44,121 bases of DNA from positions 1-44,121 of IMG/VR virus record IMGVR_UViG_3300033067_000707; one strand, given 5' to 3'. A program made the position numbers and the translations under genes. The notes beneath the pieces were generated by a model. That model searched no databases and was not told the origin of the DNA. It saw only the letters and a list, made by a program, of their open reading frames with translations. This document shows positions 1 to 44,121 of this stretch, in pieces. The DNA comes from a virus. Its lineage: Duplodnaviria; Caudoviricetes. Position 1 is the first letter of the stretch. Every line of letters starts with the position of its first letter.

Positions 1-2
1 CC

Positions 3-656
3 TGCGAAGAACTGATGGATATGTGGAAGGAGGTTCGCAAGAAGGCGAAGGCGATCAACTTCGGCTACCTCTATGGTATGTGGTGGAAGAAGTTTAAGAT
101 CTACGCCCGTGACAATTATGGAGTGGACGTGACCGATGAGGAAGCACAGGCCAGTCGTGAAGCCTTCTTCGAGTTGTATTCCAAGTTCCCCGATTGGCAC
201 GAGAAGCAAAGGAGGTTTGCTCAGGTCAACGGCTACGTTAGGTCTCTTAGCGGGCGTAAACGTCGTCTACCTGCCGCGACAGCTGGCCGAGATAGTCCTG
301 AACGCCGAGAAGCACAACGTCAGGCAATCAATAGTCCTGTCCAGTCGTTCGCCAATGAGCTTAACCTTATGGCCGCCCTTCAGATGCGTCGAGAATTCAG
401 CTGGAATTGGTTCCGTATCTGCGGCACCGTTCATGACGCTATCCTTATGTGGGTCCGCAATGATATGATCGAGCATGTCCATGAGAGAGGATTGCAGATC
501 ATGTCTGGACCTGAGTTGTTGACAGACTTCGAAATCGACCTTAGTGTTCCTATTGAAGCTGACGCGAAGGTTGGTCCCTGGGGACTTGGAAAGGATCTAG
601 ACAAATGGCTCGCAGCACAAAACGACAATCAGCCGAAAAAGAAAAGCGCAGCGTGA
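3..656 (+). CDS. DNA polymerase family A, C-terminal part (5' truncated by window)
   Basis: Motif B RKKAKAINFGYLYG, QAINSPVQS, and motif C TVHDAI; frame is open from the window edge. Confidence 0.95.
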   Translation, partial: CEELMDMWKEVRKKAKAINFGYLYGMWWKKFKIYARDNYGVDVTDEEAQASREAFFELYSKFPDWHEKQRRFAQVNGYVRSLSGRKRRLPAATAGRDSPERREAQRQAINSPVQSFANELNLMAALQMRREFSWNWFRICGTVHDAILMWVRNDMIEHVHERGLQIMSGPELLTDFEIDLSVPIEADAKVGPWGLGKDLDKWLAAQNDNQPKKKSAA

Positions 657-1687
657 AGGCCGCGCCGGAACATAACCACAGCAAGGTCTTGACTGACGAC
701 GGGCAGATCAATATCAGCCAATCGAAGATCAAGGCGTGGCGTCAATGCCGCCGGCAGTATCACTGGAAGTTTGTCGAGCTGCTGCAGAAGAAGATGCGTA
801 AGCGTCCCTTCATGTTCGGCGGGATCGTTCACCAGATCTGCGAAGCCGAACTTGAGCGTGAGGATTGGCATGAGATCCTCGACAAGATCGAGCTTGACAA
901 CAAGAAGCTGTTCCGCAAGGAACGGGAGATGTATGGCAACATCATCGAAGATATCCGTGACATCATGACGGACTACTTCGACTATTGGGACGGTCATCCC
1001 TCCGCGTTCAAGCCCTTGAAGCATGACGGCCGCCGGTCCGAGTTTGAGTTCCGTATCGAGCTGGATGATGACCTGTGGTTTACAGGCCGCATCGATACGG
1101 TCGCGAAGGCCAAGGGTATGCGCTGGGTCGTCGAGCATAAGACGTTCAGCCGTATGCCCTCTGAGGATGAGCGTTGGCGGTCGGTTCAGGCGGCGGTGTA
1201 TTTCCGCGCGCTTGAGGAAATGGGCTTCCCTGAAATCGACGGCGTTCTGTGGGACTACATCAGCAGCAAGGCCCCCAACGTCCCGGGTGAATTGACCGCC
1301 ACGGGGAAAATCTCGCAGAAGAAGATTGACAGTGTGCCGTCTAGACTTCAGCGCTGGATCAAGGAAAACGGCCACAGTCGCAAGGACTTCGCCAAGCTGA
1401 TCGAGTCCACCAAGCATAACCTTCCCAATCGCTTTATCCGGCTGTTCAGTCCGGTGAAGCGTCCAGTAGTCGATATGATCTGGGAAGATTTTGTCGATAC
1501 TGCTCGTGAGGTCCAGGAGTTCCATGGCCGGAAGAAGGATATGAATATCGGCCGACACTGCACCTGGTGCGATTATCAGCCCCTCTGCAAAGCGATGATG
1601 ACCGGGGCAGACGTCGACTGGTTGATCGAGCGCGAGTACCAGAAGGAAGACACGAGCCACAAACGCGACAACTCCGAGGAGGATTGA
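653..1687 (+). CDS. Cas4-like/RecB-type PD-(D/E)XK exonuclease with 4-Cys Fe-S motif
   Basis: N-terminal WRQCRRQY, GRIDTV..VVEHKT, Q..Y, C-terminal CTWCDYQPLC; GTG start overlaps polymerase stop (GTGA). Confidence 0.85.
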   Translation: MKAAPEHNHSKVLTDDGQINISQSKIKAWRQCRRQYHWKFVELLQKKMRKRPFMFGGIVHQICEAELEREDWHEILDKIELDNKKLFRKEREMYGNIIEDIRDIMTDYFDYWDGHPSAFKPLKHDGRRSEFEFRIELDDDLWFTGRIDTVAKAKGMRWVVEHKTFSRMPSEDERWRSVQAAVYFRALEEMGFPEIDGVLWDYISSKAPNVPGELTATGKISQKKIDSVPSRLQRWIKENGHSRKDFAKLIESTKHNLPNRFIRLFSPVKRPVVDMIWEDFVDTAREVQEFHGRKKDMNIGRHCTWCDYQPLCKAMMTGADVDWLIEREYQKEDTSHKRDNSEED

Positions 1688-1692
1688 CGTGG

Positions 1693-1721
1693 TTGCACGG
1701 CAGTCAGCGCCGTGATATAAC
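1693..1721 (+). promoter_or_regulatory. sigma70-type promoter
   Basis: TTGCAC-N17-TATAAC in the intergenic gap before the ATPase gene. Confidence 0.65.
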
Positions 1722-1749
1722 GCTGCTCGCTTTCACTGAAAGGACTCAC

Positions 1750-2583
1750 ATGGCAACCGAGGTTCGCAAGAAAGACCGGGAAAGTTCCGGTCGCTATCCC
1801 GGCGCTGAGCCGGTGTCGAAGAAGAAGTACCACACTTCGACTGCGCTCTACGGCCGAAGCGGTACGGGTAAAACAACGCTCTCCGCTACCTGGCCGAAGC
1901 CGATCCTGTATCTCAATATCCGGGACAACGGCACCGACTCAATCTCCGACGTTGAGGACGTGGACGTTAAGGACATTGACTCCGGCGACGAGCTGAAGGA
2001 AGTGATCCTCTGGCTCCACAAACAGTCTGAGCGGGGCAAGCTGGTTTACCGGACTGTGGTACTCGATACAATGTCCCAGCTCCAGGGGATCCTGGTCGAA
2101 GAGCTCGGCGAGAAGAAGGGGCTTGCAAAGACCAAGAAGCGCGCCGGTGACTTCGGTACGCTGACTAAGCAGGACTGGGGGCAGATCGCTGGTGACTTGA
2201 AGTCGGTCATCATGGACATTCGTAACCTGCCGGTCGAGTCGGTGTTCATCTGCCAAGAGCGTATCTTCGGCATGAGCGATGAGGAAGACGACGGCCTCGG
2301 CATGATCGAACCTGAAGTCGGCCCCAAGCTGATGCCCTCCGTCAAGAATGACCTCAACGCCTCCGTCTCCATCATCGGCAACACTTTTATCCGGCTGAAG
2401 TTGACAAAGGAAAAAGTTGGCGGTAAGATCAAAAAATCTGCTGAGAAGCAGTACTGTTTGCGTGTCGGACCCAATCAGGTCTATACGACAAAGATCCGGA
2501 AGCCCAAGGGGATCGAGGCTCCGGATTTCATTGTAGATCCCACCTTCCGTAAGATCAAAGCCATCATGAAAGGTACCGAATAA
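1750..2583 (+). CDS. Sak4-like AAA (AAA_24) ATPase / single-strand annealing protein
   Basis: Walker A LYGRSGTGKT, VVLDTMSQL, QDWG, FICQER; located between exonuclease and SSB; AAGGA RBS before ATG 1750. Confidence 0.8.
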   Translation: MATEVRKKDRESSGRYPGAEPVSKKKYHTSTALYGRSGTGKTTLSATWPKPILYLNIRDNGTDSISDVEDVDVKDIDSGDELKEVILWLHKQSERGKLVYRTVVLDTMSQLQGILVEELGEKKGLAKTKKRAGDFGTLTKQDWGQIAGDLKSVIMDIRNLPVESVFICQERIFGMSDEEDDGLGMIEPEVGPKLMPSVKNDLNASVSIIGNTFIRLKLTKEKVGGKIKKSAEKQYCLRVGPNQVYTTKIRKPKGIEAPDFIVDPTFRKIKAIMKGTE

Positions 2584-3458
2584 TGGCTCGTGCAAAGAAA
2601 TCGAAGAAGACGTCCTCGGTGAAGGTCAACTTCAAGAACGTCGAGTCGCGGCGCACTCCGCCCGAAGGCGATTATATCCTGAAGGTCCTCGAAGCTGAGG
2701 CCGGCACTTCCTCGAGCAGCGGCGGCGACCAGATCGTCTTCACGCTCGAAATCGCCAAGGGCGAATACAAGGGCCAGAAGGTCTGGTTCTACTGCCCGCT
2801 CGCCGAGAACAGCCTGTGGAAGCTTCACGCCTTCCTGACCGCGCTGGGCGTCGATGTCCCCGAAGACGAAACCGAGATCGACCTCGAAGAACTGGTCGAC
2901 CTGGAAGTCGTCGGCGTCCTGACGCATGAAACCTATCAGGGCAAGAAGCGCGCCAAGATGACCGACTTCGACTCGGTCGAGAACTACAAGGGCGACGACT
3001 CCGACGACTCGGATGACGACGATGAAGACGAAAAGCCCGCCAAAAAGGGCAAGTCGAAGAAGTCGAAGTCGGATGATGACGACGAGGACGAAGCCCCCAA
3101 GAAGGGCCGCGGTCGCAAGGCGAAGAAGCCGGCCGACGACGAGGACGAAGATGAGGACGAGGACGAGAAGCCCTCGAAGAAGTCCAAGTCGAAGAAGCCC
3201 GCGAAGGGCAAGTCGAAGTCGGATGACGACGATGAAGATGAAGACGAGGACGACAAGCCCGCCAAGGGCAAGAAGGCCAAGGGCAAGAAGCCGGCCAAGG
3301 TCGACCGCGATGATGTCGAGGAAATGGACGAAGACGAGCTGCAGGAGCTCATCGACGCCCACGACCTGGACGTTGACCTCGACGACTACAAGAAGGTCGC
3401 CAAGAAGCGCGATGCCGTGATCGAGGCGCTCGAGGAAGAAGACCTGCTCGACGATTGA
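2583..3458 (+). CDS. DUF669-like ssDNA-binding protein with long acidic/basic low-complexity tail
   Basis: PPEGDYILKV..GEYKGQKVW..WKLHAFLTALG..HETYQGK pattern, then alternating D/E and K tracts. Confidence 0.75.
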   Translation: MARAKKSKKTSSVKVNFKNVESRRTPPEGDYILKVLEAEAGTSSSSGGDQIVFTLEIAKGEYKGQKVWFYCPLAENSLWKLHAFLTALGVDVPEDETEIDLEELVDLEVVGVLTHETYQGKKRAKMTDFDSVENYKGDDSDDSDDDDEDEKPAKKGKSKKSKSDDDDEDEAPKKGRGRKAKKPADDEDEDEDEDEKPSKKSKSKKPAKGKSKSDDDDEDEDEDDKPAKGKKAKGKKPAKVDRDDVEEMDEDELQELIDAHDLDVDLDDYKKVAKKRDAVIEALEEEDLLDD

Positions 3459-3482
3459 TCGGCTCCTTCGGGTCGGAAGGGG

Positions 3483-3517
3483 AGGGCGGCATCGGCAACG
3501 GTGTCGCCCTTTTTCTT
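3483..3517 (+). terminator. Intrinsic terminator
   Basis: AGGGCGGCATCG-GCAA-CGGTGTCGCCCT followed by TTTTCTT. Confidence 0.8.
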
Positions 3518-3528
3518 AGGAGTGAAAC

Positions 3529-4038
3529 GTGGCCAAGAAGAAAGAGTCCCGCCTTCAAGGCAATATCAAGAAAGCCTTGATTAAGGAGTGCGGGGGTAAG
3601 TGGTGGAAGGTTCACGGGTCAGCCTTCCAGGAAGCCGGTCAACCTGATCTAGATGGAGTGTGCTGTGGGATCTCGTTCAAGTTCGAAGTCAAAGTCCCAC
3701 TGGACGGAGCTCCTTCCGAGCTTCAACTCGAAACGATGGCAGAATGGCGAGACTGCGGATCGGTCGCGTGTATCGTGGAAAGCCCTTCACAAGCGGTCGC
3801 CTTGGTTAAAGCAGCTGTTTCCACACCAGGTTTCCGGCTGCGAGGCCGCCCTCTCTATCGATGGATTTGCGGCGTTCTTCGCGCAACGCACGGGCAAGAC
3901 ATGGGTTACGGGCGCGGTGCTCGAGGCCGAACGGTGTCTAAGTCTCGACGTACTCCTCGTTGGGCCGTTGACCAACTTGGAGTCAACATGGCTAAAGTTT
4001 TTCTCAGAGAAGCTGGTACACTATACGGTGTTCCGTGA
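3529..4038 (+). CDS. VRR-NUC nuclease (recognisable domain ends near 3820)
   Basis: KESRLQ..WWKVHG..AGQPDLDG..FEVK..PSELQ pattern; AGGAG RBS before GTG. Confidence 0.85.
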   Translation: MAKKKESRLQGNIKKALIKECGGKWWKVHGSAFQEAGQPDLDGVCCGISFKFEVKVPLDGAPSELQLETMAEWRDCGSVACIVESPSQAVALVKAAVSTPGFRLRGRPLYRWICGVLRATHGQDMGYGRGARGRTVSKSRRTPRWAVDQLGVNMAKVFLREAGTLYGVP

Positions 4039-5236
4039 CTTCAATGACTACGTAGCCCACAGGAAGAAAGTCGGTGCGCAGTCGATCCCAAACGACCACT
4101 GCGTCCTGCTGCTCAACTACGAAGCTGTCACGCCGCTGCTCAAGAAGCTGCGTAAGGTCAAATGGGACCGAGTGATTTACGATGAGGCTCAGCGACTGAA
4201 GAACCGCAGCAGCCGGTCGTCGCGTGATGCAGGACTGCTCGCTAAGAGCGCTAAGCGCCGCCTCGCGCTGACAGGAACCCCGATGGACCTGGATCCCAAG
4301 GACCTGTGGGCAATCATGCGCTTCGTGGATCCAGGGGCGTTCGGTGACAAGTGGAAGGACTTCGAGGAGGAGTTTCTCGTCAAGCCGAAGATCGACCTGT
4401 CAAAGGCTCGCGGCGTGGTTGAACGCAAGAAGCTGCTGCTCGCTCACCAGATCGCCAAGAAGAAAGCTCCCGTCCGAGACGATATGCTCGAGGAGTTCGT
4501 GGCTCGCATTGCTCCTCACGCCATGCGTATCTCGAAGGAGGACGCCGGTATCGAGCCAGCGATTGTTCACAAGATTAAGTTCGACCTGGATCCACAGGAA
4601 GATGCACTGTATCGCCGCCTCGAGAAAACGATGGTCGTTAAGACGGGTGGCGTTACGATCAAGACGCCGCTGAAGATCACTCAGATCGGTAAGCTGCAGC
4701 AAATCACCGGCGGCTATATCAAGGATGAGCTCGGCGAGCTTCACGAGGTTGGCACCACGAAACGGCGACAGCTTCGCAAGGCTATTCGAGAACACGTCCA
4801 GGATGAGCCCTTTGTGGTCTTCTGCAAGTACGTCTGGGAAGTGCATATGATCGCCGCGATGCTCAAGCGAATGGGCATGGGTCGAGGTGCCAAGCTGTGG
4901 GGTAAGGTCAAGGACCTCAAGAAGGACAAGCGGCGCACAAAGATGCTGCTCGACTTTCAACGAGGCGAGTACGACTGGATGGTATGCCAACAGAAAACTG
5001 GTGGTGTGGGTGTAGACCTGTATCGTGCCCGCAAGTTTTTCGTCTACTCGATGGGCCACTCCTTCATCGACTACGACCAGATGCTAAGCCGAGGCGACTT
5101 CCTGGAACAAAACGAGCAGGCGGAATTTTTTCTGCTAGTGGTACGATCATCTATTGACACTGACATCATAGCTTGTCATAAGAAGAAAAGATCGATCAGC
5201 GAACAGTTCTATGATCGGTTGCAACGCAAGTCATAG
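3653..5236 (+). CDS. SNF2-family helicase (true start uncertain)
   Basis: LFPHQ, QRTGKT, IYDEAQRLKN, LTGTP, TGGVGVDL, Q..SR motifs. Confidence 0.9.
   Translation: MECAVGSRSSSKSKSHWTELLPSFNSKRWQNGETADRSRVSWKALHKRSPWLKQLFPHQVSGCEAALSIDGFAAFFAQRTGKTWVTGAVLEAERCLSLDVLLVGPLTNLESTWLKFFSEKLVHYTVFRDFNDYVAHRKKVGAQSIPNDHCVLLLNYEAVTPLLKKLRKVKWDRVIYDEAQRLKNRSSRSSRDAGLLAKSAKRRLALTGTPMDLDPKDLWAIMRFVDPGAFGDKWKDFEEEFLVKPKIDLSKARGVVERKKLLLAHQIAKKKAPVRDDMLEEFVARIAPHAMRISKEDAGIEPAIVHKIKFDLDPQEDALYRRLEKTMVVKTGGVTIKTPLKITQIGKLQQITGGYIKDELGELHEVGTTKRRQLRKAIREHVQDEPFVVFCKYVWEVHMIAAMLKRMGMGRGAKLWGKVKDLKKDKRRTKMLLDFQRGEYDWMVCQQKTGGVGVDLYRARKFFVYSMGHSFIDYDQMLSRGDFLEQNEQAEFFLLVVRSSIDTDIIACHKKKRSISEQFYDRLQRKS
5154..5182 (+). 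promoter_or_regulatory. Possible sigma70-type promoter within helicase 3' end
   Basis: TTGACA-N17-CATAAG upstream of the 5250 gene. Confidence 0.45.
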
Positions 5237-5249
5237 AAGGGACAGCATC

Positions 5250-5624
5250 ATGGCAAAGAAGGAAAAGGAAGCCAAGGCTTCGAAGAAGGACAAGGCCGAA
5301 ACCAAGGCCGCGGCGCCGGAATTCAAGTACGGGGTTGCTGACCTGGCCGACAAGCTCGGCATCAAGGAAGCCTCCGTCCGCGTTCAGCTGCGCAACAAGG
5401 GCATCGAAAAGGCCGGCAAGAGCTACGGCTGGAACACCAAGGCCGAACTCGAAGAAGTCATCGACGAGCTGAAGGCCGAGAAGCCGGCGAAGCCCACCAA
5501 GAAGTCGAAGGGCGATGACGCCGACAAGAAGTCGCCGAAGAAGGCTGCCAAGGCCGAGAAGGCTGCGAAGCCGGCCAAGAAGGCCAAGAAGTCGCGCGAC
5601 GAAGACGACGAAGACGACGACTGA
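5250..5624 (+). CDS. Lys/Ala-rich HTH DNA-binding protein
   Basis: YGVADLADKLGIKEASVRVQLR HTH-like core, KA-rich flanks and an acidic C-terminus. Confidence 0.65.
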   Translation: MAKKEKEAKASKKDKAETKAAAPEFKYGVADLADKLGIKEASVRVQLRNKGIEKAGKSYGWNTKAELEEVIDELKAEKPAKPTKKSKGDDADKKSPKKAAKAEKAAKPAKKAKKSRDEDDEDDD

Positions 5625-5650
5625 TCGTCTCGCCACTACCAGGCCCCTCG

Positions 5651-5685
5651 AAAAGCCCCTGTTGCCACCGCGCAATGGGGGCTTT
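5651..5685. terminator. Hairpin, possibly a bidirectional terminator
   Basis: AAAAGCCCCTGTTGC-CACCGC-GCAATGGGGGCTTT. Confidence 0.55.
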
Positions 5686-5843
5686 AGAGTGGCAGCGATA
5701 TACGCGCCGCAGGCGATGAGCGCTAGGCGATGCACAGTGCGACACGTCACGCGCTCGCGATGCACCTGAGCGATGATCCAGCGCTTCGCTGGCATGCCAC
5801 GTTTGATCGATAAACGGTGCGCTTTTCGATCATCGGGTGCCCG

Positions 5844-5872
5844 TTGACCATATTGTTAAATGGAAATATGAT
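5844..5872 (+). promoter_or_regulatory. sigma70-type promoter
   Basis: TTGACC-N17-TATGAT. Confidence 0.75.
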
Positions 5873-5899
5873 GGCCAGGCATCGAATGAGGGTTGGGCC

Positions 5900-6295
5900 A
5901 TGAATGATCGAGTACTAAAATTGGAAGAAGAAGCAGAGTTGCTTCGACAACAGCTGGAGGCGGTGACCGGCACAGAGAAGGAACTGGGTGTCCTGATGTC
6001 GCTACGCCACGGGATGACGAAGCGACTTGCCACCATGCTCTTCATCCTGGTCAAGCGATCACCCGCAGTGGTATCGACGCAAGCCTTCCACCTGCTGTTC
6101 TATGGTGGTCGCGAGGATGGTGGCCCAGAACCCAAGATCTTCTCCATCCACATAGGTAGGCTTCGTGGTGTGCTCGAGCGAGTCGAGTGCCCCGGCAAGA
6201 TCGACACTGTGTGGAACGCGGGCTATCGAGCCAGCCCCGAGCTGGTCCGGTGGGTCAAGGAGCTTTACAAGAACCATATCCCACAGGAGGACTGA
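5900..6295 (+). CDS. OmpR/PhoB-type winged-helix protein, CtrA C-terminal-like, no receiver domain
   Basis: LFYGG..PEPKIFSIHIGRLRGVL..IDTVWNAGY resembles the CtrA effector domain; coiled N-terminus. Confidence 0.75.
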   Translation: MNDRVLKLEEEAELLRQQLEAVTGTEKELGVLMSLRHGMTKRLATMLFILVKRSPAVVSTQAFHLLFYGGREDGGPEPKIFSIHIGRLRGVLERVECPGKIDTVWNAGYRASPELVRWVKELYKNHIPQED

Positions 6296-6297
6296 TT

Positions 6298-6720
6298 ATG
6301 GGTGCAGTGCTATTCAAGGTATTCGGCTTCGACGTTACTGGCCGTCTACTCTCCCGCGTGGTCTTGGGCATCGTCGGTGCCGGGATCCTCTTCCTAGCTT
6401 ATAGCAAGATCAATGGCCACTTCGAGTATATCGAGGGGCTCGAGAAAGACAACAAGACGTTACAGTCTGACCTGACCTACGCCCAAGGTCAGCTCGACAT
6501 CGCCATCGAAGTCAACAAGCAGAACCAAGCCACGCAGAAGGCGAAGGATGACATCGATGCCCAGAACCGGGCAACCGCCCAAGCGGAAAAGGCTGCAGCC
6601 ACCGCTCGTGCTCAAACCTACAAGGAGATCCGCAATGCAATCGATCAAGCTCCGCCGTCCGATCCTCGCCCTGTCGCTCCTGTCATCACTGACACTCTTG
6701 ACCGCCTGTGGCGGCAATGA
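6298..6720 (+). CDS. i-spanin (Rz-like)
   Basis: N-terminal TM helix then coiled-coil; 3' end overlapped by a lipoprotein gene. Confidence 0.75.
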   Translation: MGAVLFKVFGFDVTGRLLSRVVLGIVGAGILFLAYSKINGHFEYIEGLEKDNKTLQSDLTYAQGQLDIAIEVNKQNQATQKAKDDIDAQNRATAQAEKAAATARAQTYKEIRNAIDQAPPSDPRPVAPVITDTLDRLWRQ

Positions 6721-6976
6721 GCCCCGGATCCAGACAAAGATCGTCATTCGCGAGAAGATGGTTTTTGCTGAACCCGATCCTGCTCTTCGTTCTTGCATGG
6801 ATCGCCTTGAACGTCGGCCGGTCAACAGCGATGCAGACATCGCCAAGCTGATTGCCGACAGCTTCGAAGTCGGGGATGACTGCCGCTCGAAGCTCAACGC
6901 AACCTGGAAGTCCATCGATGATACGCGCGCCCGGGTAGAGGCGTTCAACCGCGCACAGGAGGCGCAGCAGCCGTGA
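6635..6976 (+). CDS. o-spanin lipoprotein (Rz1-like)
   Basis: Signal peptide with lipobox LLTAC; AGGAG RBS; overlaps i-spanin in the +1 frame. Confidence 0.8.
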   Translation: MQSIKLRRPILALSLLSSLTLLTACGGNEPRIQTKIVIREKMVFAEPDPALRSCMDRLERRPVNSDADIAKLIADSFEVGDDCRSKLNATWKSIDDTRARVEAFNRAQEAQQP

Positions 6977-7617
6977 ACCCTTATGAAGTCCTGGGCGTAG
7001 CGAAGGGCGCAAGCGCTGATACGATCAAGCGAGCATATCGGTCGAGAGCTCGAACCGCTCACCCGGACAGCGGGGGTACTGAGGAAGAAATGATCCGGGT
7101 CTCAGAGGCTTACCATATCCTCTCGGACCCGGATCGCCGCAAGCGTTATGATGCGACGGGGAAGACCAAGCCTTCGCCTTGCACTCCCGAAGCGGTGGAG
7201 GAATATCTCGCCGGCCTGATGGTCATAGTCGTAACGGCAAAGCGGCCCGACGGTACACGCGACGACCCGACGCGCGAGAACATACGTGATAAGCTGCTGC
7301 TCAGCATACGTCAGGCGCGCAATGAGGCGAAGAACAATCGCTTCGAAGTGCAACGCATGATCGAGCGAACGCAACGCCTGCTGGAGCGCTTCAAGCCTCA
7401 GGAGGACTTCGATCCTGTGGGCAATTCATTGCGGCGGGAGAAGGACAAGCTTCAGTCCGAGATGGATCGGATCGATGATCTGATGGAAATGATGGACGAA
7501 GCTACGAAGGTCCTCAAGACTTACAAATATGAAAGGGGCCCCGGACCGGAGGGACAGCACAGTCCGGGACCCACCCTCCGCTTGGCGCGGAACTCGACTA
7601 CTCCTCTTTGGGAGTAG
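6973..7617 (+). CDS. DnaJ (J-domain) protein
   Basis: NPYEVLGV..IKRAYR..HPD..AYHILSDPDRRKRYD. Confidence 0.9.
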   Translation: MNPYEVLGVAKGASADTIKRAYRSRARTAHPDSGGTEEEMIRVSEAYHILSDPDRRKRYDATGKTKPSPCTPEAVEEYLAGLMVIVVTAKRPDGTRDDPTRENIRDKLLLSIRQARNEAKNNRFEVQRMIERTQRLLERFKPQEDFDPVGNSLRREKDKLQSEMDRIDDLMEMMDEATKVLKTYKYERGPGPEGQHSPGPTLRLARNSTTPLWE

Positions 7618-7972
7618 AGTCATCACCCTGAGCGTTAAGGTCGATGCTACCCAATTTGGTATCGACCTTCGCCTGGGTCTTGCCAATGGGACCACCAATG
7701 GTCAAGGCAACAATAACCATCAGCATCCCACAGAAGGCGCCGATGAGCGCCCACCCCAAAAGCTCAAGCTGTTGACTACGGAGAGCTTCAGGCCATGAGA
7801 CGTCCTTAATCTCGAACACCAGCCACACAGCGAGCAGGCCGCAGAAGATGCCGGCACCCGACATCAACTTGACCATGAGCGCTCGCTGACCTTCCCGGAA
7901 AGTCGTAGCTGGCGGTCGACTGTTAAAGATCCCGTGGATCCAGCTTTTCAGCTCAGTGAAGAACCACTTCAT
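7598..7972 (-). CDS. Two-TM membrane protein, holin/antiholin candidate
   Basis: Two hydrophobic helices; directly downstream of and overlapping the endolysin. Confidence 0.5.
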   Translation of the reverse strand: MKWFFTELKSWIHGIFNSRPPATTFREGQRALMVKLMSGAGIFCGLLAVWLVFEIKDVSWPEALRSQQLELLGWALIGAFCGMLMVIVALTIGGPIGKTQAKVDTKLGSIDLNAQGDDSTPKEE

Positions 7973-8475
7973 GCTTCGCTCCCGCGGTTAGCAGCACCGA
8001 CCTGGTCGGCAGTCAAGACCGGCAAGGGCATCTGAACCCCGTTCGGCCAGCGGATAGAGTCAACCTCATCGATATGGAACGGGACGATGTTGACCATGTT
8101 GCTCTGGTTGCCGCCGAGGCCGAAGAGCGTTCGACCATCGGCAGTCCGGCCGACGATAAAGAACACGTGGCCGCCGCCCTTTCGTGACTTCACGCCGATA
8201 GCACCGAAGGGGATCATCCCGGTCTTGGGAACAATCGTCCCGTAGTCAGCGTAAGCCTTCGCGCGGTACCAGTGCTGTGGAATACCGAGTCCGGCAGCGA
8301 CCAGGCAGTGGGCAACGAAAGTCCCACACCAAGGAGTCTCATCCTCCTTCCACCAAGCCTTCAAGGTATTCAGCCACTTGATAATCGTCGGATTGTGCTG
8401 CTTACCGGGGATCTCCCGCATACCGCGGTAGCGCATTGCCTCCTCGATCCAGGCGGGTAGGGGCTTTGGAAACAT
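7969..8475 (-). CDS. TIGR02594-family NlpC/P60-CHAP-like endolysin
   Basis: DETPWCGTFV, GGGHVFF, LGGNQSN motifs. Confidence 0.85.
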   Translation of the reverse strand: MFPKPLPAWIEEAMRYRGMREIPGKQHNPTIIKWLNTLKAWWKEDETPWCGTFVAHCLVAAGLGIPQHWYRAKAYADYGTIVPKTGMIPFGAIGVKSRKGGGHVFFIVGRTADGRTLFGLGGNQSNMVNIVPFHIDEVDSIRWPNGVQMPLPVLTADQVGAANRGSEA

Positions 8476-8486
8476 AGTTCTTCTCC

Positions 8487-9245
8487 TTATCCAAGATATT
8501 CGACCATGAGGCCGCGGCAGACAATATCATTTGCGACAGCACCGGTGCCTACCTGACCGGTAGCCTTAATTTCTACGGTGGCGGTCAGGTCCTGCGTGGA
8601 GGTCAGTGTCCCAAAGGCGTTGCCCGCACTGGTGCTGCTGTTGTTGGTGCTCCACTGGGCCACGATGTCCATGATCCTTTGTGTGGCCGATCCCGTCCGT
8701 ATGATGGTCCCCGATACACAAAGAAAGGTGTGGGCTGCCGTGGTGGAAGTCAGGAAGCCGATCACCGTGCTACCAAAATACAGCCTCCCGGTGCGCGAGC
8801 GAGTGGTGCCCGCAAAGTTAAAGTTTGCGCTGATGCGAAGTGCCTTGTAGTCCCGGTTCAAGAAGTTGGCGGGCATGGTGAAGGTTGCCAGCGTCTTCTC
8901 GGTCGTTGCCGCGTTGGTGCCCACCCCCGAGTCGGTGAGATACATCAAGCCGGGCATTGCTTCTCGGGGTGCCACACAGGCGACAGTCGCCGATCCCGTC
9001 AGGTTCAGCAGCGACCCTGTGGAGGAGGCTACCAGGGTTCGAGTCAGCGTGGTGCCGGAAGCAGTGTAGGTACCATAACCAATTTCCCAGGCCGTCCCAT
9101 CCTCGATCAGGTAGTCATAGACGAAGCCATCTACCGCACCTGCCGCCGACCATGACTGATAGGGCGTAACCGAGCTGCCGAGAGTGACAGTCCCGGTTCC
9201 GGTCGTCGAGGTATTGACCTTAGCGCGATTGAGAAGGATAGACAT
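8487..9245 (-). CDS. Tail fibre/appendage protein
   Basis: N-terminal NRAK..TTGTGTVTL..WEIGYGTY..TLTR domain typical of phage fibres; Thr/Gly-rich. Confidence 0.6.
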   Translation of the reverse strand: MSILLNRAKVNTSTTGTGTVTLGSSVTPYQSWSAAGAVDGFVYDYLIEDGTAWEIGYGTYTASGTTLTRTLVASSTGSLLNLTGSATVACVAPREAMPGLMYLTDSGVGTNAATTEKTLATFTMPANFLNRDYKALRISANFNFAGTTRSRTGRLYFGSTVIGFLTSTTAAHTFLCVSGTIIRTGSATQRIMDIVAQWSTNNSSTSAGNAFGTLTSTQDLTATVEIKATGQVGTGAVANDIVCRGLMVEYLG

Positions 9246-9253
9246 AGATCACC

Positions 9254-9580
9254 TTACCACAGGATTGAGATGGACCCGCCGCCGGCTGCGAGCGAGTTAC
9301 CGGACATAAGGACTTCGCGAACAACGTAAGCGACCCGAACCTCAGCGTTGGCTTCAGTAAACAGCACCTCTCGAATGGCGCTGGCAACGCGCACCTCGCC
9401 GGGTCCACCGAACAGCACCTCTCGAGCCAGGTAAGAAACCCGGACAGGATCGATGCCGCCTAGGGCGGGAACCAGGCCCGCGACCAAGACTGTGCCGATC
9501 AGCGGAGTTACTATGGTCCCGCTGGTTGTCGATAGGATCGAACCTACTGGCGCTGAGCCTACAGGATCGAAACCGGCCAT
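9254..9580 (-). CDS. Small virion protein with three 17-18 aa VRVxxxxREVL repeats
   Basis: Repeats visible in the protein and as AACAGCACCTCTCGA recurring 51 bp apart in the DNA. Confidence 0.6.
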   Translation of the reverse strand: MAGFDPVGSAPVGSILSTTSGTIVTPLIGTVLVAGLVPALGGIDPVRVSYLAREVLFGGPGEVRVASAIREVLFTEANAEVRVAYVVREVLMSGNSLAAGGGSISILW

Positions 9581-10035
9581 CAGCTGGTGACCGTGATGAT
9601 GCCGCTGCTAAGCGGGATAAGGAGGGGACTCACGGAAGCCGTCACCGTAGAGGAACCGCCAAGGTCGTTTGCATCGAAGAAACAGAACAGGTCCTTGTTG
9701 GCGTTGGTATCGTCATAGATAACGCCATACTTGAATACCAAGGATCCCGTCAGCGTCCAGCTCGCATCGGTGGCCAACCACGTTACCACGTTGCTTACCT
9801 GGCTTAGCGATATTCCTGACAGCGCAAGACCGCCGGACGTATACCCTCCCGCGGTTGCAAGCTCATTGGTTAGGTCGGAGTATCGACAATCGGTCGAGCT
9901 CCCAACAAAGGCTCGGCTAAGCGCCTGTGTGGAGCCACAAAGCGCTAGCTTGAAGCTGTGACTGTCGAGGTCAATCAGCCCTTGGGTGAACTTGAGCTCA
10001 CCTTTATTGAATAGTGTCCATGCACCAACAGCCAT
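9580..10035 (-). CDS. Putative virion/tail appendage protein
   Basis: IDLDSHSFKLAL..NELATAGGYTSGG pattern common in phage tail modules; synteny. Confidence 0.55.
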   Translation of the reverse strand: MAVGAWTLFNKGELKFTQGLIDLDSHSFKLALCGSTQALSRAFVGSSTDCRYSDLTNELATAGGYTSGGLALSGISLSQVSNVVTWLATDASWTLTGSLVFKYGVIYDDTNANKDLFCFFDANDLGGSSTVTASVSPLLIPLSSGIITVTS

Positions 10036-10045
10036 TGGTCAGTCC

Positions 10046-11599
10046 TTACGAAACAAGCCGCATACCGTGACGCGCGGCGTTGAGGCCCGCGGCGGTCCAT
10101 GCAGCCGAGGTGTGGGGGTCAGTATCGAAGTAGGAGCCATACTGAGTCACAGAGGAGGGAACCGACTGAGCCGAGAGGCTGCCAGAGGACGTGGTAACAT
10201 TCGACTTCGTTCGGATATCCATCGTCCGGACGCCGGTACCATTGAGGTAAGCTACAGCCTTGATGCCCACACTGTAGATCTGCGCGGGTGTGGTGCTGAG
10301 CGCATCGAACTCATATAGATCTTCATCGCCGGGAGTGGTCGAGATATTGTAGGACGTGGCAGTCGGGTAGGGACCCTGGGCTACCTGGACCCAGTTGTCC
10401 GTCACACCAGTTAGCGTTGCCCAGATGCTGATCGTCCCAGCGCCTGAAGTCATCGTCGGAGCCGTAGCTGGTGCGCCTGACGTGTAGGTGTTGGCTGCCT
10501 GGAAGCCCGCCGCCGATGAGTCATAGCGGTTCATCGCAATTGAGGTGTCGGTGATGTAACCCACCCAGTAGTCGACCCCGGCAGTCAACGCCTGAGGAGT
10601 TACCAGAGGCAACGTCAGCTGGGCGTTGGAAGTCGTTCCCACCACCTCGGTACCGCTTGACAGCAGGGAGCCCGGAACGCCACCACTATCCGCGTAGATC
10701 ACGCCTTTCAGCTTAGCGGTTGCAGATGCCGTGTTGGGAACGGTATTGATCGCGGTAGCCGTACCACTCGCCTGTGCGGTATACTTGATAAGGAACAGTC
10801 GGTTGGCACCCGGCGAGTAGGTGTTGAGGGCGGTGAGGCCCAGTCGCTGACCCAACTGACTTGCGCCAACGTCCCACTGCTTTTGGCTGTCCGCCTTGAC
10901 GAAGTGAGTCTCCACAATCGGGTTGCTGAGCGCGGGAGTCTCCGAGCCGCCCGCAGCCGTGTAGCACCAGAGATAGAAGTGATCGAGGACGGTCACTTGA
11001 GTGTTGCCCTGGAGTATTTGGATGCCGTTGAACACGTTGCCCGCAATCGGCGAGGTGTTGATCCCCGTAAGCGTCAGGTTCGGCTCCGCTACGCCATTGA
11101 CGTAGACCTTGGCGATGCCCGTCGAGCCATGGAAGGTGAAGTCCCACTCGAGGACGATGATCGAGGAAGAGGTGAAGGTCGAAGTCCCCGTCGCCAGAAG
11201 AGTACCACCGCTTGCGGATCCTCGGTAGACCTGAAGGCGGCCAGTCAAGTCCATGCTGATGGACATCTGGGCTGAAGCACCCAACAGGAACTCAACTCCT
11301 GCTTTCTGGGATCCCGTATTGGTCATTGGCCAGTTACGGAGTGTAATACCACCAAGCACTCGAGCATAGGACGCGGGCAAGTACTTCGTCAAGCCGAAAC
11401 GGCCACCCGCACCCAGGTTACCGATCTCCAGTGCATAGCCAGTTCCCGTCAGCGCGGTGGTAATGCCCATCGCGTCACCAGTGATGTCATTCCACTCACC
11501 ACGGATAATCATGCCGTCTAGGCCGGCATCCGTATTGTCCATGATCGCGGTTCCGTACTTGTCGAAACCATCGATGAAGGTGTAGTCGGGGAGAGCCAT
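10046..11599 (-). CDS. Virion structural protein, beta-rich; paralog of 16757-17830
   Basis: FIDGFDKY start, DEDLY and DPHTSAAWT end; located in the tail cluster. Confidence 0.6.
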   Translation of the reverse strand: MALPDYTFIDGFDKYGTAIMDNTDAGLDGMIIRGEWNDITGDAMGITTALTGTGYALEIGNLGAGGRFGLTKYLPASYARVLGGITLRNWPMTNTGSQKAGVEFLLGASAQMSISMDLTGRLQVYRGSASGGTLLATGTSTFTSSSIIVLEWDFTFHGSTGIAKVYVNGVAEPNLTLTGINTSPIAGNVFNGIQILQGNTQVTVLDHFYLWCYTAAGGSETPALSNPIVETHFVKADSQKQWDVGASQLGQRLGLTALNTYSPGANRLFLIKYTAQASGTATAINTVPNTASATAKLKGVIYADSGGVPGSLLSSGTEVVGTTSNAQLTLPLVTPQALTAGVDYWVGYITDTSIAMNRYDSSAAGFQAANTYTSGAPATAPTMTSGAGTISIWATLTGVTDNWVQVAQGPYPTATSYNISTTPGDEDLYEFDALSTTPAQIYSVGIKAVAYLNGTGVRTMDIRTKSNVTTSSGSLSAQSVPSSVTQYGSYFDTDPHTSAAWTAAGLNAARHGMRLVS

Positions 11600-14301
11600 T
11601 AGCGAGTTCCCTTGATCGAGCCATAAACAAGACCCTGCATCCCGTTCAGGTTAGCGGGTGCAACAATGATGACGGGCTGCCCAAGCGGGATGCTCGAAGC
11701 AGACGCCTTGATAAAGGTGCCCGTGGAAGCACCGGACGCAAAGCGGAGAGTACCGATGGACGTCCCCGGCGGTGACTGAATGTCGAAGTCCGTAGTAGCT
11801 GTGGGAGTTGCCATCGATTGACTCGGCGCATCAGTCAGCGTTGCTTGACTATCGGTCAATCCCGCAGGGATCGTCCAAGCGACCGGGCTATCGAACCAGG
11901 CAATTGCCTTCGAAGCCACAGGAGACGGCCAGCTGAACGCGAAACCGAAAGGTTGGCCAGTTCCAGACGTGCTAGACGTGAGGTTGAGGCCGGCGGTGTT
12001 GTTGCTGTCGCCAATCGCGTTGCTCGCGACCAAGAAGTAGGTGTAGCCAAGGCCGGGACCAATCGCGCCGTCGTCATAGGCGGTAGCGGCAGCCGGGGCT
12101 GTAGCAATCAGCGAGGCAGTACCGAACGCTGCCCCGGTCCCCGATGCACGGTAGATCTTGTAGCCAGTGACATTATCATTGGGTGAGTTAGCCATCCAGG
12201 TCAGTCGATTGACGTTGCCGCTCGCCGATCCCGACAGTCCCGAGGGCGTAGCTGGTACGCCGCCAGATCCGGTACCAAAGCCTCCACCTGAAGGCGTGAT
12301 CGAGTAAGCCGTCACTGTGGACAGGTCCTCACTCATGATGTCAAAGGAGTTGACGCTCTGGAACTTCAGGTAAAGCGTCTTGCCGATATACTGAGCCGGC
12401 AAGGTATACTTAAAGATCGCATCATCCAAGAAGGCGAAGTTCGATCCCGAAGCGTGAGAAGCCTTGGTAGACCCATACATACCTCGCCACAGGTTCGTGA
12501 GGTTGTAGGCGTAGGTCGAAGTAAGCGTAGGGATCTCAAACGAAATAAGCTCGCCGTCCACATAGCACAGGTTCTGGCCGGCCGCCGCATCAGTAGCGGA
12601 AGCTTCAGCGTCGAGCTCACCCGCGCTCATCGCCATATTGACTCGGAGGACGTTGCCTGTATCGGGGTTCGTGCCGGCGTAGGTTGCGAGTGATGCACTC
12701 AGCTTACCCATTCGAGAGCTGGCGTCAATCTCGCCGATGTTGACATAGTGAATATCGTCTGTGGAGATCCACACAATCGCGCCGCCCCAGTTCGGGTCGT
12801 TGGTCGTACCATCCCCGCCTGACACAGCAGCCCAGATCTGAGCAACGCCGCCGGTCAGTGAAGACGGCGGTTCGAAGATGATCGGTGGATTGACCGGGCC
12901 CGGTTCCACAGCCGTATTCTTGGGAGTGTTGGTTACGGTCTGTCCCGAGTTGGCAGTCGGCGAAGAGATGCTGGCGGGGTACTCCTCGGCCACAATCTCG
13001 AGAGTGTCGTCCTCGGTCTCGCTGATTTCGCGTATCAAGACGTTGAACGTACCGAGCTGAGCGTCCACCACAGTAAGAACGTCCATCGGCTCGAGCAAGC
13101 AGAATTTGACCGGGAGAGTGAACTCATAGGTGTTGCGGATATACGCGCGGCGCTGGCCGATGAGTGCAACAACCACCTGAGCCATGGACAGCTCGGTGAT
13201 TTCCTTTGCCTCGAGGTTGTCATCCTTACGGAGGCCATACTGATCGACCAGCCCCTGATCGCGCCACGGCACAGGGAGCTCGTTATATTCGTTGGCCCGA
13301 TTGGCGATAATCATGGACAGCGAGTTGTAGGCGTCCGCGGGATCGGAGCGGTTCATCTTGATTGGGTCATCGCCAGAGTAGACGAAATCCGCATCCGTAA
13401 GCGTGTATCGAACCGGGAAGTCCGGAACGTAAGTCACCCCGTTGCCCGTCACAGTGTCCGGACCATATGGATGGAACTTCATCGAGTAGCCGTTCCACAC
13501 AATCGCGGTATTGCAGAGCATCGCCCAACGCTCAACTGTCTCACCGGCAGGAGTCTGCTGAGTCAAGCACGGCGACAGGGCAAATCCCATCGCGCGGCAA
13601 TACGTCTGGAAGGCGCTGTCGCCGGTCGTCGTAGCTGCGGGTGTGGAATACAGACCGGTGATGACCGACATATCGAACCCAAGGCCGAAGCTGTCATCGG
13701 TCAAGAAGTCCTCGACAATGAGTGCGGGGTCAGCATCGAGGGCGGTAGCTCCACCGCCGAGGCCCGTGTCCCAACGCAAGCCTTGAACCTCAAAGCTGTG
13801 CTGACCGAGAGCGTTCGACTGACCGAGGTCGTAGTTCGAGACGTCCACATGGGCGATGCCCGAATAGCCGAGCGCCTCCGTGGGATGCTTGGTCGTCAGA
13901 TAACCCCAAGGCGACTGAGGAGTCGTACCGAGGAAGAAGCTGAAGGCAACAGGAAGGCCTGCACCTCCACCGCCGCCCTTCTTCGACTTCGAGCCGCTGC
14001 CGCCTGTGGTCGTGTAGGCGATCTTCGACTGATCCTTCCACACCGAGACGATGCCGTGAACCTCGCCCCAGCACAAGCCCATCTGGAAAGACGCGGTGTA
14101 GGTGTAGGTCGTTACCGACTTACCACCGCCCTTGCCCTGCTTCTGCTTGTGAGCCTTGAAGTCGCCTTGCCAGATGACGTTGGGTGCCAGTCGGTTCTGG
14201 CCCCAACAGATCGGGATCGGCAATGCGCTTGAGGACGTCTGGGCCTGGATCCCCGTGAACTGGGGTTTGACCTTGCCGCCGCCTCCACCGAAGAAGCTCA
14301 T
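11599..14301 (-). CDS. Central tail/hub protein (Phage-tail_3, GTA megatron-like) with FN3 domain
   Basis: PIPICWGQNRLAPNVIW, YSGIAHV, LEPMDVL, LWRGMYGS, FN3-like LTW..VTGYKIYR..YTYFLVASN. Confidence 0.8.
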   Translation of the reverse strand: MSFFGGGGGKVKPQFTGIQAQTSSSALPIPICWGQNRLAPNVIWQGDFKAHKQKQGKGGGKSVTTYTYTASFQMGLCWGEVHGIVSVWKDQSKIAYTTTGGSGSKSKKGGGGGAGLPVAFSFFLGTTPQSPWGYLTTKHPTEALGYSGIAHVDVSNYDLGQSNALGQHSFEVQGLRWDTGLGGGATALDADPALIVEDFLTDDSFGLGFDMSVITGLYSTPAATTTGDSAFQTYCRAMGFALSPCLTQQTPAGETVERWAMLCNTAIVWNGYSMKFHPYGPDTVTGNGVTYVPDFPVRYTLTDADFVYSGDDPIKMNRSDPADAYNSLSMIIANRANEYNELPVPWRDQGLVDQYGLRKDDNLEAKEITELSMAQVVVALIGQRRAYIRNTYEFTLPVKFCLLEPMDVLTVVDAQLGTFNVLIREISETEDDTLEIVAEEYPASISSPTANSGQTVTNTPKNTAVEPGPVNPPIIFEPPSSLTGGVAQIWAAVSGGDGTTNDPNWGGAIVWISTDDIHYVNIGEIDASSRMGKLSASLATYAGTNPDTGNVLRVNMAMSAGELDAEASATDAAAGQNLCYVDGELISFEIPTLTSTYAYNLTNLWRGMYGSTKASHASGSNFAFLDDAIFKYTLPAQYIGKTLYLKFQSVNSFDIMSEDLSTVTAYSITPSGGGFGTGSGGVPATPSGLSGSASGNVNRLTWMANSPNDNVTGYKIYRASGTGAAFGTASLIATAPAAATAYDDGAIGPGLGYTYFLVASNAIGDSNNTAGLNLTSSTSGTGQPFGFAFSWPSPVASKAIAWFDSPVAWTIPAGLTDSQATLTDAPSQSMATPTATTDFDIQSPPGTSIGTLRFASGASTGTFIKASASSIPLGQPVIIVAPANLNGMQGLVYGSIKGTR

Positions 14302-14777
14302 TCATCCCTCCAATAGGTATAGACGCGAAGTGGGCGAAGCGATAACGGTGTCCCTCGTATGTCAACTTCCTCGACAATTTGAGACATGGCATACGCATGG
14401 ATTACATAGGGCCACTGCGTCACCAGCGCCGAGTGCGAAAACGTGCGACCGAGACGCAGCATCAGGACATCGCCAGGCTGCGGTTGGAAGCTCTCAGGCC
14501 GCTCATACGCAGCGCGCTCGTCATCATCCACCGGGTGCAAGCGCGCTTCGATCTCAGCTAGGTATTTTTCCTCACCGCGATGCAAGTGCCAGTCCATCGA
14601 ATATACGGCTGGCTCGAAGAAGTCCATGAGGCCAGCGCCCGAAAAGGCGTTGACCAAGAGCTGGGCACAATCGCACCCGTGACCCTTGACGCTGGCCCGG
14701 TGATGGTAGGGAGTACCGAGCCACTCGCGAGCTGCTGCCACAACGCGGGCGCGCTCTTCCTGTTCCTTATCCGCCAA
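14298..14777 (-). CDS. NlpC/P60 tail-associated peptidase
   Basis: AREWLGTPYHH..GCDCAQL..PGDV..FSHSA..IHAY. Confidence 0.9.
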   Translation of the reverse strand: MADKEQEERARVVAAAREWLGTPYHHRASVKGHGCDCAQLLVNAFSGAGLMDFFEPAVYSMDWHLHRGEEKYLAEIEARLHPVDDDERAAYERPESFQPQPGDVLMLRLGRTFSHSALVTQWPYVIHAYAMSQIVEEVDIRGTPLSLRPLRVYTYWRDE

Positions 14778-15669
14778 TTGCCGTCTCCGCTACTGGAATG
14801 AAGGGGAAACCCTTGAAGTAGTTTTCCCAGTTCGATGGGTGAAAGGTGGGGCATCGATCCTTCGTCCGATTGCATCCTGGATAAGCCGTGAAGTCCATGC
14901 CGGCGAGCGGGTCGAAGTCAAGCGGGTAGGACAGGTAAAGCCCAGACCCGTCCGCACGGGAGATAGTGCGAACGCGGGTCGTGCCATCCCCGTTGGTTAT
15001 GTGGATCTTGCCCAGGGCGTATTCGGAGGAAGAGGAAGCCCAAGGCAGATAGTTGCGAGTCGGCGAGGATCCCACAGTGCCGAGCACCGCCCAGGCCGAT
15101 TGGTCAACCCCGCAGATCGGGTCGCCCCAGGTGTTCTTGCAGTTCGCTTCCCACAGGTCGCGGGGCATATCGACGTTGAGCAAGATCAAGTCAGACTTGA
15201 CGTTCATGGTTGCCGACTGACGACCGACCGCGGAGAGCGTCGATACAAAACCGCTGAAGAGCGGGAAGCCGCCCATCCAAGGCTGACCAGGCGCGGTAGC
15301 GATAAAGCGATCCCGCTTGACCTTTGCGCCATCGAGTCGCCCGCGGAGCAGCGCCTGTGGCCAAGTCAGTTGAGCCTGATAGAGGATCTCAGGCGGGTAG
15401 TCAAGTTGCAGCTGCTGCTCATCGACTTCCACACCCACGCTGTTGTTGACCCGCAGTCCCTTGATGAGAACTACGCTGCCCGTGTAGGTAACGCGGGAGA
15501 TCCCGTCGATAGGAACCACGGAGACATCGGTCTGATAGTTTGTGTAGCGCATCACCACTCCCGTCTTGGGAATGATAGTGAAGCAGTCCGCATAGGCGAA
15601 CTGACCGCTGGCGAGAGCATCCTCGACATCAGCAGCCACGTAACCGGGTTGGGGCGTGATCGTTCTCAC
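14767..15669 (-). CDS. DUF2163/BR0599 baseplate hub protein
   Basis: C..WGDPICGV, PGCNRTKDRC, FKGFPFIP; GTG start overlaps upstream stop (GTGA). Confidence 0.85.
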   Translation of the reverse strand: MRTITPQPGYVAADVEDALASGQFAYADCFTIIPKTGVVMRYTNYQTDVSVVPIDGISRVTYTGSVVLIKGLRVNNSVGVEVDEQQLQLDYPPEILYQAQLTWPQALLRGRLDGAKVKRDRFIATAPGQPWMGGFPLFSGFVSTLSAVGRQSATMNVKSDLILLNVDMPRDLWEANCKNTWGDPICGVDQSAWAVLGTVGSSPTRNYLPWASSSSEYALGKIHITNGDGTTRVRTISRADGSGLYLSYPLDFDPLAGMDFTAYPGCNRTKDRCPTFHPSNWENYFKGFPFIPVAETAIGG

Positions 15670-16757
15670 TGGATAACACTCCGAAAGTTGCAGGTCTGCA
15701 TCGACCACAGTTGATCCATGAACTTCTCGAAGTCCTGCTGGTCGTCAAGGAAGCGGCAGGCGAAGAAGAACTGGAAGTCCGCGTAGATCTCCCCGGCGCT
15801 GGGTGCCGAGTCGAACAGAATGAAGTTCGGCTGACGAACACTGTAGAGCAGGTCGGAGACCTCGTAGCCGTAGGTGATCGTCACTGCAGCACCGGCATCC
15901 GCGGCGTTGAACGTATAGACGCCCGCGCTGACGGAATACTGACCGGCGGCCGGAGCACCCGTAACTTTGGTCATCGGCGTGGTGCCCTTGAGAACGCCGG
16001 CATCCCTGTGGAACGCAGCGGAATGGACAGTCGTGATTTCATAGGGAGCCATCGCTGGGATCGTGCCCGCCTCGTCGATCTGGTGATAGACAGCGATAGT
16101 GTTGGCCGTGTCAACCTGATTGACCTTCTCGGCGAAGCCTCCAAGCGTCCGGGTGAAGGGGAACTGAGTCGTTGCGCCGTCAGAGGTCCCACACAGGCCG
16201 TACTCGACGAGGTAATCGTCGGGGTCTTTGAGCAGGAACGTATCGAACGAACCGCGCATCTGAAGGAAGAAGCCCATGATCGTCTTGAGTGAGGACTCAG
16301 CGCCGCTCCGATCCTCCAGGAACTCATAGGAGAACTCGAAATCCCAGCGGGGGTATTCCATGAAGGAAGTGCGAACCTCGCCGCCAGCTGCCGACTCGAC
16401 AACGCGAGTCTTGAAGTAAGGCTTCTTGTGGACCGAGTAGGTGATGCCGGGGAGTGCGGTCTTGGCAGGATCCTTTGCCGCCGGGATCGACGGGGTGGTC
16501 GTGCTGTTGCCGAAGCCGGGGAAAGGGGTGGTGCTCATGGGTAACTCCGGTTGTACTGGAAACAAGGCCTGACAGAAAATCTCACACACTCGAATAGTCG
16601 AGTAACCACCCACCAGTGGCTGAGCCTGCTGATAGTTGGAACGGATAACCGAGTAACCGCCGTTGAGCGGTTGTGCAAACGTGAGGTTAAGCCGCACACT
16701 GGAATAGCCCGCGACAACAGGCTGCTGTATTGTCCAGTTAAGGCGGATCTCAGACAT
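15666..16757 (-). CDS. DUF2460 distal tail protein with N-terminal repeats and an inserted domain
   Basis: GGEVR..YPRWDFEFSY, FFLQMRGSFDTFLLKDPDD, FFFACRFLDD. Confidence 0.85.
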   Translation of the reverse strand: MSEIRLNWTIQQPVVAGYSSVRLNLTFAQPLNGGYSVIRSNYQQAQPLVGGYSTIRVCEIFCQALFPVQPELPMSTTPFPGFGNSTTTPSIPAAKDPAKTALPGITYSVHKKPYFKTRVVESAAGGEVRTSFMEYPRWDFEFSYEFLEDRSGAESSLKTIMGFFLQMRGSFDTFLLKDPDDYLVEYGLCGTSDGATTQFPFTRTLGGFAEKVNQVDTANTIAVYHQIDEAGTIPAMAPYEITTVHSAAFHRDAGVLKGTTPMTKVTGAPAAGQYSVSAGVYTFNAADAGAAVTITYGYEVSDLLYSVRQPNFILFDSAPSAGEIYADFQFFFACRFLDDQQDFEKFMDQLWSMQTCNFRSVIQ

Positions 16758-17830
16758 TAGACATCGACCCTCGGACCGATCTTCAGCGTGTTAACTTCGC
16801 CACCCGTAAAGGCTACGCCGGTGTCGGGGTTGAGCTCATAGACATCGCTGTAGAACGTGTAGCTCTGGTTGATTGCCCAGCTGTTGCCGTATGCGCTAAC
16901 GCCGGTCGCAGTCTTGATGCTGTTCGAGACAAACCGCTGAGTCGCATCGTCCTGACGATAGGAGGCATTAATCTCAATCCCGAAGACCTGAGGAGTGTTA
17001 AGCACCGGATTGATATTGTAGAGGTCTCGATCATTGACAACGGACTCATAGACATAGGTAGTGTCATTGAGAGCGGTGTTAAGAACAGACTGCCAGTTCG
17101 TCGCAGCGGGTGAAGTACCCCCGATGTTCCACTGGACTGTATCGTTGGAGACCGGCGCCATGTACTGAGCCCGGACGTTACCGAGGTAGTCGTTGTTTAC
17201 CGTCCCCTGATCGTCCAGCAGGTAGAAGTCATCCCAGCGCCAGCTGTCGGTAGCACCCGAGATTGAGCTCTTCCACCACTCGAAGGTGTCCCACCCCCGA
17301 GTACCCACACCGACGAGAGTACCGTAAGCCGTCTGCACGGAGGGGAGCGACAGGATAGGAACCGTGTTAATCTTTAGCTCAAAGCTGCCGGTAGTTAGAT
17401 GCGGCGTCCATTTGATTTCAAGGTAGAACCATTTGTTGGGGACGTACTGGCCAGCACCCGTTCGGGAGACAATGGTGTTGTTCCCCGTAATGTAGTCGAT
17501 ATTGCCGTTCTCCATGAAGTGCAGTCGCCATTGACGCTGCTCGCCGCTGGTCATGGAGTCGATAGCGGATAGGGAGTAACCCGGGCCAGTTGACGGGATC
17601 TTCATCCGCATCCCGATGACGCACTCGCCGGTGTAGCGGTTCCGCATATACCGCTGAAGGTAGTCATTGTTATTGTTGCTTGACAGCCCCATCGCGTAGC
17701 CATAGCCGAACGCCGTCGAGGAGTCACGGACTGTGGAGCTCGTGTTACCGAACCAGCCCTGGGCCTGCATTACCGCACTAATGCCCGATGAAGGCAGATA
17801 GTCGAAGCCGTCAATAATCCGAAGAGTCAT
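16757..17830 (-). CDS. Virion structural protein; paralog of 10046-11599
   Basis: IIDGFDYL start, WFYLEIK, DDFYLLD, DRDLY, NPDTGVAFT; lies between tape measure and Dit. Confidence 0.65.
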   Translation of the reverse strand: MTLRIIDGFDYLPSSGISAVMQAQGWFGNTSSTVRDSSTAFGYGYAMGLSSNNNNDYLQRYMRNRYTGECVIGMRMKIPSTGPGYSLSAIDSMTSGEQRQWRLHFMENGNIDYITGNNTIVSRTGAGQYVPNKWFYLEIKWTPHLTTGSFELKINTVPILSLPSVQTAYGTLVGVGTRGWDTFEWWKSSISGATDSWRWDDFYLLDDQGTVNNDYLGNVRAQYMAPVSNDTVQWNIGGTSPAATNWQSVLNTALNDTTYVYESVVNDRDLYNINPVLNTPQVFGIEINASYRQDDATQRFVSNSIKTATGVSAYGNSWAINQSYTFYSDVYELNPDTGVAFTGGEVNTLKIGPRVDV

Positions 17831-20800
17831 CGCTTGCCACCCAGCTTGAGGTTACCGTTGCGGGCTTCATTCTTGATCCACTTACGCAACGCCATGCCGT
17901 CCCGACGAAGCAGGCTCTCGAGGTTCGAGTCCTGGTTGTTATGGGTCGGCTGATAGTTGAAGTTGACGGAGTCACCACCATTGTTGACTTCGCTCCGAGC
18001 AGTCATGCCCGCGGCGGAAGCAGCGCCAAACATCGCGCCGGAGGATCCCGCCTTCAGCTGCTGACGCATCGGCTCAGCGATCCATGCGGGAAGGATCATT
18101 TCCTTCTTGTGGACCATGGCCAGCTGATCGCCCGGCACTTCATCCATACCGCCCTTAGCGGAGATAAGCGCACCGAACCCAAGCACAGCAGCGAGCGCGA
18201 GGGCAGCAGCCGCAGGCGCAGCAACGGGACCGATGAACGGAATGACCACAGTCGACTTGTATGCGCCAGCAGCAGCGACAGCCGCGTTGGTACCGATTTC
18301 GGTAGTACCCGCAGCGGCGGCAGCAGTCGTTTGCGTGGCAGCCCCGGTAACAGCAGCGGTCGTCTTGATGCCTTCAGCCGCCACAGCTGCCGCGGTCGTC
18401 GCGGTGGTGACAGTCTGCTTCACTGCCTCGGCGCCAGCGACAATGCCGGTCCGTGCAGTTTCACCACCCGCGACTACGGCAGTCTTGGCAGCCTGATGCG
18501 CGGTCTCCTGAACCAGCTCACCCGCGTCCATTGCCTTCTTCGCGGTCTTCATACCCATCCAGACCATCATCTGCTGGCCCGCAGCCTGGATCGCCATATC
18601 GACGACCTTGTAGACCATCTGGTCAGCGAGATTGATGAGCCCCTGCTGCAACGTCTGCGAACCCGTCCACAGGCCTTGGAAGGTCGAGGACAGGCCGGAC
18701 GTGAAGGTGTTGGTGATCGATGACCACTGCTGGAGCGTCTGCTGAGCGGCCTGTCGATTGATGTCCGCAACGCCTCGGGCATAGCCCGTCTGCATCGAGG
18801 TCATCCGTGAGAGGTGCTCAGCCTGCTCCGCTTCGATCTGCTGATTGATTTCAGCCTTGCGGTCAGCGCTCTGTCCCGGGAGGTTGAGCTCCTTGTTCAG
18901 ATAAGACAGTCGAAGCTGCCACATGGCCTCTTCATGCGCCTGCTGCTGGGCGTATTCATCCTGAAGCAGCTGAGCCTTGAAGACCAGCGCCTGCCGATCA
19001 CTGATGAGACCGTTCTGGGCAAGGAAGTCGATATTCGCTCCCTTGTTGTTCAGCTTCGCGTCCTCAGCCTCCTGCTCGGCGCGCTTGCGGGTCTCAGCAA
19101 TCTGCTCGGTAGTCCGGAGACGCTGAACGTCCCGGGCGAGGATCATCCGATTGTAGCGCTCGGTGATTTCGAGCTCGTGACGCTTGGCGTCTTCATACTC
19201 CTTCGACTGCTTGCCCCAGGCGCTCTCGACAATCGCGAGTCGAGCAGCCTCGTAGGTCCGGACCTTCTCGAGCTTCTGGTCCATCGTGAGCGCGTCGTCT
19301 TGGGCAAGAGCGGCCTCGTTCGTATCGATAGCCGCCATCGCTTCACGAGCAGCCTTCTGGGCGGCGGACTCGAGGTCACGCATACCCTCGGCTTCAGCCC
19401 GCAGCGTATCAATGGGAAAGATCCCCTTGCGAGGATCAACCGGTCGACCATTGATGCGGACTTCATAGTGCAGGTGAGGCTTGACGCCGCCGGTAGCACC
19501 CGACTTCGCAAACTCCTGACCCTTCTCGATGCGCTGACCCCGTTCGAGGCCCGACGTATCGGACAGGTGGAGGTAGCGAGTCGTTACGCCGGCCCCATGA
19601 CTCATGATGACATACTTGCCCATCGTCGGACTGTAGCCCACAGTCTCGATGGTGCCGACCTGGGGAGCCTTGACAGCCGTCCCTGTGGGAACAGCGATGT
19701 CGAGACCCGCGTGATTAACGGAGCCGCGAGTACCGTCAGCCTTCAGTGGTGCATTGCGCTTACCGAAGCTCGAGCTGATCGGGCCATTGGCAGGCATCGA
19801 GTATGCCGCCTGCTCTGCCTTAATCTCACGAGCATTCTCACGGTGAGCGGCGGCCTCCTTCTTGACGATGGCCTCATGCTTCTCGCGGGCCACTGTCAAG
19901 TCATTGAGCATCTTCTCATAAGCGCCGGCAACCCCGGCATTCTTACGATAGGTCTCCATGATCGCCTGCTGCTCATCATCATACCGCTTGTCTTCAGCGG
20001 TCTGAGCGGATCGAGCCTTGGCGACTTCGATGTTGCTTTCAGCGAGTCGGGCGTTCGAGGCAGCCAGCGCGTCCTGGGCGTCCTTCAATCCCCGACGGGC
20101 ACCCTTGACTTTGGCCTCCGAAGCAGCAAGCTGCGACCAGTATATCTCGCCGGATCCGCCGCGAGCCTGAAGATCCTGCTGTTCCTTGAGCGCCTGGTTC
20201 AGCTTCTTCTGTGCGGCCGTTACAGCATCAGTCGCTTCCTTGACCTGCTTCTGGGCATCAGCCTGCGACAGTCGAAGGTTCTCGGAGTCGACGTTGTTCT
20301 TCTCGCGAGCAGCCTTGACGTATTCCCAGGTGGCGGCAGTGACTTCACGCAGCGAGGAAACGCGACGCCACTCAGCATCGGTAACGTCCTTGGTCTTCTT
20401 CTCATTCTTGTCGTTGGCCGTCCACAGGAAGCCGAGGACCGTGACAGCGCCGAGGATCGCAGCGCCCCAGGGACCGGCGAAGAACGCAGCGACACGACCA
20501 GCGGTTCCGCCCATGGTCGACAACGCCGCCGCGGTCTGACCGCCCTGCTGAGCGAGGATCACCAGAGGATTGATGCCCGACGCATAGGACGCGACCACGT
20601 CCTGCATCTGATAACCGATCTGGACGTTCATGGCGTTCATCTGGCCCATCGAACGGACGTTGACGTCCATCTGTGCCTTCGCCTGACGTTGGATCTGGAT
20701 CCACTCACCCGTCTGCAGCTTGTTCTGCATCAGGAGCGCGGTGGCCTTCTGCATGGTATCATTGTAGCGCTGCTGAGCGGCAAACGTCGGATTGATCGAC

Positions 20801-21786
20801 GAGCGGATCTCCGCAAGAGCATCGGCCTCACGCTTTGCCGCGCGGGCGGCTTCCTCCGAAGCTCGGACGCTTTCCTTCTTGGCAGCAGTTACCTGCTTCT
20901 CCACAGCAGCCCGTTCCTTGGCCGCCGCCGTAGCTACCGCGGTTGCCTCACGAGCAGCCTGCATTTCTTCGCGATTGACCGCCTTTGCCACAGCAGCCTG
21001 TGCTTCGAGGATCGCGGTCTCCGCAGCCTTTCGCTGTTGAGCTGCAGCGACAGCCTCGGCGGCTGCTTCATCGACCAGCTGCTTCGCGGCACCATAGGTC
21101 TGCTTGTAGCTCGCGAGGATTTCCTGGTCGGCTTGATGCTCCGCGGTGAAGCGTTCGCGGGCAGCCTGCTTTGCAGCAGCCGCAGCGTCACGGATCATCG
21201 CCGTCTCAGCAGTCTTCGTTACCGACTGACCGCCGCTGCGCATCGCTTCGACGCGAGCAGCCGCAGCAGCCTTCGCAGCCGCCACAGCCTCGAGGACGTA
21301 TGCCTTCTCGGCGGTCTTGCGCTGTTCGAGTTCCTGACGAAGCGCGGCGGTGTTACGCTTCTCCTGTGCAAGCCAGCCGGCAGCAATCTGACGCTGCTGA
21401 TTAGCCGCAGCCTCGCGAGCCTTGACCTCTTCAAGAATCGCCTGCTTCTTCTCGAGCTCAGCCTGCTTGGCGACCGAGCTGTTCTTTTGGATAGCAGCGA
21501 TCTGACTTTCGTAAGCCTTCTTGACCAGATCGATGCCTCGGGCATACGACTCCTGGTCGACCTTGCCCTGCTTGAGCAGGCGGTCGTATTCGCTGAGGGC
21601 TTGGTTATACTTCTCCGTCGCTGCAAACGTGGGATCGATGGCCGACTTCAACCTACGGAAGGCTGCGTCGAGCTGCTTCGACTCATTGACCACAGAGCCG
21701 ACGGCGGAGACCGTCTTCTTTGCACCCGCCTCAGCCTGAGTCGGATTGATGCCAATGTTAATCTCGAGATTGTTGTCGTCGGCCAT
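17827..21786 (-). CDS. Tape measure protein with internal M23 peptidase domain
   Basis: 1319 aa, Ala-rich helical; QMQDV..ILAQQGGQ (TMP_2-like); HAGLDIA, YLHLS, HLHYEV. Confidence 0.92.
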   Translation of the reverse strand: MADDNNLEINIGINPTQAEAGAKKTVSAVGSVVNESKQLDAAFRRLKSAIDPTFAATEKYNQALSEYDRLLKQGKVDQESYARGIDLVKKAYESQIAAIQKNSSVAKQAELEKKQAILEEVKAREAAANQQRQIAAGWLAQEKRNTAALRQELEQRKTAEKAYVLEAVAAAKAAAAARVEAMRSGGQSVTKTAETAMIRDAAAAAKQAARERFTAEHQADQEILASYKQTYGAAKQLVDEAAAEAVAAAQQRKAAETAILEAQAAVAKAVNREEMQAAREATAVATAAAKERAAVEKQVTAAKKESVRASEEAARAAKREADALAEIRSSINPTFAAQQRYNDTMQKATALLMQNKLQTGEWIQIQRQAKAQMDVNVRSMGQMNAMNVQIGYQMQDVVASYASGINPLVILAQQGGQTAAALSTMGGTAGRVAAFFAGPWGAAILGAVTVLGFLWTANDKNEKKTKDVTDAEWRRVSSLREVTAATWEYVKAAREKNNVDSENLRLSQADAQKQVKEATDAVTAAQKKLNQALKEQQDLQARGGSGEIYWSQLAASEAKVKGARRGLKDAQDALAASNARLAESNIEVAKARSAQTAEDKRYDDEQQAIMETYRKNAGVAGAYEKMLNDLTVAREKHEAIVKKEAAAHRENAREIKAEQAAYSMPANGPISSSFGKRNAPLKADGTRGSVNHAGLDIAVPTGTAVKAPQVGTIETVGYSPTMGKYVIMSHGAGVTTRYLHLSDTSGLERGQRIEKGQEFAKSGATGGVKPHLHYEVRINGRPVDPRKGIFPIDTLRAEAEGMRDLESAAQKAAREAMAAIDTNEAALAQDDALTMDQKLEKVRTYEAARLAIVESAWGKQSKEYEDAKRHELEITERYNRMILARDVQRLRTTEQIAETRKRAEQEAEDAKLNNKGANIDFLAQNGLISDRQALVFKAQLLQDEYAQQQAHEEAMWQLRLSYLNKELNLPGQSADRKAEINQQIEAEQAEHLSRMTSMQTGYARGVADINRQAAQQTLQQWSSITNTFTSGLSSTFQGLWTGSQTLQQGLINLADQMVYKVVDMAIQAAGQQMMVWMGMKTAKKAMDAGELVQETAHQAAKTAVVAGGETARTGIVAGAEAVKQTVTTATTAAAVAAEGIKTTAAVTGAATQTTAAAAAGTTEIGTNAAVAAAGAYKSTVVIPFIGPVAAPAAAALALAAVLGFGALISAKGGMDEVPGDQLAMVHKKEMILPAWIAEPMRQQLKAGSSGAMFGAASAAGMTARSEVNNGGDSVNFNYQPTHNNQDSNLESLLRRDGMALRKWIKNEARNGNLKLGGKR

Positions 21787-22088
21787 CAGTTTATCATCCC
21801 ACCTGGACCAGCTAACTTCAAGAGTTCGTTCAAGTCACCCGTTCCCTTGGACTTGGACTTCCTCGGCTTAACCAAACCTAAGTAGCTGGCGACAGAGACG
21901 TAGACAGGAGGGCCATTCTCGGACCACCAAGCGACCATTGCTCGGTACTTCCGCATGGACCACTTCTTTCTTACTCCGTCCCAGCTTCCTCCTTCGCATC
22001 CGGCTGCGACAAGCTCGGCGATATATCCACTGCAGTCACCGGTGAAGAGCTCATCATTTCCGTCCCCAGTGCTGCCAACGCTTCCCCC
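21786..22088 (-). CDS. Tail assembly chaperone -1 frameshift extension (gpGT-like), not in the ORF track
   Basis: Slippery G GGG GAA at 22088-22082; the -1 frame is open to a TGA overlapping the tape measure ATG (..WWSENGPPVYVSVASYLG..). Confidence 0.8.
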   Translation of the reverse strand, partial: GGSVGSTGDGNDELFTGDCSGYIAELVAAGCEGGSWDGVRKKWSMRKYRAMVAWWSENGPPVYVSVASYLGLVKPRKSKSKGTGDLNELLKLAGPGGMIN

Positions 22089-22462
22089 GACGCGGGATCC
22101 TTCATTTCGAAGCCGGCTTCGGCGAGGACCTCGAACAGGCAGACCTTGACCATGCCGATCTCATTTGCCTTGAGTCGGCGCTTGAGCGTCTTGGTGAGCT
22201 CTTCGAAGATCGCGTCTTCAGTGCGGGGCCGAGGCAATCCTGTCTCAGCATCCTGCTCGTTGGCCTCAATACCAAAAGAGGCCGGATCGAAACCCGGTCC
22301 TTCCATGAGGCCTGCAGCGATAACGGATAGAGCAGCGGACGTCCCGTGCATCGGATGGACGGTCGTCATCGCCTGCTCGATGAAGGGCCATGCCCGTTCG
22401 ACCGCGATGAAGTTCATTTCCGGGATGGAGTACTCATTCCCGCCGATTGTGATCTTTGCCAT
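21971..22462 (-). CDS. Tail assembly chaperone (gpG-like)
   Basis: Between tail tube and tape measure genes; GGAGG RBS; contains slippery site. Confidence 0.8.
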   Translation of the reverse strand: MAKITIGGNEYSIPEMNFIAVERAWPFIEQAMTTVHPMHGTSAALSVIAAGLMEGPGFDPASFGIEANEQDAETGLPRPRTEDAIFEELTKTLKRRLKANEIGMVKVCLFEVLAEAGFEMKDPASGEALAALGTEMMSSSPVTAVDISPSLSQPDAKEEAGTE

Positions 22463-22489
22463 TGGTTGTCCCTCCGTTTGGCATTTGAA

Positions 22490-22541
22490 AGACTCCTGTG
22501 GGCGACACGATTGGGAGAGGACCGTTCATGCCGCCCACAGG
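22490..22541 (-). terminator. Hairpin after the major tail gene
   Basis: CCTGTGGGCGGCA...TGTCGCCCACAGG followed by a short T run. Confidence 0.45.
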
Positions 22542-22555
22542 GCTGTCAGCGAAGC

Positions 22556-23308
22556 TTACGCGCCGCCGCCAGTGATCGAGGTCGTGGTAATTCGACCGAT
22601 GCGATTTGCCGAGTCGGCCATAGCCTGCCCGGAGAGTTCTGCCACCAGGTAGTCATCCTGCTTGAGTGGCAGTGACAGCTTATCTGCCACGTTGCTGTAG
22701 AGCAGCATGGTGAACGTCTTGCTGTCGTAGACCTGCGACAAGACCAGCTGGAACTTCGGCGTCGAACCCATGAGCTGGTTGGAGATAGCCAACGAACCGC
22801 CGGTGGCCGCCGACTCATAGAGGTAGTTGAACAGCATGGCGGTGGACGCCTGGGCGACGTTGAAGGTGTAGACGCCGGCGGAGACCGAGTACTGACCCGC
22901 AGCGGGAGCACCCGACACCTGGGTAAGACCAACGCCCGTTGCTGCATTGTAGACCCCCAGATCCATGTAGAAGTCGGCCGCATGGGTGACGGTCACCGTA
23001 TAGGTGGACATCGCGGGAACCGTCCCCGTCTCATTGATAGCCTGCTTCAGCTCGTCATTGGAGGCCACAGTCTGGCCGAAGAAGATCGTATTGAAGGCGG
23101 TGATGTCGATGTTACCCGACGAAGCCTTCCATTCGATCTTGGTCTTGCCGCGGGCCGTGTCCAGTGCGAACTGGTACTGACCGAACAGCTGCTTGATGTC
23201 GCCCGAGAAATCGACCGACACGTCCTGCAGAGCACCGAAGCGAAGCGGGGCACCGCCGCCAACGGGCGTTGCAAAGAGCTGCCCGGTGCCGAACATATAC
23301 TGACTCAT
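22556..23308 (-). CDS. Major tail tube protein
   Basis: FGTGQLF..FGALQDVSVDFSGDIKQLFGQYQF pattern; synteny; strong codon bias. Confidence 0.8.
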   Translation of the reverse strand: MSQYMFGTGQLFATPVGGGAPLRFGALQDVSVDFSGDIKQLFGQYQFALDTARGKTKIEWKASSGNIDITAFNTIFFGQTVASNDELKQAINETGTVPAMSTYTVTVTHAADFYMDLGVYNAATGVGLTQVSGAPAAGQYSVSAGVYTFNVAQASTAMLFNYLYESAATGGSLAISNQLMGSTPKFQLVLSQVYDSKTFTMLLYSNVADKLSLPLKQDDYLVAELSGQAMADSANRIGRITTTSITGGGA

Positions 23309-23388
23309 TGTTCAAGCTCCTTACCTTACCCGACGGGACTATCCCGCTTTCACAGCCATAAAGGTTGGGTGTCGTGAAACCTTGTATA

Positions 23389-23865
23389 TTATGGGACCAA
23401 AAGTTTAATGGGAACGACCAGCATGCCTTGGCCATCAATGTCGCCGGGATCTTTGAAGATACGGCCACTGATGAAGCAGTGGTATACCAGTCCTCCCAAG
23501 GTGTTACGGCGATCATGAAAGCCCGGGTCTGCCGGCTTTGGTCGAATTGCTTGACGGATGCCACGGATGATGGCATTGTTCTCGCGCGCTGGCACCGCTT
23601 TGTCGTCACGGCCCACAGACTGGTATATGATCCAGTTCGCTTCGAGGATTGTTTTGTAGGGCAAGTTCGTCACCTGCCCCTCAGTCGTGCCATGCTCAGC
23701 CTGGAAGCATGCTGGCTGCTCCTCGGCACTCACGTCCGAGAACAACTTCACGCGGCGGCTCGACGTGACAAACCGGCGCGTATCAGTGATGGTATCGCCC
23801 GGGCTGGTCCAGCGGACTTCACCCACAATGGCGAACAGTGCCGCGAGGATTGCTTCTTCATCCAT
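23389..23865 (-). CDS. Tail terminator/completion protein
   Basis: Synteny; SRRVKL..QPA..TLGGLVYHC..DPGDIDGQ. Confidence 0.65.
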   Translation of the reverse strand: MDEEAILAALFAIVGEVRWTSPGDTITDTRRFVTSSRRVKLFSDVSAEEQPACFQAEHGTTEGQVTNLPYKTILEANWIIYQSVGRDDKAVPARENNAIIRGIRQAIRPKPADPGFHDRRNTLGGLVYHCFISGRIFKDPGDIDGQGMLVVPIKLLVP

Positions 23866-24373
23866 TGCCTGCGCCCTTCAGTCGAGTCTTGAGCTTCCGC
23901 ACAAGGTAGTAGTACAAGCCGTCAGTAATCTTCGGGCTGATTTCTCGGTAGGCGTCCCGCATGAAGTGCTTGGGTGCAATCGTGCCACCGGGGTGGAATA
24001 CCTTGGTCGCAAATACCTTGTCACCCGTTGCCGCCATGAAAGCCAGCACCTTGCCGTTCTCCGGGTAGATCATATGAGCGGGAGTGGTACCGCCCTTTTC
24101 CTGGATGCGGGCATAAGGGACGCCGGCGATATAGACGCTGCCGTTGATCTTCAAACCTTCTTCGAGGATCTCCACTTCAACGGAGTCCTCGAGTCGACCT
24201 GATACGCGGTTGAGGCGGTCAGCGATGTTGTCCTGCACAAGATCCCGCAGGCGATAGATCCACTCCTCGAACTTGTCCCGCAGGATCATCCTTATGTCAT
24301 CGGGGATGGCCTCGATGTCTTGAAGGAGCTTCCTGTGGCCAAAGAGCTCAACGGAGAGGAAGTCATCGCTCAT
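23858..24373 (-). CDS. Neck protein (HK97 gp10-like)
   Basis: SGRLEDS, PYARIQEKGG, HPG..PKHFMRDA. Confidence 0.7.
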   Translation of the reverse strand: MSDDFLSVELFGHRKLLQDIEAIPDDIRMILRDKFEEWIYRLRDLVQDNIADRLNRVSGRLEDSVEVEILEEGLKINGSVYIAGVPYARIQEKGGTTPAHMIYPENGKVLAFMAATGDKVFATKVFHPGGTIAPKHFMRDAYREISPKITDGLYYYLVRKLKTRLKGAGNG

Positions 24374-25185
24374 ACGGGGATCACGTTCCGGTAGGGCTGC
24401 AGCATCCCGCGGATAGAGTCGTTCATATCCTGACGGCTGTAGGAAATCGTTTCCTGACCACCCAGCGTCTTGGACAGCTGACCGATGCGTTCCTTGCGGC
24501 GGTACCATTCGCCGATCAGCTCGGTCACGCCTTGCGAGACGTCCCACGGTGCGTAGGAGTAAGACATGATCGCGGTCTTGCCCGAGTCGTCAGCCGAGAA
24601 GCTGTAGGTGCCCCACTCGTCAACGGCATACTCGCCGGCAGCGGGGGATCCCGTCACCAGCGTTGCAGCTACGTTATCAAGCGTCACCCCGAGGTCAGCA
24701 GTCCATTGACCGCCAGCAACGGGAGTCAACGTCACCACAGTCGGGAGCGGGTCGCCGGCAGCGTCGGGCACAAGCGAAGCCTGTGAGGTCTCGAAGCCCG
24801 CGCGATATATGATTTGGCAGGAAGTGCGGAACTCGAACTGATAACCATGCAGCTCGACAGCCTGAGGCGCCGAGCGGGGATCGTTCAAGGTGTAACCATC
24901 GGATGGCTTACCGCCCGTGCCGTAGGTCGAGGCAGGAACGATCTTGCCGTTGATGCCCACAGAGGTCACAGAGATAACCGGCCAGTTACGAAGCAGCTCG
25001 GAGACCTTGCCGTTGCCGTAGAAGTTCTGGGTGTAGTCCTGTGCAGCAAGACTATCACGGTTCATGTAGTTCAAGGCGAACTGAGAGGCTGCCTCGATCA
25101 CGCGGACAAGCTGAGCATCGCTCGCATCCGTCGTAATCCCAAGCCAGTCCTTGACCGCCTGAAGAGTAGTCAGCCTCTCAGTCAT
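24370..25185 (-). CDS. Head-tail adaptor (gp6/gp15-like) with inserted domain
   Basis: LTTLQAVKDWL..IEAAS..YRAGF..PWDVSQGVTELI..LQPYR. Confidence 0.8.
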   Translation of the reverse strand: MTERLTTLQAVKDWLGITTDASDAQLVRVIEAASQFALNYMNRDSLAAQDYTQNFYGNGKVSELLRNWPVISVTSVGINGKIVPASTYGTGGKPSDGYTLNDPRSAPQAVELHGYQFEFRTSCQIIYRAGFETSQASLVPDAAGDPLPTVVTLTPVAGGQWTADLGVTLDNVAATLVTGSPAAGEYAVDEWGTYSFSADDSGKTAIMSYSYAPWDVSQGVTELIGEWYRRKERIGQLSKTLGGQETISYSRQDMNDSIRGMLQPYRNVIPV

Positions 25186-25190
25186 TGCCC

Positions 25191-25481
25191 TTATTCCTCG
25201 ATCAGACGGCGAGCTTCAGCGCGCAGCTGCTTCTTGGTCATGCCGTCGGCGTCACCGCCGCGTTCTTCGATGAACTGGATCAGCTCGTCCTTATCCATCG
25301 CGTCCACGTCGATGTCGATTTCCTCGACGGGCTCGAAGTGTTCGGCGAAGCCGTGACGCTGCAGCGTCGGAATGTGGCCTTCATTGGCAACGATGATGAA
25401 GCCATCCTCGACTTCATAGGCGTGGCCTTCGATGTTGGCGGAAGTCGTGCCCTTCGGGGCCTTCATACGGATCTTGGTCAT
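25191..25481 (-). CDS. Small head-associated protein following the capsid gene
   Basis: N-terminal APKG..YEV.DG..L..HGF domain and C-terminal helix-extension-helix-like segment. Confidence 0.6.
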   Translation of the reverse strand: MTKIRMKAPKGTTSANIEGHAYEVEDGFIIVANEGHIPTLQRHGFAEHFEPVEEIDIDVDAMDKDELIQFIEERGGDADGMTKKQLRAEARRLIEE

Positions 25482-25512
25482 TGCATTGTCCCTCGCGCAA
25501 GAGAAGTGGAAA

Positions 25513-25550
25513 GGAATGGGTGAGAGCCTTGCGCGAGACTCCCACCCACC
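25513..25550 (-). terminator. Hairpin after the capsid gene
   Basis: GGGTGGGTGGGAGTCT..AGGCTCTCACCCATTC followed by a pyrimidine run. Confidence 0.45.
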
Positions 25551-25564
25551 CTTGCGACCCGGCT

Positions 25565-27076
25565 TTAGCCGATGTTGCAGATCACGCCCATGGCGGGCGG
25601 GAAGTAGTGCTGGAGCACTTCATCCGCGTAGACGCCATATTCGTACTTGCGGGTCCGCAGCGGCCACTCGATCTGGTAGTATTCCTGACGAGTGCGGACC
25701 TGGCGGACGTTGCCGACGCCCGAGACCGGGTAGGGGATGCTCTTCGAGTCGAAGAAGATCATACCCGCCGGCATGTTCGGGTGGATGCGAACCTTCAGGA
25801 TATTGGCGCCCGACATCGAGAACCGGTTCAGGTAGGTCGCAATCATGACGCCGCCCATCATCGCGCCCTGCTCGGGGTTGATGACCACGCGGTAGGCACC
25901 GGTGGACCCGCTCTGCAGGATCTTCTGGGAGATCGACAGGGCGAGGTCGGAGCTGACCCACATGGTGTCCGGCGACAGCTTGTAGTTGTCCCAGAACGAC
26001 TTCAGCGCGGCGTCCACCTCGACAATGCCACCCGCGTTGTCGGCAGTGATGCCGGCACCGTCGAGCGAGCGGTAGTACGAGTTGCTGCCCGAGCGCATGG
26101 CCTGGGTGAGCAGCCCGTCGAAGACGAGGTTGTTGGTCGAGTTGTCCGAAGACGGCAGGGTGCTGTAGGCCTGGGTGCCGGCACCGGCGTCGGTGGTCAG
26201 CACCGCGGTGTTCACCGTGGTGATCGCGCCGAGCGTCGAAGCAGCAGCCGAGGCACCCCAGAACCACGCATAGGCGACAGCGCCGCGGACGGCGGTAACC
26301 GTTGCGGTGATGGAACCCGTGGTACCCGTGGTGGCGACCGATGCCGCAGCCGACTTCTGGGCCGAACCGCCACCGTAGGTGTCAGTCGAGCCGTCCGCAT
26401 TGGTGCGGGTGATCGAAGTCGGGATGCCGCCGACGATGGAGGCATTGATGAAGCCCGCCAGGGTCAGAGCAACCACAGCCACGTACTTCGTGGTCGCGGT
26501 CATCGTGCCACCCGTGGTCGACGCGGAGAGCGACGGAGTCGGGGTGGTTCCCAGAGCGAGAGTGCCGTTGCCCGCGAGGAGCAGGGCTTCTTCACCAAGC
26601 ATCAGCGCTTCGAGACCGACCTTGGCAGCGAGGGCACGAATGTCCTCGAAGTTCTGGCCGGCGTACTGCGCTTCGAAGTCCACGTTGTCTTCGATGCCGA
26701 TGCCCTTGTAGGCAGCGGTATAGTCGGCAGTGGAGATCGCCATCACAGCGCCGCGGTTGCCCCCGGAAACGCCGATCTGGATGCCCGTGGTATTGATGCC
26801 GGTGACAGCGCGCCAGTTGGCCTGGATGCCGCCCTTGCCCGAAACGCGCGGGATCTCGTTGCGCAGCGGGGTCAGGACCGGATAGAGGAACTTCGCCCCC
26901 GCTTCCAGGTCGTAGTAGGTCAGACCCGAGGTGGCCGAACCCGACTGGGCGAAGGTGCTCTTGGCGAGCGCTTCCGGCATCGAGGGGTTGGCGATCTGCG
27001 GGGCAGTGGCGAGGGCCTTCATGAGGGCATCGAGCGAAGCACCCGCAACGAGGCCCTGTTCTTGGACGATAGACAT
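25565..27076 (-). CDS. Major capsid protein
   Basis: Follows protease/scaffold; YDLEAGAK.LYPVLTPLRN.IPR, KVRIHPNMPAG, YEYGVY; extreme codon bias. Confidence 0.85.
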   Translation of the reverse strand: MSIVQEQGLVAGASLDALMKALATAPQIANPSMPEALAKSTFAQSGSATSGLTYYDLEAGAKFLYPVLTPLRNEIPRVSGKGGIQANWRAVTGINTTGIQIGVSGGNRGAVMAISTADYTAAYKGIGIEDNVDFEAQYAGQNFEDIRALAAKVGLEALMLGEEALLLAGNGTLALGTTPTPSLSASTTGGTMTATTKYVAVVALTLAGFINASIVGGIPTSITRTNADGSTDTYGGGSAQKSAAASVATTGTTGSITATVTAVRGAVAYAWFWGASAAASTLGAITTVNTAVLTTDAGAGTQAYSTLPSSDNSTNNLVFDGLLTQAMRSGSNSYYRSLDGAGITADNAGGIVEVDAALKSFWDNYKLSPDTMWVSSDLALSISQKILQSGSTGAYRVVINPEQGAMMGGVMIATYLNRFSMSGANILKVRIHPNMPAGMIFFDSKSIPYPVSGVGNVRQVRTRQEYYQIEWPLRTRKYEYGVYADEVLQHYFPPAMGVICNIG

Positions 27077-27103
27077 AGTAATAACCTCTTTCTTAGGTTG
27101 GCG

Positions 27104-27128
27104 AAAAACCTCATCGTCCCCGATGAGG
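27104..27128 (-). terminator. Terminator-like hairpin in the capsid gene leader
   Basis: CCTCATCG-GGGA-CGATGAGG-TTTTT. Confidence 0.6.
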
Positions 27129-27165
27129 GCAGTTTAGGCTTCCGTCCCCGGTCGCCTCGTTGCAA

Positions 27166-29016
27166 CTAGCGGTTCAGCGCCAGGGCAGTACCCTGAGTCT
27201 GTGCCGCCTTAATCATCATGAGCGCAAGGGCGTCGGGCCCTTCCGTCTTGATAAGGTTGTGAAGCTCGACGCGGAGCTCCTCCTCATTGTTGAACCGCTT
27301 GCCCATGAAGTTGACATCGCCCCCACGGAAAGCAATGTTCTGCGGGGCGCGCGGCAGCGGAGTGTCGGCGATTTCCTGGACACGCTTGGCCAGTTCCTCG
27401 ACCTTCTCAATGGCCTCGCCGGCGACCTTGCGGAGGTCGGCGTTTTCAGCCTCGAGCGCATCGAAGCGCTTCTGCATCGGCGGGGACAGTTCGTCCGACG
27501 CTTCAACTTCAGCACCGAAGAAGCCCACAGACTTCGCCAGCTTCTCGATGTTCTCGACCGCAGCGTCCTTGAGCGGCTCGACTGCTTCGATCATTTCGAC
27601 CACGTGCTTGGCAAGGTCATTGCCTTCACCGGCCGCATGATAGTAGTAGTCGTAGGCGCAACGCGGCGACAGGTCAGTGTCGAGACCCGCGACGAGCTCG
27701 GCCACCTGGTTCTTGGCGTAGTCCATGAAGCTATCGCCGAACGTGGACAGCTGACCCTGCAGCGTCTTCCACACTGCCTGATCTTCGCTGTCGCCTTCGA
27801 GCGTCCCTTCAGCCTTGACGGTACGAGCGAGGTCGGCCATCTCACCGATCATCTTCGCGAAGCGGGAAACGGTATACATACCCTTTTCCATCTTCGGCGA
27901 GCCGTCGGCTTCACGGGGCTGCTCGAGTTCGGCAACGGCCTTGTGGAGGTCGTCGAGGCGTTCAACCGAGAAGATCGAAGCCGGTTCGGCTTCTTCCTTC
28001 GGTTCGGTGGCCTTGGCGAGACGTTCGCGCAGCTTGTCGGCTTCGCTCGGTTCCACAGCAGCAGCCTTGGCGAGGTCGACCTCATGGGCTTCCGCGTCCG
28101 ACTTCTTCTCGAACGTCGAACCGTCGCTGGCGGTCCAGACCTGACGGATCCCCGGCGGGGTCACCTTCACGGTCTTTTCGGCAGCTTCTTCTTCGGCGTT
28201 ATCGGAGTCGCCTTCAGCGGCTTCCTCTTCTTCGTCGTCGCTTCCTTCTTTCTTCTTGCTCGGCTTCTTGGCGTCCTTTCCGTCATCGCCTTCTTCGCCC
28301 TTCTTGGCCGCAGCCTTGATGAGTTCGTTCCGAGCAGCCTCGACGTGCTGCATCCAGGTGGTGCCGTCGGCGGCGTCCTTGGCCATCTGTTCGGCCTTGG
28401 CAACCACGTCGTCATTCGAAGGCTCGAGGCCCGGGATGACCGGTTCGTCTTCGGCGGCGGCTTCTTCCGCTTCACCGTCGGCCTTGGCGAGGTCTTCAGC
28501 CGCCTTGAACTTCACGAGCTCTTCGGCGCCGTCGGCCTTGACGCAGGTGAACGTGGCCGACTTGACGCAGGGGTTGTCAACCAGGCTGACTTCGTTCGGC
28601 ACGGCGGTGAACTTCTGGACGACATTATCGCCCACCTTGTCCTTCCACTTCTTGCCGTAACGACCGCCCACACTGAAGCCGGTGTAGCAGCCTTCGAGGA
28701 CCTTGTTCCATTCGGCCTCATCGACGACCTTGGCGCAGACCTCGATGGACTGCGACTCGTCATCGAAAGCGATGTCGGTCAGCTTGCCGGCAACCTGCAG
28801 GCCGTGCATCACGCGAAGGTTGCCCTTCGAGAGACCGCCCGAGGCTTCCTCGATCTGCGACGACCACTTCTCGAAGTTCGGCTTGGACGTTTCATAGTCC
28901 ATGACCTCACCCGACTGGTCGACTTCTTCTGCGGTGATACGACCGAAGACGAGGCGCTGTTCCTCGTCCACCTTCGTCAGCGGGACGAACACCCGCGGCG
29001 CCTTCGCCTTACTCAT
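27166..29016 (-). CDS. Prohead protease (XkdF-like) fused to acidic scaffold
   Basis: KVDEEQRLVFG, NLRVMH, YTGFSVGG, EVSLVDNP. Confidence 0.85.
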   Translation of the reverse strand: MSKAKAPRVFVPLTKVDEEQRLVFGRITAEEVDQSGEVMDYETSKPNFEKWSSQIEEASGGLSKGNLRVMHGLQVAGKLTDIAFDDESQSIEVCAKVVDEAEWNKVLEGCYTGFSVGGRYGKKWKDKVGDNVVQKFTAVPNEVSLVDNPCVKSATFTCVKADGAEELVKFKAAEDLAKADGEAEEAAAEDEPVIPGLEPSNDDVVAKAEQMAKDAADGTTWMQHVEAARNELIKAAAKKGEEGDDGKDAKKPSKKKEGSDDEEEEAAEGDSDNAEEEAAEKTVKVTPPGIRQVWTASDGSTFEKKSDAEAHEVDLAKAAAVEPSEADKLRERLAKATEPKEEAEPASIFSVERLDDLHKAVAELEQPREADGSPKMEKGMYTVSRFAKMIGEMADLARTVKAEGTLEGDSEDQAVWKTLQGQLSTFGDSFMDYAKNQVAELVAGLDTDLSPRCAYDYYYHAAGEGNDLAKHVVEMIEAVEPLKDAAVENIEKLAKSVGFFGAEVEASDELSPPMQKRFDALEAENADLRKVAGEAIEKVEELAKRVQEIADTPLPRAPQNIAFRGGDVNFMGKRFNNEEELRVELHNLIKTEGPDALALMMIKAAQTQGTALALNR

Positions 29017-30619
29017 GGTTCAGTTGCTCCTTGCTCATCTTACGGAGGTAGTCAGCCAAAGCTTCCTCATCACCGCTGGCAATCAGCGACTCGAGGGTCT
29101 TGGTCACCGAGTCTTCCCGAAGGACTTTGCTCGGATCTTTCGGTCGTCCCGCCACAGGCTGCTTCTTGGCGGGATTTCCATTCGGGTCAACCTGCTGCTG
29201 TTCCTGCTGCTGACGAGCGACGGCGGAGTTACCGCTGAAGTCCGTGTTGGGATCATGGTCACCCTGAGCTTCAGCAGTCAGCGTCAACGGCGCAAGACCG
29301 TTCGAGGTCTGGAACATCGGCGCATCGAAGCGCGGATCTTCATAAGGCTCACGACCGTTTGCGACTCGGCCTTCATTCAGCGTGAGCAGGCCGGCCTTGA
29401 CATCGCTTTCCGTGATCTGCTGACGCTTGAGCGGGTCAAGCTCATCGTCACCCCGCCACACAAACTCGTAGTCGGCAGCATCGAAGTCCTCGGCCAGGAT
29501 CGTATCGACCAGCGACTTGACCCACGACTGGATCGGAGCAAGGCCGGTAGCAACAGCTTCACGCTGAGACGAGTCCGCAGTAGCGCGGTTCATCATCGCC
29601 ATGAAGGGCTGCGGGCTGATGCTGAAGGCGAAGCAGCAGACTCGTGCGAGCCATTCTTCAGCCTTGCCGAACAGCTCAGTTTCCTGCGTCGGAATGTAAG
29701 TCTTGCCGACAGCATTGGGAACGAAACGAGCCCGGCGGCGTTCAGCGAGATTGCCGGCCAGTATATTGTCGAACCATTCCTGGAACGTGCGGATCTGGTC
29801 AGGCGTCCAGGTCTCAGGCACACCGATCAGCGCCGGCGGCATATTGCCTTCGGTGAAGAAGTTGAGCTGGAAGATCTGACGACGGAGACCAATGTTAATG
29901 GTCATGAGGATCTGCTCGACCGGCGAGTAACCGTAGATCTTGTGGATCCGGACGTTACGCGGACGGTAAAGGATTTCCTTCTTCGTGTAGTCCACAGCAG
30001 GCATCCCCTTCAGGATCTGCTGATAGGCGATTTCATTGTCGCCCTCGGGAGTCCGGCCCCAGTCGTCCAGGACGCGGCGGATCGTGGACCCATCGATGGG
30101 ATCGAGGGCAATCAGCTTACCCCCGCGAGTGCGACGGCGATGGATCGTCGGAGCATCGACCACAAAGAGGTCTTCGAGCAGCATACGGAGCCAGGTGCTC
30201 CAGTCATGCTCGCCGTCGGGCTTCATGAAGAACTTGGTGATCTCCTTGATCTTGTTCTTCTTCTGCGGCGTCAGACGTTCCCGCCCATCGCGCAGCTGAA
30301 TGACCCACCGCAAACGCTCCATGGCATCCTTGCGAGTCTCAATGATGAGACGCAGCAAGTCATAGCTGTCAGCGAACGCCCGGAGGGTCTGGTAAGTGAC
30401 CGGCTCATAGGCGCGAGTGGTGGTAAGGAGGTTGACGCCTTGGGGGAAGTCGAACGAACGACCTGCCACTTCTTCCGGCGCCTGTGGGGTCATCGGCCGA
30501 CCAGGACCGAACCAGCCAGCACCAGAACCATCGGTGCCATAGGTGACGCCGACTTGATAGTTCTGGGGGTTCAATGCGATCTGACGACCCCCACCAGCTG
30601 CGGCGCGTTGACTAGCCAT
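29009..30619 (-). CDS. Portal protein
   Basis: LEDLFVVDA, PIDGSTI, YGYSPVEQ, FTEGNMP, LTLNEGR. Confidence 0.9.
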   Translation of the reverse strand: MASQRAAAGGGRQIALNPQNYQVGVTYGTDGSGAGWFGPGRPMTPQAPEEVAGRSFDFPQGVNLLTTTRAYEPVTYQTLRAFADSYDLLRLIIETRKDAMERLRWVIQLRDGRERLTPQKKNKIKEITKFFMKPDGEHDWSTWLRMLLEDLFVVDAPTIHRRRTRGGKLIALDPIDGSTIRRVLDDWGRTPEGDNEIAYQQILKGMPAVDYTKKEILYRPRNVRIHKIYGYSPVEQILMTINIGLRRQIFQLNFFTEGNMPPALIGVPETWTPDQIRTFQEWFDNILAGNLAERRRARFVPNAVGKTYIPTQETELFGKAEEWLARVCCFAFSISPQPFMAMMNRATADSSQREAVATGLAPIQSWVKSLVDTILAEDFDAADYEFVWRGDDELDPLKRQQITESDVKAGLLTLNEGRVANGREPYEDPRFDAPMFQTSNGLAPLTLTAEAQGDHDPNTDFSGNSAVARQQQEQQQVDPNGNPAKKQPVAGRPKDPSKVLREDSVTKTLESLIASGDEEALADYLRKMSKEQLNHE

Positions 30620-32321
30620 TTACCGTCGAGTCCCCATTGATGGCTTCGGCGAAAAACCTACGAAAACCGGCGCTTTCAAGTCCCTTCACGTCATCCTCCT
30701 TAACGTGGAAAAGCCCGTCGGCGTCGACCAAGTACTTGTCACCGTTCTTACCGAATGCCGTATTTATACCCATTGGTCCTTGAAGAGAAACGATAGCACT
30801 GGGCAAGGCCTTGACGTTACCCGACAGCCGATCACCGATCTGCTTAGCTTCTTGCCTGTAGTAATCCATCAGCCCTTCGTAAGCGATGGACCCCACCATG
30901 AGCTCAGTAACGCCCCACACCAGGGCGTCCATCCGGTCAGGCGAATACCCCATTGAGCCATCGGGAGTGTACTCGCACAGCTGATCTTCGAGCTCGGGGA
31001 AGTAGCCCACATGGTGAACCTTCTTCTGCTCATAAAGCTGAGATACTGGCTCGGCTCGAACGTACTTGCCGCGCGTAGCATGAACGGCCTTGAGCGGAAC
31101 GAAGTCCGCGGTACGAAGCCCCTCCTCCTTAAGTGATCGAGCTGCAGCACGGAGGACGGCAGCAACCATTTCACCGCCTTGGTTGGCTTCATAGACGATC
31201 ATGTCTGCCGCCCATTCATCCAAGCCGATAACGGCAGCCCGTCCCCACTCCTCCGGCGACCCGTTGAGTGAAAGGTCCTCAAGCAGGTAGCCGTGACCGT
31301 TGGAGTCCTTGCCCACAACCATGATGCCGGTTTCCGCAGCAGCCTCGCCGACTTCCTTCGCGGGGTCGACCGAGACAACAATGCGCTCGAAGTGAGGAAG
31401 AGCAATCGGCGTCTGGCTATCCACAGGGCGGATGCGGGCCTCATCGATCATCGGGCGAGACCAAAGAGCACCCGGTACATCATCCAGGATTTCTGCGTTC
31501 AGCTCCTGTCGACCAATACGAGTGCCCTCATACTTCTCGATAACGGCCTTGACGAACGGGGGCGCAAGGTTGACCAGGTTCTCTCGCGTGTTGCCCTTTG
31601 TAATCGCGGTATCACTACGGAGGATAATATCCTTGAGGAGTCGGATCGGACGCGGAGTCGTCGTGACAATGACTCGAGGATGATCGCCCAAGCGAAGGCC
31701 AAACATAAGATTGTCCCAGGCTTCCTGAGCATAGCGCCACTTACAAAGCTCGTCACACCAGGCTCCATCGAACTGAGGACCACGCAGCGAGTCATAGTCC
31801 TCGGCCGAGAATAGCGTTGCTTGTGCGCCGTTCGGCCAGGTCAGTCGCCGCTTTGAAGGTTCGTACTTGGGGCGGAAATCTCGGGGTGAGCAGGCCATGA
31901 TGCCCGACTCACCTTCAACCATAACGTCTCGGGCGTCGGCGCTATCCTCTGCAATCAGCGCGATACGCTTGCAGTGACCTTCCTTCGCCCACTTGATAAC
32001 TGTCTCGGCGCCGCAACGGGTCTTACCGAAACCGCGACCGGCGAGAATGAGCCAGATGGTCCAGAACTCGCCGTTGGGAAGAACACGCTCGGGCTCAAGC
32101 TGATTAGGCCGAGCCCACAGTTCCCAAGTGTGCAGAAGGTCGTCCGCTTCTTCATCCGTTAGATCCTCGAGCTTTGATAGGTCGAGGGTCTTCAGGTGAT
32201 GGTTACGCAGAAGCTTCCCGTCGATTGCCTCCTGCAACTGCTCGGCGCTTCCTTCCCCGCTCAGGAATATCTCCAGGGGCCGGGAGGAGTGCTTGGGGTT
32301 CGTCCTCGGGTTCGGCTCCAT
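30612..32321 (-). CDS. terL: Terminase large subunit (start uncertain)
   Basis: LAGRGFGKT, LRGPQFDGAWCDE, TTTP, VSVDPA, SPDRMDA. Confidence 0.95.
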   Translation of the reverse strand: MEPNPRTNPKHSSRPLEIFLSGEGSAEQLQEAIDGKLLRNHHLKTLDLSKLEDLTDEEADDLLHTWELWARPNQLEPERVLPNGEFWTIWLILAGRGFGKTRCGAETVIKWAKEGHCKRIALIAEDSADARDVMVEGESGIMACSPRDFRPKYEPSKRRLTWPNGAQATLFSAEDYDSLRGPQFDGAWCDELCKWRYAQEAWDNLMFGLRLGDHPRVIVTTTPRPIRLLKDIILRSDTAITKGNTRENLVNLAPPFVKAVIEKYEGTRIGRQELNAEILDDVPGALWSRPMIDEARIRPVDSQTPIALPHFERIVVSVDPAKEVGEAAAETGIMVVGKDSNGHGYLLEDLSLNGSPEEWGRAAVIGLDEWAADMIVYEANQGGEMVAAVLRAAARSLKEEGLRTADFVPLKAVHATRGKYVRAEPVSQLYEQKKVHHVGYFPELEDQLCEYTPDGSMGYSPDRMDALVWGVTELMVGSIAYEGLMDYYRQEAKQIGDRLSGNVKALPSAIVSLQGPMGINTAFGKNGDKYLVDADGLFHVKEDDVKGLESAGFRRFFAEAINGDSTVNG

Positions 32322-32742
32322 CCGCCGACGGAGGTAGCGCCTGCCCCTCCTCACCTGGTCCTCCGAGAACCTGACCCGCAGCCTGGAGCCGCGCAATACG
32401 ATTGAGTAGCTTTGCTTTCGCGCCTTCAACATTGATCTGTCCGCTCAGTTCGAGTTTACCACCACGGTCATACTTCTCAGGACGGCGAGCCTTGAGGATC
32501 ATCGCCATCAGGGGGTCTGACTTTTTCAGGGCTCGTTCGGTTGCCGCGTCCTCGATGAAGTCGGTACCCTGCTCAATTGCATCATCCCAATCCGCAGCGA
32601 AGTCGGGGTCGGTCTCTCGCCACCGCCGAAAGTTCTGGGTGGTTCCTCCCGCAGCGTGAGCTGCAAACGAGATGGAGGATCCCACGGCCAGCTGGTCCAA
32701 GAAGATCTTTCGTCGTTTGAAAGTGCGGACGAATTGGGACAT
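32203..32742 (-). CDS. terS: Terminase small subunit
   Basis: FLDQLAVG..AAHAAG..WRETDPDFAADWDDA..ILKARRPEKY; upstream of TerL. Confidence 0.85.
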   Translation of the reverse strand: MSQFVRTFKRRKIFLDQLAVGSSISFAAHAAGGTTQNFRRWRETDPDFAADWDDAIEQGTDFIEDAATERALKKSDPLMAMILKARRPEKYDRGGKLELSGQINVEGAKAKLLNRIARLQAAGQVLGGPGEEGQALPPSADGAEPEDEPQALLPAPGDIPERGRKRRAVAGGNRREASA

Positions 32743-32748
32743 GGTCAG

Positions 32749-32777
32749 TTGCTTCCGGGTTGCATTGAACGTATGAT
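32749..32777 (+). promoter_or_regulatory. sigma70-type promoter
   Basis: TTGCTT-N17-TATGAT, divergent from terS. Confidence 0.65.
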
Positions 32778-32810
32778 GTAACCGATCCCACTCATAGGAG
32801 CATATCGATC

Positions 32811-33482
32811 ATGGCAAGAAAATCCCATAGGAACGATGAAGAGAAATCGAAGGATCGCCGCGGGCCATTGGAGTACCCCTACGTTGTCTATGCCTCATAT
32901 AACCCAGGCGAGACCTACGAAACAATGCGATGGCTGATCCTGAAGTTCATGGATGCGCAGTCCGCTCGCGGCCATATCAATGCCTTGATCGGCAATGACG
33001 AGTGGGAGTTCGGTGTCACAACGGTCCTCGAATATCCCAGTGTTATCACGTCTCGAGGCGTTCAGATCACGTTCCGCAATCAGGCGATGCTCGATGAGGT
33101 GATGGCGCTCGATTATGACGAGCAGCGCATGACTTCCGATGTCTCCTACTTCAAGTTCCGAAAGGTCGATGAACGCCGTGCTCCCACAGAGGACGAGGAT
33201 GACGACCTGCCGAAGGCAGCGAAGGCCGCTCGTGCATCGCGCGCTGAGAAGCGTGAGCCTCGCGAACCGAAAGCGCCGAAGGAAAAGGTTGACCGCTCGG
33301 GCATGGTGTCTGCCAATGACATCGCCGCCGAGCTCAAGGTTGAGGGTCGCGAGGTTCGAGCAGTCCTCCGCGCGATGAAACTCGAGAAACCTGCCGGCGG
33401 TTGGTGGTTCGACAAGAAGACTGCTGAAGAGATCCGTGACAAGGTTCGCAAGGGCCTCAAGGAAAAGGCGAAGAAGAAATGA
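32811..33482 (+). CDS. Hypothetical protein with C-terminal HTH similar to 5250-5624
   Basis: AGGAG RBS; VSANDIAAELKVEGREVRAVLR..EKP..W. Confidence 0.6.
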   Translation: MARKSHRNDEEKSKDRRGPLEYPYVVYASYNPGETYETMRWLILKFMDAQSARGHINALIGNDEWEFGVTTVLEYPSVITSRGVQITFRNQAMLDEVMALDYDEQRMTSDVSYFKFRKVDERRAPTEDEDDDLPKAAKAARASRAEKREPREPKAPKEKVDRSGMVSANDIAAELKVEGREVRAVLRAMKLEKPAGGWWFDKKTAEEIRDKVRKGLKEKAKKK

Positions 33483-33922
33483 CTTACCGTGTCTTCGATG
33501 ACTACCTGCAGCTCCGTCAGTTTATCCAAGCGGGAAAGGCCAAGATCACCATCAAGTCAAAGAAGACCGGCAAGCACTTTACGTACCAGATCCAAGAAAG
33601 CCGGGATGGTCGGTGGTTCGTAAGAACCCTGACCTCCGGCGAGGATCCCTGGCTCTACCTCGGCACCATATGGTCCAATCGCCGCTTCGGCTTCACGAAG
33701 GCAAGCCCACACAATGCTCAGCAGCTTGAGGCCTACAAGGCTTTCGACTGGCTGTGGTCGCATGAGCTCTGCTACAAGTTCCGCATACATGACAGCCTCG
33801 AGGTGTATCATGAAGGCGAGTGCGGAATGTGCGGTGGGCCGCTTACCAACCCCGACTCCATTGAACGCGGCTATGGTCCAGACTGCTGGAAAAAGCGTAT
33901 TAAGATGGGTTACGTTAAGTGA
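33479..33922 (+). CDS. DUF6011 zinc-ribbon protein
   Basis: HEGECGMCGGPLTNPDSIERGYGPDC. Confidence 0.8.
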   Translation: MTYRVFDDYLQLRQFIQAGKAKITIKSKKTGKHFTYQIQESRDGRWFVRTLTSGEDPWLYLGTIWSNRRFGFTKASPHNAQQLEAYKAFDWLWSHELCYKFRIHDSLEVYHEGECGMCGGPLTNPDSIERGYGPDCWKKRIKMGYVK

Positions 33923-33928
33923 TATGAT
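33900..33928 (+). promoter_or_regulatory. Possible promoter giving a leaderless transcript
   Basis: TTAAGA-N17-TATGAT, with ATG 33935 six nt after the -10 box. Confidence 0.45.
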
Positions 33929-33934
33929 CGAAGC

Positions 33935-34441
33935 ATGAACATTTTTGCTGTCTCCCGCCATCCCCGCATCTGCGCGAAAGCGCTCGATGACAAGCGCCTC
34001 AATAAGATGATCCTTGAGACCGCTCAGATTATTTGCACGGTCATCAATAAGACCGAAGGCTCGCAGGTCACGCGCTACCGCAGCAGTCACGTCAATCATC
34101 CTGCGACAATATGGGCTGAGACGTTGCCGAGCGCGTTGCCTTGGTTGTATGCGCTAGGCATCGCATACGGCGAGGAAATCACGTACCGCAGAGGAACGAC
34201 ACACTCCTGCCACACAATGTTGCTTGAGCTCGCTGAGCAATATCCTTGGCTGAGGCGTTATCGCGCGCTGCGTGAGGATCAGCTATTTAATGGCGCTCGT
34301 CATAAGGGGCTCGGCCTCGACTTCACCTACCTGCCGACCACACAGGCCTATCGCGCCTATCTGTGTATGCGTTGGCCGGATGACAAGCGAACGCCTGTCT
34401 GGACGAAGCGCCGTCCTCCCCGTTGGTACTTCAACAGCTAA
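33935..34441 (+). CDS. Pyrimidine-dimer DNA glycosylase/endonuclease V-like protein
   Basis: MNIF..A.ALDDKRLNKMILETAQ..HVNHP..W..WTKRRPPRW. Confidence 0.8.
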   Translation: MNIFAVSRHPRICAKALDDKRLNKMILETAQIICTVINKTEGSQVTRYRSSHVNHPATIWAETLPSALPWLYALGIAYGEEITYRRGTTHSCHTMLLELAEQYPWLRRYRALREDQLFNGARHKGLGLDFTYLPTTQAYRAYLCMRWPDDKRTPVWTKRRPPRWYFNS

Positions 34442-34476
34442 AAGAAAAGACCGCCGGAGTTTCCCCCGACGGCCTT
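34441..34476 (-). terminator. Intrinsic terminator between convergent genes
   Basis: Minus strand AAGGCCGTCGGGGGAAACTCCGGCGGTCTTTTCTTT: G+C stem followed by a T run. Confidence 0.75.
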
Positions 34477-34493
34477 CCCCCGTGACGAACTGG

Positions 34494-34784
34494 TCAGAGC
34501 TGACCGGGCGGCGTGTAGCTTCCCGAAGCGTCGGTCTGCATCCCGCTCATCGCGGCATCATGCGAACCATGGGCAACGGCGGCCGGCAGCTCTTCAGCTT
34601 CTTCGGCCTCGTCTTCCACAGGCGCTTCGTCGGCGGTGTCGTCTTCGCCGTCTTCAGCCTGGTCGTGGGTGTTGGGATCCTCGGGACCTTCGGCCTGCTC
34701 GGCTTCAGCCTGTTCAGCTTCCTGCTGTTCAGCAGCAGCTTCAGCCTGTTCGGCTTCTTCCTGGTTCTGTTCGTTGTCAGACAT
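34494..34784 (-). CDS. Small, very acidic Glu/Ala/Gln-rich protein
   Basis: AGGAG RBS, own promoter and terminator; EAEQA repeats. Confidence 0.7.
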   Translation of the reverse strand: MSDNEQNQEEAEQAEAAAEQQEAEQAEAEQAEGPEDPNTHDQAEDGEDDTADEAPVEDEAEEAEELPAAVAHGSHDAAMSGMQTDASGSYTPPGQL

Positions 34785-34821
34785 GGTCTTCTCCTGTGCT
34801 CGAGCTCATTGAGCGAGCGAC

Positions 34822-34850
34822 ATCATATGAGGAGAACCAGCCAGTGTCAA
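34822..34850 (-). promoter_or_regulatory. sigma70-type promoter
   Basis: TTGACA-N17-TATGAT on the minus strand. Confidence 0.8.
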
Positions 34851-34986
34851 TGGGTGGAACATGGGCGGGATCGTCGGTGCAATCAGGTGTCACGCCTGAT
34901 GAAGGGTTAGTGCGGCGGTGATCGATGCACGAGCTCTTCCACCCATGTTCCGAGCATCGTTCTATCGGGGGACCTGCGAAGAGAAG

Positions 34987-35316
34987 TCACTTACGCGGGT
35001 CGGTGGGGTTATGGAGTATTACCATGAGCGTATCGAGCAGCGGACGCCAGCTGCGGCGCTCCATGAACTGGACCACTTCATTGGTCGAGACAGCGAGGAT
35101 GGCAGTCGTGAGAGCACGAAGATCCGTGTCCACTATGCCGAGCTTCTTTGTGAGTACCGCCGCTGATAGGCCCACCAAGCCCAGTTGCATGAGGTAACCG
35201 ATGGCTTGAAAAAGAGTGGGCATTCTTCCCTCCGCGACTAGTCGACCGAAGTGAGCCAGTGACCCCACTACTAGACCGCTCAGGATTGCCCCGTATTCCT
35301 GAATGAAGTCGCGCAT
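34987..35316 (-). CDS. Three-TM holin-like membrane protein
   Basis: 109 aa with three hydrophobic segments and a basic C-terminal region. Confidence 0.55.
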   Translation of the reverse strand: MRDFIQEYGAILSGLVVGSLAHFGRLVAEGRMPTLFQAIGYLMQLGLVGLSAAVLTKKLGIVDTDLRALTTAILAVSTNEVVQFMERRSWRPLLDTLMVILHNPTDPRK

Positions 35317-35546
35317 AGTGGGTAGTTCCCTCGTACTGATATTGGCCTTCGTTATAGCGCGCGAAAGTTAACGGATTATATATGGATGGTGGGGTCGAAA
35401 AATCGACGTTCTTAGGTCGTTTCGTGTTGTTTTGCGTATCATGACGCATCGAACGACGAAAAACGCGCCTTGGGCGCATCCAGCGCGACAATTCACGCGC
35501 CTTAGGACGTGATCGCAACGCACAATTGCGCGCGCTGCGTTCAACG

Positions 35547-35867
35547 TCACAAATCGACCTGTAGATGCCTGTATGAACGAAGTGCCACAATCAAAGGCGA
35601 GACGTATTGCTCGAACGTTGAGGCGTCGGGCACAACCACGAGGCCACCCAACTGAAACTCAAATAAAGTACGCCTGCCACACCACAGGCCGAGATAGGTG
35701 ATCTGTGTATCGGGGAGGAAGTGGTGGGTCAGGGCCGGCGAGGGCCGCTCGAAGGACAATTCGAAGACAGGCTTCGGGCTTTTCAAGATATAGCCCTTAA
35801 CCCATCCACCCCGGAATTCGGTTACGCCAGCTATATTGCGAAGTCGAGAGTGGATGGGATGGTACAT
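35547..35867 (-). CDS. Hypothetical protein
   Basis: ORF tightly packed in the minus-strand gene run. Confidence 0.5.
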   Translation of the reverse strand: MYHPIHSRLRNIAGVTEFRGGWVKGYILKSPKPVFELSFERPSPALTHHFLPDTQITYLGLWCGRRTLFEFQLGGLVVVPDASTFEQYVSPLIVALRSYRHLQVDL

Positions 35868-35870
35868 AGG

Positions 35871-36266
35871 TCAAACCAGGTGGGGAGCGATACGGCGGAC
35901 GGTATCGGTCAGTTCCTTTTCCGCATCATCGAGTCGATGGATCGCCTGATCCCGATGCTCGCGAAACAAGAAGCCGTAGTACGCCCGGTCACGAGTGCGA
36001 AACGTGGTGCAGGGAAAGAAATCAGTGACAGGAGGATTGCCGTCACCCTTTTCGTGAGGGATCGAAAGCCAATAGGGACGTTCCTTGTGCCGAGCAACAA
36101 CTCGCATCGCTGCACTCAGCGCCATGTCACGAAGCAACCAGCTCGTGTCCATCGGCATGCCCTCACGAGCTTCCTCCTTGCGCTGACGCTTGCGCTCTTC
36201 GCGACGGATCCGACTGCGCTTGCGCTTGAAGTCGTCGCCGTGTTCCTCACGCTTCTTCCGAGCCAT
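35871..36266 (-). CDS. Hypothetical protein with Arg/Lys-rich N-terminus
   Basis: Start overlaps upstream stop (TAATG). Confidence 0.6.
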   Translation of the reverse strand: MARKKREEHGDDFKRKRSRIRREERKRQRKEEAREGMPMDTSWLLRDMALSAAMRVVARHKERPYWLSIPHEKGDGNPPVTDFFPCTTFRTRDRAYYGFLFREHRDQAIHRLDDAEKELTDTVRRIAPHLV

Positions 36267-36700
36267 TAGGCGGGCACCCCTTCGAAGTCGTCAATCGCCG
36301 CCAGCCACAGACGATAGTTCTTCGACTTGCTGTGGCCCTGATAGCCGCTCAGCATATCGGCGCCGGTAGCCTTCTGCTCCCACAAGGTGACGTGGACCTC
36401 ATTCGCTTCGTGCGACAGGCCGATGAGCCCATTCTTGATGCACGGGATCGAAACACCACAGACAGTGAAGTCGCCGAGACCCATTTTCGATGAAGGACCG
36501 ATCTTGTCGATGGTGACGTGAGCGCGGAACCGCGCAACGGGGATCGCGGTATTCAACATCGCCTGGCCAATAGCCAGCGCGGTAGAAAGCTGCTCTTCAT
36601 TCGGAGACAGCTCCGGGTTATCGGTGCCGTAAGTTGAGTTCTGCTTCAGCTCGGCATCACCGAGGGCAATCAGGCGAGTCAACGCTTCAACGGGTTGCAT
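36266..36700 (-). CDS. Hypothetical protein
   Basis: GAGGAG RBS; coupled to the next gene. Confidence 0.65.
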   Translation of the reverse strand: MQPVEALTRLIALGDAELKQNSTYGTDNPELSPNEEQLSTALAIGQAMLNTAIPVARFRAHVTIDKIGPSSKMGLGDFTVCGVSIPCIKNGLIGLSHEANEVHVTLWEQKATGADMLSGYQGHSKSKNYRLWLAAIDDFEGVPA

Positions 36701-36712
36701 TCTGTATTCTCC

Positions 36713-36943
36713 TCAGAACATATTGGCTAGACGCTTCAGGTTGTCGGCGTCAGTTTCAAACAACTCGACCTGCTGCTGCAGGTCATCGATCATCTCTTTT
36801 GCCTCGGGATCATCGCTGCCGAGGTCAGCGTTCAGACGACCGATGAGCGACAAGGAGTCATTGATGCGCGCGTCCTGCATTTCTGCGTGGGTCATCAAAA
36901 TTGCATGAACCTGTGATGCGTCACCGGGTGAGAGGGTAATCAT
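36713..36943 (-). CDS. Hypothetical coiled-coil protein
   Basis: GGAG RBS before ATG 36943 (MITLSPGD..). Confidence 0.6.
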   Translation of the reverse strand: MITLSPGDASQVHAILMTHAEMQDARINDSLSLIGRLNADLGSDDPEAKEMIDDLQQQVELFETDADNLKRLANMF

Positions 36944-37016
36944 GATTGCGTCTCCGTTGTGTTGTTTTGCGTTGTCATCATACGACTGAGCATCGCCGGA
37001 CACAACTTCCCGTAAC

Positions 37017-37481
37017 TCACAAATCCCGCGATTTATTCTCCGCTTGCTGTTGAGGCGTAGCCCAACGACAATTCCCAGGACTATAATCGCCGTCTCGATC
37101 AGGATAACGATCCAATGAAGTTCCACTTGGCTTTTCTCCCATATCTCGAAGAAAGTTCTTGTAGCTATCCTTCCACTCTTCGCAGACTTTGATACCTCGT
37201 CCACCGTAGCGATGATACCGGTTGTGGAGTGGATTATAGCATCGTTGCCTCATACCCTGCCAAGACTTATATGTTGGTGGCTCTCTATAAGTCCGTTTGC
37301 AGCCACAGTGCTTTGGCTGACCAGACCGGATAAGTCGAGAAGCCCTAAGCTCGACTACATTACCACACTCACACTGAGCTTTCCACAGTTGGTGAGTTCC
37401 TTGCTTGCCAGCAAGGTGAAGAAGCTCAAATGATCCGACAATCATGCCGGGCCTAGCGGAGGGAGGTCTACCTGTTCTCAT
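37017..37481 (-). CDS. HNH-type homing endonuclease-like protein
   Basis: [42 protein letters not shown]; lower GC than neighbours. Confidence 0.85.
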
Positions 37482-37487
37482 GACAGT

Positions 37488-37516
37488 ATCATAATCCCGA
37501 GCGGGCCTAAAGTCAA
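37488..37516 (-). promoter_or_regulatory. sigma70-type promoter (leaderless HNH transcript)
   Basis: TTGACT-N17-TATGAT, with ATG six nt downstream. Confidence 0.7.
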
Positions 37517-38436
37517 TAGTCCGTCATATCCCAGTCGGGCCTGAAGTCGACAAACTCCTTGAAGTTGGGATGGCGAGGTTTCTCTTTCGCCCCCACCGCC
37601 TGAGACTTGTAGCGAACCAGCTTACCGAGAAGAGCTTTCGGGTCACGTTGAATTAACTCCCAGAGCTTTTGTCTTTGTTGCTTGGTAAACCCGCCCCCGA
37701 CTCGAACCTCAGTGCCGTCCTTGATGTCGTTGAGGATAAGACCCCCAAGAGTACCTTTCGCTTTCTTTCCCGACTTAGCGGAGGAGCGCTTGAGCTTGCC
37801 GGTTGCTTCTCGCTTCGCTTCATTGGTGTTCTCCATCTCTTCATACCAGCCCTTGATGCGACCTTCGCCATCCTTGAAAGGCTTGCACTTCAGCAGCCAG
37901 GCCTGCTTAACCGTCGACTTGCCTTCCTTGTAAGGGCCGTGGGTGTCTCGGACCATGATGCCTTCATAACCGAGCTCCAGTTTCTCGGTCAGATAATCCC
38001 GAAGCTCGAGATAATCCCGAATGAGCCGATGCTTGAGCAGCTTGATGCGCTCGTGGGCCACAGAGCCAATCAAGTCGTGAGCCGCAAGGTATCGATCATA
38101 CCAGTGATCGTCTAATCCCGGCCTGTCGAAGACCCATAGTGTAAAATCCGGCTCTCCATCTTCAGACGTAAGCCCTGAAGAAGTCCGTGTGAGAACGCCG
38201 GGACCCCGCCGACTACCAACAACTGCTTCCGCGTCGAGGAAACACTGAGCGGGAAGAATGTTGGATAGCGTTTCATGGAAGTACCTGTTGGGAAATTTGG
38301 CCAATCGACTGGTCATCGGGTGACTACCAAGCACACAGCGGAAGCCATCGATCTTGGGCGAGGCGTGTAGGGGATAGACAAGGCGTTCAAAGTACTCCTC
38401 GTCAATTGCCTCGCCTTTCATCGGTCGCTTAATCAT
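37513..38436 (-). CDS. ATP-dependent DNA ligase
   Basis: [35 protein letters not shown]. Confidence 0.93.
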
Positions 38437-38816
38437 TCCTTGCGGGCTTTCAAACGATCCTTAGCTTCTTTCTTGGGATCCTTAACCTTAAAGCCCTTCT
38501 TCTCGATAGGCTCCTTGGTGTGGTCCACTTTGCTGGTGGGTCGTTTCGCCACACGGCGAGGAGGGAGCATCACGGTGATAAGTTCCTCTTCGAGAGGCAT
38601 GTAGATCACCTGAGGGCGATAGCCAAGGGCTTCAGGGATCTTGAGACCCGCGCCCTGTCGCTTGCACATAAAGGCTGAAACCTGCTGTGCGGTGATACCG
38701 TTCTCCATCGCCCAGTCGCTGATGGATGACTTCTCATCCTTGGCTGCATCCCGCAGGAGCTTGCGAAGCCCCTTCTCGGTGATGGCGGTCCGGGGAACTC
38801 GATATTTCTTGTCCAT
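38433..38816 (-). CDS. Putative HTH DNA-binding protein
   Basis: SISDWAMENGITAQQVSAF..KIPEALGY; basic tail. Confidence 0.55.
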   Translation of the reverse strand: MDKKYRVPRTAITEKGLRKLLRDAAKDEKSSISDWAMENGITAQQVSAFMCKRQGAGLKIPEALGYRPQVIYMPLEEELITVMLPPRRVAKRPTSKVDHTKEPIEKKGFKVKDPKKEAKDRLKARKE

Positions 38817-38923
38817 GATACTCTCCGAAGGTCGGGGCGCACTGCTAAGCCGTGGCGTTTAAGCTTTCCAGCGTTGAAAGGAAAGACCCCCGCTGATCCA
38901 ACGATGCCGCCTATTGCTCGTTA

Positions 38924-39214
38924 TCAGCTGTCCTTCGACTTCTTACTGGCGGAGAAGGACTTGCGCAGTTCGGGATCACCCTCGAGGGTCTCGAACTTCT
39001 TAGCCTCTTCCTCATTGAAGAAGGTGTCAAGAGTCTGAACGGGAGCCTCGAGTTCCTTAACCTCAAGGACCTCAAGCTTTGTTACCAGGAACTCGCGTTC
39101 TTCGAAGGGGTCAAGGAGGGTCTCCTCGAGCCCCTCGACCGCGCTTCCGACTCGTCGAAGGGAAACAAGCGCACCGTGAGCACGGGCCTTGACCTTCACA
39201 GTGGTGGTCATCAT
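38924..39214 (-). CDS. Hypothetical protein
   Basis: AGGAG RBS before MMTTTVKVKA; downstream of a promoter. Confidence 0.6.
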   Translation of the reverse strand: MMTTTVKVKARAHGALVSLRRVGSAVEGLEETLLDPFEEREFLVTKLEVLEVKELEAPVQTLDTFFNEEEAKKFETLEGDPELRKSFSASKKSKDS

Positions 39215-39245
39215 TTTTCTCCTATTGCGATATTGCAACGGAGAC

Positions 39246-39274
39246 ATAATAACGCGATGGCGTTAAATTGTCAA
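39246..39274 (-). promoter_or_regulatory. sigma70-type promoter
   Basis: TTGACA-N17-TATTAT. Confidence 0.75.
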
Positions 39275-39592
39275 TCACCTCATCCTCAGTTCAAGACGAT
39301 AGCCGTCATCTTTAGGATACGTCAACCAGGGACGAGGATAGGGAGTCAGGTGAGGGACCACCGGGATGGAGGAGAAGAAGGGTGTTCCTCGACGGGTATT
39401 AATAGCTATTTCACCCGCGGCTAGTCGCTCCTCGAAAGCCATCACAAGCTCAAACCCGCCCACATAATCTAGGGGTGGGCGTTGACATGCAATTAGCTTG
39501 GGGTATACCACAAAATAAAGGCCGATACCCGAGCGGTATTCGACCTCTACCTCTTGACCGATTAGGTCAAGCTTCATCACTCCCATCACCAT
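39275..39592 (-). CDS. Hypothetical protein (start uncertain)
   Basis: GGAGG upstream; lower GC. Confidence 0.5.
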   Translation of the reverse strand: MVMGVMKLDLIGQEVEVEYRSGIGLYFVVYPKLIACQRPPLDYVGGFELVMAFEERLAAGEIAINTRRGTPFFSSIPVVPHLTPYPRPWLTYPKDDGYRLELRMR

Positions 39593-39677
39593 TCCTCCAT
39601 TTGAGGTACTTCCCCAAAGCGATGCCGGTGGGGATGACTGTTACCTAGTAGAGCAAGAGCCATCCCCACCAAGGCAT
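39567..39677 (-). pseudogene. Small membrane-peptide ORF interrupted by one TAG
   Basis: MPWWGWLLLY*VTVIPTGIALGKYLKWRNGDGSDEA; ATG overlaps upstream TAA. Confidence 0.4.
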
Positions 39678-39916
39678 TACTCGGGATCCTCGTCAAGCTC
39701 GTCGATGTCGGACAGCTTAGACTTCTTGAGAATGCGGTTGTGGTGCTTGGCGAGCTGCTTCGCAACCTTCTTCTGCTTCCCCGGCGTGGTGAAGTCGTCA
39801 TCTTCAGCTTCGCCGGCGGCGTAGTCGTCGTACTTGTCGGAGATTGCCTGCAGCACGACACGGTAAGCCTGCGAGCCCGGAGTGGGCTTCGCTACCTTGG
39901 TGGGCTTCTTCGCCAT
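39677..39916 (-). CDS. Hypothetical protein
   Basis: Translationally coupled (TAATG) in the operon. Confidence 0.65.
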   Translation of the reverse strand: MAKKPTKVAKPTPGSQAYRVVLQAISDKYDDYAAGEAEDDDFTTPGKQKKVAKQLAKHHNRILKKSKLSDIDELDEDPE

Positions 39917-40074
39917 TACTTCGCTTCCTTCACTTCGACGGTAATGGCCTGGGGCGCACCGTCCTTGAACGCCAATTTCTTGATGTAGAGCGACGGGATC
40001 GGCGCGTTGTCCTCGTCATTCTTGAAGACGAAGGTGCCCTTCGTTTCACGCTCCAGCTTCATGGTGGTCTTCAT
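39916..40074 (-). CDS. Small hypothetical protein, 52 aa (below ORF-track cutoff)
   Basis: MKTTMKLERETKGTFVFKNDEDNAPIPSLYIKK..; GAGGGA RBS; first gene after a promoter. Confidence 0.75.
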   Translation of the reverse strand: MKTTMKLERETKGTFVFKNDEDNAPIPSLYIKKLAFKDGAPQAITVEVKEAK

Positions 40075-40103
40075 CGTGTGTCCCTCGTTGTTCAGACAGA
40101 GGC

Positions 40104-40132
40104 ATTATCGATCATTCATTGCCACCTGTCAA
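40104..40132 (-). promoter_or_regulatory. sigma70-type promoter
   Basis: TTGACA-N17-GATAAT. Confidence 0.75.
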
Positions 40133-40959
40133 CGAACCACTTCCGACGGGATCAATTTGCGGTATTGAACCCACCCGTCAAAGTTCCCATGAAGACCGGG
40201 ATTGCGCCAGAAGCCTCCCCGCCCAGCGCTGATAAGCTCATCCGGCGTTGCCTGGTGTTCGGCCGGCGAAGCGTGAACCGGGCGACTGACGACCAGCTTC
40301 TCATACCGAGCAATCTCAGCGTTGACGTCCGCCTCACCGTCGAACGGCTTGTAGCTGAGTCGGGCGCACCGAGCGGTGGACATCATCTGCAGGGTATTCA
40401 AGCCCCATCGGCCATCCGCTTCCCAGTCGCTGATATAGGGCAAGTGCCACTCACCGTGGTTCAGTAGCTTCGGGGTGCTAATTTCCATGGCGTTCTTCAT
40501 CGCCATCGCCAGCTGATCGAACTCGGGCTGAGCATACGGACTGATCCGAAGCTCGAAGAAGTTCTTCCAGCGGGTCGCCGTCACAAGAACGTCAATCCAA
40601 CCGAACCACTCGAGCGGCCGATTGGCCCATTGCTTGTGCATACCCTCTTGCTGCCACAGGTCGACTTGGATCCTGCAGCGATGGGCGAGGTTCTCCCACT
40701 CCGCCGCCCATTTGGCCTGAAGCTCAGGAGACGCGAGAATCTCGCTCTGCATCCCGGGCTTGTTCATGCCAAACTCGGGCACGAAGATCTGCTCGGTCAG
40801 CAGGACCTTGCTCGGTACTGCGCGACTGCTGCGGGCGTTACGACTGAAGTCCCTGTGGGTCATCAGCTCAGCGTGGATCGCTCGCCAGTAGCGAAGGTGA
40901 AACGTAGTCAGCCGAATACCCTCCGGGCTGATGCTGTCGAGAATGATGTTGGCGAACAC
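40129..40959 (-). CDS. thyX: FAD-dependent thymidylate synthase (ThyX-like)
   Basis: IHAELMTHRDFSRNARSSRAVP, HKQWANR, NFFELR..AQPE, HASPAEH. Confidence 0.85.
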   Translation of the reverse strand: MFANIILDSISPEGIRLTTFHLRYWRAIHAELMTHRDFSRNARSSRAVPSKVLLTEQIFVPEFGMNKPGMQSEILASPELQAKWAAEWENLAHRCRIQVDLWQQEGMHKQWANRPLEWFGWIDVLVTATRWKNFFELRISPYAQPEFDQLAMAMKNAMEISTPKLLNHGEWHLPYISDWEADGRWGLNTLQMMSTARCARLSYKPFDGEADVNAEIARYEKLVVSRPVHASPAEHQATPDELISAGRGGFWRNPGLHGNFDGWVQYRKLIPSEVVR

Positions 40960-40960
40960 T

Positions 40961-41119
40961 CTACTTCCTTTCTGCGGCTCGTGCCGCCATGCCAATAAGA
41001 CACCCGACAATTATAGAGATAGCTTGCCACCTCGAGGCTTCGGGGCTTAGATCAAAGAGAAATTGAGTTCCCATCAAGTAGACGAAAGTGCCGATGCCCG
41101 CCCAGTACTCGGCTTTCAC
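40961..41119 (-). CDS. Small two-TM membrane protein, 52 aa (below ORF-track cutoff)
   Basis: MKAEYWAGIGTFVYLMGTQFLFDLSPEASRWQAISIIVGCLIGMAARAAERK; GTGA overlap and AAGGAG RBS. Confidence 0.65.
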   Translation of the reverse strand: MKAEYWAGIGTFVYLMGTQFLFDLSPEASRWQAISIIVGCLIGMAARAAERK

Positions 41120-42477
41120 TTGTCTTGCTCCTTGGCTTCCTTGATGTAGGCTTGACGGAATTCTTCGAAGGCGAAAGCGTGGTCGAGGTCCTTGTTTTCC
41201 TCGAAGACATCGTTGACCGCCTTCACCACGTCATCGACCAGAACGCCCTTCGGTTCTTCGCCTGACTTCTTGTCTCGAGTAAAGGCGAGTCGAGTCGCTC
41301 GCATCGGGATGCCGGCGACCATTGCCCCGCTGATGATATGCTCGAGCAAGAAGTGGCGGACGCCTCGAGTCTCGACGTTGCGCTTCTCGAAGTCAACCTT
41401 GATGGCCTGAGCCTCGAGAATGATCTTGTGGGGATCGAACAGCGACTCAAGCGCGGCGAACACCAGCTCATCGATACCCACCCCGTTAAAGGCAAGCTTC
41501 TCGAAGTTGTTGCGGAGGATAAACTCGACTGCCTCTTGGGTCGGACGCTTCACCACGATCTTGAAGTCGCATCGGCCATCACGGAGCACGGCCTGGTCGA
41601 TCACCTCAGGGCGGTTCGTGGCCAACAGTACGAAAGCGCCGCTCTCCCGCATACCATCCATTTCAGCCAGGAACGTGGCGACCTGTGACTCTTCCCATGA
41701 AGCCACACGGCGAATGCGGCCCGTGCGGTCGGGGAACAAGACCTCGGCTTCATCGATGAACACCAGCAGAGGAGTCCCGTGGAACCTCTTGTATTCCCGA
41801 GCGTAGCTGAAGATGTCCTTGATCCGCCCTTCAGTCTCACCCACAAACATCGACTGAAGTGAGCTGCCGCTGATTGAGATAAGCTCCGCACGACCATAGA
41901 GCTTCTTCATTTCGCTGGCCGCCGCTCGAGCGAACATTGTCTTACCACAGCCGGGAGGGCCGGAGAGCAGAGCACCCTTCGGCATCTTCATGGCGTAGAG
42001 GTCGTAGAGCTTCTTGTGGGTAACCGGCGCCTGGATCGCATCCTTCAGCTGTTCAAGGGCTTCCTCGTTGCCTACGATGTCTGCGAAGTCTTGGTCGGGA
42101 GCCTCGATGAGCCATTCCTCGACCTTCTTGCGAGCTGCCGTGTAAGCGGCCGGCGGCTGATCCTTCGGCGTTACCGGGATCCTCGGACTTGCGCCTCGCA
42201 TGAGGTCCTCGAAAGCGTCGATCATACGGAAGTCGTTGGGATCGATGTTGAAGCTTCCCCGAGCAGAGCTGCTGTATCGCCCGCTGATAGATCCACCACG
42301 ACCATAGGCGGTTTCAGGATTGCACATGGCACAGTCGGGGTCGCCGCACCCCCGAAGCTGATGTTGCTTACGCTCAGCTTCCTGCCGTCGCAGTTCTTCA
42401 GCGGTCTTCGGCTTCTGCATCTTACCCTGATAGCCCGGGTCATAGGGAGAGCCGTATTTCTTCCAGTCTCTTGACAT
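41116..42477 (-). CDS. Classic-clade AAA+ ATPase, ARC/Mpa-like
   Basis: GPPGCGKT, MFVGETE, VFIDEAE, FLAEMDG, ATNRPEVIDQAVLRDGRCD, SGAM. Confidence 0.88.
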   Translation of the reverse strand: MSRDWKKYGSPYDPGYQGKMQKPKTAEELRRQEAERKQHQLRGCGDPDCAMCNPETAYGRGGSISGRYSSSARGSFNIDPNDFRMIDAFEDLMRGASPRIPVTPKDQPPAAYTAARKKVEEWLIEAPDQDFADIVGNEEALEQLKDAIQAPVTHKKLYDLYAMKMPKGALLSGPPGCGKTMFARAAASEMKKLYGRAELISISGSSLQSMFVGETEGRIKDIFSYAREYKRFHGTPLLVFIDEAEVLFPDRTGRIRRVASWEESQVATFLAEMDGMRESGAFVLLATNRPEVIDQAVLRDGRCDFKIVVKRPTQEAVEFILRNNFEKLAFNGVGIDELVFAALESLFDPHKIILEAQAIKVDFEKRNVETRGVRHFLLEHIISGAMVAGIPMRATRLAFTRDKKSGEEPKGVLVDDVVKAVNDVFEENKDLDHAFAFEEFRQAYIKEAKEQDK

Positions 42478-42501
42478 CGATCACTCCTTTGTCGATGATC
42501 C

Positions 42502-42530
42502 TTTATCGCACGATTAGCTGCCGGGATCAA
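42502..42530 (-). promoter_or_regulatory. sigma70-type promoter
   Basis: TTGATC-N17-GATAAA. Confidence 0.5.
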
Positions 42531-42808
42531 CTTCGCTCGATCCAGCCAACGTGATACCACTCGTCGTAGCCTTCGACGTGGCCGTAGATCGCGTACCGAC
42601 CGTTACCCCGCTTCATCGGCTGATAGCAGCAGACAGTAGCCGTGAGGTTGACATAGCGAATCACCGGGTCGTTAAGTTGAGTCAACCCTACGGGCGTCGG
42701 CTTAGCCGCCAGCCGAATGCGACCTGTCTCGAGCAGGTAGTTAATCTGCTCAGGGCTAAGCGGATTGTCGTCCCATACTTCCTGGACGATGTACTCACCC
42801 GTTCTCAT
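42527..42808 (-). CDS. Hypothetical protein
   Basis: GGAGG RBS before ATG 42808 (MRTGEYIVQE..). Confidence 0.6.
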   Translation of the reverse strand: MRTGEYIVQEVWDDNPLSPEQINYLLETGRIRLAAKPTPVGLTQLNDPVIRYVNLTATVCCYQPMKRGNGRYAIYGHVEGYDEWYHVGWIERS

Positions 42809-43112
42809 TGGGATCCCTCCCCGCCTGGACGTTGGCATGCCAGCGGTTGAACTTGTCGAGCTTCTTCCGGCCCCTCTTCTGGATAGCCTTGAAATCCAGA
42901 CCATTATGGTCGATGACAAAGTTGATAGCTGCGACCACATCAGCCAGCTCTTCTTCGAGCGAGGTCTTAAGCGCTTGCCCATCCCAGTGAACCCCCATAT
43001 CCCCCTTTCCCATGATCTTGCCGATGACCTGGTGAGTCTCCCCCATTTCTTCGATGAGCTTGCTGAAGCCGGGCAGAGTGTCGCTGCCGATGCAGTGCGG
43101 GGTATTCTTCAT
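42795..43112 (-). CDS. MazG-like nucleotide pyrophosphohydrolase
   Basis: KLIEEMGE..LEEELADV (EExxE..ExxD). Confidence 0.75.
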   Translation of the reverse strand: MKNTPHCIGSDTLPGFSKLIEEMGETHQVIGKIMGKGDMGVHWDGQALKTSLEEELADVVAAINFVIDHNGLDFKAIQKRGRKKLDKFNRWHANVQAGRDPNENG

Positions 43113-43360
43113 TTCAAGGGATCTCCACAGGGTCGGGCCTCATGGGAGGCGCGGTACTTATTGACGAACCGGTCTCGATTGGCCTGGCCTTCGAAGACAT
43201 AGACTCGAGTGCCACGCTCAAAGACCATGCTCATCCACGGCCCATAGGCGGAGTGATCGATGCTTTCCTGCTTCAGCGGTGTAGAGGCTTGAGCGTAGTG
43301 CGGGTCTTGATACTTCTTGACCTTCTGACGCCACAGGTTCACCTGGTCTCGGTAGCTCAT
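43109..43360 (-). CDS. Hypothetical protein
   Basis: ATGA-coupled at both ends. Confidence 0.65.
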   Translation of the reverse strand: MSYRDQVNLWRQKVKKYQDPHYAQASTPLKQESIDHSAYGPWMSMVFERGTRVYVFEGQANRDRFVNKYRASHEARPCGDPLK

Positions 43361-43548
43361 CTTTTCCTCGCATACTTGATGACCAAGGTATAAAGCTCGA
43401 AGTCGTCAGGCTTCCGCCGGCTGTTGCCGGTAACCTGAGTGACAATAGCCTGCTGCTTCTCGATGTCGTCCGCAAGCTTACGAAGCTGACGGATCACTTC
43501 AGTCGGCTCTATGCCGATGCGGAAGGTCTTGTCCTTAGCCCCGGCCAT
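43357..43548 (-). CDS. Hypothetical protein
   Basis: TGATG coupling to the upstream gene. Confidence 0.65.
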   Translation of the reverse strand: MAGAKDKTFRIGIEPTEVIRQLRKLADDIEKQQAIVTQVTGNSRRKPDDFELYTLVIKYARKR

Positions 43549-43820
43549 CAGTTCAGGTCCTTCTTGTCCGCCGGCATGTCCTCGGTCATCTTGAGATTAT
43601 AGCCATGAAGGATATTCACGCTGGCGGACATCATGCCCTCTGTCAACTCTAGGGTAGAAGATCCTATGACCACACCTAGCATCCTGCTGAGGATACCTAT
43701 GTGGATTAAAGGACCGAGAGCCATATGAGCAGATAGTACCTCGGAGAGTTCCTCCTCAAGAGTAATCATCTCATCGGTGGATGGTATGAAAGCAGCTACC
43801 AATTCTTTTTCGTCAGTCAT
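43548..43820 (-). CDS. Hypothetical protein
   Basis: ATGA coupling; lower GC. Confidence 0.6.
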   Translation of the reverse strand: MTDEKELVAAFIPSTDEMITLEEELSEVLSAHMALGPLIHIGILSRMLGVVIGSSTLELTEGMMSASVNILHGYNLKMTEDMPADKKDLN

Positions 43821-44050
43821 AGTCCCAAACTCCTAAAGACTCCACCGAAAGATATCCCGATAAAGATGCCCAACACTATGCCGAACAGAAACCACCGGCC
43901 TTCGAAAATATGACCTTTCTTATGGCCCTCGTAAAGACCGCGCTGGTAAGCGTTGTCCACTTCATCGTTCATCACCTGTGAAAGCTGGGCTATGTAGTCC
44001 TTCACAGCTTCGCGTCGCTCTTGCTCGAGAATGCTAATCCTCTTCGTCAT
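43817..44050 (-). CDS. Hypothetical protein with C-terminal TM helix
   Basis: AAGGA RBS before ATG 44050; WFLFGIVLGIFIGISFG. Confidence 0.6.
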   Translation of the reverse strand: MTKRISILEQERREAVKDYIAQLSQVMNDEVDNAYQRGLYEGHKKGHIFEGRWFLFGIVLGIFIGISFGGVFRSLGL

Positions 44051-44120
44051 GGCGGGTGTCCTTGAGTGCGGCGCGGGCGATCGCATAACCGTAGCAAAAC
44101 TGCCTGTTGAGTTCGCAAAC
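44034..44120 (-). CDS. 3' end of a gene truncated by the window
   Basis: Open frame VCELNRQFCYGYAIARAALKDTRHDEED*. Confidence 0.4.
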   Translation of the reverse strand, partial: VCELNRQFCYGYAIARAALKDTRHDEED

Positions 44121-44121
44121 A

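Follow-up and report, generated by a model that had tools for sequence, protein, structure and literature searches.

Two genes in the 44,121-nucleotide stretch of phage DNA analysed here (the window), X1 and X2, very probably encode lectin-fold tail proteins in which a jelly-roll domain is one strand short, the gap being filled by tandem repeats on other proteins (ropes 1 and 2) to give beaded arms. Since X1 and X2 lack one strand and the repeats resemble that strand, the prediction is that every repeat clips one of these proteins to the tail, and because the repeats are predicted to insert in this way, one rope likely carries several subunits. The relevant features are as follows.

16757-17830, minus strand: X1, 357 aa, phrog_2448, a ConA-like lectin/glucanase domain plus a jelly-roll acceptor domain
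17192-17830, minus strand: ConA-like lectin/glucanase domain of X1 (N-domain)
16760-17191, minus strand: jelly-roll acceptor domain of X1 (C-domain), without its last strand
16563-16748, minus strand: rope 1, the N-terminal part of the distal tail protein (Dit), with four 17-aa repeats as putative strand donors
16536-16548, minus strand: likely second start for a rope-less Dit, with a GGAG Shine-Dalgarno-like word (16545-16548) and an in-frame ATG at codon 74 (16536-16538)
15666-16538, minus strand: Dit core, DUF2460/Rcc01695-like
11599-15708, minus strand: context genes (hub, NlpC/P60, tip protein)
14767-15708, minus strand: baseplate hub
14298-14777, minus strand: NlpC/P60
11599-14301, minus strand: tail tip protein Phage-tail_3, ~900 aa
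10046-11599, minus strand: X2, 517-aa paralogue of X1
10412-10882, minus strand: acceptor-domain insert of X2, ~157 aa; DUF4082 or a lectin-like domain is a weak lead
9580-10035, minus strand: 151-aa phrog_644 protein, candidate linker subunit, its only lead being GP4 gp80 (PF23140)
9254-9580, minus strand: 108-aa adaptor; N-terminal motif at 9539-9580, middle segment at 9455-9514, then rope 2
9308-9445, minus strand: rope 2, three repeats, in the 108-aa adaptor
8487-9245, minus strand: 252-aa protein; its N-terminal domain, the 151-aa gene and the adaptor N-terminal motif occur together

The Dit assignment was based on PF09343 (DUF2460; 103 bits against a cut-off of 30.4) and on the position of the gene after the tape measure gene; the score against TIGR02217 fell below its cut-off.

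The N-terminal, central and C-terminal motifs quoted in the original prediction as common to X1 and X2 were all located on the minus strand, and the insert of roughly 150 aa ascribed to the first copy was measured at ~157 aa, corresponding to about X2 residues 240-396 in the family profile alignment. BLASTP found only faint direct similarity (24% over 101 aa, E 3e-5), but the two family profiles aligned end to end with an HHalign probability of 100 (E 1.7e-40, 20% identity), and both proteins matched the phrog_2448 profile, X1 over residues 5-356 (E 5.5e-32) and X2 in two stretches (E 6.6e-13). The claim of a duplicated gene consequently stands as paralogy, albeit an ancient one: a recent local duplication was rejected because X1 groups with its orthologues from other phages (support 1.0) and X2 lies outside that clade, although the deep branching of this quick tree is unreliable because the X2 sequences split there. 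The acceptor domain matches 25,047 clusters at 50% identity, phage and cellular together, but has no Pfam or NCBIfam name and no solved relative found by sequence; phiCbK, Chi-like, Brevundimonas, Sphingomonas and Mesorhizobium phages carry the module without annotation. A relative, Brevundimonas phage Polewnik, has a major capsid protein at 72.5% identity. No credible match came from searching PDB sequences with X1, Dit, the 151-aa protein, the 252-aa protein or profiles A1, A3 and A4, the nanobody rows being at chance level. No description of the family or of the domain split was found in the literature covered.

The pattern [IV]R-x6-[QE]-x-[LV] from the original prediction occurs 10 times in the six-frame translation of the window (88,238 residues), and seven of these sites form the two arrays: 16748, 16697, 16646 and 16595 in rope 1 (spacing 17/17/17) and 9445, 9394 and 9340 in rope 2 (17/18), with one core motif common to both. 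The self-repeat score of each array protein was reached by none of 300 shuffles; the tip protein and tape measure likewise exceeded their shuffles (0/60), the score of the tip protein being lower. Both of the ~17-aa arrays said to follow the two copies are real, but that of X2 is not adjacent, the 151-aa gene lying between. Many ropes, including those of L006, L014, L029, L032 and Kimi, terminate in a separate globular domain.

Comparison with homologues established that the acceptor of X1 and X2 is without a strand that complete homologues have. Family proteins end within three residues of the last strand of the domain in 351/352 and 59/62 cases, and among 124 new representatives 98 of the 99 lectin-bearing proteins stop at the domain end. 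By way of contrast, internal copies of the domain in 17 multidomain proteins run on into a strand like [IVA]R[VC]TQ[LVI][YW]VEV, a repeat-like motif being present at 39/46 internal ends as against 86/1380 control windows, and a rope profile score of at least 3 bits at 24/45 as against 65/1380; in only one of four proteins was the in-cis strand ranked first by the rope profile. The C-domain model matched CBM-type jelly rolls (best Z 8.1, rmsd 3.2, 126 residues aligned), Z-scores of 7-8 being middling, and in isolated CBMs (1of3, 1wcu, 2cdo, 2vzp) the match stopped 11-26 residues short of the chain end, a remainder which presumably comprises the last strand of the fold. Foldseek with the C-domain returned nothing at E 0.001 and no phage fibre subunit among the matches listed.

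A complex model of two X1 chains with Dit residues 1-68 also points to strand donation, the predicted strand slotting into X1 as the original prediction expected: it scored 0.80 as against 0.00 for the best of three controls, the applicable mark being one reached by 116/157 solved complexes and 2/215 mismatched pairs, counts which are only roughly applicable here. At least 99% of contacts agreed between runs (partner pLDDT 71-78), and rope residues 15-53 were predicted to place one repeat in the identical slot of each X1 copy, next to 218-226 and running antiparallel to strand 285-291. Conservation is higher at slot residues (0.69) than in the rest of the protein (0.47) or the rest of the C-domain (0.59, p 0.009). 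The possibility, raised at the outset as contrary evidence, that the paralogues fold completely without the peptide was in substance not borne out: the AF2 monomer was indeed confident (pLDDT 96.6), yet its residues 219-225 have no strand partner, and it is these that line the slot in the complex model.

Co-occurrence across phages was as anticipated: within 2.5 kb downstream of family genes, a cross-validated scan detected arrays at 47/87 as against 0/87 on the reverse strand, and the window-trained matrix at 40/87 as against 2/87. The remaining 40/87 gave no array in the cross-validated scan, many of them having other array types by eye; none were seen by eye at L038, L042, L043, L060, L088 and L099, nor was any repeat extension at the 12 Dit loci without a family gene within 4 kb. 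Low-complexity stretches overwhelmed a repeat detector that ignored the motif (54/87 downstream, 26/75 upstream at score 50), and this detector served only for viewing arrays. Because in-cis homologues, the X1 complex model and co-occurrence are three independent lines, donation of a strand by each repeat, as predicted for X1 and as the original prediction had proposed, is well supported computationally.

If so, rope 1 would bind X1 with one repeat per copy, each long Dit subunit carrying up to four X1, while rope 2 would load three X2, with attachment to the tail via the 151-aa and 252-aa proteins; multi-headed attachment arms would be built likewise, likely in many phages.

Whether each paralogue reads its own repeats is a separate matter. 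Repeat sequence predicted subfamily in 41/41 cases. Of the X2-linked repeats, 98% have Arg at position 8, a residue not among the top ones in X1-linked repeats, and the corresponding slot position is Glu230 in X2 as against Lys/Gln/Arg222 in X1. Arrays of a third repeat type were confined to 4/153 loci, all with a third subfamily. These patterns suggest a preference of each subfamily for its own type of repeat, with Glu230 of X2 pairing with repeat Arg8. Such agreement is not independent evidence, since subfamily and repeat are co-inherited, and the cognate pairing originally predicted has this co-variation, confounded by kinship, as its sole support. Specificity may in fact be loose, because the three rope 2 repeats of the window score nearly as high under the X1 profile as under the X2 profile (16.5/18.9, 10.5/19.2 and 20.9/21.6) and the rope 2 matrix outscored that of rope 1 beside 13/22 X1 genes, the window-trained matrices separating the subfamilies poorly. 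It is accordingly conceivable, though the less probable case, that strands are indeed donated, but promiscuously, so that X1 and X2 both occupy both ropes in mixed arms with no cognate code; the shared core motif of the arrays and the fact that the complex test is also passed by close cousins of true partners are in keeping with this, whereas the Arg8-Glu230 match and the restriction of the third repeat type to the third subfamily, even in ropes bearing both types, argue for a code.

The N-domain, the more variable part of the family, was modelled with a ConA-like fold (Z 15.7, rmsd 3.2, 193 residues aligned to 2zzj; best Z 17.6). Judged from fold and position alone, these heads may bind a host surface glycan, multivalency giving avidity. 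A doubtful alternative, of similar standing to promiscuity, is that X1 and X2 are spacers or stiffeners of the arm and that receptor binding falls to a domain at the rope tip or to the 900-aa tip protein. A ConA fold by itself indicates no function, no sugar-binding residues were identified, and a separate globular domain ends many ropes; the resemblance of the domain to lectins and glycanases (Z 15-17), the variability of the N-domain and the extra domain in X2 nevertheless favour a binding role.

At the junction of rope and Dit, a start codon plus Shine-Dalgarno sequence was present in 27/27 cases, L064, which has no signal, being excluded from the 27. The start codons (14 ATG, 12 GTG, one TTG) are spread across diverged phages, and all 11 junction Val codons are GTG as against 250/845 in the background. 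The internal start therein likely also gives a rope-less Dit, and would in consequence leave fewer arms per ring. It is rather unlikely that the signal is a relic of fusion between a rope gene and an ordinary Dit gene, yielding no second protein: rope-less Dits do start at the same point, and GGAG can arise from Pro-Glu codons alone, but a start is retained across diverged phages as three different codons, with every Val encoded by GTG.

A language-model lead linked the 151-aa protein to the GP4 gp80 family PF23140 (0.86; 178 features; family on 23% of members). No Pfam match was found in 12 members, and HHalign gave 0.2%; sequence comparison gave no tie to GP4 gp80, taken from its length to be the 140-aa GP4 gene. 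That the repeats bind some other partner, whether one another, the tube or, as in GP4-type ropes, the 151-aa protein, the lectin genes being mere neighbours, is very improbable, for although the 151-aa gene lies between rope 2 and X2 and carries this weak lead, most X2 loci are without it and keep the repeats, the repeat resembles the in-cis strand of the domain, and the X1 complex model places it in the slot.

Incomplete beta-sandwiches completed by a strand from another chain are familiar from chaperone-usher pili, in which each Ig-like pilin supplies its own N-terminal extension to the following subunit and a chaperone is required; the X1/X2 system, unlike pili, has a jelly roll and donors that are tandem copies on one scaffold protein. 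No chaperone or usher genes were found among 31 window proteins scanned, and the donor lies on another protein, contrary to a pilin. In multidomain cell-surface proteins (P0302, P0314, P0337, P0327) the homologous jelly roll, which has no Pfam family and adjoins CARDB, PKD, vWA and M4 peptidase domains, has its last strand in cis, unlike X1/X2.

The chain-like fibres of podophages A1002, GP4 and VP1 have an extended rope, encoded on its own or as part of a tail protein, that recruits many subunits by beta-sheet augmentation, A1002 having two paralogues on distinct stretches of a single rope (PMC13730344). An extended scaffold with serial docking sites is predicted here too, but their subunits are homodimers of 140-171 aa (PMC13730344), whereas X1 and X2 are two-domain proteins of 357-517 aa, X1 being modelled as one monomer per repeat that completes a split jelly roll. 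Neither X1 nor X2 matched the 140-aa GP4 protein in sequence, each being more than twice as long, and a gp80-type chain was absent among the listed fold matches, of which CBM jelly rolls were the best. The system would appear to resemble GP4/A1002 rope-and-bead fibres in its working, with a different subunit. In JBD30, Dit residues 2-74 loop around three gp47/gp48 heterodimers per arm; that Dit is trimeric and of another type, and the passages covered do not describe repeat-by-repeat strand donation (PMC11445458). JBD30 arm proteins were absent among the listed fold matches. Evolved Dits of Gram-positive siphophages are also reported to bear carbohydrate-binding modules (5ly8 appeared in the fold search), as covalent insertions rather than, as here, separate proteins, several per rope (PMC7533335). 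The Goslar DUF7941 fibre cloud is alike in that paralogous subunits form flexible host-search filaments, but it is described as a head-to-tail self-polymer of chimalliviruses only (bioRxiv 10.64898/2026.04.21.720040); DUF7941 had no match in the 31 window proteins scanned.

If the docking holds, it would explain the multivalency of such tails, make subunit number predictable from sequence, give unresolved flexible fibres a model that can be tested, and offer a split-domain tag of natural origin, akin to the engineered plug-and-display pairs. More speculatively, thousands of phage lineages might share a plug-and-socket code, in which a common jelly roll was split and its last strand multiplied into ropes on various tail parts. 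Each type of strand would then be read by one lectin subfamily, rope sequence setting the number and order of heads and the internal start the number of arms on a Dit ring. In its strongest form, this reading would make the long curly fibre of Chi-like phages a repeat protein beaded with its four neighbouring paralogues rather than YSD1_29 alone; the repeat protein, Utah gp37, has 731 aa with three kinds of strand-like repeat, at least 21 in all.

The virus record, with a completeness of ~73%, belongs to a phage whose nearest cultured relatives are Polewnik and Strzyga, two siphophages of Brevundimonas, with 72–73% identity in the capsid protein. The gene order on its minus strand is tape measure, X1, Dit (distal tail protein, DUF2460), hub, NlpC/P60, tip protein, X2, three genes for proteins of 151, 108 and 252 aa, and then the lysis genes, and includes the following features:

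16757–17830, minus strand: X1, 357 aa
10046–11599, minus strand: X2, its 517-aa paralogue
15666–16757, minus strand: Dit, with rope 1 (a tandem array of ~17-aa repeats) at its N-terminus
9254–9580, minus strand: 108-aa protein containing rope 2
16536–16548, minus strand: internal start plus Shine-Dalgarno-like word, conserved in all 27 aligned relatives

The motifs originally quoted for X1 and X2 were present as described, both proteins matched phrog_2448, and their profiles (111 and 105 sequences) could be aligned over their full length, interrupted by a single insert of ~157 aa in X2, where ~150 aa had been proposed. The proposal of a duplicated gene held as regards paralogy; the duplication itself is old, because in a tree X1 and X2 each fall in a lineage common to other phages. 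The proposed repeat pattern matched ten times in the window, seven of these matches making up the two arrays, and the self-repeat score of either was reached by none of 300 shuffles.

The X1 monomer model (AF2; pLDDT 96.6) comprised a ConA-like sandwich (residues 1–210; structural match Z 15–17) and a C-domain which, modelled alone (pLDDT 92.2), best matched CBM jelly rolls (Z 8.1, rmsd 3.2, 126 aligned). Alignment with isolated CBMs ended 11–26 residues short of the CBM chain end, and X1 residues 219–225 were without strand pairing in both monomer models. Throughout the family, the chain ended practically at the last strand of the C-domain (351/352 in one set, 59/62 in another); each of the four exceptions had an additional hydrophobic strand, which the rope profile placed at top rank in only one.

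The strongest evidence for the predicted strand donation is a deep search of C-domain relatives, which matched 25,047 clusters, the best 150 of which were taken and included 124 that were new. Among these new representatives, 98 of 99 lectin-domain proteins stopped at the C-domain end, whereas in 17 multidomain proteins, with CARDB, PKD, vWA or peptidase as accompanying domains, the C-domain ran on via a turn to a further strand, for example IRVTQLYVEVV or ARVTQLWVEVT. Once the tails had been inspected, a simple motif was drawn up for this strand; it occurred at 39/46 internal C-domain ends as against 86/1380 control windows, and a profile built from rope repeats alone (≥3 bits) at 24/45 as against 65/1380. 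Since multidomain relatives carry a rope-like strand in cis while lectin-bearing members stop, the rope repeat looks like the C-domain's own last strand, relocated to another chain and multiplied.

The complex prediction originally suggested, undertaken with two X1 copies and Dit residues 1–68, scored 0.80 (best control 0.00) against a mark reached by 116/157 solved and 2/215 mismatched pairs, counts which are only a rough guide for this job. With at least 99% contact agreement between runs and a partner pLDDT of 71–78, the model placed rope residues 15–53 (repeats 2 and 3) into the identical slot of each X1 copy (residues 218–226, 248–263, 277–299 and 351–355), with antiparallel X1:rope pairs 291:23, 289:26 and 287:28. 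Slot residues were conserved above the remaining protein. Sequence searches gave no solved relative, which makes memorisation of a known structure a less likely reason for the pass. The model supports the predicted binding of rope 1 by X1, and docking of repeats as strands into family subunits is considered likely.

Co-occurrence across phages, also anticipated by the original prediction, was assessed with 87 family genes from loci L001–L120; fragments, near-duplicates and the close relative of the window were omitted, as was any gene followed by <2.5 kb of sequence. Downstream arrays were detected for 40/87 with a window-trained matrix (2/87 on the reverse strand) and for 47/87 on cross-validation (0/87), and many array-negative genes were in fact followed by arrays of a different type; arrays of any type were absent at six loci, including L042, which has a strand of its own. 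None of 12 Dit loci lacking a family gene within 4 kb carried a repeat extension on Dit, as read by eye in the loci rather than whole genomes. The lectin/rope system is real and widespread. Its rope carriers were window-type Dits, a different Dit type (Kimi) and stand-alone proteins of 63–103 aa (phiCbK gp102, Cp1R7A-A1 gp112, and those of L040 and L041). In phiCbK (gp102–gp103; L003 11007–12306), a 69-aa three-repeat rope lies directly 5' of the family gene, both being annotated as hypothetical. Four Dit ropes (L006 11119–12495, L014 9242–10813, L029 11107–12402, L032 11602–13149) start with a globular domain, by eye X2-insert-like, as if an arm cap, and L037 (4676–19745) has six family paralogues with a long repeat array behind the last.

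Arrays were detected for 14/22 X1 and 27/40 X2 genes, and the subfamily was called correctly from repeat sequence in 41/41 cases (leave-one-locus-out). Arg preceded the Glu in 98% of X2-linked repeats, and X2 Glu230 corresponded to Lys, Gln or Arg in X1. A third repeat type, its pattern defined on the same loci, formed arrays in 4/153 loci, and a third subfamily was present in all four; the other two loci containing this subfamily are cut off by the contig edge. Against a cognate code, kin have both repeat type and subfamily in common, and the window's rope 2 repeats matched X1 and X2 profiles almost equally. On these comparisons, a preference of each subfamily for its own repeat type is somewhat favoured.

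All 27 of 27 aligned fusions had an in-frame start codon at the rope/Dit junction, preceded by GGAG or GAGG (26 in one column; near-duplicates and L064, which has no signal, left out), against a background of 40/10,362 codons. Junction valines were GTG in 11/11 cases (background 250/845), and rope-less Dits begin at this position. Two Dit products, with and without rope, are likely, and would limit the number of arms per ring.

The rope of the chain-like fibres of A1002, GP4 and VP1 augments beta-sheets of serial subunits (PMC13730344), and the JBD30 arms are wrapped by the Dit N-terminus (PMC11445458). The X1/X2 system would work in a similar way to the former, and its Dit N-terminus recalls the latter; it is at most a candidate member of either, its subunit being of another size, with other domains and other top fold matches. 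No prior description of the family, strand split or internal start was found in the main text of open papers searched. Receptor binding by the X1/X2 subunits is probable. The Chi-like Escherichia phage Utah (gp33–37; L002 9695–16154) encodes four paralogues of the family and, next to them, a protein of 731 aa in which at least 21 strand-like repeats, of three kinds, occur. The fully extended length of this repeat protein, ~240 nm (our estimate, 0.33 nm per residue), is close to the 220 nm given for the Chi fibre in a passage of PMC9266447, and the protein is a candidate scaffold of that curly fibre; against this, a passage of PMC12264135, citing another paper, assigns the fibre to YSD1_29 by immunogold labelling.

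The N-terminal motif of the 108-aa protein was confined to 11 loci, representing 7 distinct phages. All of these had the 151-aa gene and, bar the truncated L023, also a 252-aa-type gene, and the motif was absent from four further loci with the 151-aa gene. We infer that the three proteins may form a three-part adaptor. A relationship of the 151-aa protein to GP4 gp80 is a lead only, which two follow-up sequence comparisons did not confirm; relatives of this protein (9580–10035, minus strand) were found in 221 records, nearly all mycobacteriophages. Elsewhere in the window, the tape measure protein (17827–21786, minus strand) contains an internal M23 peptidase domain (residues 691–785), and an inserted domain of ~75 aa (phrog_8234 stretch) is common to Dit, a 250-aa putative tail tube protein (22556–23308) and the head-tail adaptor (24370–25185). 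A DnaJ-domain protein gene (6973–7617, plus strand) is convergent with the lysis genes, and Polewnik has a similarly placed gene.
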